From NCBI GenBank assembly GCA_964019335.1, contig OZ025710.1, positions 1-64,000 of the forward strand: 64,000 bases of DNA, written 5' to 3'. Both the position numbers and the translations under genes were made by a program. Position 1 is the stretch's first letter. Every line of letters starts with the position of its first letter. The stretch is from Diplonema japonicum (Eukaryota; Protista; Euglenozoa: Diplonemea). Shown piece by piece: positions 1 to 64,000 of the stretch. Under the pieces are notes generated by a model, which made no database searches, was not told the origin of the DNA, and saw nothing but the letters and a program-made list of their open reading frames with translations.

Positions 1-779
1 TTTGCGGGTTTGCGGGTTTGCGGGTTTGCGGGTTTGCGGGTTTGCGGGTTTGCGGGTTTGCGGGTTTGCGGGTTTGCGGGTTTGCGGGTTTGCGGGTTTG
101 CGGGTTTGCGGGTTTGCGGGTTTGCGGGTTTGCGGGTTTGCGGGTTTGCGGGTTTGCGGGTTTGCGGGTTTGCGGGTTTGCGGGTTTGCGGGTTTGCGGG
201 TTTGCGGGTTTGCGGGTTTGCGGGTTTGCGGGTTTGCGGGTTTGCGGGTTTGCGGGTTTGCGGGTTTGCGGGTTTGCGGGTTTGCGGGTTTGCGGGTTTG
301 CGGGTTTGCGGGTTTGCGGGTTTGCGGGTTTGCGGGTTTGCGGGTTTGCGGGTTTGCGGGTTTGCGGGTTTGCGGGTTTGCGGGTTTGCGGGTTTGCGGG
401 TTTGCGGGTTTGCGGGTTTGCGGGTTTGCGGGTTTGCGGGTTTGCGGGTTTGCGGGTTTGCGGGTTTGCGGGTTTGCGGGTTTGCGGGTTTGCGGGTTTG
501 CGGGTTTGCGGGTTTGCGGGTTTGCGGGTTTGCGGGTTTGCGGGTTTGCGGGTTTGCGGGTTTGCGGGTTTGCGGGTTTGCGGGTTTGCGGGTTTGCGGG
601 TTTGCGGGTTTGCGGGTTTGCGGGTTTGCGGGGTTTGCGGGGTTTGCGGGGTTTGCGGGGTTTGCGGGGTTTGCGGGTTTGCGGGTTTGCGGGTTTGCGG
701 GTTTGCGGGTTTGCGGGTTTGCGGGTTTGCGGGTTTGCGGGTTTGCGGGTTTGCGGGTTTGCGGGTTTGCGGGTTTGCG
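1..779 (+). repeat. Tandem array (TTTGCGGG)n, telomere-like composition; runs off the left window edge
   Basis: 78 perfect 8-mers (1-624), 5 variant 9-mers TTTGCGGGG (625-669), 13 more 8-mers (670-773), then partial TTTGCG (774-779) joined abruptly to unique sequence. Confidence 0.97.
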
Positions 780-981
780 CTCTCCTCTCCTTCCCTTCCT
801 TGTACTAACCTAGAAACCTTTACCCTTCCTACACTTCTGTTTACTTTTATTTCCGTTACACTTTTACACTTCTTCTAAATCTTTATACTCCGTTGAACCT
901 TGATGTCGCGTTCTCACTTCCAATATTTGTATTTTCTTTTCAAACCGTTGCTGTGTGAACTTTATTGGCACGGTCGGACAC

Positions 982-1019
982 CAATAAAGTACAGAAACTG
1001 TAGCTTTAGAATCGTTGGT
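982..1019 (-). other. Spliced-leader exon copy 1 (38 nt, first A absent)
   Basis: Minus strand reads ACCAACGATTCTAAAGCTACAGTTTCTGTACTTTATTG. The 3' half matches the conserved euglenozoan SL core CAGTTTCTGTACT.TATTG. The whole sequence is nearly identical to the 39-nt Diplonema SL as I recall it (AACCAACGATTTAAAAGCTACAGTTTCTGTACTTTATTG). Confidence 0.9.
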
Positions 1020-1094
1020 GGAAAAAAAAAAAGAAAAAGAAAAAATAGAAATAGTAGAGGGTCCAGAAAAAATGGGGGGCAGAGAGGGAGGAGC

Positions 1095-1370
1095 ACTACC
1101 TTCTCTCGGGCGCGCTGTCTCTCCCTCTGCCTTTTTTTCCTCCGAAGAGGGTCTGTTTTTCACCTCCGTGGAGGGTCCCTCTGGAGAGGGCTCTATAAAA
1201 GAAAAAGGGGGGGACAAGGGGGGGAGGAGCACCACCCTCTCTCGGGAGTGCCACCTCTTCCCCTTTCTCTCTATTTTCCTCCGAAGAGGGTCTGTTTTCC
1301 TCCGAAGAGGGTTCTAAAAAAAAAAGGGGGGCGGGTGGGGCACTATCCTCTCTCGGGAGTGCCACCCCCC
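1095..1370. repeat. Cluster of short imperfect direct repeats in the AlkB 3' region
   Basis: TTTTCCTCCGAAGAGGGT occurs three times (~1135, ~1274, ~1295). CTCTCTCGGGAGTGCCACC occurs twice (~1238, ~1348), with a related copy at ~1100. Confidence 0.8.
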
Positions 1371-2375
1371 CTTGCCCACAAAAAAGGGGATCTAAAAAAG
1401 AAGGGGGTTCGTCTGTTAACCCAGGGGATGGGTCTTCCTGGGGTGTGCGGGTGAGCTTGGGGCCTACCGCACGCAGGGTGATCGACACCCTGACACCAGT
1501 GGACATCCCGGACGGGATGTGGTGCGTCCACTGGTGTCTCGCTTCACCCTCCAACAATGCCCATGAGAAGGGGGGCACCAGGTATCTCGCCACCCTATCC
1601 CCCCTCCTCATGACCATTGTGGTCTCGGCTCCGTACGAGAGGACTAGGACAATCGGTCCCAGCCTCGCGTCGTCCTTGTGGGCGGCAATCCCACAACCAG
1701 ACTTGTACTTGTTGACAAGTACTGGTTGGGGACCACCTTGAGCCCTGCGGCGGCGGCCACCTCCCTCACCCACCCCTCCGCCCCCCCTGGGATCCCCGTG
1801 GTGGGGCGCACCTTGGCGTTCGTCCCCTCCCACCGGTACCCGTATTGGAGGGTCTCCCTCCCTGAGTTCCCAGACAGGGCCTCCCACTTTCCTGAAAGCA
1901 GGGCTTTCGGGAAGGCAAGGGCCGGGCCCGTCCTCAACCCGGGAGGGTGTTCACCATACACCAGTACCCACCCCTTTTTTTCTCCCTCTTTTCTTCCCTC
2001 TTCAACAATAGCAGGGTCGGCTGCAGGGGTCGTGGTCGCGGCGGTCGTGGCTGCGGCAGGGGCGGCTGCGGCGGTCTCAGTTGCGGCGATCAGGGCGGCA
2101 AGGTCGGCTGCGGCGTTCAGGGCGGCTGGGGCGGCCGTGGCTGTAGCAGCGGCGGTCAAAACCGCGGTCTCTGCTAGTGATTTTTTTATTTTATTATTTT
2201 TTTTTTCTAAAGGGGGGTGGGGGGATCTAGGGGGTGGGGGTGGGGATTCATACTGCCCAACCAGATTGCCTGGTTGGGTGGGTCTCGGCGCCGTGTGCTG
2301 CGGGCTGCGGGCTTGCTCCTGCGGGCTGCGGCTGCGGCTGCGGTCACCTCCTCCTGCGAGTCGTCTTGGATCCAT
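1096..2375 (-). pseudogene. AlkB-family 2OG-Fe(II) dioxygenase with one frameshift near 1720; SL-headed probable retrocopy
   Basis: ORF 1644..2447 supplies RETLQYGYRW...PNQ. ORF 1096..1887 supplies VLVNKY..GCGIAAHKDD (NxY, HxD), EARHQWTHHIP (distal His) and RVSITLR (RxxxTxR). Restoring one G at CAG(G)TA gives PNQVLVNKY. The first ATG (2375) is 69 nt downstream of SL copy 2. The frameshift could be a sequencing error. Confidence 0.85.
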
Positions 2376-2444
2376 TTTTTTTTTTTTTTTGTTTATTGTG
2401 TGTGTTGGGGGGGAGGGGATCCTTTCGTTGAGCGGCGGGCAGGC

Positions 2445-2482
2445 CAATAAAGTACAGAAACTGTAGCTTTAGAATCGTTGGT
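2445..2482 (-). other. Spliced-leader exon copy 2 (38 nt, first A absent)
   Basis: Identical to 982-1019. It is followed by GCCTGCC (not a GT donor), a short UTR and the AlkB ATG. Confidence 0.9.
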
Positions 2483-2901
2483 AAGAACTTGCCAAGAACT
2501 TGAACTGGGGCCCGGTCATCCCCTTGAGCTCACCCCTGCATATGTTGGCTTCGACCACGGTGCCATCCGCCCCCGTACCCTTCAGATAGATGTAGCCACC
2601 CTCCACACAATCCGAGTCAGTACTGGCCGATCGGGCCCGGGCCCGTTTCTTGTCCTTCTTGCTCCACTTCAGCTCTTCCAGGGTGGGGAGGTCCGTGGCA
2701 ACCACCTCAGGCCGCCTCTCCCTGTCTTCCTCCTTCTTCCGGGCCAACAGCCCAAGGTACCTCTCAAAGGAGACGTCCTCGAACAACCCCGGGACCGTCA
2801 CCACCGCTGACTGCAGGTTTTATTAATTTTTGAACTTTTTTTTTAATTTTCCTGGTCCAAAGAACCCGTTTTACCTGCAAACGGGGGTTAAATGCTGCCA
2901 T
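2483..2901 (-). pseudogene. Gene of unknown function, 3'-truncated by SL copy 2; possible 64-nt intron (2811-2874)
   Basis: ATG at 2901 gives MAAFNPRLQ. The AT-rich stretch CAG|GTAAAA...CCTGCAG|TCA splices in phase 0 onto ORF 2469..2804 (SAVVTVPGLFED...FKFLASS). The last codons of that ORF (YQRF*) are supplied by the SL sequence. Confidence 0.5.
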
Positions 2902-3558
2902 TTCCCCCCTCAAATTATGAAAAGGAGCAAAAAAGGGACCCCTATGTAGATAGGCCCCGGAGTTTTTTTTTAATGAGATAATGAATGTTTTTTTTTTTTT
3001 TTTTATTAAAAATATTTTAATTAAAACTAAGGTACAAGGTATAAAATAATGGTATAGAAAATATAGCAAAGGAAAATGGAAAAGGAAAAGGAAAGGTATA
3101 GATAGGTGCTGCCCAAAAAAAGAGGGGGAGTCGCACAAAAAGCTCCCTTAACTCCGAAGAGTGGGTGTTTTTTTTTTAGTCCAAGATATAGATTTTGATT
3201 TTGATGTGGTTAGCGTATGAAGGTTGTTTTAGTGCCTGCCAACATCAAAAACAAAAAGATACTTTGAATTAAAAAAAAACCTCTTTTCATTTTTTTGTTG
3301 TTGCTTTCTTTTTTTCGTTTTGTTTACTTTTTTTTTTCTACTTCGTATTCAGCAACGGTCACAACGAAAGCGGATACACAGCACAGGGGGGAACCACGCA
3401 CACACCAGCTACCTTACCCCCTCCGACCATCAAGGCTTACCAAGGACAGGGCGAATGGGTAACAGGGCCCGCTCTAAATCTAGCCCCGACAAGGTTCACA
3501 CACACACACACACACCACAGCTTGGGTACCTCTCACATTAGTTTCAGCCGAAGCTTAC

Positions 3559-3720
3559 TTACAGGGGACGCCACGTGAAGGCTGTGAGTTGGATTTTGTC
3601 CCCCCTGGAGCCCGAAGAACACCCATCGGGGATGTGGTGGGTACATTCATAGCGGGCCTCACCCTCCAGAACGGCCCAGGTGAAGGGAGGCACCAGGTAC
3701 TTCGATACCCTGGACCCCTT
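3559..3720 (-). pseudogene. Second AlkB fragment (C-terminal part only)
   Basis: Translates to KGSRVSKYLVPPFTWAVLEGEARYECTHHIPDG, which aligns without gaps to RGDRVARYLVPPFSWALLEGEARHQWTHHIPSG of the first copy. The HxD half is missing. Confidence 0.85.
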
Positions 3721-3798
3721 TGACGCTATGCTACTACCTTGTGCTGTGATAAAGGAGTCGGAGCCAGCAACAAAGAGGCGGATGGTGCGTCACATTTT

Positions 3799-3924
3799 TT
3801 AGATTACACCCCCGGTCATTCCGTTGGCTGCAACTGCTTCCCCTCCCAGGACAGTCGATCGACTTGAAGTCAGCACCCCGTACACCCCCGCAGCGAGCAC
3901 GCTTAGGATTAGAGCTATCTTCAT
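3799..3924 (-). pseudogene. 41-codon ORF beginning with a signal-peptide-like stretch; probable remnant of a secreted-protein gene
   Basis: MKIALILSVLAAGVYGVLTSSRSTVLGGEAVAANGMTGGVI*. It is preceded by an A-rich leader like other ATGs in the window. Confidence 0.3.
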
Positions 3925-4923
3925 AGTGGTTCTTTTTTTTCTTTTTTTTTTTTTTTTTTTTTGGTACTATTTCCTGTGATGTTGTGTGAATAACGAGAGA
4001 AAGAAAACTCGGAAATAAATAAATGAGAATTTGAGGAAAAAAAGGATTGAAATTGAATGAAAAGGAGGGATATAAAAAAAAAGAGGAAGGAATAATTAGG
4101 GGATGGGACAATGCGAGATGCATGGGAGGAGGGGGAAGGAGGGGGCTCATCAACGGAAAATCTACGAAACAATAGATGTTACACGATGAACGGGAAGGTA
4201 AATAAGGGGGTCAATCTTCAACTTTCTTTTTCTATTATTCCGTTATTTTCTTTCTTTTTTTTTCCTCAAACTCCATTTCCCATTCTTTATTTCGCGCAAG
4301 CATTAAAAATCGCTGCAATCCATACAGCGATATATGTATTCTTCTTTTAATGCTCGGCACAAAGAGTGTAATGTGAAGGAAAAAAAAATTTAAAGAGAAA
4401 TACGGGGAAAAAATTAAAAAAAAAAGGTGACCCCCTCAACCTCCCCAGCGAGAAAAAAAAAAAGGGAAAGAAGAAGACAGAAATAGAACCCTTCTTCTTT
4501 TGATGGATAAAGAGGGAAACAGAAACAACAGGACAAAGAAAGATAAACCTAAAAGTGGATTGGTAGAATCCATGTTTTTTTTTTTTTTTTTTTTAAATGG
4601 TTTTCTTATTCTTCAAAACAATAAAAAAAAAAGGAATTCACTATGATAGGAAACGAAGTGGTTAGCAACGGCCAGAAAAAAGAAAGGAAGGAAAGCAAAC
4701 GTGGCTGATGACTACAAGAAGGACTCATGTTGCATGCACGCCACACATAAAAATAGATGAAAGTAAATAATTGAGAGGGCAAAAAAAGAATGTTTCGAGC
4801 CGTGCAAAAAAAAAAAAAAAAAAAAGAAAGAAAGAAAGATTTCGAATAGAATAAAGCAGAGGATTTTTGTTGTTGCTTTTTTTTTTTTTTTTTAGTTTCT
4901 TTTTTTCTCTTCATCATTGTCTT

Positions 4924-6810
4924 TTACTCCAGAGAGCCGCAAGGCTTGTACAAGGAGCGGACGGAGGTCGGAGCCTTCATCATTGTGATGAAAGAGTCGG
5001 GGATCTGGTTTTGGGCGGTGGAGTGCCTGCTGCACTCTTCCTTCGCAAGCTTTATGAACATATGGGTCTTGCTCTCCCCGTCCCTCTCCCTCGCCTCGTC
5101 GGCCTCGTCGAACATCAGTTCAATCTTCTTGTCTGAGAGGTAGTGCTCCTTGTATGCTGCGTGGTCCTTCTTCTTCTCTTCCTCCTTGTTGTTAGAGTGC
5201 TTCTTATTCAGAGTGGCCCCCTCCCTGGAGGCACCCCTCTCGTTCGCACAGGTGGAGGAACAGCCGTCCCCGTCAACTGTGTTCCCGTCGTCGCACTCCT
5301 CTGCACCCCCCATCTCAGCAGTGTCCACCGTTCCGTCCCCGCAACACGTCAGCTTCGGCGCCGCCCCGGGAAGAACGAGGTCCCAGTTCCCCATCTTCGG
5401 GTTCCCGATGAGGTCCGCAAGGTTGTCCGTGTGGTAGGTGTAGCTGGCCCCTTGCGGGAGGTCCGTGATGAGGTGCATGTCGCGGATGGTGACGGGGTCG
5501 CTGAAGTAGCTGGGGATCCTTCTCCCGTCCACGCTGAAGGGCAGCGTCCCCTCCAGGCTCATGTCCTCAGCGGACGACGCGGGGGCATAGACCGTGTCGT
5601 TGATCGCTGCCTTCGGGACCTTGTCGTAGCCGTGGTAGTCCTGCCACAGGGCCCACATCCTGTCCACGTTCGCGTGGTGCACGAAGAAGAGCGGGTCGTC
5701 GGGGCTCAGGTACGATCCCATCTCACCCCCGATAAAGATGTGCGGGGCCGCGTGAGGGTTCCCCTCCAAGGCAGGGCGGAAGTCCCTGAACTCCGCGTTC
5801 GAGGTGATGATCGCCGACATCTCCATCGCCCCCGCGAAACCGGAAGACCCGCCCCAGCTCCTTCCCAGGCACTCCCTGTCCGACGCCGTCCACCCCGCCG
5901 CCACCCCCTCCGTCACGCAGTCACGCCAGCCACTGATACCGGTCGGCGTTCCAAAGGTCTTCGCACGGAAGGGGGTGCTCAGGCGCTCCTCCGCGTCGTC
6001 CCTCTCCCAGTCCCAGTACGGGACCGTCACGCACTCGAACCCGGGAAGGGAGCGCAGGGCGTTCTCGTAGCCGATCAAGAACCAGCGGTGCCAGGGGAGG
6101 AAGGCCGACGTCCAGTGCGCGTACCCCCCGTTGTTCCTGTGCAGCTGCGAGAAGTCGTGGTAGTCGGAGGTCTTCTCCGAGTGGAGCGTTCGCACCGCTT
6201 CGATGTAGCGCTCCCTCTCCGCGCACGACAGCATCGACCACCCCTTCCTCACACGAGGTCCGCAGGCAGAACCAGGCTCGGGAGTAGGTTCGGGTGTTGG
6301 CTCGGGAGTGGGTTCGGGAGTCGGCTCAGGGGTGGGTTCGGGAGTGGGTTCAGGTGTCGGTTCAGGGGTAGGTTCAGGAGTAGGCTCAGGGGTCGGTTCA
6401 GGAGTAGGCTCAGGGGTAGGTGCGGGCGTCGGCTCGGGAGTTCGTCCAGGAGTCGTCGGTGCGGAGGTGGGCTCCGGAGTCGGTGCAGGTGTGGGGACAG
6501 GCGTAGGAACAGGCGTAGGAACAGGGGTAGGGACAGGCGTAGGAACAGGGGTAGGAGCAGGGGTGGACGCGGAAGGGGCATCGGTCTCCTCATACCCGCC
6601 GCCGCACGTGCAGCACGCTTCATCTGCAACCCACTCGTTCCTGTACGAGTTCCCCCACCAACACCTCCAAGACCAACTTCCGTACCATTCACAAGTGCGC
6701 GAAGAACTCCTGCTGTCGTGCCACACCCCATCAGAGAGGGTCTTGTCGACACAGGCACCATCTGCAGCAAGCAAGGTGCCCAAACAAATGGCGGCGAGTA
6801 AGATTTTCAT
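4924..6810 (-). CDS. Secreted multidomain tyrosinase (type-3 copper oxidase), 628 aa
   Basis: Signal peptide [18 protein letters not shown]; Cys module [16 protein letters not shown]; Pro/Thr/Glu stalk; CuA (QLH..YAH..FLPWHR) and PYWDW; CuB ([25 protein letters not shown]); Myxococcus-type Cys repeat [20 protein letters not shown]. Confidence 0.95.
6270..6560 (-). repeat. 12-bp-period coding repeat (PTPE/PTPV stalk) in the tyrosinase
   Basis: Tandem PTPV/PTPE/PTPA tetrapeptides with synonymous variation. Confidence 0.9.
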
Positions 6811-6834
6811 TTTTTTGGGTTATTTCTATGTAAC

Positions 6835-6883
6835 CTGTGGTTTGAGTTCTGGATGCAACAAGCTTATAAAAAGAGAAAAGTAG
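6835..6883 (-). promoter_or_regulatory. Putative trans-splice acceptor for the tyrosinase
   Basis: Pyrimidine tract CTACTTTTCTCTTTTT followed by ...AACCACAG|G, 24 nt upstream of the ATG. Confidence 0.45.
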
Positions 6884-8418
6884 CAAGCCCAGCATCACAT
6901 TTAACTGACGACAGAGTGGGGGGAGGGAGGGAGAGGGAGGTTGTCATAAATAAAATACTCTTGCTTCCCAATACAATACTGATGTGTCCCATCTCAAATG
7001 ACTGTCGTGGTTCGAATGCCGAATGGAGGATTTCGTATCATCCGATGAAAATAGAAAGACCTCACCCCTGCCTGGTTGTCGACACAAGAAGGAAAGGTGC
7101 AAAAGGAAGAAGAAAAGCAGGTAAATAGCGAGATAACAGTGTAAATGTAAGAGAATGGAACCTAACGGCATCGCCCAATCATCGGGCTAATTATACATCG
7201 GGTTTTGCGGGTCCTGGTAATAAAAAAGAATATATGAGTTAAAGGAAGTCTTTGTGAGACGCCCCCTTGTTCTCATCTCCTAAAGAGGATCGAGGCAAAT
7301 AGGTAAATACAACCCATATGAACATTGCATGTCTAAAAGGATGCCCGTTGTGTCTAGTGGTGAGGCTACGGCGCACGCTTTCACGTCCTTCAAGGAGCAC
7401 TGCTTCCCAGCGGGTGGTTACGCACATCGACGGCTGCACCAGGGTGGGGACATGCCTCGGCCAGCCCGCAGGTTTGAAGCCAGCATTCAACAACTGCTTC
7501 GGACCCTTGGTCGAGGAGCTGCTCCGTCATCACACTGAACACAAAATCACCCGATCCGCACCAGGTCGGCAGAAATCCCCTGCCCACGCTGCCGATCCGT
7601 GTTGCTCCTCGGTAGCACTAACAACCACGGCGAACGACAGTATTCCTGCGAACATTCCCCTCCTTCCTCCTTTTTTTCCTCAAACTGTGATGTGCTTAAA
7701 TGGAGATGAAGTGGATAAAAATAAAATGAAAGTAGAAATTGGAAGTAGGGAAGGGAGGAATGAGGAAGACAGATGAAGTGAAAGTAGAAATGAGGGGAGG
7801 GGGGATGGGGATGAGGAAGACAGAAAGTGAACAAAAAAAAGAAAAACGAAAGAAAATGCAAAGAAAAAGAAGAGAAGAGGAAAAGAGAGAAACCACCAGC
7901 TGCTCCACAAAGCTCCAATGTGAACAAACACACAAAAGGAAAAGAGTCTGGAACACCCTTTCTGTTGCCTGTATGTATACTCTGTGATAACAGCAGGTTT
8001 TTTGGTTTTCAAATAGTACTCTATTGTATTGTGCCCTTATTGTTTTGTGTACTCCTCTTTTCTTCTTCTTTTTTTTTCGCTTTTTTTTTTTCTTCCTTTT
8101 TGGATCTTTTGTAAAATACCCACATTGAAAACGGGGGCACAAAAGCTGTGAAAATAAAGGTTGAAAAAAGAAATTGTAACTTTGGTTCAAAGTCCGGATA
8201 AGTAGGGGAAGGGGGGGGGGGGTCAACAACATATTTTTATTTTTTTTACCTTTTTTTTTACCTAGGAAATCATATCATGCCTCTCACCCAAAACACAAAG
8301 GCTTCAAGGTGTTTTTACGCTGTTAATAAGTCAGCGGAAAGCATCCAAAATCAATTGGATACATAAGTCAAGAGGTCGAATCATGGACAAAAACATCACA
8401 CTTTGTCTTCTAGTAGTT

Positions 8419-8468
<50 letters not shown>

Positions 8469-8899
8469 TTCATTGCTGTTTCTTCGAATGAGGAAGGTCA
8501 CAACCCAAAAAAGCTACTTCAGCTTTGTGATCAGGGGACCCTTTTTTCCCCAAGATTCGAAATCTGCAAAGTGTAAAATGCTGCTTCATAGTAGGGTTAA
8601 AAAAAAGGGGGGGGGGGGTTTAAATAAAAGGAGAGGAAGCTACAGGAGAAGAAAAGAAAAAAAATAGTTGAAAAAAATGAGAAGAAAGGGGAGAAAAAGG
8701 CACCTACGTGGTAGGAGCCGAGGGAGGGATGGAAAGTACAAGAAGTTACATAAAGTAACAGCAATAAAGTATTTTTTGTTTTTTTTTTCCCCTTGTTTTT
8801 CTTCTCATGTTTTCTCCTATTTCTATTCCTCCTTGACGTTTTTTGTTGTTTGTGTTCTCTTATTTTTTTCTTTTTTTTTTTATAAATCTTGCCTCACGC

Positions 8900-11800
8900 T
8901 CAGTTGACAGCGCCGCTCTTGTCGCCATCCTCATCCCTGAGCATGGTGCGGTTGCCGTCCTCCATCTCGAAGTCGTCGAACTTCTTGTTCTTGGAACCGT
9001 CGTCCAGATCGCTCTTCTCCTTCTGGCTCTTGACGAGGGAGAAGACGAGGAAGGCGATGAGGGCCACGATGACGATCCACAGGACGAGGATGAGGGCGGC
9101 CGGGAGGCATGCTTCGCCGAGCTTCAACCCCTCGCAGCACTCCTCTCCGTTGCCGTTGTTGTCCCTCTCGGAGGTGAGGCCGGTGTCGGCGTCCGCCTCA
9201 GCGGTGACCTTGATGGTGTCCTTCCTGTTCCCGTCGCGGTCGTGCGTCTCAAGCGGCTTGAAGCTGGTCCCGTCGAACCAGCACACCGTGTACTCGTTCT
9301 CGCTCTTCGACGCCTCGAAGGTCGCCGTCACGTCCACCAGGAGCTCCATCTCCGCAACGGGCTCCACCAGCGACGCGTTCTGCTGCACTGCTTTCGCGCA
9401 GTCGCCCGCACCGATGTTCAGCCCGTTCCCGGTGTTCGTTTCCGTGCACCGCGAAGTCTCCTGCTTGCAGTCCTCGACAGGGTTGCCCGTCGCGTTCACC
9501 ACACGCACCACACGGTCCTTTGTGCTGCTCGCGTTGAAGCACCCGTGGATGATGAGGCTGAACTTCTTCTCCTTCAACGGCTGGTTCGGGTACGCCGTGT
9601 ACCAGTATGGTTGCGTGTCCGTGCACCCTCGGAGGCTGCAGTCTGCGCCAGCCCAGCCGCCGTCGCACACACATAGGTTGTCCTCCCCGCACTTTCCGTG
9701 GTTCGAACAGGTTCCCTCCCTGCTGCACAGCGTGCACATCTCTCTGTCGCTCGACTCCTCAAAGCCGCACAAGTTGCACTCAGGGCCCGACCACCCAGGC
9801 TTGCACTTGCAGCACTCCACGTTGCTCTCTCCGCACTTCCCGTGGTTGGGGTTCACGATGCACGCCCCGTCCTTCTGCTTAGGTGCAGCGTCCTTGTTGT
9901 CCGCTTCCACCCACTTACACTTGTTCAGCTCCGAGCCAGTGCCTGCGACACAGGATTCCTCATCCGTACGGATGATGCACGCACCGGGGTTCTTGGGCAT
10001 GCACTTGTTTTGGTCAGGCAGCCACTCGCACCCGCCGATCCTGCTGTCGTCGTTACAGGGCTGCTCCATCGTGTGCACCGCGCAGCCGAGCTTCACACAC
10101 TTGGCGTCAACCCAACCGCAGCCTGCCTGCTCAACGCACACGTCCTCGGAAGTCCTCTCCGGGCACTTCTCCGCGCACACCGCCTCGCTGCCACCAGTGT
10201 CGTCACTGGTAAACCAATCACAGTTCTCAGTAGGGTTGCCGAAGCACGTCGTGCTGTCCGTGTGGCGGGCGCAGCCCTTTGCCTGCTCACAATCAGTGCC
10301 GTTCCACTTGCACTGCACGTCGTTCTCGTCCTGGTTTCTGTCACAAATCACCTCGTTGGGGTATTTGGCGCACCCGCTCTTGTCCACGCACGTGTTCTCA
10401 GTTGCCTTCCACACGCACAGGATGTCATCGTTGCAGTTGGCCTGTGCAGTTGTGGTGTCAGCGTTGTACGAAGCGCACCCCTCCACCTCCACGCACTTAC
10501 CTTCTGTGGTGTTCCACTTGCAAGCGCCTGCCACTTCTGGGGCCTCACAGGACATCGAGGTTTTGTAGTACGCGCAGTTCTTCTCCACGCACACATCGAG
10601 CGCAACGTCCCACAAACAGAGCGTGTCGGGGGTACACGTCTTCTCGACGATGTGCACCGCGCACCCAGTCTTGTCCTCGCACTGCGACGTCGCGGTGTTC
10701 CAAGCGCATTCCCCATCCGCATTGCACTCCGGGAGGGAGGTGTACACCACGCAACCGTGCCTCTCCTTGCACTGGTTGTCACTGGCGTCCCACTTGCAGT
10801 TCGAGTCGGTGTCACAGATGTCCTCGGTGTATTTCGCAGGGCAACCCACATCAGGCTTGCACTCCTCCACGCCTGTCACTCCTGTGGTCCACCTGCACCC
10901 CTGCACCGCATTGCAAGTGTCCTTCGGAGTGTACGTGCACACCTTCCTCGAGCACGAAGCACCGTCCCAGCCGCACATGTTCGCAACGTCCGCCTCACAG
11001 TTTGCCTGGCTGCAGTGCTGCACACACGGACTCACCGCGCACGACTCCTTCACCATGCTCCACATACAAGAGCTGTCTGTCTCGCAGCCTGCTGGCATCG
11101 CCCATTCCGAACAGCTGCTCTTGTGCACAGACTCCCCGTGTTTGGAGAGGAAGTATCCGAAGGTGCTGTTCTCGTTGCAGAGGTTGAACAACATTTCTTC
11201 CAGCTCCGCCATAGTGGCGTCCACAGCATGGCTGTTCGTGGGGCTCGTTACGAAGGCCTCCATCTTCGCACGCTCCTCTTCGTCTTGCGGGCTCGACGTG
11301 CTGAATCGCCTCACATGGGTTGCAAACACCTGCACCCTCTGCTGCTCCAAGAGCCCCGACACGGTCACCATCGACGGTGCCTCCGCGTCAGGGATCTCGC
11401 CGTCCGCAACCACGATCAGCACCTTCTTCCTGTCCGCGGGTGAGCTCTCGAACATCTTCGCTGCCATTTCCATCGCCTGCGTGAGGTACGAGGCATCCTT
11501 CGCGTGCGAAGTGAATTGCCCCTCGTGCCAGTGCACGTCGCCGTCGACTTCAGCAAGCACACCGGAAAGCCTCCCTTCAGTCCCGGTCCCCTTGGGCGCC
11601 TTCATCGCTTCACCCTTTCCAGAGAACTGCACAAGCCCCACACGGAAGCCCGAAGCGAGGGACGCGTCGCTGGCCACACCTGCGGCCTCACCCGTCAAGG
11701 GCAGTGTCTTTGAGAGGTCCAGCACCATCTCTGTCACTGCGAAAAAGCCGTGCGGGTGGCGCCCGAAGCGGTCAGCCATGCTGAGGGACCCGTCGACCGC

Positions 11801-14800
11801 AACCACAAGGTCAACAGCAGGACAGTTCGCGAACATCGACGCCACGCACTTCGAAGTCTTTGCTTCCCACATGCACCCGGGTACCTGCCCACACGAGCAT
11901 GGTTGGGTTTCATCTTTGCAGAGACTCACACCCTCGTCACACTTCATCTTGTTGCTGTCCCAGGCACAGCCATCCTGAGCGCCCTTGTCCACCGCCTCGC
12001 AGTCGCCCTCTGTCTTGTACACACGGCACTTCTTCACGCCACAGTGGACGGGCGAGTGCGCGGTCTTCCATTCACAGTCGCCACTGGCATCGATGCCGCA
12101 TTCCTTTTCGTTCGTGTGAGCAACGCATCCGTCAATCACGGTGCAGACACCACCCTCCCACTTGCAATCGAAAGAGTGCTTTTCACACTCGGTCTGGTCC
12201 TTGTACGGCACACACGGCCTCTCCACGCACTGATCAATTGCGGCATCCCACTTGCAGTTCGCCTTCGCGTCGCACGGCATCTGCGTCTTGTCGTTGCACT
12301 CCTTGATCTTGCAGATAGTGGTCACGTCGTCCCACTCGCACCCGTGAGGGTCTGCCAGGCAACCGTCCTCTGCAGTCGCCGTGCACGGCATCACAATGCA
12401 CGTCGGCTTCGACGGGTCCAACAAGTCCCAGTAGCACTCCTGTGCCCTGCACTCATTCTCGGTGGTCGCCTTGCACTCGACAACCCTCTCGCACTGACCA
12501 TTGGTCCACGCACACTTCTTCCCCTGCTCGTCGTTGTTCGACACACAGACGTCCATGTTGCAGTGCTTGTGGCACGAGCTCCACTGGCACGCCACGTCGG
12601 TGTCGCTCCAGTAGCACAGCCCGTCCTTCAAGCAGACCGATGCCTCGCCGAACGAACCACACGGCACGTGCCCGGCGCCAGTCGCCCCCTGGTAGTCGAG
12701 GATAATCTTTCCAAACTTGCTGTTCGGGTTGCAGAAGTCCTTCAGCACGCTCTCCGAGAAGTCGTCCAACGGGATGTTCATGTAGTGGTCTGCCCTTGGT
12801 TCTGAGACAATGGTCGAGAGCACCTGCTCCGCGTCGATGTCGGTCTGTGTGTGCTGGGAGAATCTCCTCAGCACAACACCGAAGGTCTGCACGCCCTGCG
12901 AGTCGAGGAGTGCCCTTGCGGAACTCAGCTGCGAGGCATCGTGGATCTTCCCGTCCGTCAGGATCAGCAGAATCTTTGCCCTACCGCTGGCAGCCGCCGA
13001 CTGGAACATGAGGCCCGCAAACTGCAGGGCCTCCGAGATGTAGGTCTGCTGCATGGCATAGTTGGTCTCGTGCCAGTCAAGGTCCACGTTGAGCTCCGCG
13101 ATGGAGCCAGAGAAGCGGCCTCCGGTACCTGTTCCGGGTGGCGTCGCCAGAGCCTTGTTAGGGGCGGAGAACTGAACCAGACCGATTCTCACACCCGAGG
13201 CCTGTGTCGCCGAAGTCGCGGCGGGCTCCTTCGTCAGGGGCAAGGTCTTGAACCAGTCCCTAAGCGCTTCGATCATAGCGTAGAAACCGTGCGGGTGGCG
13301 CCCGAATGACTGGCTCATCGATCCTGAGCCGTCAAACACAACCGCAACGTCCATAGAAGGACAGCCGCCGAAGTCCACGTTCTTGCAAACCGAATTCTTC
13401 GTGTCCCACGAGCAGAACTCCTTGTCGTTGCACGCACACTGGTCCGCGAGGTCAGAGCACACCACTTCCTTGCAGAGATTGTCGGCGCTGTTCCAGGAAC
13501 ATTTCATGTCGTCGTTGCACACACCTTCTGCCTTGTGCTTCCTGCAGTACTTCTCACTGCAGATTGTCGGCGACTCGCTGACGTCCCAGTGGCATCCCAA
13601 ATCGTGGTCGCAGGTCTTCTCGTCCAGGTACTGCACACACGGCTTCACATTGCACTTGTTCGACTCCCACTCGCACTTCCTGCTGTCCTTCAGGCACTCG
13701 CTGGGGTCCGTTGTCGTGCACGGCGTCTCCACGCAAGAGGCCCACTTCTGTGTTCCGACAATCTCAGCATCCCACTCACACTTCTGGTCCAGTTTGCAGG
13801 ACTCCATGGTGTTGTAGGTGCAAGGGCGCGGGTTGCAGTGGTCTTTCGTGCTGTCCCAGATGCAGCCAATGGGGTCACTCAAACAGCCAGACTCAGCCTG
13901 GTGTTGGCACTCCTTTTCAATGCACACAGAATCGGCAGCCTTCCACTCGCATCCGGGGTCCGCAGAGCACTCCGTCATTGGGTGGTCGCAGATGGGCTTC
14001 TTGTAGCAGATCGCCTGCGTCGCGTCCCACTCGCACAAGTTCGACGAGTCCGCCTTGCACACGGCCTCGTCACAGTGACGCACGCACGCTGAGTCAGAGC
14101 ACACCAGCAAAGTGGCACTCCACCTGCACGCCGCGTCCTTGTTGCAGTTGTTCTTCTCAAAGTACATGGGGCAGGGTTGCTTCGGCTTCAGGGCACCGAC
14201 GCCAGAGCCCTCGGCAGACGCGATCAACCTCCCGAACTGCTGCTGCGGGTCACACAGGGCGTTCAGGATGGCCTTCAGGTCTTCCATCTGGGCGTCCAAG
14301 AAGTGCTCGTCCCTCACGTCGCTCAACACGTTCAACATCGCGTCCCTCGCGTCACCCGCCGTCGACGGGAAGGCGGCAGCTGGGCGCAGCAAAACACCGA
14401 ACACCTGGACACCGGCACCGAACAGCTCGCTCACTGCGCTGTTCACCTCCGCCCTCCCGGCGTCTATGAGGATGCTGTCGGAGATCACAATCAGTACCTT
14501 CTTCCTCTCAGGTCTGGTAAACATGTCTTGCGCCAGACGCAGACCCCCTGCGATGTATGCCTCGTCTGTGTCGATCATCTTCGCCTCATGGTAATCCAGG
14601 TCAGCCTCAAACTCCGACATCAATCCGGTAACGTGGCCACCACTCCCCACTGAAGGACCCGTCTTCGTGGCGCGACCCTGAGCAGCGAACTGCACCACAC
14701 CCACGCGCACACCATTGTCCACCTTCACACTTCCTGCGACCTTCCCAGAATCCCCGGACAGGGGAAGTGTCTTGGCCCAGTCCCGAAGGAACTCCATAAC

Positions 14801-17800
14801 TGCCTGGTAGCCGCTGCCGTGGCGCCCGAAGGCACTCTTCATGGAGGTCGTCCCGTCCACCAGCACCACCACGTCCATCAGGGGGCAGCCACCGAAGGAA
14901 CCCGACACGCAGGCGCCGTTAGCCCCGAAGGTTGTGTCCCAGAAGCAGCCCAAATCCTTGTTGCAGGGACACGGGGTCGTGATCTTGGAGCAGTCCTTGT
15001 CTACGCACTTGTTGTTCGTCGCGTCCCAACTGCATCGCAGTTCGGGGTCCGTCTCGCATGCGCCCTCAGACGCGTACCTAGTGCACACCTTTGTATCACA
15101 CTTCGAGGGTGCCACGCTCACATCCCAGTGGCACTCGTAGTCGTGGTCGCAGGTCTGCTCGTCATCATGCTGTCTGCACTTCTTGAACTTGCACACCGTG
15201 TCGAACTCGCAGGCATCGTCGGTCACGCATGTTGCCTCGTCAGCAGCGGTGCACCTTGTCTTCTTGCAGTGGTCGACAGACCACTCGCAGACCTCGGGGG
15301 CTGCCACACACTCCTGCTCTGAAACGTATGTGCATTCCTTCTTCGTGCACGTGGAGGTTTTCGAGTTCCACTCGCACACGTTCGGGTCAGTGATGCAGCT
15401 GTCCTCCGCCGTGTGGCCCACACACGGCTTCGCCACACAGCGGTAGATGTTCACATCCACCATCACCCACGCGCAGCCACCGTTCTCTGTCACTGCTTCG
15501 CAGGTAGGCTGCGTGGTCTGGCTAGGGCAAGTCGGGGGCTTCTTGTAGCAGGAGCCCTCTTGGGTGTTCCATTCACAAGCAGAGTCCGCAGTACAGGCGG
15601 TCTGGTCACAGCCGTATGTCCTGCACGTGTGTGTGGTGCACAGCAACAAGGACTCAGACCACGCGCAGCCCGTGTCGGCATCGCAGTTCCCTGCGACAGC
15701 GTAGGTGGTGCACGGCTGGTTCACACCAACAACAGCAGGAGCAGCGCTGCCGCTCCCCTTTAGCATGGCCTCTCCGAAGGTCTTTGTCTTGTCGCACAGG
15801 GCGGTGAAGACCTTTTCGTTCAGCTCATCGACCTCCAGGTCGAGGAAGTGCTCGTCGTGCGACACCGAGACAAGCGTCTTCATCTGGTCAGCTGCGGCGT
15901 TGTCTTCGGCAGTCCTCGTGTTGAGGCGACGCAGAGTCACACCGAACACTTGCACCGTAGGACTCAGCGTGGCCATCGCAAGCTTCAGCTTGTCCTCGTC
16001 GGACACCTTCCCGCTGGTCAGCATCAGCACCACCTGTTTCCTTGTTGTCGGGCTCTGGCTCGAGAGCACAGACTCTGCGTGCTGCACAGCCTTCTCCATG
16101 TAGCGGCCGCTCCCGCCCAGCATGTTGGCCGAGTGGAAGGCGAGGTCTCCGAGAAGCTGGTCCAGGTTGCCCGACAGCAGACCAGCAGCAGAGGGCGTCG
16201 ACGGGTTCGTAGGGCTCGTCACCAGCATGGACTGCACACTGGAACCGATCTGCACGAATGCGACCCTGGTCCCTGCCGTCTTCACCGAGGCCTTGGGCAC
16301 AATGTACGAGTCTCCGTTCAGGGGCAGAATCTTCACCCAGTCCTTCAGCATCTCCATCAGCGCGTCGTAGCCGTTGGGGTGGCGTCCGAAGGCCCACTGC
16401 ATAGGAGTAGTGCCGTCGAAGGCAACCACGATGTCGATAGGCGGACAGGCCCCGAAAGCTGCCTCCACGCACGACTTCCTCGACTCAACCCAGAAGCATC
16501 TGGCGTCCGCCGCGCAGTCGCACGGTTTCCCGTTGTACCTCATGCAGGTAGAGGGCACACAGATAGCACCGTCCCAGCCACACGCCGCGTCCATGTTGCA
16601 GTCAGTCTCAGCAGTCCACTTCGAGCAATATGTTTCCTTACAGAAGGCAGGAGACGCGTCCACTTCCCACTCGCAGCCAGCCTCTGCGATGCACGACCCT
16701 TCCTCCAAGTGCTCAACACATCTCTTCTTCTCGCACTTAGCATTCTTCCAGTCACATTTCACATCATCTGTGCAGTCCTTCTCGACGGGGTAAGTGCACT
16801 TCTTAGGTCCGCACTTCGAAGCTGCTTGGTCCCAGTCGCACTCTCCGCTCGCCGTACACTTGTCAGACGTGGTGAATGTGCACTTCTTCACTGTGCACTT
16901 TCCGGGTGAGGTCCACTCACAGCCAACAAGGTCGGATACGCAAGCAGGTTCAGTGTGGTGCTGGCAGGGCTGGGGTTCGCACCTGTCGTTCATCCACGTG
17001 CACTCGTAGTCCCCCAGGCAGACCTGCTCATCCACATAAGCACAGATCTTCTCCTTGGTGCAGGTCGAGTCACCGCTTACGTTGAACTGGCAGCGGTACG
17101 AGGGGTCCGAGAGGTCCACGCACAGATTCTTCGAGCAGTACTGCAGGCACGGGGTCACCGTGCACGCCACGAGACCCTCGTTCCATGCGCATCCGGAATC
17201 GCGGTTGCATTCTGCGGAGTCGTGGTGGAAAGAGCAAGGAAGGTGTGAGTCTGTGGTTTTCAGGTCCACCAACCAGCTTCCCCACGAGGTGCTCGGGTTG
17301 CACCACTTGTCAAACACCTTCGCCTTCAGGTCGTCAATTGCAATGTTCTCGAAGTGCGCCGCCTGCGGCTCCGTCACGATAGGCTTCAGAGACGCCTCAG
17401 CGTCGTTGTCCAGCGTCGCGTGCGAGTCACTCCTCCTCACCACGATACCGACCAGGTGCGCCCCGGCTGCTTGGAGGTTGCCCAGAGGACCCGCAAGCTT
17501 GCTCTCGTCCATGACCGGGCTGCCCAGCAGCACCAGCACGATCTTCTTCCTTCCGTCCACAGGGTAAGCAGGACCAGAGAGCAGACCAGCTGCCATCTCA
17601 AGGGCCTCGAACAGGAAGGTGTCTTTTGCCATGTGGTTGTGCTCCTGGAACGACAAGTCCTGCCTCAGTTCAGGGACGTAGCCCGAAAGCCTCCCCTTTG
17701 CACCGTCGGCCGACACGAGGGCAGAGCCTGCACCCGCCAGGTTCTTGTCCCCGCTGAACTGCACGAGGGCGACCCTTGCGGATCCCGGGGCGTACTTCGT

Positions 17801-20800
17801 GGGGTCCTTCCCGGCAGCACCAACGTCACCAGGTAGGGGCAGCAGGTACACCCAGTCCTTGATCATCTCGATGAGTGCATAGTAGCCGTTCGGGTGGCGC
17901 CCGAAGGACTGCGTCATCGACGACGATCCGTCTATCAGCACCACGATGTCCATGGTGGGGCACGCCCCGTAGTGCACGTCCACGCACGTCCCGTCGTGCC
18001 AGAAGCAGCTCGGGTCCGTCGTGCACGCGCAGTGTTCGTGAACGTTTTCGCATCTCTTTGTGTCGCACGTCCCGAAGTCCCAAGCGCACGCGGGCTCCAG
18101 GTCGCAGGTGGTCTCGTTGAACTTCGCGCAGTACTTCTCCTTGCACATCCCGGGCGAAGTCGTCGGGTCCCACTCGCACTGGGTCTCTGTCGCCGATGAG
18201 CACGACAGCTCGTCAACGTACCCCACACACGGCTTCTCCACGCAAGTGTTGCTGTCCGTGTAGTCGCACCAGATCTTGTTCTCCGCAGACTCGCAGCAGG
18301 TCTGGTTTCCAGCAGAGCACGACACGCACCTCTTCGGCTTGCAGACAGGACCATCCTTCCCGTTCACGTCCCACGTGCAGATGTCTGCGAGGTCGTTGCA
18401 GCCGGCCGAAGTCGTCTGCCTCTGGCAGGGCTCGGGGTTGCACTTCTTCTCCACGGAGTCCCACACGCAGCCTTCGGTGTCCAAGAGACACGGCTCCTCG
18501 TCGTCGTGCTTGCAAGGCTTTTCAACGCACGTGCTGTTCACGCTCTCCCACATGCACTCCGGGTCCTTCGAGCACTCGGGAACAGACGTGTACGAGCAGG
18601 GCGGCTTCTTCGTGCAGCTCTGCGTCGCAGTGTCGAACACACAGTGATTGTCCACATCCGCCTCACAGCTCAACTGGTCGCAGTGGTCGAAGCAAGGTGT
18701 TACTCCGCAGCTCAGTGTCGTGTCCGACCACTTGCACCCAGTGTTGCGGTTGCAAGTGATCTTGCCATCCAGCTGCACGCACGGGATGGTGCTATTGCCA
18801 GTGCCAGCAGAGCCGCCGCCGGTGGCAGACACGAACTTGCCCCACTTGCTGTCTGGGTCGCAAAGCCCGGTCAACACCTCCGTCGGGATCTCGTCCATCG
18901 TGAGGCTCATGAAGTGGTCGTCCGCCTTCTCCGAGACCACAGGCTTCAGAGCAGCCTCAGCAGCGTCGTCCGCAGCGCTGTGCGCGTTGAACCTCCTCAC
19001 AGCGATACCGAAGGTGATCACCTGCAGCTGCTGGAGCTTCGCCCTAACAGTCGTGAGACGGTCGCCATCCATCAACACCCCGTCCGTGATGATGATGACG
19101 ATCCTGCGGCGCCCGTCAAGGGGAGAATCGTTCGTCAACATGTCGGCAGCCATGTTCAACCCCTCCTCGATGAAGGTGAGCTGCGCCATGTAGTTGTCCT
19201 CATGCCACGTGATGTCGCCCTCCAGCTGCGAGATGTCGCCACTGAGGCGACCACCGCTGCCAACCGCCGGCGGCGTCCTTTGTGCCGAGTTCACAACTCC
19301 ACCCGTCGCCGGGTTCACGGAGTTCGGCTCACCACTGAACTGTACCAACCCCAGCCTCACCCCACCAGTAGACGGCGCAGAATTGGAGCCAACTGTCGAG
19401 AGCTCGCCGCTCAGAGGCAGAGTCTTCACCCAATCCCTGATCATCTCCATCATCGCGTAGAAGCCGTGCGGGTGGCGTCCGAAGGACTGGCTCATCGAAC
19501 CAGAACCGTCGAGCACTAGCACTGCATCCAGAGTCGGGCACTTACCAAACACCTGCTCCTCGCAGCGTGCGCGGCCTCCAGCCGTCGACCAGAAGCAGGA
19601 TGCATCCTGCTGGCACTCGCACTTGCCCGGGATTGTGTGGCAAGTCTTTTCGACGCACACCAACTCCGCTCCATCCCACTTGCATCCGGTATCAAGACCG
19701 CAAGTGGTCTCGTTTTCATACCTTGCGCACGGCTTCAGCTGGCAGCTTCCCGGCGCCGCGGAAGTGTCCCAGTGACATTTCTTGTCGGCGTCGCACGAGC
19801 GGTCGTCGGCGTACTCCACGCAAGGCCTCACCACGCACTTGGACGCGACCTCCTCCCATTGACACATCACGTCCGACTTGCAGTCATCCTTCACTGTGTA
19901 TGGGGTGCACTTGATGGGAGTGCACTTCGAAGAGCTGGTGTTCCACTCACAGTTTGCCTCGGTTTTGCACTCAAGTTCGGTGGCGCTCATCACACACGGC
20001 TTCACCCCGCATTCCGAGTTCTTCCACTCACACACGTACTCGGTGTCCGCAATGCACCCATCTTCCGACGTGTGGTAACAGGGCTTCACCTCGCAGCCAG
20101 ATTTTGTGGTGTTCCACTGGCAGCCAGTTTCCAAGTCGCATGTGTTTTGGTTCCCAGCGCACACCTCCTTGCGGTAGCAGGTCTCCTCGGTGGAGTCCCA
20201 CCCGTTCACGCAATCGTTCACAACGTCCTGGTTGCAGGTAGCCTCGCTGCAGTGCATCACACACGGAGACGTCCCACACGACAACTGGTTCCACGCGCAG
20301 CCCACGTCGCTCATGCAGTCGTTCTTTGCGGTGTAGGCGTTGCATGGTTGGTGCTTCCCGCCTGCCACACCCATCGCGATAGAGGACCCGAAAGCCGTCG
20401 CGGGGTCGCACAGCTGCGTCATCGGGCCCGTGTTCGAGGCGAGCTCGTCCATGTCCACGTTCACGAAGTGGTTGTCGTGCGGCGACGAGGTGATGGGCTT
20501 CAGTGCCTCCTCCGCGTCCGTGTCGACCTTCGTGTGCGATGCGAATCTCCTCACCACGATACCGAACACCTCAGCACCGACAGAGTCAAGCTTTGCCTTC
20601 GCGTCCTCGAGGTAGGCCTGGTCCTGGAGTTGCCCGTCCGTGATAACGTACACGGCCCTCCTCCTCCCGTCAGTGGGGGAGTTCTGCAGGATGCTTGCAG
20701 CCATCTGCAGACCGAGGTTCACGTACGTCCCCTTCTCCATGTAGTTCGCCTCGTGCCAGTCAAGGTCAGCAGAGAGCTGTGCGAAGTCACCCGACAGCCT

Positions 20801-23800
20801 CCCCGCGGTACCAACACCGGCAGGGGTTTTGATTGCCGACCCTGCAACGGGGGTCTTCGTGAGGGGCGCCGTGGCAACCCCGCTGAACTGCACGAAAGCA
20901 ACACGGATCTTCCTGGAAGCCGGCGTCGTCGTGACAGCAGCCCCAGCCTTCTCCCCGCTCAGGGGCAGCCCGCTCACCCACGCCCTCAGCATCTCCACCA
21001 TACCGTAGAAGCCGTGCGGGTGGCGCCCGAAGACCTGGCTCATCGAGGCGGACCCGTCGAACACAACAACAAGGTCCAACGTGGGGCACGTCCCGTACTT
21101 CTGGTCCACGCAGGTCTTGTCACCCGACAGCCAGAAGCAGTCGGGCTCCTTACGGCAGTCGCACTGGTTCCTCAGCATCCCACACTCCTTCTTCTTGCAA
21201 ATGCTGGTAACAGGGTCGGTCATGCACGCGGGGTCCAGGTTGCACTCGTCCTCTACGCAGATGCTTGTTTCCATGTCGCAGTACTTCCTGCAGTACTTCA
21301 CATTGCAGGTTCCCGGGGCAATAGCAATGCTCCACTCACAGCTGTCGTCAGCCATGCACAGCTTCTCGTTCGCATACTGCTTGCACGGTGCGGGCACACA
21401 CTTGTTGTTGCTGTTCCACACGCACATGCCAGGCTCTGTCGATTCGCACGTGCCCTTGTCCATGTAGTTGCATTTCTTCACCTCACATTCCACAGCGTCC
21501 ACGTTCCACTTGCACTCCTGGTCCAGGTTGCAGCTGTCCATGTTGTCGTACACGCACGGCTTCTTCTTGCAGTCCTGGTTCAAATTGTCCCAGATGCACA
21601 CAGCGGGGTCCGCGAGACAGCCCTGCTCGTTGTCGTGCTTGCACTCTTTCCCAATGCACGCGTTGTTCTTCCACTCACACTCGGCGTCGTTAACGCACTC
21701 GGTCTGCCCGGGGTAGTTGCAGACCTCTACTTTCCCGCAGGAGTTCACCGTCCCGTTCCACTTGCACAGGTTCAGGGTGTCGGCAATGCAAGTCGCACTG
21801 TCACAGTGTTCCAAGCACGGCGAGTCTGCGCACGACAGGGTCGCGTCGAACCACACGCAGCCGGCATCCTTGTTGCAAGAATCCTTGGCAGAGTGGAGCT
21901 GGCAAGGCTGCCTACCTTCCGCAACCTCACCCACGAACTTGCCCCAAGCAGCATTCGGGTCGCACAAACCGTTCAGCGAAGCAGCGATTTCATCCACCTG
22001 AACATTTACGATGTGCCCGGTCTTTGGGTCGGACACCAAGGGCTGCAATGTCTGCTGCGCCTTCTCGTCAAGGGTGGTGTGTGTGTCAAAGGGACGCACC
22101 ACAACACCAAAGATTTGCACCTGTGCCTGGTCAAGTTCAGCCCTCACGGTCTGATACTTGTCAGCGTCGTCTAGCTCACCGTCGGTCACCACGATCAGCA
22201 CACGCTTCCTCCCGTCAACAGGCGAGGTGCGGAACAAGCTAACGGCCTTCTGCAAGCCGGCGAGGAGGTAGGTGGTCTGCGGTGTGGGCTGCATAAGCAG
22301 GCTTCCTCCCATGAAGTTCGTCTCCTGAAACGTGAGATCGGCCTCTACCTCGGCAAGGGAGCCAGTTAAGCGGCCCTCGCTGGTCCCGGCACCAGTGGCA
22401 GTGGTCGCCTGCCTACTGTCGGACGGAGCCCAACTCTCGCTACCTGCGAACTGCACGAACGCAAGACGCACTGCCTGCGAGTTAGCGGCAGTAGGGCTGC
22501 CAGCAGCCTCCCCGCTCAGGGGCAGGGTCTGGGCCCAGTCCTTCACCACCTCCACGAGAGCGTAGAAGCCCTGAGGGTGGCGTCCGAACTTCTTCCCCAT
22601 CGACACACCACCGTCAAGCAGCAGCACCACGTCGAGCGTGGGGCACGTCCCGAAGCGCTGGAAGGTGCAGTGTGGTTTGCCGGGAGCGGTGCTGTAGAAG
22701 CAGTCAGGGTCCGCCTCGCAGGCACATTTGTCGGTCATCTTGTTGCAGTCCTTCTCCACACACTCTGTCCCTTCCCACATACACGACCTCTCGCTGTTGC
22801 AGGCGCTCTCGCCATACTCTCTGCACGGCCCGACGCTGCAGATCGCAGGCGACTGCTTCACATCCCAGTGGCAGCCGTGCTGCTCCTCGTTTGCGTTGCA
22901 GCACCTTTCATCAGCGAAGGGCGAACAGGTTTTCATCACGCAGGCGGAACCACTCCAACCGCACTGCGCATCAGCACTGCAGTCGGCGGAGGTTGAGTAG
23001 TCACACGGCTTGAGCACGCACATCGCAGGGATCCCCGTTCCGACACATGCCTTGTCCCACAGGCACTTCGCCTCTGCCGTGCACGCCGCTTCGTCGCTGT
23101 GCTGGCAAGGCTTCTCCGTGCACGAACCGTCCTTCGAGGACCACTCGCAGTCGTAGGTCGAGTCGGCGGTGCAGCTGTTCTCATCAGGGTAGTTGCACGG
23201 CTTGTCCACGCACTTCATGTCTCTCCAGGCACATGTGACGTCACCGATGCACACGTTCTCTCCCGTGTACTTAGAGCACCCCTCCTCCTTGTAGCACACG
23301 CTCTCGTCTGCCTTCCAGAAGCACTTGTTCGTGGTGTCATTTTTACACAGGCCCTCGGAGCAGTGCTTGATGCACGGGGTGTCTACACAAGCAGCAAGCA
23401 CGTCACGGAAAACACACCCAATGTCAGCATTGCAGACATCCTTCTCGTTGTAGTTCCCACAGGGCTTGTGCACACCTGCCTGGGCCGTGTCCACGATGTA
23501 CTTACCCCACATGCTGTTCGGGTCGCACAGACCATCCAAGGTGTCGGAGATCTCGTCCAAGAGGAGGTTGTAGTAGTGCTCCGCGTGCGGTTCCGAGGTG
23601 ATGGGCTTCAGGGTCGCCTCAGCGTCGATGTCCGTCTGCGTGTGCGCGTCGAAGCGCCTCACCACGATACCGAAGGTGATCACCTCCTCCTGTTCCAGGC
23701 GCTTCCTCGCGTCAACCAACTTGTCCGCATCCTGGATCTGGCCGTCAGTGAAAACCAGAAGCACCCTCTTCCTCCCGTCCTTCGGGGAGGCCTGGAACAT

Positions 23801-26800
23801 GTCGGCAGAAACGTCCAGCGCTGCGGCGATGTAGGTCCCGCCCTCCATGAAGTTTGTCTCCTGCCACACAAGGTCCGAGCTCACCTCCGTCCTGTCACCA
23901 GACAGCCTGCCGCCGCTGCCCGTCCCTGTTGGTGTCTTCTGAGCACCGTCGACGAGGTCGGTTCCGGGAATCTTGATAGCCGGCTTCCCGCTGAACTGCA
24001 CGATTCCGACCCTTGTCTTACCGGTGAGAGTGGTGGGGTCCCCCGCCTTCTCCCCGCTCAGGGTAAGCTTTCCGGTCCACGCCTTCAGCACTTCCATGAG
24101 CCCGTAGAAACCGTGCGGGTGACGCCCGAAGGTCTGGGTCATGGAAGCAGATCCGTCCACAGCGAGCACGATGTCCAGGGTAGGGCACTCCCCGAACTTT
24201 GCCGTCTTGCACACCCCCTTGTCCCAGAAGCAGTCCGCGTCCTTGTGGCAGCGGCACGTGTCGTTCTGGAAGGCACCGCACTCCTTGTCAACACACTTGT
24301 TCTTGGTCTGGTCCCACATGCACAGCCCGTCGTTGTCGCACGCGTTCATGTCGGTCTCGTATCTCTCGCAGTACTTAGGTTCGCATTCAGTGGTCCAGTC
24401 GCAACTGTCATCCAACTTGCACTCAATCTCGCTCTGGTACTGCTTGCAGGGGGCCGGCACGCACTTGTCGGTTTCCCACACGCACATTCCTGGCTCAGTA
24501 GTCTCACAGGCCGTCTGGTTGTCATACGTACAGAGCTTGGGTACACACTCAGGCACCAGCGGCTTCCAGTCGCATTTCAGATCCAGCACACACTGGTCCA
24601 AGTTGTCGTAGTTGCACAGCTTCTCCCCGCAGGTCTGATCGATGTTGTTCCACACACAGGTGTCAGGGTCAGCCACGCAGCCCTGCTCCGTGTTGTGCTT
24701 GCACTTCTTCCCGATGCAAACCCCGTTGTCCACCTGGCACTCAGGGTCAGTCTCGCAAGCGACCAGGTCCGAGTACTTGCAGATCTCTTCCTTTTCGCAC
24801 GAGGCACCGTTCCACACGCACTTGTTTGCAGTGTCTGTCTTGCAAACGGCCTCCTCGCAGTGGGTGAGACACGGGGAGTCCCCGCACGACAGGGTGGTGT
24901 CGAACCACACACAACCAGCGTCCTTGTTGCAGGAAGTCTTGTCGGCACGGAGGTTGCACGGCTCGCGGGTCACGGCGGTGGCCGCGATGAACTGGCCCCA
25001 TTGGCTGTTGGGGTCGCACAGGCCGTTCAAAGAGACCGCCAACTGGTCGATCTCCACGCTCACGAAGTGGCCGTCCTTGGGGTTGGACACTACCTCCATC
25101 ACGTCAGTGTCGGCCTGCAGGTCGTCCGCCGACTGCGCAGTGAATGGACGCACAGTGGCGCCGAACACGTGCACCTGTGCGGCAGCAAGGTCCGCCATCA
25201 CGGTTTGGTACTTGTCCTTGTCATTGAGAGGGCTGTCGGCCACGATGATCAACACACGTTTCCTCCCGTCCACGGGGCTGGTTTTGAAAAGGCTCGATGC
25301 CTTCTCCAAACCCGCAAGGAGGTAGGTGGTGGCAGGAACGGGCTGGCGAGCCGCATTCCCACCCATGAAGTTGTCCTCCTGGAACTCAAGGTCCTTCTCG
25401 ATCTCTGACATCACCCCGGTGAGGCGCCCCTCGCTGGTCCCCGACCCGGTAGAGGACAAGGCCTGCTTTGCGTCGCCGGCAGGCCACAAGCTGGTACCTG
25501 CGAACTGCACGAAAGCAAGACGCGCGGCGTTGTTGTTCGCAGGCGCGGCCCCTGCCGCACTTCCGGAAAGAGGGAGGGTCCTCGCCCAGTCCCTCACCAC
25601 CTCCACGAGAGCGTAGTAGCCCTGAGGGTGGCGCCCGAACTTCCTGCTCATCGACACACCACCGTCAAGCAGCACCACCACGTCGAGCGTGGGGCACGTC
25701 CCATAGCGTTGGAAGGTGCAGTGGTTCGATCCAACGACGAAGAAGCAGTCAGGGTCCGCTTCACAGGGACACCTCGTGGTGTACTTACCGCACTGCTTCT
25801 CCAGACAGGTGCTGCTGCTTCCCTCCCACATGCAGTTCCTGTCGGCATTGCACGTGCCTTCAGAGCCGAGCAGACGGCAAGGCAGTTGCGAGCACACAGC
25901 AGGGGCTTGCTGCACGTTCCAGTAGCAGCCATCGTCACGGTTGCAGCACTTCTCATCCGGGTAGTGCGCGCAAGTTGCTACTGCGCAGCCAGAGGCGTTC
26001 CAGGCGCACATCACATCCTCCCTGCACGCCGTCTCGTTGCTGTACAAACACGGCTTCACAATGCACATCTGGTCCTCAGGCGCCTTGCACGTGTCCTCCC
26101 ACTGGCATCCCGTATCAGCGCTGCACTCGGCAGTGTTGTTGTAGTTGCACGGCTTTTCACCGCACTCCTTCGTCACCGTCGACCACACGCAATCGTAGGT
26201 GGTGTCGGCGATGCAGCTCACCTCGTCAGGGTAGTCACACGGCTTCTCGATACATTTGTCATCCCACTTGCACTCCTGGTCGTTGTTGCAGCTCACCTCG
26301 TCGGTGTACTGACAGACCGGTTTCTTGAAACATTCCTCGAGACTGTCGTCCCACATGCACTTTGTCGAGGTCTCGCCCTCGCAGACCAGCTTGTCGCAAT
26401 GAGGCACGCAAACGGAGTCCAAGCACGCGGAGAGGACGTCCGACCAAGAGCAACCCTTATCGGCAACGCAGGTGGTCTTCGCGATGTAGTTCTGGCAGGG
26501 CTGGTGCACACCGGCCTGGGAAGGGGTCTGTGGAGGAACGATGAGGTGCCCCCACGGACCGTTCGGATCACACAAACCGTTCAGCGCTTGATCGGGGATC
26601 TCGTCGATCTGCAGGTTCATGAAGTGCTCGTCCTGGGGTGCGGACACGATAGGTTTCAAGGTGGCCTCAGCGTCAACGTCCGTTTGAGTGTGCTGGGCAA
26701 ACCTCCTCACCACGATCCCGAAGGTCTGCACAGACAGCCCGTCAAGTTCCTGCCTCGCCTGCACCATGATGTCTTTGTCCGCCCCCGCATCTTGGATCAT

Positions 26801-29800
26801 TCCGTCCGTGAAGATGATGAGCACGCGTTGCCTGCCATCCACGGGCGAGGAGCTCGTGAAGATGGTAGCAGCCCTCTTCAGACCCTTCGCAATGTAGGTC
26901 CCGGCCTCGAGGTAGTTGCTCTCGTGCCAGTCCACGTCGGATTTCAGCTCCCCGGACACACCAGAGAGGCGGCCAGCCGTCCCCACGCCAATTGGAGTCA
27001 CCGCTACAGAGTTGATAATGGGACCGCTCCAGGTGTTGGGAGGGCTGAAGAACTGAGGACGCCCAGAGAACTGCACCACAGAAACACGTACCTTCCCGGT
27101 GTTAGCCTGCGAGGCAGCGCCCACAGTGGCCGCTTCCCCGTTCAGGGGCAAGCTTTGGATCCAATCACCAAGCATCTCCATAAGAGCGAAGAAACCATGA
27201 GGGTGGTGCCCAAAGGACTGAGCCATCGACTGGGAACCGTCAACAAGGACGACAACGTCCATCGTGGGGCACTGGCCGTAGCTGTTCTTCACGCACGACC
27301 CACCACCACCAGAAACTGCCTTCCAGAAGCACTTCGTGTCTTCTACGCAGTTGCACTTCGTGAGGTCGTTGCAGTTCTTCTCCACGCACATCTTCTTCCC
27401 ATCCTCCCACGCGCAGTTGCTGTCAGCGTTGCAAGTAGGGGTGTCCTTCAGCTTCGCGCACGGCTCCTCCACGCACATGGCAGGAGAGATCGACGGGCTC
27501 CAGTGGCATCCTTCCTTCCTGTTGCAAGGAAGCTCCTCCATAACGTCCGTACAGGGCTTCTGCACGCACGTCGTGGTGTTCACAATCCAGTCACAGTACG
27601 GGTCCGCCACACACTCCGTTCGGCTGGTCTCAGTGCACTTCTTCTCCGCACACCCACCCGCGTTGACGATCACCTTCCCAACAGAACCAGTGCAAGCGGG
27701 TGCGTTTGCAGTCCCCCACTCGCAGGCGTACCCGAGCACGGCCTTGTCGCTGGTCTTAGCCACGCTGCTCCACTCCCCGTTGGGGAAGAAATAGCTGTCG
27801 CCATTGGTGGCGGAGGGCTCACCTGACATCCAGTTCTCGTAGCTAGTGATGTCCGACCCAGCCTCGGGGCCAGTGCTCCATGTCCATTTACCATTCGTCA
27901 CAGAAGCACCCATCCAGCCTTCGGCAGCGATCCTCCCTGTGGCAACCTCGGTCTCCACAGGGGTGGTCACTGTCATCAGGTAACCTTCAACCCCGAGGAA
28001 GGACTTGGCCGCGCAGGCCTGCTTAGCATCCTCCCATGTGCACCCGGCGGTCGTAACTCCACCGGTGGCTTGGCACACAGTGTTCGAGGCGTAGTAACGG
28101 TAGTAGTGGCCCGTTCTGGCGTCGTATACACCCTGACCGTAGTTCCAAGTGATGCCCCTAGAGTTCCCTGCAGCCGAGGTCGTCACGAAGGTCACCTTGT
28201 TGATCGCTTCGGTGAATTCCGTTAAGGATCTGTCCAGCCCGTTAGCAGAGGTCAGCACAAGAGCGCCCGTCGCGGCAGACCACTCCGTTTTGATCCCGAG
28301 GGCGGGACATTCAGCACACTCCAAAGTGTCCTTTCCTTTGATGTAGTCTGCGCTGTCGATGCTCACAGCTGCGCCGTTCACCAGCGCGGCACAGCCGGAC
28401 ATCGTCGGACACGTGGTCGCGGAGTCACAGGTGAGATTGAACGGGTTCATCTTCACATCCTTGCTGTAGGACACGGGGTTGTTCCCGTCATTCCAGTCAC
28501 ACAACACGTCGCCTTCGCAGCTCGTCTCGTCGGGGTAGTTGCAAGGCTGCTCCACGCAGGTCTGGTCGATGTTGTTCCACACGCACTTGTCGGGGTCCGC
28601 CACGCAGCCCTGCTCCGTGTCGTGCACGCACTTCTTGTCCACGCAAGTGGTGTTGTCCTTCGACAGCTCGCACGCAGGGTTCTTGGGGCACTCGCCCACA
28701 GAGAGCGAGTCGCAACCCACTTGCGGCTCCTTCTGGCACAGACCCTTCGAAGAGTCCCAGGCGCACTTGTTCGCTGTGTCGTTCTTGCAGGTAAGCTCAT
28801 CGCAGTGCTGCATGCAAGGAGTGTCTGCGCAAGAGAGCGTCGCATCGTACCACACGCAGCCCGCGTCCGCGTTGCACTCCCCCATCAGAGCGTGCTGCTT
28901 GCACGGCTTGTGCACACCAGTGCTGGTGCTCCCGTTGACTCCGACAACGAGCTTCCCGAACTTGCCGTTCGGGTCGCAGATGTCGCCCAACACCATGGTT
29001 GGTACTTCGTCGATCATGAGGTTTTGGAAGTGGTCGTCCTGCGGCACAGAAACAATGGGCTTCAGGGTCTGCTCTGCGAGGTCGTCCACAGGGGTGTGGG
29101 CGGTCGCCCTTCTCACCACCACGCCGAACACCTGCACCCTTTCCTTGTCGAGCTCTCCGCGCGCCTGCGACAAGGAGTTGGGGTCGAAAATCTGCCCGTC
29201 TGTGATGATGATGAGCACTCTCTGCCTCCCGTCGTTGGGTGAAGCGTGGAACATCTCTGCCACGTCGTTCAGCCCCTTCGAGATCATCGTCCCACCACCG
29301 TAGTAGTTGTCCTCCTGCCAGTCGATGTCAGAGTTCAATTCCACAAGGTCACCAGTGAGACTGCCTGATGACCCGACGCCAGCAGGAGTGGCCTGAGCAT
29401 CTGCCCTCCCAGGGTCGGCACCGCGCGCGTTCTGACCTGAGAACTGCACAATGCCCACACGCACCTTTCCAGTGTTGGCCTGCGAGTTGACACCGACGCT
29501 CCCCTTCTCGCCGCTCAGAGGCAGGGTTGTTACCCAGTCCCTCAACATCTCCATCATGGCATCGAATCCGTGCGGGTGGCGACCGAAGGACTGGCTCATG
29601 GAACCAGAACCATCGATCAGAAGGACAAGGTCCAGCGTGGGGCACTGACCGTACTGGAAGGGTGTGCAGAAGCTCTTGTCCCCGTTCCAGAAGCAGTCGG
29701 TGTCCTTCCTGCACTCGCACTCGGCAAGCTTTCCGCATTCCTTCTCCACACACTTCATGTTCTCGTACACGCACTGGCTGTCACTGTCACACTTGGGCTG

Positions 29801-32800
29801 GTCCCCGTTCATCTTCGCGCAGTATTTCACGCTGCACTGAGCAGGGGACACCGAGATGTCCCAATGGCAGTCTCCCTCGGCATTGCAGCACCTCTCCCCA
29901 GAGTGGATGGCGCACGGCTCTTGCGCGCACGTGAAACCCGTCACCCCGCTCACCCACTGGCAGCGAGTGTCCTTCGTGCACGACACTTCGTCTGTGAAGA
30001 CAGTTGGGTCGCAGCTCTTCTTCTGGCAGGCGCCGCCACCGGCCACACCCGCGCAGTCGTCCCACTCGCAGAGCTTGTCAGAAGCGCAGTCGGCCTGTAC
30101 CGTGTGCTTGCAAGGTGTCTCAACGCAAGTGCTCGTTGCGGCGATCCACTCGCAGCCTTGGACATCGGCCTCGCACTCGTCCTCCGTGGGTCGGTTGCAG
30201 GGGCGTTCCACGCAGTCAGGCTTGGAGGCGTCCCAGTCACACTGAGGATCAGCCTCACAGGTGGTCTCGTCGTTGTAGGGACAGATTGTTTCCACCCAGC
30301 AAGAGGCTTCGGTCGTCCCGTTCACAACCTTCCACTGACAGTGATTCACGGTGTCCGCAGTGCACTTCGGCTCATCGCAGTGCGCCACGCAAGGGGAGTC
30401 CACACACGACAGACCGACACTGCTCCACACGCATCCAGGGTCGGTAGTGCACTCTGTCTGAACGAGGTGCTGCGGGCACGGCTTGTGCATCCCAGCCTGG
30501 CTCTCGCTCGACGCACCGGGCATGAGAAGCTGGCCCCACTTGCTGTTCGGGTCGCAGATCCCGTTCAGGACCTGTTCAGGCATCTCGTCGATCAGCACGT
30601 TCATGAAGTGGTCATCGTGCGGGTCAGAGGTGATCGGCTTCAAAGTGGCCTCGGCATCGATGTCGAGCTTCGTGTGCACTGCCGCCTTCCTCAGTACCAC
30701 CCCGAAGATCTTCACACCCTCAGCAGTGAGCACCGCCTTTGCCGGAGCAAGGGAGGCAGTGTCCTTGATGGCGCCGTCTGTCACGATGATGAGCACCCTC
30801 TCTCTCGTGGAAGGGGAGAACTGGAACATGGTACCAGCCCAGTTCAGCCCGGTCGCGATGAAGGTGCTCCCCTGGATGTAGTTCGCCTCGTGCCAGTCGA
30901 TGTCGCCCTGCAGCTCAGCCAGGTCACCAGTCAAGTATCCTGAAGAACCCACGCCGACGGGGGTCTTCACCGCCTCGGGGATTGGACCCGAGAACTGAAT
31001 GATGCCCATCCTGAGCCCGCCGTTCGGCGCCGTCGATGCCTTCCCGACTGTGTGGTCCTCACCTGTGAGGGGCAGAGTGTTCACCCAATCCCTGATCATT
31101 TCCATCATCGCGTAGAAGCCGTGCGGGTGGCGCCCGAATGACTCGCTCATCGAGCCAGAACCGTCAAGCAGCATCACCACGTCGAGCACGGGGCACTGCC
31201 CGAACTTGCTCTCCACGCACTTCGGGACGGTGGATCGCACATCCCAGTAGCACCTGTCCTCCGCATGGCACTTGCAACGGTCATCGTTGAACTTGCTGCA
31301 TTCTTTTTCTACGCACTTCGTCTGGGTTGTGTTCCACATGCACTCGTCCTCGGCGTTGCACTCCACGGTCCCCTTGAAGGCCCTGCAGGGCTTCTCCTTG
31401 CACATGGCAGGTGAGCTGCTTACATCATAGCGGCAATCGGGATCCTTCGAGCACTCCTTCTCATTGGGGTACAACACACAAGGAGCTATGACGCAGGGAT
31501 CAGTCGTGCCACCAACCCAGTCGCAGAACGGATCCGCTTCGCACTTTGCTTCTGTGCCATAGTCGCACTTCTCAGTCACACACACTCCGCCCACAAGGTC
31601 TACAGTCCCGCCGCACGCAGTCGCCGCAGCAGCCGCATCCAGAGTTGTGCCGAAGTTCCACGTGAGGCTCCTCTTACCGCCGTCCGTCGACGAGGTGGTG
31701 AACTCGATGCTGGCCACAATCTCAGCAAACTTGTCGCCGCTTATCCCAGACCCACCGCTCACCGTCAGAGAGCCATCCTGTGCCTGCCAGTTCACGGTCA
31801 CCGCGGCAGTGCAAGCACCACAGGTAAGGGAGTCCTTGCCATTCACGTATCCGTCGCCGATGCGGACAAAAACAGCGTTTTGCGTAGCGCACGAGCAGCT
31901 TGCGTCGCACGTGGCCCCAGGGAACGGCTTAACCGGCACCAGCACCTCGTAGGAGACAGCGCCAGTCCCGGCGTTCGTAGAAGCGCCAGAGTAGACAAGC
32001 CACTCGCAGCCAGTCTCAGTTTTGCAGTCCACTTCCTTGGTGTGCTGGCAAGGGATGGGCTTGCAAACGGGTGTGGGAAGCAGCGACCATTCGCAGCCAT
32101 CGGGGTCCTGCTCGCACGCCGGTTCATTGTCGTGTATACAAGGCTCAACCGTGCAGATAGCTGCCTTCGTGACGGCCGAATCGGTGGAGGGCGGTTGGCA
32201 CACACACTTCCAGTCATCCAGGCTGGTGGCGTTGGTGTCGGGGTCGAAGCACTGCTGAGCACAGTTCAGAACACCAGTGCAGTCGGCAGTACATTTCCAC
32301 CCGTTCTCCTTGCACTCGTCAACCTCGCAGGTTGCGGGCTTCCCAGTCGCCGTGTTTGTCGAGGGCGGCGGGCACTTGCAGGTCCAGTCACTCTTGCTTG
32401 ACTCCGAGGTGTTTGGATCCTCGCAGGTCTGTCCAGCGTCCTTGCAGGTATTCTTCGAGCAGGTGTCGCAGTCTTCGATGCACTCGTTGAGAATGCACGT
32501 TGCCTTCTGCGCAGTCGCCGACCCCTTGGCAGGTGCCGTGCACACGCACTCCCAGTCATTCAACTTGCTGGTGTTCAGGTCCCTGCAAGTTTGCCCTTCG
32601 GCAATGCAAGTGGCACCGTGCTCCACGCACTCGTCCACCGTACACAAGGCGGCATGCGCCTGGGCCTTCCCACTCGTGGGAGGGGGGCAGGTGCAAGTCC
32701 AGTCCCCAAGGCTGTCCGGGGCGGTGTTCGGGTCGAAGCAGACCTGCTGGCAGTTCGGGGTGTTCGGAATGATGCAGTTTGCAGTGCAGTTGTTCTCAGG

Positions 32801-35800
32801 AATGTCGCACTCGTCTATCTCACAGACAGCGGGCTTTGCCGTTGCCTGGTGGGTAGAGGGGGGCGGGCACTTGCAGACCCAGTCACCAGTGCTGGTGGCA
32901 GTGGTGTCGGGGTCCTCGCATTCTTGCCCAACCTTGCTGCAGGTGTCGTTTGCACAGGTAGGGCAGTTCTGAACCTTGCACTCGTCAAGCAGACACCTCG
33001 CCGGTCGTGCCGTAGCGTTCCCAGTTGCGGGGAGCACGCATTCACAGACCCAATCGTGCAGCGTTTGCTGGTTCGTGTCCTCGCACTTCTGCTCCTCCGT
33101 TGCGCAGATGGTCTCTTTCTCCTCGCACTCGTCGTAGATGCAGTGCATCACTGGGCCGGCAACCATCTTTCCAGTCGCAGGAGGCGGGCATATGCATTCC
33201 CAGTCACCCGTGCTTGCAGTCGTGGGGTTCGGGTCGTAGCAGGTCTGCCCACAGTCAAGGGTCCCGGGTTCGCACATTTCCGTGCACTTCCCGGCCTTCG
33301 TCGGGTCCTTGCACTCGTCAAGGTCGCACTCCGCAACCTTTCCTGTGGCCGTGTGGTTCGACGGCGGGGGGCACTTGCAGACCCAGTCGCTGGTGCTTGA
33401 GGGGCTCGTGTCCATGTCCTCGCAGTCCTGCCCAGCTGCGCTACAGGTGTCGTTGGCACATGTTGAGCAGTTCTGGATCTTGCACTCATCATACACACAC
33501 TCTGCGGGCTGTGCTGTGGCGTTCCCAGAGCTCGGGGGTTTGCATCGGCACTCCCAGTCACCGGGTTTTGTGAGATCAGGGTCGAAGCACTCCTGCCCCT
33601 GCGCAAGGCACGTCGCACCGTTGATCTCGCACTCTTCAAGGGAGCACGCAGCAGGGACCCCTGTGGCGTTCCCGATCATCGGCGGCTCGCACTCGCAAAC
33701 AAAGTCAGACGGCGTGCCGCAGACTGTGTTCGCGTCATAGCAAGTCTGGTTGGCACCAGCGCAGACAAGGTTGTCCACACACTCGTCGCAGATGCAAATG
33801 GCAGGCTTGCCTGTAGCAGAGTTGTTGGCTGCGGGGGGCTTGCAAGTGCAGATCCAGTCGCTCTTGCTGGAGGCATCGGTGTTGGGATCCTTGCAGGTTT
33901 GGTCAGCGTCGGAGCATGTCGTACCCGCGCACGTGGCGCACGTCTCGACGCACTCATCAAGCTTGCAATCGGCCGCTTGGCCGACCGCCATACCGGTGCT
34001 AGGGGGGGGACACAGGCACTGCCAGTCGTCGAGTTTTGTCTGGTCGGGGTCGTTGCAAGTCTGACCCACGGCGGTGCAAGTGGCGTTATTCTCCTTGCAC
34101 TCATCAACCTTGCAGGTCGCAGGCTGAGCAACGGCAGTCCCGCTGTACGGCGCTTCGCACTCGCATGTGTAGTCGTCCTTGCTATTGCAGTCGGTGTTCG
34201 GGTCGAAGCAAATCTGGTTAGCAGCAGCACACTTCTGAGAGGCATCTTTGCACTCATCGCAGACACAGGTTGCTGGCTTCGCTGTTGCGCTACCCACCCC
34301 AGGCGTCGGGCACGTGCAAACCCAGTCTTTGAGATCATGCACGCCCGTGTTCTTATCCTCGCAGGTCTGTCCCGCGTTTTTGCATGCGCTCTTCGAGCAG
34401 GTGGGGCAGTCAGCAACGCACTCGTCAAGCGAGCAGTTTGCAGCAGCACCGGTCACAGGAGTCCCGGTCCACGGGGTCGGGCACTCGCACTGCCAGTCAC
34501 CGAACTTTGTCGTGTCAGGGTCCTTGCACTCCTGACCTTCCGCAGTGCAAAGGTTGTTGGGGCTTGTCGCAGTCTGAGCACAGGTGGGGCACACGACCAC
34601 GCACTCGTCCGTCTCGCACACCATCCCGGCGACCCCACCCGGCGTAGTGGCAGTCACATTCGGGCCAGTTGAAGGCGGAGGACACATGCACACCCAATCA
34701 CCGGTAGACATGGGATTGGGGGTGGGGTCATCACAGATGTGGCCGGCAGCAGCACACTTCTTCGCCTCGGGGTCCGTCTCACACTCGCCCGGGTACTCGC
34801 ACTCAGCAGGGTTCATCAAGGCAGACGCGTTCTTAATGGCAGGGGGCACGATGCAGTGGCACTCCCAGTCATTGCGGCTGCTCAACGAGGGGACGGGGTC
34901 CACACACACCTGCCCGGCATCTGCGCACTTCTTCTCGTTGTCAGGGTTCTTGCACTCGTCAACAACACAAGGCGAGGCGGGCTTCGCTGTGGCAAAGCCA
35001 CTCGAAGGAGGCGGGCAGGTACAGATCCAGTCACCTGTGCTTGTCGAGGCAATGTTCGGGTCATGGCAGTCCTGGCCCTCCGAAGAGCAAGTCCCCTGAG
35101 AGCAGGTGGGGCAGGTTGCCACGCACTCGTCGATGACGCATTCGGCAGCATTAGCGATAGCCACACCGGTGCTCGGGGGAGGGCAGGTGCACGTCCAGTC
35201 GCTGGTCGAGTGCATCGATGTGTCGGGGTCCTCGCAGGTTTGGCTCTGGCTGCTGCAGGTGTCGTTCGCGCAGGTGGCGCAGCTCGCCACACACTCGTCA
35301 ATCGTGCACTCCGCAGGCTGTGCGGTAGCGGTACCGTTCATGGGGGGCACGCACTTGCACTGCCAATCACCGGATTTGCCCTGGTCGGGGTCGAAGCAGG
35401 TTTGTTGCTGCGCCTCACAGGTGTCCTTGTGGAGGGTGCACTCGTCAACATCGCACGAGGGCGCCACAGGGCCACCAACCTGCGGTGGCTTCTGCGCTGG
35501 AGGGGGGCACGAGCAAGTCCAATCACTGAGCTTGCTGGTGTCAGGGTCGTTGCAGATCTGGGACGCGTTCGAGCAGGCGTGGTCAGCGCAGGTCGGGCAG
35601 CTTTCTACACACTCGTCGATGCGACAGATGGCAGCGTTCCCAATGGCCACACCGGTGTACGGGGGCGGGCATGTGCAGGTCCAGTCCCCAGTGGAGTGGA
35701 CGGCAGTGTTGGGGTCTTCGCAGACCTGAGTGGCGTCCGAGCAGGTCGTGTTCGCGCACGTCGGGCCCACGCAGTCAGTCGCACACTCGTCGAGGGTGCA

Positions 35801-38800
35801 CTCTGCGGGCTTTGCCACGCCAGTTCCGTTCATTGGGGGGACGCACCTGCACTCCCAGTCCCCGGGTACCAGCTGGTTCGGGTCGTGGCAGGTCTGGTCA
35901 ACGTTCTCGCAGATCTGCTTCATCTTTTCGCACTCGTCTTCTTCACAGTTCATCACAGCCGCACCTACGACAGGCAGCTTCGAGGACGGAGGAGGGCACG
36001 TGCAGGTCCAGTCGCTCAACGTTGAAGTGTCGGGATCGTGGCAGGTCTGGTTCTGCGCACTGCAAGTGGTGTTTGCACATGTCGGACCAGTGCAGTTCAC
36101 GGCACATTCGTCAAGAACACAAGTAGCGGAGTTTGCGATTGCCACTCCTGTGTAGGGGGGCGGGCAAGTGCAGGTCCAATCAGCAGTTGAGCGCACTGAG
36201 ATGTCGGGGTCCTCACAGACCTGGTTCTTGCTGCTGCAAGTATCGTTCGCACAAGTAGCGCAGTCCGCCACGCACTCGTCGATGGTGCAGTCCGCAGCCT
36301 GTGCCGTGGCGGACCCGTTCATGGGAGGCACACACTTGCACTTCCAGTCGTCGGCGACCAGCTGGTCGGGGTCCTCGCACACTTGGCCCTGGTTCTCGCA
36401 CACCGCCTTGTGCAGGTCGCACTCGTTTACCTCACAACCCATCACAGGCTTCAGAGGCGAGGGCGGCTGCTTCGAGGGCGGTGGGCAGTTGCACGTCCAG
36501 TCGCTCAACTTGGTGAAATCGGGGTCGTGGCAGGTCTGGTTTGCATCCGAGCATGTGGTGTTGGCACAGGTCGTCCCGGTACACAGAGCAGAGCACTCGT
36601 CCAACTTGCAGACAGCAGAGGCAGCGGTGGCCACACCAGTGAACGGGGGCGGGCATGTGCAGGTCCAATCTCCGGTGGAGTGTGCCGCCTTGTTCGGGTC
36701 TTCACAGACCTGGTTCTCGTCCGTGCAGGTCGTGTTGGCGCAGCTCGGGCAGGTCTTCACACACTCGTCGAGCTCGCACCAAGCAACCTGCGCAGTGGCA
36801 GTGCCGTTCGACGGCGGCTTGCAGTTGCATGTCCAGTCCCCAGTCACCGAGTGGTCGGGATCGTGGCAGGTTTGGTCGGCGTTTTCGCAGGTGTCCTTGT
36901 GAATAGTGCACTCATCGAAGTCGCAGTCAAGCACGGCCGCAGCGGTGGCGCTCTGGTTCGATGGCGGCGGGCAAGTGCAGGTCCAGTCGCTGAGGACCGT
37001 GGTGTCCGGATCGTGGCAAGTTTGGTTTTTGTCGCTGCAGGTGGTTTTGGCACAGGTCCCGCAAGTCTGGTCCACGCACTCGTCGATCTGGCAGACGGCA
37101 GCATTAGCCACTGCTACGCCCGTGTAGGGCGGCGGGCAAGTGCAGGTCCAGTCGCTCAGGCTGCTTACGGTGGGGCTGGGGTCGAAGCAGGCCTGGTTTT
37201 TGTCAGAGCAGGTGGTCCCAGCGCAGGTGGGGCAGTCTACAACGCATTCGTCGAGGACGCACACTGCCGCTGCCTGTCCGGGCTGCGTCTTCGGGTCCCT
37301 CGTTGCTGGGGGCACACAATCGCAGTAGAAATCATCCGTGCACGGTGCGGGGTTGGGGTCCATGCAGAGCTGGTTCACAGCCCCGCAGGTGAGGTTACCC
37401 GGCTGGCCGGCAGCGCACTCGTCATGTTGGCACACACTGTTGGCGGCGTCCCACACGCACGCGGCATCAGCCTTGCACATGTTTTCGTTGTACACGGGGT
37501 CGCCGGTGGTGTAGGCGCAGTCGCAGTTTGGGTCCGGGGCGTTCGTGCAGATGCTCCCGTTCACCCAGGTGCAGTTGTTGTTCGGGTCACTCTGGCACGC
37601 AGAGTCGTTGCAGTGAAGCAGGCAAGGCGAGTTCAAACACACGGAACCTACATCAGACCAGATGCAGCCGGGATCTTTCTTGCAGGTCCCCTGCGTCTGG
37701 TAGTCCGGGCACGGGAGGTGCACACCGCTGGAGGGCTGCGGTGGGTCCTTCACGATGAGGTGTCCCCAAGGGCCGTTGGGGTCACAGATCCCCTTCATGA
37801 GGTCAGGCACTTCGTCGATCATAACGTTCTTGAAGTGGTCGTCGTGCGGGTCAGAGGTGATCGGCTTAAGCGTCTTCTCTGCGTCAAGGTCCGCCTTCGT
37901 GTGTGCGGTCGCTTTCCTCACCACGATACCGAAGGTCTGCACACCCTCCCTGTCGAGCTCAGCTCTCGCAGCGGCCAGGGAGTTCGGGTCGAAGATCTCA
38001 CCGTCGGTGAAGATGAACAGCACTCTCTGCCTCCCGTCCACGGGTGAAGCGTGGAACATATCGGCCGCTTGTGTAAGACCCTGCTCGATCATAGTCCCTT
38101 CTCCCATGTAGTTGTCCTCGTGCCAGTCCACGTCGTCTTCCAGTTGCTGCAGGGTACCAGAAAGCCTTCCGCCTGTCCCTACGCCTCCAGGGGTCCTCCT
38201 GGCCTCGCTCCTCCAGTAGTTCTGACCTGAGAACTGCACAATACCCACTCGCACACCACCGTTGTCCTTCTTGGAGTTGATCCCCACAGAAGCGTCTTCC
38301 CCGTTCAAGGGCAGGGTCTCGATCCAATCCCTCATCATTTCCATCAGAGCGTCAAAGCCGTGCGGGTGGTTCCCGAACTTCGCAGACATGGAGCCCGACC
38401 CGTCCAACACCAGCACAATGTCGAGGGTGGGGCACTCGCCAAACTCAACCGCCACGCAAGCGCCGGTCCCGGCAAAGCCTGCACCGGGCTTCCAGTAACA
38501 CTTGGAGTGCTGGTTGCAAGGGCACATCGTCGGGAACTTGCTGCAGTCCAGGTCCGTGCAAACCTGCGGGCTGGCTGTCGTGTTCCACATGCAGTCGCTC
38601 TGCTCGTCGCACTTCTGCTGCGCCTGGATTGCGGGGCACTTCTTCTGGTTGCAGACAGCAGGGTTCGTGGTGATGTCCCACTTGCACATCGAGTCCTTGT
38701 CGCAGCACCTCTCGTCCCTGAACTGCGCGCACACCCTGTCCTTGCAGGTCGAGGCTGCGGCATCCCACACGCAGTGCACATCGACATCACAGTCGCCCTT

Positions 38801-41800
38801 CACGGTGAAGTAGTCACATCCCTTGGCCATGCACTGCAGTTTCGTGGTGTTCCCGCACAGGGGGTAGTCCCATTTGCACGCCGGGTCAGCCAGACACACC
38901 GACTGGAACGCTGAGGAGCAAGGCTCCACAATACACACATCCTGCCCGTTCTGGTTTACCCAAGCACAACCATCCTTGTCAGCTTCACAATCGGCCTGGT
39001 TTTTGTTCGGGGTACACGGGGGCAGCACGCACACTCCGTTGTCCCACACACAGAGGTCAGGAGAGTTCACGCACTGTGTCTGGTCCGTGTAGGCACATTT
39101 CGTCTCCTTCCAGCAGTCGGTACCGTTCCACGTGCACAGGTTGGCAGTGTCTTTGATGCACGACTGGTCGTCGCAGTGCGCAATGCACGGGGAGTCGGTG
39201 CACTCGTTGCCGGCAGCGTGCCACTCACAACCAGGGTCGGCGTTGCAGAGATGGGAGTCAGCGTGGTTGGGGCACGGAGCGTGCACACCAGCCTGAGTTG
39301 AAGGGGAGCTTGTAACGATGAGGTGTCCAAATTTCCCGTTCGGGTCGCAGATGTCGCCCAGCACCTTCGTCGAGATCTCGTCCAGCATGAGGTTCTGGAA
39401 GTGGTCGTCGTGCGCATCCGAGGTGATCGGCTTCAGCGTCGCCTCCGCGTCCACGTCCGCCTTCGTGTGCGCCTGCTGCTTCCTGATCACGATACCGAAG
39501 GTCTGCACGTCCTCCTGGTCCAGCACCGCGCGCGCGGGGGCCAGGGAGTTCGGGTCGTAGATCTGTCCGTCCGTGAAGATGATGAGGATCCTCGGGCGGA
39601 CGGCGTGCTGGTGCGAGGCGTCGAACATGTCGCCCACCATCACGAGCCCCTTCTCAATCATGGTCCCGTCCCCCATGTAGTTCGCCTCGTGCCAGTCCAG
39701 GTCATCGTTGATCTCACCGAGGTCCCCGGACAGGTGTCCCCCTGTCCCAACTTTGTTCGCGCCATCAGGGGTCTGAATCGCCTCCGACCTCCCGGAGCTG
39801 AACCACCAGGGATTTTGACCAGAGAACTGAACAAACCCAAGTCTAAGACCACCAGAAGCAGGACCCGCCCCTGTGTTCGTGCTCGCCTTCTCCCCAGTGA
39901 GGGGAAGGGTCTTCGCCCAGTCCCTCAGGATCTCAATCAGACCGTAAAAGCCGTGCGGGTGGTTCCCGAACCAAGCGTCCATAGAGCCCGACCCGTCCAT
40001 CAGCATGATCACGTCCATCGTGGGGCACTCGCCGAACTTCGCGTCCGTGCACTTGTTGTGGACAGCATCCCAGTAGCAGTCGGGGTGCGCCCTGCACGGG
40101 CACTTGTCCAGCTTGCTGCAGTCCTCCTCCACACATGCAAGCTTCCCGGAGTCCCACATGCACTTGCTGTCAGCATCGCACTGATCCTTCGTAGCCTGAG
40201 TCGGGTAAGTCTTGGGACAGTACTTCTCCCCGCACACAGGGGGGGTAGTAGTGATGTCCCAGTGGCAACCGTCGTCATGGTCACAGCATTTCTCAGTTGG
40301 GTACTTCGCGCACTTCCCAAGCTCGCAGGTGAGACTGCTCGTCCACACACACCAGGTATCCTTCACGCACCCAGCCTGAGTTGCGTGATCCGGTTGGGAA
40401 CACCTCTTCGGCACGCACTTCTGGTCAGCAGCGTCGGGGCAAACATCGTCCCACTCGCAGTTGGTGTCGACAACGCATGATGTCTGGTTGTCGTAGTAGC
40501 AGGGCGTCTCCACGCACTTCGGGTCAGGCTGGATTGTCGTGTCCCAAGTGCACTGTTTCCCCAGGTTGTTGCATGCCCCCTGGTCGGTGGCTTGGCAAGG
40601 GCTGTCGATGCACCTAGGGTTCTTCGTGGCGTCCCACGTACAATCATTGTCGATGCACGCTTGCTGGTTGAGGTGGTCGTTGCACACAGTCTTCTCGCAC
40701 TGAAGGGTCCCGTTGTTGAACTTGCATTTGTTGGTGGTGTCGGCAACGCAGTCCGTCTCGCCGCAGTGCTTGAAGCAAGGGTGGTCTTCGCAGGCCACCG
40801 TGATGCTGTTCCACTGGCACGTTGTGCGTGCCGTGCAGTCGGGGATGCTCTGGACCGTGTTGCAGGCAGGCTCCGTGCTGGGCTTCGTAGTCGAGCCGCT
40901 GGTGATGAGAGCTCCGAACACGCTGTTGGGGTTGCAGAAGTCGTCGAGCACCTGGTGCGCGTCGTCGATCTGCATCATGAGAGCGTGGCTGTCTTTCGGG
41001 TCAGTCACGATCTCCTTCAGGGCGTTCAGATTCACCTGGTCCAGGAGGTTGGGGGTTCCCCTGGTCAACACAATGCCGAAGGTTTGCACCCCCTCCGCTG
41101 CGAGCACTGCTCCTGCGGGACCCAGAGAGCCCCTGTCCTGGATCTCCCCATCGGTGAAAATGAGAAGGATCTTCTTCCTGTAGGCAGGAGAAGTCTTGAA
41201 GGTCTCACCCGCAAACTCCTCCGCCTCCTTCACCAGGGTCTGCGGCCTACGGCTCTCGCCCTCGTGCCAGTCCAGGTCGGCGAGGAGCTGATCCTTGTCA
41301 CCTGTGAGCTTTCCGCAGTTGTCGGCGGGGCGGTTGTTCCCTTGCGTGTTCATGCTGCTAATGCTGGGGATACCGTCGCCTTTCACTACTACAGGGTTGC
41401 ACGCGCAGTTGGGGCACTCTGCCAACCTCACGCCCTGGTCCCACTCGCTGAAGCCAACCCTGACCCTACCATTTGTGTCGGTAGAGGTCACACCGGCTGC
41501 TTCCCCAGTCAGGGGAAGTGTCTGCACCCAATCCCTGAGGGCTTCCATGAGCCCCTCGAAGCCGTTGGGGTGGGTCCCAAACCTGTTGTTCATAGAAGTC
41601 GACCCGTCGAAGGCCACTACCACGTCCAGGTCGGGGCATTGCGTGAACTGCTGGTCCCTGCATACAGGGGCGGTGGGCACAGAACGGTCCACCACGCACC
41701 TCGAGTCCGCCTGACACTCGCACATCCTGTCTGGCCCCATCGCAACGTTGTTGTACGCGTCGCACGTCTTGTCGATACACTTCTTGTTTGTCGCGTCCCA

Positions 41801-44800
41801 CATGCATGTCCCCTTGGGATCGGCGTTGCAGCTCGCGGAGTCGGTGAAGGTCTTGAAGCAGTACTTTTCCTTGCAGCCCTCGCACCCTGTGGGGTCCCAT
41901 TCGCAGTCGGTGTCGTGCTGACAGGTCGCTTCAGAGGCGTGCTTGTAGCACTTCGACTCGGCACAAGATGAAGTTGCAGCAGTCCACTTGCAAGCGGTGT
42001 TCGAGATACACGCATTTTCGGTAGTCACACCAACACAGTGCTGCTTGTGGCAGATGCTGCTACCTGTGTCCCACTCACAGCCTTCGGCACTGTTTTCGCA
42101 GGGGTCCTTGGCCGCCTCATTGCACACCTTCTTGACGCAGGTGTTGCTGGCACATGCCCAGTCGCAAACACCGCTCACGTGGTTCAAGCAGTTCAGCTTG
42201 TCCGTGATCGTAGTGCAGTCAGGGTCCTTCTCCTTGCAGGCCAGCGTAGCAGGGTCCCACTGGCAGTCAGTGTCTGCGGCACAGGTTCCCGGCGTGAAGT
42301 GCAGGCACTTCTTGGGGACACATGTCGCCGGGGTCGCGGTGGTGTCCCACATGCACATGTCATCGGGGTCTGCTTCACAGGTGCTCTTGTCAGGGTAGCT
42401 GCACACTTTCCTCTGGCACTTGTCCGTGTCCCAGAAGCAATCGTTCGCGGTGTCTTGCTCACATGGCAGCTGCTCGCAATGCTCCTCGCACTTCGTTGCC
42501 CCACAGTAACCGCTTCCCACTTGGTTGCTGGATCCGGCAGTGCAAGAGATAGCACCCCCAGACAACTTGCAGTTCGTACAGGCCATCCCCGCAGAAACTT
42601 GCGCGGCAGGGAGCTCCAGACAGTTGAGGTTCGTGCACCCGTTACCAGGGCATGAGGTGGGGGCAGGGGTTTTCCAGTCGCACGCCTGGTCCGAACGGCA
42701 CTCGAGTTTCACACCCCACTTCGAACAGGGAACAGCAGCAGATTGAGCCGGAGGGGGCGTAGTGCCTCCGCTGTTCTGGTTCTGGGCCTGCTGCTTGATG
42801 GCGGACCCAAACCTCCCCGCAGGGTCGCAGAAATCGTTGAACACCTCCTCGAGCATGTCGTCCAGCGGCACGTTCACGAAATGGTCGTCGTGGTCATCCG
42901 AGGTAACAGGCTTCAGGGTGGCTTCGGCGTCGATGTCCGCCTTCGTGTGGGCAGCCGACTTTCTCACAACCACACCGAAGGTCACAACACCCTCGGCGTC
43001 AAGCTTTTTCCTGATATCGGGGATCAGGGTGCTCTTCTGGGGCTCCACGGGGTTCATCTGCCCATCCGTGATGATAACAAGGACGTGAGCACGGTGTGCG
43101 GGCGAGCCGTGGAAGATGTCCACTGCGTCGTCCAGGGCCGCTGCCATGTATGTCAACGATCCCATGTAGTTGGCCTCGTGCCAGTCAATGTCGTTCTCCA
43201 GCTCGTTCAGGTCACCGGTGAGCTGCCCGTTCGAGCAGGTTTTTCCCGCAGAAAGCCTGGGCATCGTGCAGCCCCAGTACTTCGTGTCACAGCCGTTTGC
43301 GCCGTTCTTGCACACCCAGTACTCGTTCTCGATGGAGAACTGCACGAAAGCAATACGGAAGGTACCGCCCTTCACGTTCGAGTTGATCCCAACTGTGTTG
43401 TCTTCCCCAGTGAGGGGAAGCGTCCTCACCCAGTCCCTCAGCATCTCGAGCATCCCATAGTAGCCGTGGGGGTGTGTTCCGAACCTTGCTCCCATGGAGC
43501 CAGAGCCGTCCAGCACGAATACCACGTCGAGGTCAGGGCAGCTGGACACCTTGTTGTCCTTGCACTTGGGTGCAGGGGGGGTAACAGCGGGGTCCCAGTA
43601 GCAGTTCGTGTCGGCAATGCAGTCGCAGTTCTTTGTGTGGTCGGAGCAAGTCGCGGGAGCACAGTACGGACCCTTTGAGTCGGTGCCGGTCTTGCAGGTA
43701 GGATCGCTTGTGCACGCGGCATCGTCGATGGTACCCATCTGCGTGGGCGCATCCCCGAGGCCGGGGTACTGAGTGTTGTGGTTCGTCGTGCAGGTTGTAG
43801 GCTGGCACGTCGGCGGCGTCGTCGCTGTGTTCCAGTGGCACCTGGGGTCGTGGTCGCACTTCACTTCGTCATCCAAGTACTGCGGGCAGTAGTCGGTCAC
43901 GCACTCATTGTTGTCCCAGTGGCAGACATTGCTGCTCCCACAGTCCGCCTGGTTCAAAGGCTTGCACTTGTCCTCAGAGCATGTCGAAGATGCTGCATCC
44001 CAAACGCAGTTGTCACAGTCCTTGCATTCTACTTGCGTCTTGGCGGGCGTGCACTTCTTCTCCTTGCACATGGTCCCCAGCCACTCACAGTCCGTGTCTA
44101 CCGAGCAGGACCCGGTGTCGGGGTACGAGCACTTTGTGTCCCTGCAGGTGGTGCTGTTGCAATCCCACTCGCAGTTCGCATCGTTCTTGCACACAGTGGG
44201 GTCGGTCTTGGTCGAACAGGTAGGGATCTGCTTGCAGATAGGGGGATCCAACGAGGTGTCCCATTGGCAGTTGTTCGTGCTGTTCAAACACTTCTCCTGC
44301 ACGAAGATCGAGCCACAGGGCTTCGGGTCGCACTTGCTGCCATCCCACTTGCACAGCAGATCAGGGTCGTTCTCACAGGCATTCTGGTCGGTGTGCTCGC
44401 ACACCTTCCTCTCACATGTTTCACCAGGGGTAATCCAGCCGCACAGAGCGTCTGCGTCACAGCACGCCTTGTTACAGCACTTCGCGCAATGGGTCTCCTC
44501 GCACGTCCCGGAGATCACTGACTGCACTGTCGCCCCGCAGATCACCGTCGCCCTCTGCAACTTGCACTTGCTGCAGTCGTACAGCCCCTTGTACTGCTGC
44601 GGGATCCCCTGGCAGTTCAACTCGGGACATCCAGTCGCCGAGGAGCAGCTTGTCAGCTTCGGGGTCTTCCATTCGCACAAACTGTCGGCGTTGCACTCGT
44701 CCTTGAACCCCCAGGTCGCACATTGGTAGTGCTTCGCCTCCACAGGGGGGATCAGAGTCTTCCCGAACTTCGAGTTCGGGTCGCAGAAGGGCTCCAGCAC

Positions 44801-47800
44801 CTGCCCCGGGATCTCGTCCAGCATGAGGTTCATGAAGTGGTCGTCCTTCGGGTCTGTCACAAGCGGCTTCAGCTTCGCCTCCGCGTTGTCGTCCTGGAAG
44901 GTGTGGTAGCTGAACCTCCTCATCACGATCCCGAACACGATCACGTCCTCGTCGCGGAGCTTCTGCTGCGCGTCGTCCAGCATTCCAGGATACGTGGGTT
45001 TCCAGTTGGCGTCGCAGCCATTGGGGCATTGACCGCAAGAGGTCCCGCTGCAGGCATCACCGTTGTAGTCGGTGAGCCCACCGTCGGCGATGATGATCAC
45101 AATGTGCATTCTGTGCGAGGGGGACTGACTTGGGAGGAAGGCGTGGTCCGCAACGTCCAGCAAGGCGTCGTGGAGGTACGTCCATTGCCCCTGGTAGTTT
45201 GCCTCGTGCCAGTCGATGTCCCCCATCAGCTCGTTGATGTCACCAGAGAAGAGACCGTCCGTGCACTGACCAACCGCGCAGTTAACAGGGTGGTCCTCCC
45301 GCGGGAGTGCTTCAGCCTTTGAGAATTGGATAAAGGTGAGACGGAAGCCGCCACCCTTCACGTTTGAGTTCCCTCCCACCGTGTGGTCCTCTCCCGTGAG
45401 GGGGAGCGTCTTCACCCAGTCCCTCAGAGTCTCCATCAGCCCGTAGAAGCCGTGCGGGTGGTTCCCGAAGGACCTCGACATGGAGCCAGACCCGTCCACA
45501 ACGAAAGCAACATCCATGTCAGGGCACGTCGAAAAAGAGGTCTTGGCACAGTGATCGTTTCCAGAGCCGGTGGTGTCCACCACCCACGAGCACTCGGGGT
45601 CAGCAATGCACCCGCACTTGTCTTTGGGGTTCGGCACGTTGTGCTTCTCGCAGGTAGCGGCCTTGCAGTAAGCCGGGCTCACAGTAGCGTCCCACATGCA
45701 CGTCGTGTCCGCCTCGCATGTCCCTTGCGTGGTTTTCACACCACACGGCGTCGGACTGCAGATCGGTGGGCTCTTCGAAGCATCCCAGTGGCACACGTTG
45801 TCCTGGTCGCATGTGAGCTCGTCGGGGTGCTTGGGGCAAGGGGCCTCGACACAGGTCGTCTTCTGGTCGTCCCACTTGCAGTACGGGTCGTTCTCGCAGA
45901 GCTGCACAGTCGTGTGTTTGCACTTTTCCTCCGTGCAGTACTCGACGAGAGTTGACGGGGGACCGGCAGGGGGTGGAGTCTGCAGGGGGACCCATTGGCA
46001 CCCAGACTCAGCCACGCATTTCCCCTCGGATGTCTTCAAGCACTTCTTCGGGTTGCAGGTAGGCGTCTTTGTGGAGTCGAAGTCGCACACGTTCAGGAAA
46101 CAGTAGTCGGGGTTTCCAGCTGGGGGGGTGCATGGGGAAGGCATTTCCACCGCGACGGCAGCACACGACTGCTGGTCGGTGTGGGTCCTGCAAGGGTTTT
46201 CCACGCAGGTGTTGGCAGTGCTCCACATCACGTTCCACAGGCACTTCTCGTCCTGCTGGCATGACGCCGCATCTGTGTGACCGGCACAGCCGGGGGGCTC
46301 CCTGCGGCAGTCCGTTCCCGTCCAGGCACACCCAGCCTTCGCAACGCACGTCTGCTCCGTGCAGAGGGGGTAGCACCCTGAAAGTTGGCACAATGGGGTC
46401 TTCGACGAGTCCCAGTTGCAGGTGGTGTCGGCCATACACGTAGATTCGGTGGCCAGGTCTCCGCAAACAGGTGTCTTCGTGACTGTGGGGTTGTGGCAGC
46501 TGCTCTTTGAAGAATCCCACTGGCACTGGGGAGACGACTGGATGCATTTGCACTTGTCGGTCACATCAGCGCATACAAGAGTTTGGCACGTGCCGCTGGC
46601 CTGGCTCCAATTACACGGGCCGTCGGCTGTGTTGTCGGCATTGCAGTCAGCATCCGTGGTATGAGTCACCGCGCAGTAGTTGTCCACGCACTCGGGCGGG
46701 CTCTTCGTCTTGTCCCAGTCGCACATCACATCACCCTCGCAAGTTGTCTCGCTGCCATAGCGGTGGCACCCGGCCTCCACGCACGAAGGGTTTTTCGTGG
46801 TGTCCCATTTGCACGAGCCGCCGGGGAGGCGAGCTTCGCAAGACCCCTGGTTCGTGTAGGACGCGCACCCAGCGACCACAATCTGCGACCCGTACACGTC
46901 GTCCTTGCTCATGCAGAGGTCCCCTACACCACCCCACTCGCACACGTAGCCCTCGATACTGGTGTGCCCGTTGGGATAGTCATTCCATTTCCCGCTCCCG
47001 TAGTAGTGTCCATAGTCCTCGCCAGTGGTGGCGCAGGTACCGGGGCAGTCCTGCGACCACTCATTCGGTTCACCAGACTCCCAGTTGGAGTAAGCGCCGG
47101 CGGTGGTCACGAATCCCGACCCCTTCCCGGACCCGATGAGTGCCCCTTGCCCGCAGTCAGGCCCAGAGCATGGGTTTTTCGTCTCAGGGAGAGGGTACCC
47201 GACGTCGCAGGCAGTCCTGGCGGCCCCCGTGAGCTGAAGGTTGTAAGGGGGGCACCCCTCGGGACCAGTCAGCCAGCGCCACTCCCCTTCCTTCGCGATG
47301 TCGGCACTTCCGATCCAACCCTCGCCGTGCAGCTTAGCAGAGGCAACGTCCTGCTCGTCCTGCGAGGTGATGGTGATGAGGTAGCCTGCAAGGCCGAGGA
47401 TGTCCTTTGACTTGTCTGCGCACTCGGACTGGGCGTCGTCCCAGTGGCAGTTCCCCACCGTGTTGCAGTTCACGTTGTTCTTCGGGTAGTACTCGTAGAA
47501 GTTCCCCGTGTGCGTGGAGTACATGGCGTGACCGAAGTTGTAGGTCAGGCGGCGGGAGGTTCCAGCTCCCGACGTCGACGTAAAGGTCACGCTCGCGATC
47601 GCCTGCGCGTACTGGTCGATGGTGGCGTCGCCAGACATCTGCAGGATGCCAGTCGTGGTGTCGAACTTGGGGGTGATCCCCAGCCCGGCACATGCCCCGC
47701 AAGTGAGCGAGTCCGTTGCAGCGTCGAAGCCGTCTTCGATGTCCACCACAGAGCCGCTGATCTGCGTGTTGCAGCTGCATCCCGCACCCGGTGTGAAGCT

Positions 47801-47908
47801 AATGTCAGAACACTTCACGTCAGGGAAGGGCGTCATGGGCACACCTTGGTTGTAGAAGGTGGCGTGGCACGACGCCGCCAAAGACACCAACATCATCGAG
47901 CGATGCAT
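8900..47908 (-). CDS. Giant type I membrane protein (~13,002 aa): 18 VWA domains, CxW cysteine repeats, ~32 EGF-like repeats, 2 C-type lectin domains, C-terminal EGF, TM helix and acidic tail
   Basis: 39 kb with no stop codon. The first ATG (47908) gives a signal peptide, MHRSMMLVSLAASCHA. There are 18 copies of CPxxDhhhhhDG(S)x(S)M..FGxH..G with later VQFS and TDG motifs. TM helix LPAALILVLWIVIVALIAFLVFSLV lies at ~9032-9106, followed by a 43-aa tail. Confidence 0.95.
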   Translation of the reverse strand: MHRSMMLVSLAASCHATFYNQGVPMTPFPDVKCSDISFTPGAGCSCNTQISGSVVDIEDGFDAATDSLTCGACAGLGITPKFDTTTGILQMSGDATIDQYAQAIASVTFTSTSGAGTSRRLTYNFGHAMYSTHTGNFYEYYPKNNVNCNTVGNCHWDDAQSECADKSKDILGLAGYLITITSQDEQDVASAKLHGEGWIGSADIAKEGEWRWLTGPEGCPPYNLQLTGAARTACDVGYPLPETKNPCSGPDCGQGALIGSGKGSGFVTTAGAYSNWESGEPNEWSQDCPGTCATTGEDYGHYYGSGKWNDYPNGHTSIEGYVCEWGGVGDLCMSKDDVYGSQIVVAGCASYTNQGSCEARLPGGSCKWDTTKNPSCVEAGCHRYGSETTCEGDVMCDWDKTKSPPECVDNYCAVTHTTDADCNADNTADGPCNWSQASGTCQTLVCADVTDKCKCIQSSPQCQWDSSKSSCHNPTVTKTPVCGDLATESTCMADTTCNWDSSKTPLCQLSGCYPLCTEQTCVAKAGCAWTGTDCRREPPGCAGHTDAASCQQDEKCLWNVMWSTANTCVENPCRTHTDQQSCAAVAVEMPSPCTPPAGNPDYCFLNVCDFDSTKTPTCNPKKCLKTSEGKCVAESGCQWVPLQTPPPAGPPSTLVEYCTEEKCKHTTVQLCENDPYCKWDDQKTTCVEAPCPKHPDELTCDQDNVCHWDASKSPPICSPTPCGVKTTQGTCEADTTCMWDATVSPAYCKAATCEKHNVPNPKDKCGCIADPECSWVVDTTGSGNDHCAKTSFSTCPDMDVAFVVDGSGSMSRSFGNHPHGFYGLMETLRDWVKTLPLTGEDHTVGGNSNVKGGGFRLTFIQFSKAEALPREDHPVNCAVGQCTDGLFSGDINELMGDIDWHEANYQGQWTYLHDALLDVADHAFLPSQSPSHRMHIVIIIADGGLTDYNGDACSGTSCGQCPNGCDANWKPTYPGMLDDAQQKLRDEDVIVFGIVMRRFSYHTFQDDNAEAKLKPLVTDPKDDHFMNLMLDEIPGQVLEPFCDPNSKFGKTLIPPVEAKHYQCATWGFKDECNADSLCEWKTPKLTSCSSATGCPELNCQGIPQQYKGLYDCSKCKLQRATVICGATVQSVISGTCEETHCAKCCNKACCDADALCGWITPGETCERKVCEHTDQNACENDPDLLCKWDGSKCDPKPCGSIFVQEKCLNSTNNCQWDTSLDPPICKQIPTCSTKTDPTVCKNDANCEWDCNSTTCRDTKCSYPDTGSCSVDTDCEWLGTMCKEKKCTPAKTQVECKDCDNCVWDAASSTCSEDKCKPLNQADCGSSNVCHWDNNECVTDYCPQYLDDEVKCDHDPRCHWNTATTPPTCQPTTCTTNHNTQYPGLGDAPTQMGTIDDAACTSDPTCKTGTDSKGPYCAPATCSDHTKNCDCIADTNCYWDPAVTPPAPKCKDNKVSSCPDLDVVFVLDGSGSMGARFGTHPHGYYGMLEMLRDWVRTLPLTGEDNTVGINSNVKGGTFRIAFVQFSIENEYWVCKNGANGCDTKYWGCTMPRLSAGKTCSNGQLTGDLNELENDIDWHEANYMGSLTYMAAALDDAVDIFHGSPAHRAHVLVIITDGQMNPVEPQKSTLIPDIRKKLDAEGVVTFGVVVRKSAAHTKADIDAEATLKPVTSDDHDDHFVNVPLDDMLEEVFNDFCDPAGRFGSAIKQQAQNQNSGGTTPPPAQSAAVPCSKWGVKLECRSDQACDWKTPAPTSCPGNGCTNLNCLELPAAQVSAGMACTNCKLSGGAISCTAGSSNQVGSGYCGATKCEEHCEQLPCEQDTANDCFWDTDKCQRKVCSYPDKSTCEADPDDMCMWDTTATPATCVPKKCLHFTPGTCAADTDCQWDPATLACKEKDPDCTTITDKLNCLNHVSGVCDWACASNTCVKKVCNEAAKDPCENSAEGCEWDTGSSICHKQHCVGVTTENACISNTACKWTAATSSCAESKCYKHASEATCQHDTDCEWDPTGCEGCKEKYCFKTFTDSASCNADPKGTCMWDATNKKCIDKTCDAYNNVAMGPDRMCECQADSRCVVDRSVPTAPVCRDQQFTQCPDLDVVVAFDGSTSMNNRFGTHPNGFEGLMEALRDWVQTLPLTGEAAGVTSTDTNGRVRVGFSEWDQGVRLAECPNCACNPVVVKGDGIPSISSMNTQGNNRPADNCGKLTGDKDQLLADLDWHEGESRRPQTLVKEAEEFAGETFKTSPAYRKKILLIFTDGEIQDRGSLGPAGAVLAAEGVQTFGIVLTRGTPNLLDQVNLNALKEIVTDPKDSHALMMQIDDAHQVLDDFCNPNSVFGALITSGSTTKPSTEPACNTVQSIPDCTARTTCQWNSITVACEDHPCFKHCGETDCVADTTNKCKFNNGTLQCEKTVCNDHLNQQACIDNDCTWDATKNPRCIDSPCQATDQGACNNLGKQCTWDTTIQPDPKCVETPCYYDNQTSCVVDTNCEWDDVCPDAADQKCVPKRCSQPDHATQAGCVKDTWCVWTSSLTCELGKCAKYPTEKCCDHDDGCHWDITTTPPVCGEKYCPKTYPTQATKDQCDADSKCMWDSGKLACVEEDCSKLDKCPCRAHPDCYWDAVHNKCTDAKFGECPTMDVIMLMDGSGSMDAWFGNHPHGFYGLIEILRDWAKTLPLTGEKASTNTGAGPASGGLRLGFVQFSGQNPWWFSSGRSEAIQTPDGANKVGTGGHLSGDLGEINDDLDWHEANYMGDGTMIEKGLVMVGDMFDASHQHAVRPRILIIFTDGQIYDPNSLAPARAVLDQEDVQTFGIVIRKQQAHTKADVDAEATLKPITSDAHDDHFQNLMLDEISTKVLGDICDPNGKFGHLIVTSSPSTQAGVHAPCPNHADSHLCNADPGCEWHAAGNECTDSPCIAHCDDQSCIKDTANLCTWNGTDCWKETKCAYTDQTQCVNSPDLCVWDNGVCVLPPCTPNKNQADCEADKDGCAWVNQNGQDVCIVEPCSSAFQSVCLADPACKWDYPLCGNTTKLQCMAKGCDYFTVKGDCDVDVHCVWDAAASTCKDRVCAQFRDERCCDKDSMCKWDITTNPAVCNQKKCPAIQAQQKCDEQSDCMWNTTASPQVCTDLDCSKFPTMCPCNQHSKCYWKPGAGFAGTGACVAVEFGECPTLDIVLVLDGSGSMSAKFGNHPHGFDALMEMMRDWIETLPLNGEDASVGINSKKDNGGVRVGIVQFSGQNYWRSEARRTPGGVGTGGRLSGTLQQLEDDVDWHEDNYMGEGTMIEQGLTQAADMFHASPVDGRQRVLFIFTDGEIFDPNSLAAARAELDREGVQTFGIVVRKATAHTKADLDAEKTLKPITSDPHDDHFKNVMIDEVPDLMKGICDPNGPWGHLIVKDPPQPSSGVHLPCPDYQTQGTCKKDPGCIWSDVGSVCLNSPCLLHCNDSACQSDPNNNCTWVNGSICTNAPDPNCDCAYTTGDPVYNENMCKADAACVWDAANSVCQHDECAAGQPGNLTCGAVNQLCMDPNPAPCTDDFYCDCVPPATRDPKTQPGQAAAVCVLDECVVDCPTCAGTTCSDKNQACFDPSPTVSSLSDWTCTCPPPYTGVAVANAAVCQIDECVDQTCGTCAKTTCSDKNQTCHDPDTTVLSDWTCTCPPPSNQSATAAAVLDCDFDECTIHKDTCENADQTCHDPDHSVTGDWTCNCKPPSNGTATAQVAWCELDECVKTCPSCANTTCTDENQVCEDPNKAAHSTGDWTCTCPPPFTGVATAASAVCKLDECSALCTGTTCANTTCSDANQTCHDPDFTKLSDWTCNCPPPSKQPPSPLKPVMGCEVNECDLHKAVCENQGQVCEDPDQLVADDWKCKCVPPMNGSATAQAADCTIDECVADCATCANDTCSSKNQVCEDPDISVRSTADWTCTCPPPYTGVAIANSATCVLDECAVNCTGPTCANTTCSAQNQTCHDPDTSTLSDWTCTCPPPSSKLPVVGAAVMNCEEDECEKMKQICENVDQTCHDPNQLVPGDWECRCVPPMNGTGVAKPAECTLDECATDCVGPTCANTTCSDATQVCEDPNTAVHSTGDWTCTCPPPYTGVAIGNAAICRIDECVESCPTCADHACSNASQICNDPDTSKLSDWTCSCPPPAQKPPQVGGPVAPSCDVDECTLHKDTCEAQQQTCFDPDQGKSGDWQCKCVPPMNGTATAQPAECTIDECVASCATCANDTCSSQSQTCEDPDTSMHSTSDWTCTCPPPSTGVAIANAAECVIDECVATCPTCSQGTCSSEGQDCHDPNIASTSTGDWICTCPPPSSGFATAKPASPCVVDECKNPDNEKKCADAGQVCVDPVPSLSSRNDWECHCIVPPAIKNASALMNPAECEYPGECETDPEAKKCAAAGHICDDPTPNPMSTGDWVCMCPPPSTGPNVTATTPGGVAGMVCETDECVVVCPTCAQTATSPNNLCTAEGQECKDPDTTKFGDWQCECPTPWTGTPVTGAAANCSLDECVADCPTCSKSACKNAGQTCEDKNTGVHDLKDWVCTCPTPGVGSATAKPATCVCDECKDASQKCAAANQICFDPNTDCNSKDDYTCECEAPYSGTAVAQPATCKVDECKENNATCTAVGQTCNDPDQTKLDDWQCLCPPPSTGMAVGQAADCKLDECVETCATCAGTTCSDADQTCKDPNTDASSKSDWICTCKPPAANNSATGKPAICICDECVDNLVCAGANQTCYDANTVCGTPSDFVCECEPPMIGNATGVPAACSLEECEINGATCLAQGQECFDPDLTKPGDWECRCKPPSSGNATAQPAECVYDECKIQNCSTCANDTCSAAGQDCEDMDTSPSSTSDWVCKCPPPSNHTATGKVAECDLDECKDPTKAGKCTEMCEPGTLDCGQTCYDPNPTTASTGDWECICPPPATGKMVAGPVMHCIYDECEEKETICATEEQKCEDTNQQTLHDWVCECVLPATGNATARPARCLLDECKVQNCPTCANDTCSKVGQECEDPDTTATSTGDWVCKCPPPSTHQATAKPAVCEIDECDIPENNCTANCIIPNTPNCQQVCFDPNTAPDSLGDWTCTCPPPTSGKAQAHAALCTVDECVEHGATCIAEGQTCRDLNTSKLNDWECVCTAPAKGSATAQKATCILNECIEDCDTCSKNTCKDAGQTCEDPNTSESSKSDWTCKCPPPSTNTATGKPATCEVDECKENGWKCTADCTGVLNCAQQCFDPDTNATSLDDWKCVCQPPSTDSAVTKAAICTVEPCIHDNEPACEQDPDGCEWSLLPTPVCKPIPCQHTKEVDCKTETGCEWLVYSGASTNAGTGAVSYEVLVPVKPFPGATCDASCSCATQNAVFVRIGDGYVNGKDSLTCGACTAAVTVNWQAQDGSLTVSGGSGISGDKFAEIVASIEFTTSSTDGGKRSLTWNFGTTLDAAAAATACGGTVDLVGGVCVTEKCDYGTEAKCEADPFCDWVGGTTDPCVIAPCVLYPNEKECSKDPDCRYDVSSSPAMCKEKPCRAFKGTVECNAEDECMWNTTQTKCVEKECSKFNDDRCKCHAEDRCYWDVRSTVPKCVESKFGQCPVLDVVMLLDGSGSMSESFGRHPHGFYAMMEMIRDWVNTLPLTGEDHTVGKASTAPNGGLRMGIIQFSGPIPEAVKTPVGVGSSGYLTGDLAELQGDIDWHEANYIQGSTFIATGLNWAGTMFQFSPSTRERVLIIVTDGAIKDTASLAPAKAVLTAEGVKIFGVVLRKAAVHTKLDIDAEATLKPITSDPHDDHFMNVLIDEMPEQVLNGICDPNSKWGQLLMPGASSESQAGMHKPCPQHLVQTECTTDPGCVWSSVGLSCVDSPCVAHCDEPKCTADTVNHCQWKVVNGTTEASCWVETICPYNDETTCEADPQCDWDASKPDCVERPCNRPTEDECEADVQGCEWIAATSTCVETPCKHTVQADCASDKLCEWDDCAGVAGGGACQKKSCDPTVFTDEVSCTKDTRCQWVSGVTGFTCAQEPCAIHSGERCCNAEGDCHWDISVSPAQCSVKYCAKMNGDQPKCDSDSQCVYENMKCVEKECGKLAECECRKDTDCFWNGDKSFCTPFQYGQCPTLDLVLLIDGSGSMSQSFGRHPHGFDAMMEMLRDWVTTLPLSGEKGSVGVNSQANTGKVRVGIVQFSGQNARGADPGRADAQATPAGVGSSGSLTGDLVELNSDIDWQEDNYYGGGTMISKGLNDVAEMFHASPNDGRQRVLIIITDGQIFDPNSLSQARGELDKERVQVFGVVVRRATAHTPVDDLAEQTLKPIVSVPQDDHFQNLMIDEVPTMVLGDICDPNGKFGKLVVGVNGSTSTGVHKPCKQHALMGECNADAGCVWYDATLSCADTPCMQHCDELTCKNDTANKCAWDSSKGLCQKEPQVGCDSLSVGECPKNPACELSKDNTTCVDKKCVHDTEQGCVADPDKCVWNNIDQTCVEQPCNYPDETSCEGDVLCDWNDGNNPVSYSKDVKMNPFNLTCDSATTCPTMSGCAALVNGAAVSIDSADYIKGKDTLECAECPALGIKTEWSAATGALVLTSANGLDRSLTEFTEAINKVTFVTTSAAGNSRGITWNYGQGVYDARTGHYYRYYASNTVCQATGGVTTAGCTWEDAKQACAAKSFLGVEGYLMTVTTPVETEVATGRIAAEGWMGASVTNGKWTWSTGPEAGSDITSYENWMSGEPSATNGDSYFFPNGEWSSVAKTSDKAVLGYACEWGTANAPACTGSVGKVIVNAGGCAEKKCTETSRTECVADPYCDWIVNTTTCVQKPCTDVMEELPCNRKEGCHWSPSISPAMCVEEPCAKLKDTPTCNADSNCAWEDGKKMCVEKNCNDLTKCNCVEDTKCFWKAVSGGGGSCVKNSYGQCPTMDVVVLVDGSQSMAQSFGHHPHGFFALMEMLGDWIQSLPLNGEAATVGAASQANTGKVRVSVVQFSGRPQFFSPPNTWSGPIINSVAVTPIGVGTAGRLSGVSGELKSDVDWHESNYLEAGTYIAKGLKRAATIFTSSSPVDGRQRVLIIFTDGMIQDAGADKDIMVQARQELDGLSVQTFGIVVRRFAQHTQTDVDAEATLKPIVSAPQDEHFMNLQIDEIPDQALNGLCDPNGPWGHLIVPPQTPSQAGVHQPCQNYIAKTTCVADKGCSWSDVLSACLDSVCVPHCDKLVCEGETSTKCMWDDSLEECFKKPVCQYTDEVSCNNDQECKWDDKCIEKPCDYPDEVSCIADTTYDCVWSTVTKECGEKPCNYNNTAECSADTGCQWEDTCKAPEDQMCIVKPCLYSNETACREDVMCAWNASGCAVATCAHYPDEKCCNRDDGCYWNVQQAPAVCSQLPCRLLGSEGTCNADRNCMWEGSSSTCLEKQCGKYTTRCPCEADPDCFFVVGSNHCTFQRYGTCPTLDVVVLLDGGVSMSRKFGRHPQGYYALVEVVRDWARTLPLSGSAAGAAPANNNAARLAFVQFAGTSLWPAGDAKQALSSTGSGTSEGRLTGVMSEIEKDLEFQEDNFMGGNAARQPVPATTYLLAGLEKASSLFKTSPVDGRKRVLIIVADSPLNDKDKYQTVMADLAAAQVHVFGATVRPFTAQSADDLQADTDVMEVVSNPKDGHFVSVEIDQLAVSLNGLCDPNSQWGQFIAATAVTREPCNLRADKTSCNKDAGCVWFDTTLSCGDSPCLTHCEEAVCKTDTANKCVWNGASCEKEEICKYSDLVACETDPECQVDNGVCIGKKCKHNTEQGCVADPDTCVWNNIDQTCGEKLCNYDNLDQCVLDLKCDWKPLVPECVPKLCTYDNQTACETTEPGMCVWETDKCVPAPCKQYQSEIECKLDDSCDWTTECEPKYCERYETDMNACDNDGLCMWDQTKNKCVDKECGAFQNDTCRCHKDADCFWDKGVCKTAKFGECPTLDIVLAVDGSASMTQTFGRHPHGFYGLMEVLKAWTGKLTLSGEKAGDPTTLTGKTRVGIVQFSGKPAIKIPGTDLVDGAQKTPTGTGSGGRLSGDRTEVSSDLVWQETNFMEGGTYIAAALDVSADMFQASPKDGRKRVLLVFTDGQIQDADKLVDARKRLEQEEVITFGIVVRRFDAHTQTDIDAEATLKPITSEPHAEHYYNLLLDEISDTLDGLCDPNSMWGKYIVDTAQAGVHKPCGNYNEKDVCNADIGCVFRDVLAACVDTPCIKHCSEGLCKNDTTNKCFWKADESVCYKEEGCSKYTGENVCIGDVTCAWRDMKCVDKPCNYPDENSCTADSTYDCEWSSKDGSCTEKPCQHSDEAACTAEAKCLWDKACVGTGIPAMCVLKPCDYSTSADCSADAQCGWSGSACVMKTCSPFADERCCNANEEQHGCHWDVKQSPAICSVGPCREYGESACNSERSCMWEGTECVEKDCNKMTDKCACEADPDCFYSTAPGKPHCTFQRFGTCPTLDVVLLLDGGVSMGKKFGRHPQGFYALVEVVKDWAQTLPLSGEAAGSPTAANSQAVRLAFVQFAGSESWAPSDSRQATTATGAGTSEGRLTGSLAEVEADLTFQETNFMGGSLLMQPTPQTTYLLAGLQKAVSLFRTSPVDGRKRVLIVVTDGELDDADKYQTVRAELDQAQVQIFGVVVRPFDTHTTLDEKAQQTLQPLVSDPKTGHIVNVQVDEIAASLNGLCDPNAAWGKFVGEVAEGRQPCQLHSAKDSCNKDAGCVWFDATLSCADSPCLEHCDSATCIADTLNLCKWNGTVNSCGKVEVCNYPGQTECVNDAECEWKNNACIGKECKHDNEQGCLADPAVCIWDNLNQDCKKKPCVYDNMDSCNLDQECKWNVDAVECEVKKCNYMDKGTCESTEPGMCVWNSNNKCVPAPCKQYANEKLCMADDSCEWSIAIAPGTCNVKYCRKYCDMETSICVEDECNLDPACMTDPVTSICKKKECGMLRNQCDCRKEPDCFWLSGDKTCVDQKYGTCPTLDLVVVFDGSASMSQVFGRHPHGFYGMVEMLRAWVSGLPLSGEKAGAAVTTTPASRKIRVAFVQFSGVATAPLTKTPVAGSAIKTPAGVGTAGRLSGDFAQLSADLDWHEANYMEKGTYVNLGLQMAASILQNSPTDGRRRAVYVITDGQLQDQAYLEDAKAKLDSVGAEVFGIVVRRFASHTKVDTDAEEALKPITSSPHDNHFVNVDMDELASNTGPMTQLCDPATAFGSSIAMGVAGGKHQPCNAYTAKNDCMSDVGCAWNQLSCGTSPCVMHCSEATCNQDVVNDCVNGWDSTEETCYRKEVCAGNQNTCDLETGCQWNTTKSGCEVKPCYHTSEDGCIADTEYVCEWKNSECGVKPCVMSATELECKTEANCEWNTSSSKCTPIKCTPYTVKDDCKSDVMCQWEEVASKCVVRPCVEYADDRSCDADKKCHWDTSAAPGSCQLKPCARYENETTCGLDTGCKWDGAELVCVEKTCHTIPGKCECQQDASCFWSTAGGRARCEEQVFGKCPTLDAVLVLDGSGSMSQSFGRHPHGFYAMMEMIRDWVKTLPLSGELSTVGSNSAPSTGGVRLGLVQFSGEPNSVNPATGGVVNSAQRTPPAVGSGGRLSGDISQLEGDITWHEDNYMAQLTFIEEGLNMAADMLTNDSPLDGRRRIVIIITDGVLMDGDRLTTVRAKLQQLQVITFGIAVRRFNAHSAADDAAEAALKPVVSEKADDHFMSLTMDEIPTEVLTGLCDPDSKWGKFVSATGGGSAGTGNSTIPCVQLDGKITCNRNTGCKWSDTTLSCGVTPCFDHCDQLSCEADVDNHCVFDTATQSCTKKPPCSYTSVPECSKDPECMWESVNSTCVEKPCKHDDEEPCLLDTEGCVWDSVEKKCNPEPCQRQTTSAGCNDLADICTWDVNGKDGPVCKPKRCVSCSAGNQTCCESAENKIWCDYTDSNTCVEKPCVGYVDELSCSSATETQCEWDPTTSPGMCKEKYCAKFNETTCDLEPACAWDFGTCDTKRCENVHEHCACTTDPSCFWHDGTCVDVHYGACPTMDIVVLIDGSSSMTQSFGRHPNGYYALIEMIKDWVYLLPLPGDVGAAGKDPTKYAPGSARVALVQFSGDKNLAGAGSALVSADGAKGRLSGYVPELRQDLSFQEHNHMAKDTFLFEALEMAAGLLSGPAYPVDGRKKIVLVLLGSPVMDESKLAGPLGNLQAAGAHLVGIVVRRSDSHATLDNDAEASLKPIVTEPQAAHFENIAIDDLKAKVFDKWCNPSTSWGSWLVDLKTTDSHLPCSFHHDSAECNRDSGCAWNEGLVACTVTPCLQYCSKNLCVDLSDPSYRCQFNVSGDSTCTKEKICAYVDEQVCLGDYECTWMNDRCEPQPCQHHTEPACVSDLVGCEWTSPGKCTVKKCTFTTSDKCTASGECDWDQAASKCGPKKCTYPVEKDCTDDVKCDWKNAKCEKKRCVEHLEEGSCIAEAGCEWEVDASPAFCKETYCSKWTAETDCNMDAACGWDGAICVPSTCMRYNGKPCDCAADARCFWVESRKSCVEAAFGACPPIDIVVAFDGTTPMQWAFGRHPNGYDALMEMLKDWVKILPLNGDSYIVPKASVKTAGTRVAFVQIGSSVQSMLVTSPTNPSTPSAAGLLSGNLDQLLGDLAFHSANMLGGSGRYMEKAVQHAESVLSSQSPTTRKQVVLMLTSGKVSDEDKLKLAMATLSPTVQVFGVTLRRLNTRTAEDNAAADQMKTLVSVSHDEHFLDLEVDELNEKVFTALCDKTKTFGEAMLKGSGSAAPAVVGVNQPCTTYAVAGNCDADTGCAWSESLLLCTTHTCRTYGCDQTACTADSACEWNTQEGSCYKKPPTCPSQTTQPTCEAVTENGGCAWVMVDVNIYRCVAKPCVGHTAEDSCITDPNVCEWNSKTSTCTKKECTYVSEQECVAAPEVCEWSVDHCKKTRCTAADEATCVTDDACEFDTVCKFKKCRQHDDEQTCDHDYECHWDVSVAPSKCDTKVCTRYASEGACETDPELRCSWDATNNKCVDKDCSKITTPCPCNKDLGCFWDTTFGANGACVSGSFGGCPLMDVVVLVDGTTSMKSAFGRHGSGYQAVMEFLRDWAKTLPLSGDSGKVAGSVKVDNGVRVGVVQFAAQGRATKTGPSVGSGGHVTGLMSEFEADLDYHEAKMIDTDEAYIAGGLRLAQDMFTRPERKKVLIVISDSILIDAGRAEVNSAVSELFGAGVQVFGVLLRPAAAFPSTAGDARDAMLNVLSDVRDEHFLDAQMEDLKAILNALCDPQQQFGRLIASAEGSGVGALKPKQPCPMYFEKNNCNKDAACRWSATLLVCSDSACVRHCDEAVCKADSSNLCEWDATQAICYKKPICDHPMTECSADPGCEWKAADSVCIEKECQHQAESGCLSDPIGCIWDSTKDHCNPRPCTYNTMESCKLDQKCEWDAEIVGTQKWASCVETPCTTTDPSECLKDSRKCEWESNKCNVKPCVQYLDEKTCDHDLGCHWDVSESPTICSEKYCRKHKAEGVCNDDMKCSWNSADNLCKEVVCSDLADQCACNDKEFCSWDTKNSVCKNVDFGGCPSMDVAVVFDGSGSMSQSFGRHPHGFYAMIEALRDWFKTLPLTKEPAATSATQASGVRIGLVQFSAPNKALATPPGTGTGGRFSGSIAELNVDLDWHETNYAMQQTYISEALQFAGLMFQSAAASGRAKILLILTDGKIHDASQLSSARALLDSQGVQTFGVVLRRFSQHTQTDIDAEQVLSTIVSEPRADHYMNIPLDDFSESVLKDFCNPNSKFGKIILDYQGATGAGHVPCGSFGEASVCLKDGLCYWSDTDVACQWSSCHKHCNMDVCVSNNDEQGKKCAWTNGQCERVVECKATTENECRAQECYWDLLDPSKPTCIVMPCTATAEDGCLADPHGCEWDDVTTICKIKECNDKTQMPCDAKANCKWDAAIDQCVERPCVPYKDQTECEKHSFDCKWEGGVCTVIDGCVAHTNEKECGIDASGDCEWKTAHSPVHCGVKKCRVYKTEGDCEAVDKGAQDGCAWDSNKMKCDEGVSLCKDETQPCSCGQVPGCMWEAKTSKCVASMFANCPAVDLVVAVDGSLSMADRFGRHPHGFFAVTEMVLDLSKTLPLTGEAAGVASDASLASGFRVGLVQFSGKGEAMKAPKGTGTEGRLSGVLAEVDGDVHWHEGQFTSHAKDASYLTQAMEMAAKMFESSPADRKKVLIVVADGEIPDAEAPSMVTVSGLLEQQRVQVFATHVRRFSTSSPQDEEERAKMEAFVTSPTNSHAVDATMAELEEMLFNLCNENSTFGYFLSKHGESVHKSSCSEWAMPAGCETDSSCMWSMVKESCAVSPCVQHCSQANCEADVANMCGWDGASCSRKVCTYTPKDTCNAVQGCRWTTGVTGVEECKPDVGCPAKYTEDICDTDSNCKWDASDNQCKERHGCVVYTSLPECNADGECAWNTATSQCEDKTGCAVHIVEKTCTPDTLCLWDVALDVCVEKNCAYYKTSMSCEAPEVAGACKWNTTEGKCVEVEGCASYNADTTTAQANCNDDILCVWKATENTCVDKSGCAKYPNEVICDRNQDENDVQCKWNGTDCEQAKGCARHTDSTTCFGNPTENCDWFTSDDTGGSEAVCAEKCPERTSEDVCVEQAGCGWVDAKCVKLGCAVHTMEQPCNDDSRIGGCEWLPDQNKCMPKNPGACIIRTDEESCVAGTGSELNKCKWVEADNKDAAPKQKDGACIVNPNHGKCGESNVECCKCKPGWSGPECNLCGFEESSDREMCTLCSREGTCSNHGKCGEDNLCVCDGGWAGADCSLRGCTDTQPYWYTAYPNQPLKEKKFSLIIHGCFNASSTKDRVVRVVNATGNPVEDCKQETSRCTETNTGNGLNIGAGDCAKAVQQNASLVEPVAEMELLVDVTATFEASKSENEYTVCWFDGTSFKPLETHDRDGNRKDTIKVTAEADADTGLTSERDNNGNGEECCEGLKLGEACLPAALILVLWIVIVALIAFLVFSLVKSQKEKSDLDDGSKNKKFDDFEMEDGNRTMLRDEDGDKSGAVN
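32150..37425 (-). repeat. Block of ~32 EGF-like coding repeats (~49-58 aa each) in the giant protein
   Basis: Consensus DEC...C...Q.C.DP.....DW.C.C.PP..G.A....A.C, counted by eye. Much of the block has a three-unit higher-order period. Confidence 0.85.
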
Positions 47909-47977
47909 CTTAGGAGTGTGCACTCCGGAGGGTACTTTCTTTTTTATGTTACCCTATCTACTTTCTTTTTAAAATTC

Positions 47978-48047
47978 CTGTAGTGAGTTATGATAGGTTA
48001 TGAAGAATCAGCTAGATATACAGTTGAACGGGAAGCAAGGGAAAAAA
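47978..48047 (-). promoter_or_regulatory. Putative trans-splice acceptor for the giant gene
   Basis: Pyrimidine tract TTTTTTCCCTTGCTTCCC followed by ...CTCACTACAG|G, 69 nt upstream of the ATG. Confidence 0.4.
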
Positions 48048-48828
48048 CGAGTGTTTATCAGCGAGCTGGCCCAGCGCTACATAAGTAGCGTATTGAAACC
48101 AACCCGAATGGCCTCTACCCACAAGAAAAGAGTGCTTAGAGGAAGGTCTCTGTCGCACACTGTGCTGGCGTCGTAGCAAGTCTGGATAGCACAGCACAGA
48201 CAAGACGTCCGAACGCTCGTTGCGATACAAACGGCAGGCTTGCCTGTGTTATGGTATTGGCAAGTACTCCCTTTCTGGAGGCTCTTTTTGTTCTGGTTGC
48301 GGCGACGGCATTTCGCTGCCTTGGCACAAGGGACTTACACCTACACCCTTGTTTTGCTTTTCGTCGGGAGAGGTATTTTTTGGTATTCCGTGCAGTGTTC
48401 CGCTTTCTCATTTATTTTTGATCGTGCGTGTTTTCAGCTTATCGCCTCAAAGCCCAGAGCTGACAACATAAACCCGAGAACTCTTCGACCTTCTTACGAT
48501 TGTGCAGCGCGTCCCTGACCACTGGACCAAGCAAATGCCAAACGAGCCATGAAGGCAAGGTCACGTGCACAGGGCTATTGTTAAAGGGAGGGTTGGGTTT
48601 GTTTGTATGAAATATTCTGTGGTAGTCTACTGACCAAGAAACTGATGCCAAAGTGATACAAACTAGGTAATAAAAACGGAACAGAAAATGGAGGAGAAAA
48701 AAAAAAAAGAAAAAAAAAAAGAGAAAAAAAAAACCCCCTATGGCTCTGAGCGGACCCTGGGAAACAGAGCTGTGCTCGAAAATCTAAACAATTTCTAACT
48801 CTCTAAGGGTACGGACGGTCTATGTTCA

Positions 48829-51800
48829 TTATACTGTGTTCCTGACGGAGTGGAAGTGTTTTGGAGACACAGAGCTGGTTGGCATGGACAGTGCATCAGT
48901 GCCCTGTGTGCCTGCGGAGTTGTGACGTGAGAAGCTTTCCAGCAACAAGTTCCTTTGCCGTGTAAACTCAGCATCATCTAAGATGGAGTTTTTGCTGTTG
49001 TTGGGCAGCGGGGGCGGCGGTAATGTGTTCCTGTTCCCTCCTTTCATGTGTGCTACCTGTGCCTCAACACCTTTAGTGGAAGCCAAGATGTCTTCTATTT
49101 GCTTTCTAGCTTCGTTTATTTTGTCGTGCAAACCGGGCTTCTCTTCTTGGGAAACAGCTTGGGGCTGCACTTGTGCGCTGAAAAGGTGTTGCAGCTGCAA
49201 AGCCTCACCGCTGCCATAACTAGCACTACCTATTCCTGGGCTGGTACCTGTACCGTTAGCACCAGGGCTAGTGTTATTGATCCCCGTGGGGCTGACACTG
49301 TCACTGCCACCACCTAACACTAAAGCAGGGCTTGCACCGGTGTTCTGAGAATTCCAAGATAGACTTTTTTCCTGCTGCGGCAGCTGCGGTTTCTTGTCAC
49401 TGCCTGTAGTCTTGTCGAGAGCTTTCGGGGGAACAGTAGTAATCAAACCCGTTAGCGATCTGGTACGTGGCTTGGCCATGGGGTCTAAACAAAGCAGCTC
49501 CCTAACCTCAGTAAACACCTGTCGTGAGTAAGCCTTGTTGTAAGCACACATACTGCGATGGTCTGTTTCCATTCTTCCTCTAATTTCAACGCTGCGCGCA
49601 ATGCTTGGATGTCCTTGCTGTCGTCCAGCTCCCTGTGGCAGTGGTGTGCATTGCGATGGCATACCGTTCACGCAGCTGTTTCCGCAGCTCCGCTTTCTCG
49701 TCTGCAATGGAATTGCATTCGGCTTTTATTTTTTCTCGGAGCTTTTGTTCGTTTTCCAGTGCAAACTGCAAGCTTCGCTTCTCAACGTCTATGTCTTTGG
49801 CTTGCGTGGCTGAGGTCTCTGCGAGGTTCATTACCGCTTGCAAGTTGCGCTGCATTGCGATGATCTGATTCTTGACTACTTCAACCGCTTCTTGTGCCAA
49901 CTTGTCTACCTCGTCGTGCGGCATGTCAGTGGTCTCGTCCACTGACGGCAATTGGTTCAACTGCTTCACAAGTTCGTCAAGTTCTCTCTTCTGCTTCTGC
50001 TGTTTCAGTGTTTCCTCATCACCGCCCATGCACATTGCAAAGTAGTCTTGCTGTTTTTGGTTTAACTGCAGCAGCAAGTTTTCCCTCAAACGTGACCTGC
50101 CCAAGGCCGTCTGCAAACCCTGTTGAGAGATTTGGCAATCGAGGTGCAGGAATACCTTGTTCTTTCTATGCAGCATCGTGAACTTCATCTCGTCGGACTG
50201 CAGCGTCAAGGCTGCGTTCTGCAACTGGTTCTCCGGGAACTCCTTCAAAGTGATCTGTGCCTGTCGCAACTGCTCTTTTGTAAGGCTCAGTTCGATCTGT
50301 GATGCTTTGCCAGCGATCCTTACCCACACACCTGTATCTCTGCCTTGTCACGCGATATAGCAAGGCTCGCCTCTTCTAACGCCATTTTTTGATTTGTCGA
50401 CATCTCGCCCAGTCTCCGCTCGAACAGCGTCCTCTCCTCTGCCACGTCGCTCACAAGTCGTTCCTGAGCCAATGGTCAAGGTTTAATTTCCATACCTGCT
50501 TCGTCTTCAAGCTGTTCAGTGCCTTAATGGACTGCGTCATCCTCTTTTGCAGCGCAGAGTGGGTCCCGATAATCAACCAAAAATACTTCTTGAGCCCCTC
50601 GATGTCACCCTTGTGGAGCATCATGTACACCTCAGAGCAGATGGTCTCAAACTGTGGCTTCGTTTCTATAATCTCAAGCATACCTCCTCCTCCACAGGCA
50701 GCCCATCGAAGGATGGCGACCCTGCTGTAGGCAGTGTGTAGTAAGGATCATGTTCCTCTAGCTTCGTCTCCCTCTCACGCATGTATTCAATAGTTTTCTT
50801 CATTTTCGCGAGCTTGTCGTTCAACCTGCTCATCTCCTCATCCTTCTCGAAATCCTTCTGCAACTGGTCATCGCAGCTGCCACCGTTCTGTTCGTACTTG
50901 AATAGTCTCAGCTTCAACTCCTCCAACTCCGCCTCTTTCTCTGTCTCCACCTGTGCTTTCTCTGTGGTGAGCTGTCGTATCCTCAGTGCCATCGCGAGCA
51001 GATCATTCACAAGAGCTGCAGGAGGTGTTCCTGAATTCACGTGAGACACCACTGCTTCCCGCAAGCTTCGTGGTGTCACAGGTGTTCCCGAGAGCAGTGG
51101 CTGGATAGGTGTGGAGTTCACCTCTGGTTCACGATTCTCTCCTTCCTGTAGAATCAGCAGCCCTTGCAGCAGCGATTTGCAGTGTTCGTAAGCTGCCACA
51201 CATTTCTGCTCTTCCTGCTGTGCCCGTTCTTTGTACTGATCAGCGAGGTCTTTCAAGCTTGTATTTGTTTTTTCCATCGCTTGAAGCAGAGTCTCTTCCG
51301 ACACCTTTCGTTGGCGCAGCCGCAGCAACTCTTCTTCAATTGTCTCCCCGCTCTCGTTACTGCCTTGTCTTATGATGTCCTCTTCAAACCTGTGAGTGTT
51401 ATCAAGAAATCGGCGCATACTTGACTTCGGCAGCTACACGTTTCAGCTCTGCAGCAAAGTACGACTGCAGTTCGACGATTTTACTGGAGTAGCCAACGTC
51501 GGCAAGGTTGAGCTGGCTTTTGAGCTGCTCACTGTGCATAACCTTCTCTCTATCGAACACAGCACCCATTTTGGCCATCGACTCTTCGCCAGCTTCCACT
51601 GCACGGCGCTTCTCCTCTCTTGCCAGCTGGAGCAAGCGTTGCAGTTGATTGATCTGTAAGATGAAGAATGGCCCATGGGCACAGTGACATACCTCGAAAG
51701 TGAGTCTTGTGATGAGAGCTTCTCCCTTCACCTTTGACTTGTTGTCCTTCCACAGCACTTGCGAGTTCACAGGGACGACGTCGTTGCTGACCTGCAGCCC

Positions 51801-54800
51801 TGCCCTGTTGAGGGTCGCTTCTAGTTGCTGTATTCTTTCGGATTTAAAGGAGTTCTCACGCTTCAAGATATCCATCTCTTGGTTGTCTTTGTAGTTGCGT
51901 ATCTTCTCTGCATCGTCTTGAGACATCAATCGCATCTGAGGTGACCGCGAACTATGCATAGGGGAAAGCTGCTGTTGCTGCTGCTGCTGCTGCAATAAGT
52001 ACTGCTGCTGTTGTTGCTGCTGCTGTAGTTGTTGCTGTTGCTGTAGTTGTTGTTGCTGCTGCTGCTGCTGCTGTTGTTGTTGTTGTTGCTGCTGTTGTTG
52101 CTGTTGCCGGTTAGACTGTACAAGCGTTGCTGGGTTGAGATATATCGTTTGATTCGGTTCGAAGTTAACGACAGCCATCATCCCCTCTGACGTTTGTTGG
52201 TACTCCAGAAGCTTCCCCACAGCACCCCTTAAGTGGGGTGTGTTCAGAACTTCAACAAACTCACCGATCTGCAGCAGCGGCGCTTCTTGTTTCTTGGGGG
52301 CTTCTATAACCTCTAAGTTGCTGGGCCGTACAAGCTGAGGGGGTTGACAAACAACTAAAAGCATCATACCATCGGTCCATGTGGAGGCGAAAACTTTACC
52401 AACACCCTCAATCCATCAGATGCCAATTGGTGCCCCACAACCTCACCAGTCTGGCCGTTCAGAGGGTCACCAATCATGTCTACTGCTTTGACTGTGGAAC
52501 CGGGAGGGGGCGGGTCTTTCTGTGGTGGTTTCGTAGTTAGAAATTAACGGTGCTACATACAGGTGGCGCTATGGTTCGTATGTTAGCCGGGACGACAAGC
52601 ATAGCACCATGCGGAGGAGGGAACTCGATGAGGATTCTTGTGCCGTCGGTGCCCTCGCCCAGCATCCTACCCTGGACACCATTCAGTTCTGTGTTGCCTG
52701 TCATGCCGAAGGCTTCCACTAGAGCACCGATTTCAGGAATGGACGGTTTCGGTTTTGGTGGTTGCTGTTGTGGAGACACCTGCAGTGGTGCTACCTGCTG
52801 TTGGGGGGGAGCTTGCTGTTGATGCAGCGGCTGTAATTGCGGCTGCTGCTGCTGCTGCGGAGACTCTAGTGGCTCCTGCGGGTTTGGCTGCTGTGACGGT
52901 CGGTGTTGGTGGATGTTGTTGCCTTTGCTTACTGCCTTCACGGAGGCTTCAGACTCCAAGAAGAGAGCAAGGGGTTTGCAAATTACATGTGCAAAGTGCA
53001 AGCTAAAGTGTTTGGACTGTAGCAAGCTATGCAAAAAGTACAGCATCACGAGCATGGAATAGCATGTCTCGAACTTGCCTTGCATGACACCTGTAACGTC
53101 CAACGGCAACAGAGGGAGATCTAATTGCTGCATGCAGTCCTCTATCACTGCGAAGTTTTTATTCGCCTCGGCCTCTGTGGTGGCGTTGGGCCTCCAGTCA
53201 CACGCGTCCAGGTCAATGATAGCAGGAAAAACCTTTGCGAAAAGCCTCATCAGTACAGCACCATTCTTCAGCTTATCAAAAGATTTGTTGCATGGAATAT
53301 CAGTAACGCTGGTCACCCACTCTAGGAGGTACTCCTTGTCTATAATCCTGTCCATGTCGGTTTTCCCTTCATTACTCATTTTCCCGCATTTCCCTGTAGG
53401 TGGTGTTGTGTATGGCTTGTAAAAATCTACACTACATGGACAGCACATTAAACAAATCTACATTTTCGTGTGTCGCTGTTTCTCAATTTCTCAGCATCTG
53501 CAAAGATGCTTCCTGTCAGCAGTACAGTGTCCTCTGACACTTTGTCCAGCTCTAAAAGTGGTGCTTGCTGGCTTCGCTGGTGCAGCATAGCAGCAATGTC
53601 CTCTTTTGCTTGCCGAATCATGTCGTCTTCAGTGTTTCTGGTGCTGTTTCCAAGAATGGACTCTGAATAGTTGCTGCTTACATGAGCCGGCACTGTGTAC
53701 ACGGCAGGTGCAGGCAGCAATTTATGTTGCGGAGGCATAGCGGAAACAGGAGGGACAGGTGTTGTAAGCTCGACGTGACCGCTGACCACAAGGGTATTCG
53801 CAGGCTTGGCTTGCTCAGTAGACCTGTCCTGCAGGACAAGTGGTCTTGCCTCATTCTCTCGATTCTCCCCACTCTCGTACTTGAATAGTCTCAGCTTCAA
53901 CTCCTCCAACTCCGCCTCTTTCTCTGTCTCCACCTGTGCCTTCTCTGTGATGAGCTGTCGTATCCTCAGTGCCATCGCGAGCAGGTCATTCACAAGAGCT
54001 GCAGGAGGTGTTCCTGAATTCACGTGAGAAACCACTGCTTCCCGCAAGCTTCGTGGTGTCACAGGTGTTCCCGAGAGCAGTAGCTGGATAGGTGTGATAG
54101 ATGTGCAGTTCACCTCTGTGTGGTCATCTTCTCTCCGAGCCGTTAACAACCCTTGTAGCAAGGACCTACAGTGGTCGTGGGCCGCTGTTCGCTTCTGTTC
54201 CTGTTCTTGTGCTCGTTCTTTGTACTGGTCAGCGAGATCTCTCAAGTTCCTATTGGTTTTCTCCATCGCGCGCAACAGTGCTTCGTCTGCTACTCCCGAA
54301 CAGCTTTCTAAAGCAACAGATTGCTGCAGCTCAATCACATGTTCGGCTTGTTCCTCCAAAAGACATTTTACAATAGAGTCGTGCTCCTGCTTCAGTAATG
54401 CCTGTTCCATCTTCAGTTTCACACTGCACCTGCTCACCGTGTCGGCACAGGTCCTCTCGGCAGTACGCTGTGACCGTTTCGCCAGCTCAAGCTGATTGCG
54501 AAGCATCTCATTTTCTATCTGCAGTCTTGTGTGGCTCTCGCTCACGTCAACTTTTTCTATACTTTCTGGCTCTTTCCCTACCTGTCCTTCTAACTGGGTG
54601 CTTGTGGCTGCGGGGATGGTGGCGTCCACCTTTCGTATGTTAAGGGGGTTCATAAGCATCGTGCCCGCTTCAGGGAAGGCTACGACGACTCTCTTGCCGT
54701 CAGCACTCTCCTGCTGCCCTATGACAGTGCCTAGCTGACCCTCGAGAGGGTCCCCCGACATTTCGATAGCCTGGACTGTGTCGTCCTCTGAGAAATCAAC

Positions 54801-57103
54801 AACAGGCCCAGCTATGGTGATTAGATTCCATGGAAGGACAAGCATGGTACCATGCGGGGAGGGGAAATCGATAAGAACTCTTGTGCTGTCAGTGCTCCCC
54901 CCCAGCATCCTTCCCTGCACGCCATTCAGCTCGGCATTGCTAGTCATACCGAAGGCCTCTACGAGGGCACCTACTTCCGGTATCGCGGGAGAGTGGCCTT
55001 GCCGCACCACGCCTAAAAGGCCGCCGCTGGTCACAAGTTCTGTCATTCTTGGTGAGGATATGAATTCTGAGAGATATGATGGAATGGGATGGGCCAGAAG
55101 GGCTTTTACAGGCTTAGTGCTGTGGGCATGGTTGTACACGAAGTAGAGGAAGACAAGCAAGCAGTAGCACGGTTGGAAGTCCCCTGCGGTGACCCCCTCC
55201 ACGTCCAGCACCTGGTGAGGGATATCCAACGCCTCAATGGCCTCGCTCAACACTTCAAAGTTCGCCACCACATCGTCGTCATCGGCAGGTTCCGACACCC
55301 AGTCAGCCACACCCAAGTCCACCACCATGGGGAACAACTTCGAAAACAACCTCACCAGCATCACACCATCACGCAACTTGGACAGTGTGAAGCAGTTCGC
55401 AGAGACAACGTCGGACATCCATCTCAGCAGCACGGGCTTCGTGAGCTGGTTGTTCATACCTGTGAGGTGGATAGACAGGTTGCAGATACTAAATACATGC
55501 CTACCTAAGAATACACATCTAGCCTCCTTATAAACATACTACTCTCTTCGCTGAATCTGCTGTCACGTAGCAGGCGCAGCACACCTTTCAAGCACCTAAT
55601 CTGCGTGCTGTTGAATTCAAACCGGTGCTCCGCTGGGAAGGAGATGAACACACAGAACAGACATTGCGCCAGAGCATCTCTCTCGCCACTTGCTGCCCAG
55701 CCTACCCTTCTGCTAATGTTCAAAAGAACCTTTTCTTTGTCCTCTATTTTGAGGTTGTCAAGTAAGTTGACAAAATGCCTAGGGTCATCCTCTACTTCCG
55801 TGGGGGAAAGGAGTGCCAGTGAAACCTTATCCAGAGTGCTCATACAAGCAGGCACGGGAGGAGGAGACGCTGCTGGGGCATTGCCTCTTTTCATTCCGCA
55901 GTACGCACAGAACACATCAGCAGTCGATAGGGGCACCTTGCCGCAATCAGCGCACTCGTCGGCGTCTTCATGCTTGAAGACTCCAGCAGGGCCCAGGTCC
56001 TGCAGCACTTCCTTCGCTGCCTCGCGCACTTCCTCTACTGTGTCTGTCTTGCTCACCTTCTTTGCAAATGTCTTAAGCTTTTCTACAGCCGTCTGAGACG
56101 GTGCCCACCTGCTGCCAACACCACCCTTGCACAGCACCTTTGCAATGCAAAGTATGCCATGCCGTACCTTCCAATTCTTGCTACTGATGATGCCCATGCA
56201 TTTTTGCAGCACCTTCTCACACGTGACTGGCAGGAGGTCTCCAACACTGTACAAGGGTGCGTGGTAGGAGGCCAGCAACAGCACCATATCAAGGACGGTC
56301 CCAAATGTTTTCAACAGGGCGGGCTGTGCCTCTGGGAGCACTGCTGCAGGGAACCCAAGGAAGAGCTCCGTGACCGCTGTAAACGCAGGCTGCAGGGTTT
56401 CGTCCAGCTCACCATTGCAGGGCCCGCTGATGGTGCCGGTGACACCAAGCAGCAGGTCTTCAGAGCTGCGTATGACAGCATCAACCAACATGAGTGCCCA
56501 GAACTGGTCGTTTGTGGAGTGCGAGACGAAAGGCATGACAGGCGCCAGGAGGGGGTGGAAGAAGCGTGGGTAACGGTTGTGCATGGGCAGCTCGTGCTGG
56601 AGCGTCGCCAGCGTGGACGTGGCCATTGCGTGTATCTCGAGCACGTCGTCCTGCCGTGAGGCGGCCTTGCTGATGGCGACCAGGGATCGCCCTAGCAGAT
56701 CCAGGTTGAGGAGGAGGGGTTCTGGGAATTGCTGTGCAAAAAGCTGCAGCACCCAACAGCTGAAGCGGATCCCCCAAGGTGTCTGCACGCACTTCATCAT
56801 GGCAGCACTGTCACGCAACAGTCTCTCGCGGTCGGTGCTGTCGATGAGCAGCCTCCCGTAGTCCCTACCTGCTTCTTCGTACGTGTCACGCAGTTCCCCT
56901 CTCTCGAAGATGTCCCGTACCCTGTCCCCTGTTGTGTTGTTGTGCACAGAAGCTGCCTTCCTCCGAGCGACCCTTGCTACTGTTATCTCCGGGATGCCGT
57001 TGCTCCTGCTTCGGGCTTCGGCCCTCTTGCCATCAGGGGACTGTCCTGCCCTTCTTTTAGTGGTCAACTTCAGTGGCATCCGGGGCACATCTTGCGAATA
57101 CAT
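48829..57103 (-). CDS. Multi-exon microtubule-associated-like protein (~2,592 aa if all exons join): TORTIFOLIA1/SPIRAL2-like HEAT domain, Zn ribbon, two [CH + SH3-like + coiled-coil] units, polyQ
   Basis: Twelve GT-AG introns all join in frame: 55460-55539, 53394-53461, 52520-52560, 52335-52369, 51654-51692, 51390-51420, 50652-50683, 50464-50495, 50297-50331, 50120-50155, 49633-49664, 49519-49553. The spliced length is 7,779 nt. CH domains begin LLRWMSD..LRDG and LLEWVTS..LKNG. HEAT clues are RDTY, NWKVRH and DTVEEVREAA. The two longer introns could instead be trans-splice gaps between separate genes. Confidence 0.8.
50892..51113. repeat. 222-bp direct repeat, copy A (copy B at 53875-54096)
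   Basis: Ungapped alignment with 5 mismatches counted by eye. Confidence 0.92.
51969..52107 (-). repeat. CAG/CAA polyglutamine tract
   Basis: More than 40 Gln codons with a few L/Y interruptions, inside the reading frame. Confidence 0.95.
53875..54096. repeat. 222-bp direct repeat, copy B
   Basis: Matches 50892-51113; encodes TPIQ..SGTPVTPRSLREAVVSH...LKLRLFKYE. Confidence 0.92.
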
Positions 57104-57118
57104 GAAAGGGCCCCCCTT

Positions 57119-57150
57119 CTGTAGAGATACAAGAGGCAAGAACAACACTA
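57119..57150 (-). promoter_or_regulatory. Putative trans-splice acceptor for the HEAT/CH gene
   Basis: GTTGTTCTTGCCTCTTGTATCTCTACAG|, 15 nt upstream of ATG 57103. Confidence 0.5.
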
Positions 57151-57844
57151 CACCTTGAATAAAGGGAACTAAAAGGGATGTTGGGGTTTTGTTTTGAGAG
57201 GGAGGGCTACACAGCCGAAACAAAGCCGGCGGGGCTTTGGTTCTACCGATAGCCCCATTTAATTCACATCGCAAAAAAGAACAAGGCACATAGTGTTTTT
57301 TTTTTTTCTTTTTTTTTTTTTCTTTTTTTTTTTTTAATTTTGGCATTGTTGTTTTTGGGGAGAGAGAAGAACAAAAAGAGGGGGAAAAGAGGATTTTGGA
57401 GTGAAGCGCCTTTCGATTCGACTTCTCCATTTTGGAAGGACAGCCACGAGCAAGGCAGAGTACACAGCGGTGGTGGTCATGGCACACAACAAAACGTACA
57501 CTTAAAAGAAAGCAAGGAAAAGTCGAATAGTAAAAGCAAGACCTCGGAACAGGCGAGATTATAGTCTGTCAGCAAGTTCTCCATATTACAGAAAAGGAAA
57601 GGAAAGGATATGAGGGGGGGGGGGGGGGGGGGTAAAAGACATAAAAGGAACTAAATGTGTGACGAGATAGCCTTATGCTTGGGACGTCGATTCCGGTCGC
57701 CAGAGCAAAGCCAGCTCTGCAATTGTATTTCAGAAGCAGTTTTTCTTGTTCTTTTTTATTTATTTTTTTTTTTTTTAATTTATTCATTCAACCCCAGCAA
57801 AATTTTCGTGAGTGGGAGTGAAAAGCAGAATTCACTTTATTTAA

Positions 57845-58099
57845 GAAGCGGACGCAGCAGGGTTCACCCCTTTCCAAGAGCCATACGAAAAGGAGTGGGC
57901 ACGCTTTTGTGTGTTTCATAATTATAGGAAGGAAGAAAGAACCCGTTCGTGGAAGAAGAAGATTTTATTCTCTATTTCAATGACATGAACAAGCAAGGCC
58001 TGCTGCCAGTTCAGTCCGGGCGGCTTATTCAAAGCTAAACTCGGTTGTGAAGAGGAATTACAACAAGCAGTTGCAAGAGGTTTCAAGAAGGCGAGTCAA

Positions 58100-58137
<38 letters not shown>

Positions 58138-58215
58138 GAACATCTTTACCCAAGAGCAAATGATGGAATTTCAGCACCGAGTGTGCACTGCCGAGGCACA
58201 TTGTCTTATTCTTAG
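57845..58215 (+). pseudogene. Degenerate N-terminal fragment of a Crypton-like tyrosine recombinase
   Basis: Across frameshifts it reads PYEKEWARFCVF..EEEDFILYFNDMNKQG/AASSVRAAYSKLNSVVK..(A-run)..KANIFTQEQMMEF. This follows the order I recall for Crypton N-termini (Y.k.y..F; E..ll.YF; st.w..YS.L; KK..vft.e.i..F). No catalytic domain is seen. Confidence 0.45.
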
Positions 58216-58252
58216 TTCACACACTCAAATTTTTGCTGTCGTTAAATAAGAA

Positions 58253-58401
58253 TATTTGTGAATATAAGATTGATGATTTCACTTGTGGCGGCAGTTTTGA
58301 CTCGTTAAACGTTATAACACATGCTTCGTGATATAACCGTCATTACTTCACTCGTCAAATCTGCCACCACACGAATCATGGGATCTTATATTCACTAAAT
58401 A
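58253..58401. mobile_element. ~150-bp imperfect palindrome (MITE-like foldback)
   Basis: Perfect 13-bp inverted repeat GTGAATATAAGAT (58258-58270) / ATCTTATATTCAC (58383-58395). Nested arms are TGTGGCGGCAGTTTTGAC / GTCAAATCTGCCACCACA and GTTATAACAC / GTGATATAAC. Confidence 0.65.
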
Positions 58402-58944
58402 AATACATATCAAACTATTTAAAAAGGACGAGGCGCGCTAGACTACTAGCGATCAACAAAAAGAAAGAAATTATATCGCAAAGGGAATTTTAAGGTGCCA
58501 CACCACCCTACCCTTGTCTTCTATCGAAAAAGAAAAAAAAAACTTTTTTTTTTTTTGGCCCCAAATCAAAAATCAGTTTTTGGTGGACGAAAGCTCGTTT
58601 GAGCAGTACTAATTAAGACGAGTTCGGGAGTCCGCAACAAAGTGTTTATCAATATGGTCCTTTAATGGCTAAATAAACTTTCTTTTTTAAAAAAGACTCT
58701 TACAAGTCTCCCGGCTCAGCCCATGTGCCGGCCGGCAACGTGCAAGGAGTAGGAGTGGTGGGAAGGGAAGACGAGCAAAACGCTGTTCGCCAGAGAGACC
58801 TTTTTTTTCTTCCTCCTTTTTTTTTTTTTTTTTTTCCCCTTCTTCATCCAACTCATTTTTCTCATCTATTTCACGCTCTCTGGGGAAAAAAAAAAGAAAA
58901 AAAGAGTGTTGTTTTGTTACTCCCCCCCCCCCCTTTTCCTCTAA

Positions 58945-60633
58945 CCCCTAAAGGCCCGGAGCCTATCTACGGTCCCCCCCCCCCCCCCCCCCCATTTTCG
59001 TGTTGCTTTAAATACTCAAAAAAAGGGCAGCATGCAACCATAGGAAGGTGCAAGGAAAGGGTAAACGGTACTAAAATTTTCAATTCCAGGTGCCAGATTC
59101 AGATGAGAACACTTAACTATGTGTGTAAGAGGGGGGTTGAGGGTGTACTTTTTATGTCCGATTTTGGGGGGTCTTGTCGTGGGGGGTCCGTGGAGTTATG
59201 GCTGGGCTAAAAAGGGCAGCATTCAGCCCTATTTGGTGCCCTGAACTCTAGGATTGAGGTTAAGGGGGTTTTGCAACAGGGGCACCACGTTTGCACCTTC
59301 TTCCCGCACCCAGGAACAGCACAGAGCACCCTCCTCACCTTCGTTCCGTTCACCATGGTCTCGGAGGTGTGATTTAGGGTCAAATCGAGACGTTTTGGGT
59401 ATTTCTGAGTGAGTGAATCCTCATTGCTAGCGTGTTTGCGCTTGGGGGTCGGTGACGGTGTTGTCGGGGGGTGTGTGCTATCGGTTTTTGGGGCATGAGT
59501 GAGAGCTTGCCAACAAGTTCTTCTTTGAAGCTCGGGAAGCCATAATTTTTGCCACATTCCCTGCTTTTCTTCCAGATTATGGAGGAGTTGGCAACACAGC
59601 TTTCCAGGACCCAATAAAAAACCACCATGGTCCACTTCCGGGTTTTCATATGCCGAACTCCAGTCCCCTGGAGCTGGTCTTGCCGGTCAGGGGTCGACAG
59701 CAAACCCTTAGGAGTCGACAGTACGCATGACTAGGTCCTGTGTTGTGGACTTCTTGCTGAAAATGTTGAAATTCGCCAGGTAACCGTTTTATGAGTCGCA
59801 TGTAGCGATTACCTTGATGCCACCGAGTTGCTTTTTCGTGGTGCCATGACTTTTATTGTTGTCGGGATAACACTGTCGTCAACAGACAACCACTTGCCAG
59901 GGGTCCGCACAGTCCTACACCGGTTGGCAATGATGTCAAGAAACCTGCACATGAGGTGCAGTTCCAGGCCTTCCAAATGTTTTCCGGGTTGTCGAAGGTG
60001 AGGTAGCGCTGTATGTCAACGAATCGGTTTGCTCATTTTCTCAAAAGCCGGGATGGTTAAATTAGAATTTGTTGTCCAGTAGCTCTTCATGTTCGGTGCC
60101 GAGCGTAAACCCATTAACAGGACCAACCCAAGCCAAATTTTGTACTCTGGGATGGAAAGATTCAGATTCCGCTGTTTTTTTGAATCGAAACGACCGTTCG
60201 TGGAAGAAACTATGAGCTCAAGGACCGCGTGTGCAAAAAAAAGATTAAAAACACCCTCCTCATTGGCCGCTTCACCTAGAGGTGTCCTAAGCCCACCTTT
60301 TCACAGAAATGATATGTTTTGGGCCTTTGGGAGTATTTCTCCCACCCAAGCATCGTTTCCGGCCCCTCTTTGACCGCCTCATCGTCTTTTTCTTCTTTAT
60401 CTGACCAGTCGGGGGAGACTCACGTTTTCGCTGCTATTTTGGCCATCTGATTTCATTTTAAGCCAACCCTGCCGGTTTCAATTAAAACAAAACTTTTAAC
60501 GCAAAACCAAGACAAAATAAACCGCGCAACAATGCCATATTTTGAAGTCCAGGGGCCGTGTTCAAAAAAAAGTACTTAGCGAAAAAGCAAATTTTGAAAT
60601 AAGGACAAAAACGTCCGTGCGGGCCTTTAGGGG
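58945..60633 (-). mobile_element. Internally deleted, decayed piggyBac transposon (1,689 bp)
   Basis: 14-bp TIRs CCCCTAAAGGCCCG (58945-58958) / CGGGCCTTTAGGGG (60620-60633), with CTAA on both flanks. Minus-strand transposase fragments: WLGLVLLMG..YW, RFVDIQRYLTF, PGKWLSVDDS, GIKVIATCDS*NGY, DRQDQ..RKWTMVVFYW..N, and a C-terminal Cys-rich domain. Confidence 0.92.
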
Positions 60634-60647
60634 CTAAGGAATATTTA

Positions 60648-60684
<37 letters not shown>

Positions 60685-60802
60685 CAACGCCTTAGAAGAT
60701 GCTCTCGCACCTTTCTTTCGCTTCGGTTATGTAAATTTCCTAAAAAGAAATGGAAGGGAAAATCAGGAGGGAGGGAGGGAAAAGGGGGGGAGAGGTTCGG
60801 TG

Positions 60803-60896
60803 TTGTGCGCACGAGCGGTATTTTACCTAATAAAATAGCTCTTTACGCTGCCATCAACTAGTTGTTAGTCCCGACAATAATGTTGTAATAAAAAAG

Positions 60897-60931
<35 letters not shown>

Positions 60932-61015
60932 CCAGTTTGGAGCTTCATTTGTTTGTGCGCACGAGCGGTATTTTTTACCAAGCAACATTACTCACTACGC
61001 CGCCATCAACTAGTT
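60803..61015. repeat. Two imperfect ~62-bp direct repeats (60803-60863, 60953-61015), each followed by an A-rich tract
   Basis: The copies share TTGTGCGCACGAGCGGTATTTT and ACGC.GCCATCAACTAGTT; the middles differ. Confidence 0.8.
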
Positions 61016-61166
61016 TCGATGATTTTTTGGAAAAAAAAAAAAGGAAAAAAAAACCCACCTTCTTTTTTCTCTTTGTCGAACAAAGACCAAATATAGTAGA
61101 AGAAACAAAAAAAAAAGAGATGAGATAAAGGAGGTTCCTGTTTTGGAACGTCCCCCTTGTCTCTAC

Positions 61167-64000
61167 TTATCTACCCCTTTCTCCCTTCTGGGGCCTCGGC
61201 CTTTCTTTCTTTTTTGGCTGTGTTGCCTTCCTCAAAGTATCCTCCCTTTCTTCTTGCCACTTTCTGCCCAGTTTCTTAAGGTCCTTCTTGGTTTTCTCTG
61301 ATGCAAAAACTGGCCTTCTGTTCCATCCCAGACTCTTCTTCGCACCTATGGTTCTAAGCGCGTGGTTCTTCTGGCTCTCCGCTGGGAAGATCCGCTTGCC
61401 TCTGACCTTCTTCTGTATGCGTGCTGTGTCCCACCCCTCTTGGATTCTTTCCAGGAGGCCGTGGAAACTCCGCGCTTTCTTCTGTATCATGTCTAGATCA
61501 CCCTTCTTCCCCGTGATCGGCTCGACGCCCAGCGTGTTCTCGAAGTCTAGTACGAGTTCCATTGTGGTGACTGTCGTCTTCCTCGGTCCATCGTACCACT
61601 TCAGCTTTTTGAGCCACTTGACGATGTCTTCACCGTGCTTCATCATCAGGCTCCCGCTCACATGCTTCCTCAGCTCCTTCCATTCAGGTGGCGCATGAGC
61701 GTTTCCTTCCGTTATCTGTTCCCAGGGGTGCGTCGTGTACGTTTCTAGCTTTCTCTTGTCCTGGAGAAGCTGGTCCCGTTTTGCCACCACTTCCAGCAGG
61801 TAGTATTGCGTCTTCCTCAGCCGGTGTTGGTGTGTTCGGTGATCACGCGGGAGCGTTCCATGTAGCTGCATGCAGATTGGCATTTCCGTCTTGCTGGCCA
61901 CTACTTCTGCATGTACTTCCTTCTGTTGCACCTCCTTCGCCACACTGCATTCCCATAATGCGTGTCGCAGCATGTTGCTCTCGTCCTCCTCCGCACCGCA
62001 CGCGTCGCATGTGACTTCGTCTGTTGTTGGTCTCTTGTTCACACGCTCGTGTGTCTCGTCCCCTTCCTCTTCCGAGCTGTCCTCGCTTTCGCTCTGCTCG
62101 CCCTCTGGGGGTGGTACCCGTCTGGTGATTTTGTCCTGGTACCACGCCTTTGGGTGGGTGTAGAAAACCCCTCCCGCCACGATCCTCCGGAGGTCTCTCG
62201 CTGCCATTGCTCCTTGTGGTCCGAGTCTCATCAGCTCTCGCCACAGGTCGTTCGTGCGTGGGTCTGCGCCCCGGTCTAACCCCTCCATCGAGCGTCTTCT
62301 GTCCTGTATGTGTTCCGCACGTCCCGACCTTAGCTTTTCTCGCACTACATGTGCGAATTTGTCCTTGTTCTCAGCTAGCATTTCGGTGAACTGCCCCCAG
62401 TTTGTGCTGATCTTCGGGAGCCACCGCTTCATCGCGTTGCCTATCGGGCCCAAAGGTGTCGTTCTTGTCGGGTCTTGGTACCCTTTGGCAAGTCTCTGGC
62501 ACCGCTCCCACACCTCTCCCAATTTTCGTCTCGTTCTGTATATGGCTGCTAGTGCTCTGTAGGGCGCTGCTACCTCTGGGTCGTGTGTGTGTCCGCTGAA
62601 CAGGTTTGACAGCACCGCCGCTGGTGATCTTGTTCTGTACCTCGGTCCCCACAAGGCGTATGTCGCGGTTGATGTGAGCGATTTGAGGTATCCTTCCGAC
62701 GGCGGCGCGAATGCAACATCATACAGACAGCTGGGTAGCACCGTTGTTCGCAGGACTTCCGCTTTCTGCCAGAAAGAGAGCTGAGTGGTCGCGAGCCTCC
62801 GTAGCGTGTCGCCCGCCGCCCTGGCCCTGGTGTTGTCCGTCTGCGTCTGACCATCCGTGCGTATCCTCGCCCCCAGGATCTTGATCTTGTTCGTGGACCG
62901 CAGCTGCCTTCCTGCTACCTCTATCCCTGGTGCCTTCGCTCCTGCTGCGAACACTTCGGACTTCTTCGTGTTGAGCTCCATGCCAACTATGTCGCAGAAT
63001 GCGGATGCACTGCCCGTGGCTTTTTGTAGTACTTCTGCTAGTTTCGCCAACAGGTATGCGTCGTCCGCATACGACAGAGTCTCCGCTCCCGTTCGTTCCT
63101 CCACACTCCTCATCAAGACCGCTAGTAGAGCGTTGATCATGATGATGGAGATCGGGCACCCTTGCAGGATTCCGTTTGTGGTTGTGAACTCCTCGCCTAC
63201 TCCTGTCGCGTATCTGAATCTCCTTCTGAGACCCTTGTACATCCCTTCTAACGCTCTCAGGATACCTTTGTCCATTCCCATCCGTTCCATCAGCTTCAGC
63301 ACCAGTTGTTGTGGAACTGTGTCAAAACACTTGGCGAAGTCTAGTGCGACACCCAACAACGGTGTCTTGTCCATCGCTGCTTCCTCTATCCTGGTGCAGA
63401 TGTCCATGAGAACGTCCTCTGTCCCATGTCTGGCCCTAAACCCGTGTTGAGTTTTGTGGATCCAGGATTCTTGCCATTCGAGAATATCACCAAGCCTTGT
63501 GCACGCCCATAATCTGTACACTGCCGACGTGACTGTTATGGGCCGATGCTCGAGTGGTCCTGCGTTCTTGGTCTTCGGGATAAGGGTCACCAGAGCTGTC
63601 AACGCCGACTCCGGCCATTTTCCTGTCTCCTCTACCTCATTGAGGAAAACAGCCCATGCGTCCAATATGGATACTGGTAGCCTTCGTAGCTCTGCCATCC
63701 GCCAGCCGTCTACCCCCGCTGCGCTTCTGGCCGTCTTTTTCTTCAGCACCTGCTTCAGGCGTATCCCAGTGATCGGTGTCCACACCATGTCTCTTTTTTC
63801 GATGTACGCACCGTACTCCTTCTCGAATGTTGCGTACGCGGGCTGGGGCTTGTCTCTGTATTTCGCAAAGACATGTTCCCAATGTTCCCTCATTGTCCTG
63901 TCCAATTCCTGCGGGTTTGCAATCGTGTCCTTTTCCATCTCCACAGTTGCTGTCCCCCGCTTGTCCTCGATTCCTTTCGCGCTGTCCACGAGCTCCTTCG
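61167..64000 (-). mobile_element. Non-LTR (LINE-like) retrotransposon ORF: reverse transcriptase + CCHC zinc knuckle; 5' part lies beyond the window
   Basis: Motifs AAGVDGW, LIPK..RPITV, QHGFR, LDFAKCFDTV, GILQGCPIS, YADD, LNTKKS and CDACG..LRHALWEC. The frame is open to the window edge. Confidence 0.95.

Follow-up and report, generated by a model that had tools for sequence, protein, structure and literature searches.

The left 3 kb of the window, i.e., the 64,000-nt stretch of Diplonema japonicum DNA analysed here (contig OZ025710.1, positions 1 to 64,000), is probably the outermost part of a subtelomere that was assembled from broken copies of spliced leader (SL)-headed retrotransposons through repeated loss and addition, and not from cellular mRNAs. 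A sequence-only reading of this region had proposed that cellular RNAs were captured next to a telomere-like array. What had looked like a new mechanism of RNA capture is instead the remains of a retrotransposon system associated with telomeres.

Positions 1-779 of the + strand consist of the terminal array (TTTGCGGG)97, which has a period of 8, 96.8 copies, and 99% matches in a tandem-repeat measurement. A block of nine-mer variants, comprising five GGGGTTTGC variants, lies within the array near 625-669. The (TTTGCGGG)n array is the terminal repeat of the D. japonicum genome; contigs C1, C2, C4, C5, C9, C21, C76, C84, C105, and C115 begin with the same array, and its complement forms the ends of C3, C11, C84, and C105. 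The chromosome terminus in the assembly is the 5' end of the G-rich strand, not its 3' end. Therefore, priming from the G strand requires an internal nick, not the chromosome end. A literature search for the terminal-repeat octamer returned no relevant match, and the D. japonicum genome note does not discuss telomeres or this type of repeat.

We consider it very improbable that the left end is an assembly or library chimera. The region is made of repeats, and no Logan unitig spans the three junctions (unitigs are short and break at repeats). However, the same architecture was present at the independently assembled ends C2, C5, C9, C76, C84, C105, and C115. The terminal array joins many different truncation points of the same two element families, and many kinds of such array-element joints also occurred in unitigs from runs of several studies. 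Furthermore, the assembly is HiFi-based and curated (PMC13598402).

Exact 39-mer complements of the SL were located at 981-1019 and 2444-2482 (chance expectation 0). Together with the period-8 array, these matches bore out the array and the two SL complements previously placed on the + strand. Reverse-complemented, they correspond to nt 2-39 of the 39-nt SL 'Euglenozoa 14', which we take to be the entry for the Diplonema SL, with the exception of 2 substitutions. This SL is listed in PMC3795323. An Rfam scan of the window gave zero family matches, SL RNA models included. At distances of up to 11 kb from left contig ends, all SL complements (24/24) were on the + strand; the genome-wide junction statistics are based on approximately 16 ends and 55 distinct SL copies. 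The view that SL-headed units are products of reverse transcription was supported. The absence of poly(A) from the junctions was also confirmed in that no sense-oriented poly(A) was found; read in the direction of the units, the A-rich run at 1022-1046 (+) becomes T-rich. A second partial SL, starting after an AG inside the SL, was present in copies L072, L083, and C76. AG-dependent trans-splicing was considered for the variable distance from the SL to the leader (0, -21, +79, and +100 nt); however, it was unsupported for the shorter variants because no AG precedes them within the longer ones.

The most distal piece (780-1019, - strand) is the first 240 nt of an element that we call LINE-2. 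It comprises SL nt 2-39 (981-1019), GT, a stretch able to pair with the SL 3' end, and 5' UTR, and it shared 87-90% identity with 5' ends on C91, C82, C52, C34, and C46. These copies run on into ORFs, whereas in the window the array takes over at the CGCAAAC heptamer of the element and the remainder on the 3' (distal) side is missing. The full copy L097 carries Exo_endo_phos (3e-6) and RVT_1 (2.5e-19) domains in Pfam, and its 5' end showed 90% identity to window positions 773-1019; in the alignment, 780-1019 corresponds to LINE-2 nt 1-272. LINE-2 is predicted from these domains to be an SL-headed APE-type LINE with an AP-type endonuclease and an RT in ORF2. Inward of the SL lies a filler of CC and a T-rich tract in the sense orientation (1020-1046, - strand; GG and an A-rich run on the + strand). 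This tract is absent from the intact big element described below at the corresponding position. T-run 5' flanks (with CC or CA) were found, as in the window, at more than 15 LINE-2 copies at unrelated loci. We also considered 780-1019 as an SL RNA gene, based on the GT and the pairing segment after the SL. This candidate was rejected because, at more than 20 loci whose upstream flanks are unrelated, the same 5' module leads into LINE ORFs. SL RNA genes with a conserved upstream region start their intron differently (GTACCCAATC).

The heptamer CGCAAAC at the junction between the array and LINE-2 (773-779, sense on the - strand) is common to the LINE-2 5' UTR and the phase of the repeat, which corresponds to 7 nt of microhomology at 779/780. 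Five other LINE-2 copies read ...gagagCGCAAACaacaca... at this site, and the window reads ...gagagCGCAAACCCGCAAA.... A telomerase RNA template of the UUUGCGGG type would explain a possible C-strand addition at 779/780.

The second piece (1047-2482, - strand) is the 5' end of a big retrotransposon, with SL nt 2-39 at 2444-2482 followed by element nt ~117-1494. It shared 91% identity with nt 117-1494 of the copy on C9, lacks the 77-nt leader segment of that copy, and is truncated on its 3' (distal) side. A 2OG-Fe(II)/AlkB-type domain was detected on the minus strand at 1096-1887 (Pfam E=4e-8, with only the C-terminal half of the profile matched), in agreement with the antisense AlkB sequence that had been recognized from the sequence alone. 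The domain is frameshifted near 1721, with the ORF divided between two frames; other copies have an extra C after 1721. The 8-nt filler AAGAACTT (2483-2490) follows and is a direct copy of 2495-2502; other copies of the big element differ from the window in their continuation at 2483-2490. The third piece (2491-2818, - strand) is element nt 8085-8412, a fragment of the C-terminal coding region truncated on both sides. This 328-nt fragment was 99.7% identical to at least 30 copies, in which its flanks are continuous ORF; it had correctly been described as an internal part of a longer ORF. A separate 574-aa subtelomeric gene without a Pfam match was rejected as its parent because this frame lies within the 2884-aa polyprotein frame of the big element, at its C-terminal end. 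The true piece boundaries are 1046/1047 and 2490/2491. Junctions 1046/1047 and 2818/2819 occur on this contig alone within the assembly, and the terminal array of C2 is joined directly, plus an extra T, to the same distal breakpoint (2490/2491).

The presence of SL in DNA beside an AlkB-domain ORF had suggested that a chromosome end captured two capped cellular RNAs, one of them an AlkB mRNA. However, this explanation is already contradicted and we regard it as extremely improbable. The three pieces all belong to two retrotransposon families, and the supposed 'RNA 1' and 'AlkB mRNA' are the 5' ends of these families. 'RNA 1' is the 5' UTR of a LINE, and the AlkB piece represents the N-terminal region of a polyprotein that is encoded by a retrotransposon and occurs in at least 100 places. 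The unit at 1020-2482 recurs as a fixed SL-flanked element in at least 40 copies at 91-97% identity. SL-less parental loci had also been expected. However, a near-identical AlkB parent was absent; cellular AlkB-like genes at internal positions were only 29-34% identical. Both the recurrence of the unit and the absence of such a parent had been named beforehand as grounds for rejecting the capture of cellular RNAs. The assembly search revealed no cellular SL-less parent gene, and every close relative was an SL-headed subtelomeric element copy.

The full big element on C9 (622-9951) is approximately 9.3 kb in length, and the family ranges between 9.3 and 10.7 kb. Its DNA copies begin at SL nt 2 and end in a short A-tail. 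The C9 element contains a 2884-aa frame with 2OG-FeII_Oxy_2 (5e-14), OTU (4e-12), and RVT_1 (2e-16) domains in Pfam. A Pfam search of the restriction-enzyme-like (REL) endonuclease region gave no match; however, its translation contains the REL motif C-x4-C-x10-H-x3-C-x6-RHD-x19-E-x10-RPAD-x15-D, in which some spacings are slightly off the published ranges. The consensus of homologues is CPRC..H..C..RHN..E..RRPADV..D, and the reference motif is C..C..H..C, RHD/N, E, R/KPD (RAD in MoTeR), and D/E (PMC12857005). The big element is thus predicted, on sequence grounds, to encode one AlkB-OTU-RT-REL endonuclease polyprotein. A literature search for AlkB, OTU, and 'non-LTR retrotransposon' together found no paper. 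The closest solved structures in the PDB were R2 proteins. Among the 448 homologues, the sole source-named one in the top five was a D. papillatum protein annotated as SLACS (46% identity); the D. papillatum paper contains SLACS-like RT annotations only. The big element has both an RT and a REL endonuclease and may belong with the SLACS/CRE/MoTeR group of REL non-LTR retrotransposons, the indications of the clade being a database name and similarity ranks only. CCCGCAAA repeats are a possible read-through sequence for transcripts of the element.

The big element is located almost solely at contig ends and in one orientation, with its 3' end toward the (TTTGCGGG)n array; 44 of the 45 AlkB matches near left contig ends were on the - strand. 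In the intact copies on C9 and C84L, a T7 run, which is the complement of the A-tail, adjoins the G-rich strand directly at its 3' end, in an array-T7-3'UTR junction. Variants of this junction are present at the left and right ends of C105. All of these ends may be related by duplication. By analogy with known elements, we interpret the junction as the footprint of target-primed reverse transcription (TPRT), in which the cDNA of intact copies would be primed at a nick in the G-rich strand. The proposed priming from a G-strand 3'-OH consequently stands at the level of the family, in which T7 directly follows the array, but not at the terminus itself, where the G strand has its 5' end. Repeat remnants were retained inward of SL-headed units on C9 (34 nt), C76 (~24 nt), and at one C20 locus, and were absent from the window junctions and most other 5' flanks seen.

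We favor the following history of this chromosome end. The innermost leftover would be the 328-nt remnant of one big-element copy (2491-2818). Next outward, a second copy would have been added, linked by the 8-nt templated filler; its first 1.5 kb remain, with the SL at their head (1047-2482). The outermost addition would be the first 240 nt of the unrelated SL-headed APE-type LINE (780-1019) with the T-rich 5' flank of that family. Terminal loss would have occurred repeatedly, each time followed by a new addition at the chromosome end, and the final loss would have been capped by new terminal repeats seeded at the CGCAAAC heptamer inside the LINE. We infer the order and separateness of these events. 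The pieces are intact at the SL end and cut toward the chromosome end, which fits repeated loss and new addition. However, a repeat remnant, although often expected after serial insertion, is missing at 1019/1020 and 2482/2483; only approximately 3 of the 14 distinct big-element 5' flanks compared retain one. Private divergence was similar in both big-element pieces (approximately 0.3% each), and these pieces could therefore be of one age. Furthermore, the LINE-2 piece, which is the most distal, has no close relative (best 88-90%), which would be surprising if the most distal piece were the youngest.

Some of these findings would also fit a single run of reverse transcription with template jumps, yielding a chimeric cDNA that carried its own terminal array. 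We consider this explanation rather unlikely. A G-strand 3'-OH would anneal to CGCAAAC in LINE-2 RNA and be extended to SL nt 2; the RT would then switch to a truncated big-element RNA, entering at its 3' end, or to the 3' overhang of the chromosome, copy as far as the next SL, and jump again. All pieces are complete at the SL end, cut at the 3' side, and in a single orientation. The 7-nt priming microhomology at 779/780, short junction fillers (GG with the A-rich run, and AAGAACTT), lack of repeat remnants, and similar private divergence of the big-element pieces also agree with it. Elsewhere in the big-element family, units are joined head-to-tail with A6 directly next to the SL (A6|SL), and a tandem period of 10,659 bp occurs, which is the pattern that end-to-end jumping would give. 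R2-type RTs reportedly jump between templates in vitro, as described by Bibillo and Eickbush. Similar to L1 chimeric retrocopies (U6-L1) and R2 'continuous cDNA on non-continuous templates', the window pieces are head-to-tail, in one orientation, and each complete at the RNA 5' end. However, known jumps use the 3' end of the new template as their landing site, whereas the landing points in the window are internal (element nt 1494 and 8412). These joins could mark where a broken RNA or an eroded chromosome strand had its 3' end, and, in contrast to the known chimeras, a single flanking target duplication is undefinable at a chromosome end. Moreover, the T-rich 5' flank of LINE-2 is the ordinary integration footprint of the family at unrelated loci, repeat remnants are retained between units at other chromosome ends, and on C2 the array directly caps the 2490/2491 breakpoint, which suggests a healed-end intermediate.

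A related reading goes further and proposes that a retrotransposon system primed at the telomere, which would have inverted polarity, builds and repairs the chromosome ends, with the window as the fossil of one multi-template healing event. This is quite doubtful. The nicked G strand would prime cDNA on SL-capped element RNAs, and the RT would link several templates or jump onto the eroded 3' end of the chromosome. Broken ends would gain a ready-made cap, and a telomerase with a G-rich template would extend the C-rich 3' strand.

We regard as improbable a DNA-level origin in which end joining, ectopic recombination, or break-induced replication between chromosome ends shuffled existing subtelomeric repeats into a patchwork and reverse transcription played no part at the window junctions. 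Every component is a multi-copy subtelomeric repeat, the filler AAGAACTT is a templated duplication typical of microhomology-mediated end joints, and the 2490/2491 breakpoint is common to C2. The proximal context (2819-3390, - strand) consists of 150 nt of AT-rich DNA and a 420-nt segment with an A19 run; this segment (2971-3390) is also present in the right subtelomere of C3 (96%), just upstream of another SL-headed unit. However, both distal partners begin exactly at SL nt 2, the RNA-defined 5' end, which is unlikely to occur twice by random breakage. End joining would not predict uniform polarity, and the window junctions are carried by no other locus in the assembly. The window junctions, with starts at SL nt 2, an 8-nt templated filler, and repeat addition seeded by 7 nt, provide information on the erosion and rebuilding of ends.

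SLACS, CZAR, CRE1, and CRE2 of trypanosomatids target SL RNA genes, in which they enter the SL exon between nt 11 and 12. The big element is similarly a euglenozoan REL-type LINE tied to the SL. However, the whole SL (from nt 2) is its own 5' end, and its target is the terminal repeat rather than an SL RNA gene. Slamovits and Keeling are said to have described, in 2008, relict-SL retrogenes in dinoflagellates, in which cellular mRNAs were retro-copied and dispersed in the genome. As in these retrogenes, the DNA-encoded SL proves an RNA intermediate, and the partial SLs of L072, L083, and C76 bear the same mark of recycling; in contrast, the diplonemid copies derive from RNAs of retrotransposons and lie at chromosome ends.

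MoTeR1 (Magnaporthe), FoTeRs (Fusarium), and Cnl1 (Cryptococcus) are telomere-targeting REL LINEs of the SLACS/CRE clade (PMC12857005). The big element resembles them in its single large ORF, with an RT followed by a CCHC..RHD..E..R(P)AD..D/E REL domain, in its location at chromosome ends in one orientation with many truncated copies and repeat tracts sometimes between units, and in the sense 3' end followed by C-strand telomere repeats, which implies G-strand TPRT. In contrast to these elements, its 3' end, not its 5' end, faces the terminus because the array itself is inverted. Moreover, its copies begin with SL, AlkB and OTU have been added, the polyprotein is approximately 2.5 times longer, and repeat remnants are missing from most 5' flanks. 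Bombyx SART1 and TRAS1 are telomeric-repeat-specific LINEs (PMC7265360), and the big element appears to share with them strand-specific target-primed insertion into telomeric arrays also maintained alongside telomerase-type repeats. However, SART1 and TRAS1 are APE-type, insert at a fixed nucleotide of TTAGG, and carry neither SL nor AlkB/OTU. In the literature searched, the big element has no predecessor among Euglenozoa as a telomere-targeting REL-type LINE. Its unusual traits are SL-headed copies, AlkB and OTU in the polyprotein, and a 3' side that faces the chromosome end.

Further inward, a short AlkB-domain fragment (3601-3744, - strand) of a more diverged big-element family was identified in the same orientation as the big-element pieces. 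It showed 56% protein identity and, against element nt 946-1035, 74% at the DNA level.

The terminal array, the spliced leader (SL) complements, and the AlkB-type domain described in a sequence-only reading of positions 1-2901 were all present, far beyond chance. The 39-mer SL complement occurred exactly at 981-1019 and 2444-2482, and a genome-wide search (62.5 Mb, 132 contigs) recovered 213 copies of the SL 39-mer at 2 or fewer mismatches and 0 of the reversed control. The window starts contig C63 of this assembly and covers its initial 64 kb. The D. japonicum genome note (PMC13598402), based on HiFi and Hi-C, gives a size of 62.30 Mb and 118 molecules at chromosome scale, and does not mention telomeres. 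The retro-origin of the SL-headed units was upheld. The proposal that cellular RNAs had been captured was wrong: the pieces belong to an APE- and RT-encoding LINE (LINE-2) and to an AlkB-OTU-RT-REL retrotransposon (the big element), both SL-headed. A fixed SL-flanked unit recurs in the assembly, and an SL-less parental locus was absent.

The full big element (C9:622-9951; 9,330 nt) contains a single 2884-aa open frame, which runs on through the SL complement and carries AlkB-type, OTU, and RVT_1 domains. A CCHC..RHD..E..RPAD..D motif C-terminal of the RT agrees with the REL-endonuclease motif of SLACS/CRE/MoTeR/FoTeR (PMC12857005) and with the element's own homologue consensus. R2 was closest to this RT among solved structures, and the best named homologue was a D. 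papillatum protein annotated as SLACS. The AlkB-domain piece had at least 100 matches, the longest open frames among them reaching 3005 aa. Before the A-tail, the 3' UTR ends in ~23-24-nt tandem repeats (AAAAAGGGGGACTTGAGAAAATAAAT, + strand) whose number varies (L093, L096, L092, and L099:622-700).

Two pieces of the big element lie on the minus strand of the window. The first (1047-2482) corresponds to nt 117-1494, with SL nt 2-39 ahead. Its 2OG-Fe(II)/AlkB-type domain (minus strand, within 1096-1887) is divided between two frames, and other copies have an additional C after 1721; judged from its sequence, this copy is dead. The second (2491-2818) corresponds to nt 8085-8412 with 99.7% identity to at least 30 copies, in which uninterrupted coding sequence flanks it. 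The remaining piece (780-1019, minus strand) is the first 240 nt of LINE-2, with 87-90% identity to the nearest copies. More than 20 loci share the order SL, GT, a segment able to pair with the SL 3' end, 5' UTR, ATG, and long ORFs, and the full copy on C91 (L097) encodes Exo_endo_phos and RVT_1; by its domains, we classified LINE-2 as an APE-type LINE. A T-run, often followed by CC or CA, forms the 5' flank of LINE-2 copies (L062-L086 and L097) and occupies 1020-1046 of the window. A T-run also follows the LINE-2 3' end, which reads ...CCTGTACTTTGAG(T)n in both L097 and L012. LINE-2 seems to be U/T-tailed rather than poly(A)-bearing, integrating into T/A tracts. Genome-wide, 625 candidates yielded at least 150 scored RVT_1 matches; many lay in intact 1,430-2,036-aa frames with identical scores, clustered in internal blocks (e.g. 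C52:97-256 kb, C51, and C61), and several LINE families thus look recently active.

The reverse complement of the SL 39-mer equals nt 2-39 of the 39-nt 'Euglenozoa 14' SL (PMC3795323), except for 2 substitutions. It is a diplonemid-type SL, and its 3' half is identical to that of the Leishmania SL. Loci L001-L100 contained 55 distinct SL copies, 52 element-type and three gene-type, the latter with a common conserved upstream region. Element-type copies mostly begin at SL nt 2, and the preceding base was A in 8/52; it was A in two of the three gene-type copies. In the kinetoplastid SL, the first cap-4 nucleotide is base-methylated and stops RT, and a cDNA end at SL nt 2 would suit a capped RNA template. 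GT directly follows the SL in 42/52 element-type copies; therefore, the 5' modules look like SL RNA genes, not trans-spliced exons. The gene-type copies read SL+GTACCCAATC, which in unitigs from public reads was likewise the most frequent continuation of the SL. At L072, L083, and L098 (C76:2340-2395), a full SL is followed by a partial second SL that starts directly after an AG internal to the SL (..ACAG|TTTCTG.. or ..AAAG|CTACAG..). This pattern would be expected if a DNA-encoded SL were trans-spliced anew and then retro-copied; the L072, L083, and C76 copies share the recycling signature of dinoflagellate relict SLs.

The terminal array (1-779, + strand) is built of TTTGCGGG, repeated 96.8 times at 99% identity. 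The same array opens C1, C2, C4, C5, C9 (L099; C9:1-621), C21, C76, C84, C105, and C115, and its complement closes C3, C11, C84, and C105. At all ends inspected (~16 contig ends), the terminus was the 5' end of the G-rich strand, and the strand with its 3' end at the terminus was CCCGCAAA. This orientation is the reverse of canonical telomere polarity. Since reverse-complementing a contig leaves it unchanged, the polarity belongs to the assembly itself. On C41, a TERT-like frame (Telomerase_RBD, 28.4 bits; C41:533974-534300) lies within a 1086-aa open frame.

The big element is oriented consistently relative to these ends. Within 11 kb of left contig ends, 44/45 AlkB matches were on the minus strand and 24/24 SL complements on the plus strand, which indicates that element 3' ends face the terminus. 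On C9, the array runs directly into T7 and then the antisense 3' UTR of the intact copy; the C84 left end is identical and both C105 ends carry variants. At the C105 right end, a T60 run and 17 additional bases separate the UTR from the array. We interpret the array-T7-3' UTR joint as a footprint of target-primed reverse transcription from a G-strand 3'-OH. G-strand priming, as proposed in the sequence-only reading, is thus borne out at the family level, but not at the chromosome end: the G strand has no 3'-OH there, so that priming requires an internal nick.

All three window pieces are cut on the terminus-facing side, and the SL-headed pieces are complete at the SL end. The array joint at 779/780 reads ...gagagCGCAAACCCGCAAA... 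versus ...gagagCGCAAACaacaca... in five LINE-2 relatives; the repeat-matching heptamer is native to LINE-2 and the array begins inside it, giving 7 nt of microhomology. The CC and T-rich tract (sense) at 1020-1046 is a 5' flank of the kind that LINE-2 carries at over 15 unrelated internal loci, and it is missing at nt 1494 of the intact big element. The filler at 2483-2490 (AAGAACTT) copies 2495-2502. On C2, a 2.9-kb terminal array directly abuts the breakpoint seen here at 2490/2491, including its extra T. The joints at 1046/1047 and 2818/2819 were not found at any other locus in the assembly. These junctions were taken from the assembled contig, and no public-run unitig bridges them; an assembly chimera is unlikely because the same architecture recurs at other ends.

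From the arrangement of the joints, the chain would be explained most simply by rounds of insertion, loss of the terminus, and renewed capping. One big element may have left a remnant (2491-2818) at the end, onto which a second big element (1047-2482) was joined. A LINE-2 copy would then have been added with its usual flank, most of it lost, and repeats added, seeded at CGCAAAC. The mechanism of the sequence-only reading, applied to other templates (one RT run that jumped between retrotransposon RNAs or onto an eroded chromosome strand), would fit the lack of repeat remnants at the window joints, the filler sequences, and the similar private divergence of both big-element pieces (about 0.3% each); however, its landing sites are internal, the LINE-2 flank is typical of its family, and the C2 state resembles an intermediate, and we regard it as less likely. 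A DNA-level patchwork only is still less probable, since two joins exactly at SL nt 2 would be hard to account for in this way.

At other ends, the array is attached at differing truncation points, starting on the 3'-ended strand most often with GCAAACCC or CGCAAACCC, and public-run unitigs join it to many other positions of both families. C9 and C76 have short interstitial arrays (34 nt and ~24 nt, respectively) on the proximal side of SL-headed units, and head-to-tail A6|SL direct joints were found. Near the C24 left end (G000:C24:7177-39116), SL complements recur at a 10,659-bp period with an AlkB family at 71% identity and 3005-aa open frames; from its sequence, this locus resembles tandem copies, arranged head to tail, of a second big-element family.

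Telomere-targeting REL LINEs (MoTeR, FoTeR, and Cnl1; PMC12857005) and SL-associated REL LINEs (SLACS/CRE) are already known. In FoTeR/MoTeR, TAACCC follows the element 3' end (PMC12857005), the same relation of element to repeat strand as in the big element; however, their 5' end faces the terminus, whereas the 3' end does so here. Our literature search found no paper that links AlkB and OTU to a non-LTR retrotransposon, nor any on the telomeres of diplonemids. Relative to the known elements, the combination is new: copies headed by the SL, a polyprotein of AlkB-OTU-RT-REL type, and 3' ends directed toward a terminal array of inverted polarity.

Further variation was observed at individual ends. 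L014 (C9:10675-11075) is a ~1-kb big-element derivative with an internal deletion, its 3' region fused to the 5' leader and SL; SL, TGCACA, a partial SL, and the 34-nt array remnant follow, and TGTGCA precedes two SLs at the C9 left end. In the 2.9-kb left array of C2 (L100; C2:1-2886), the 9-mer GGGGTTTGC predominates, followed by a GGGTTTTGC block and a few canonical 8-mers beside the subtelomere. The window array contains five 9-mers at about 625-669.
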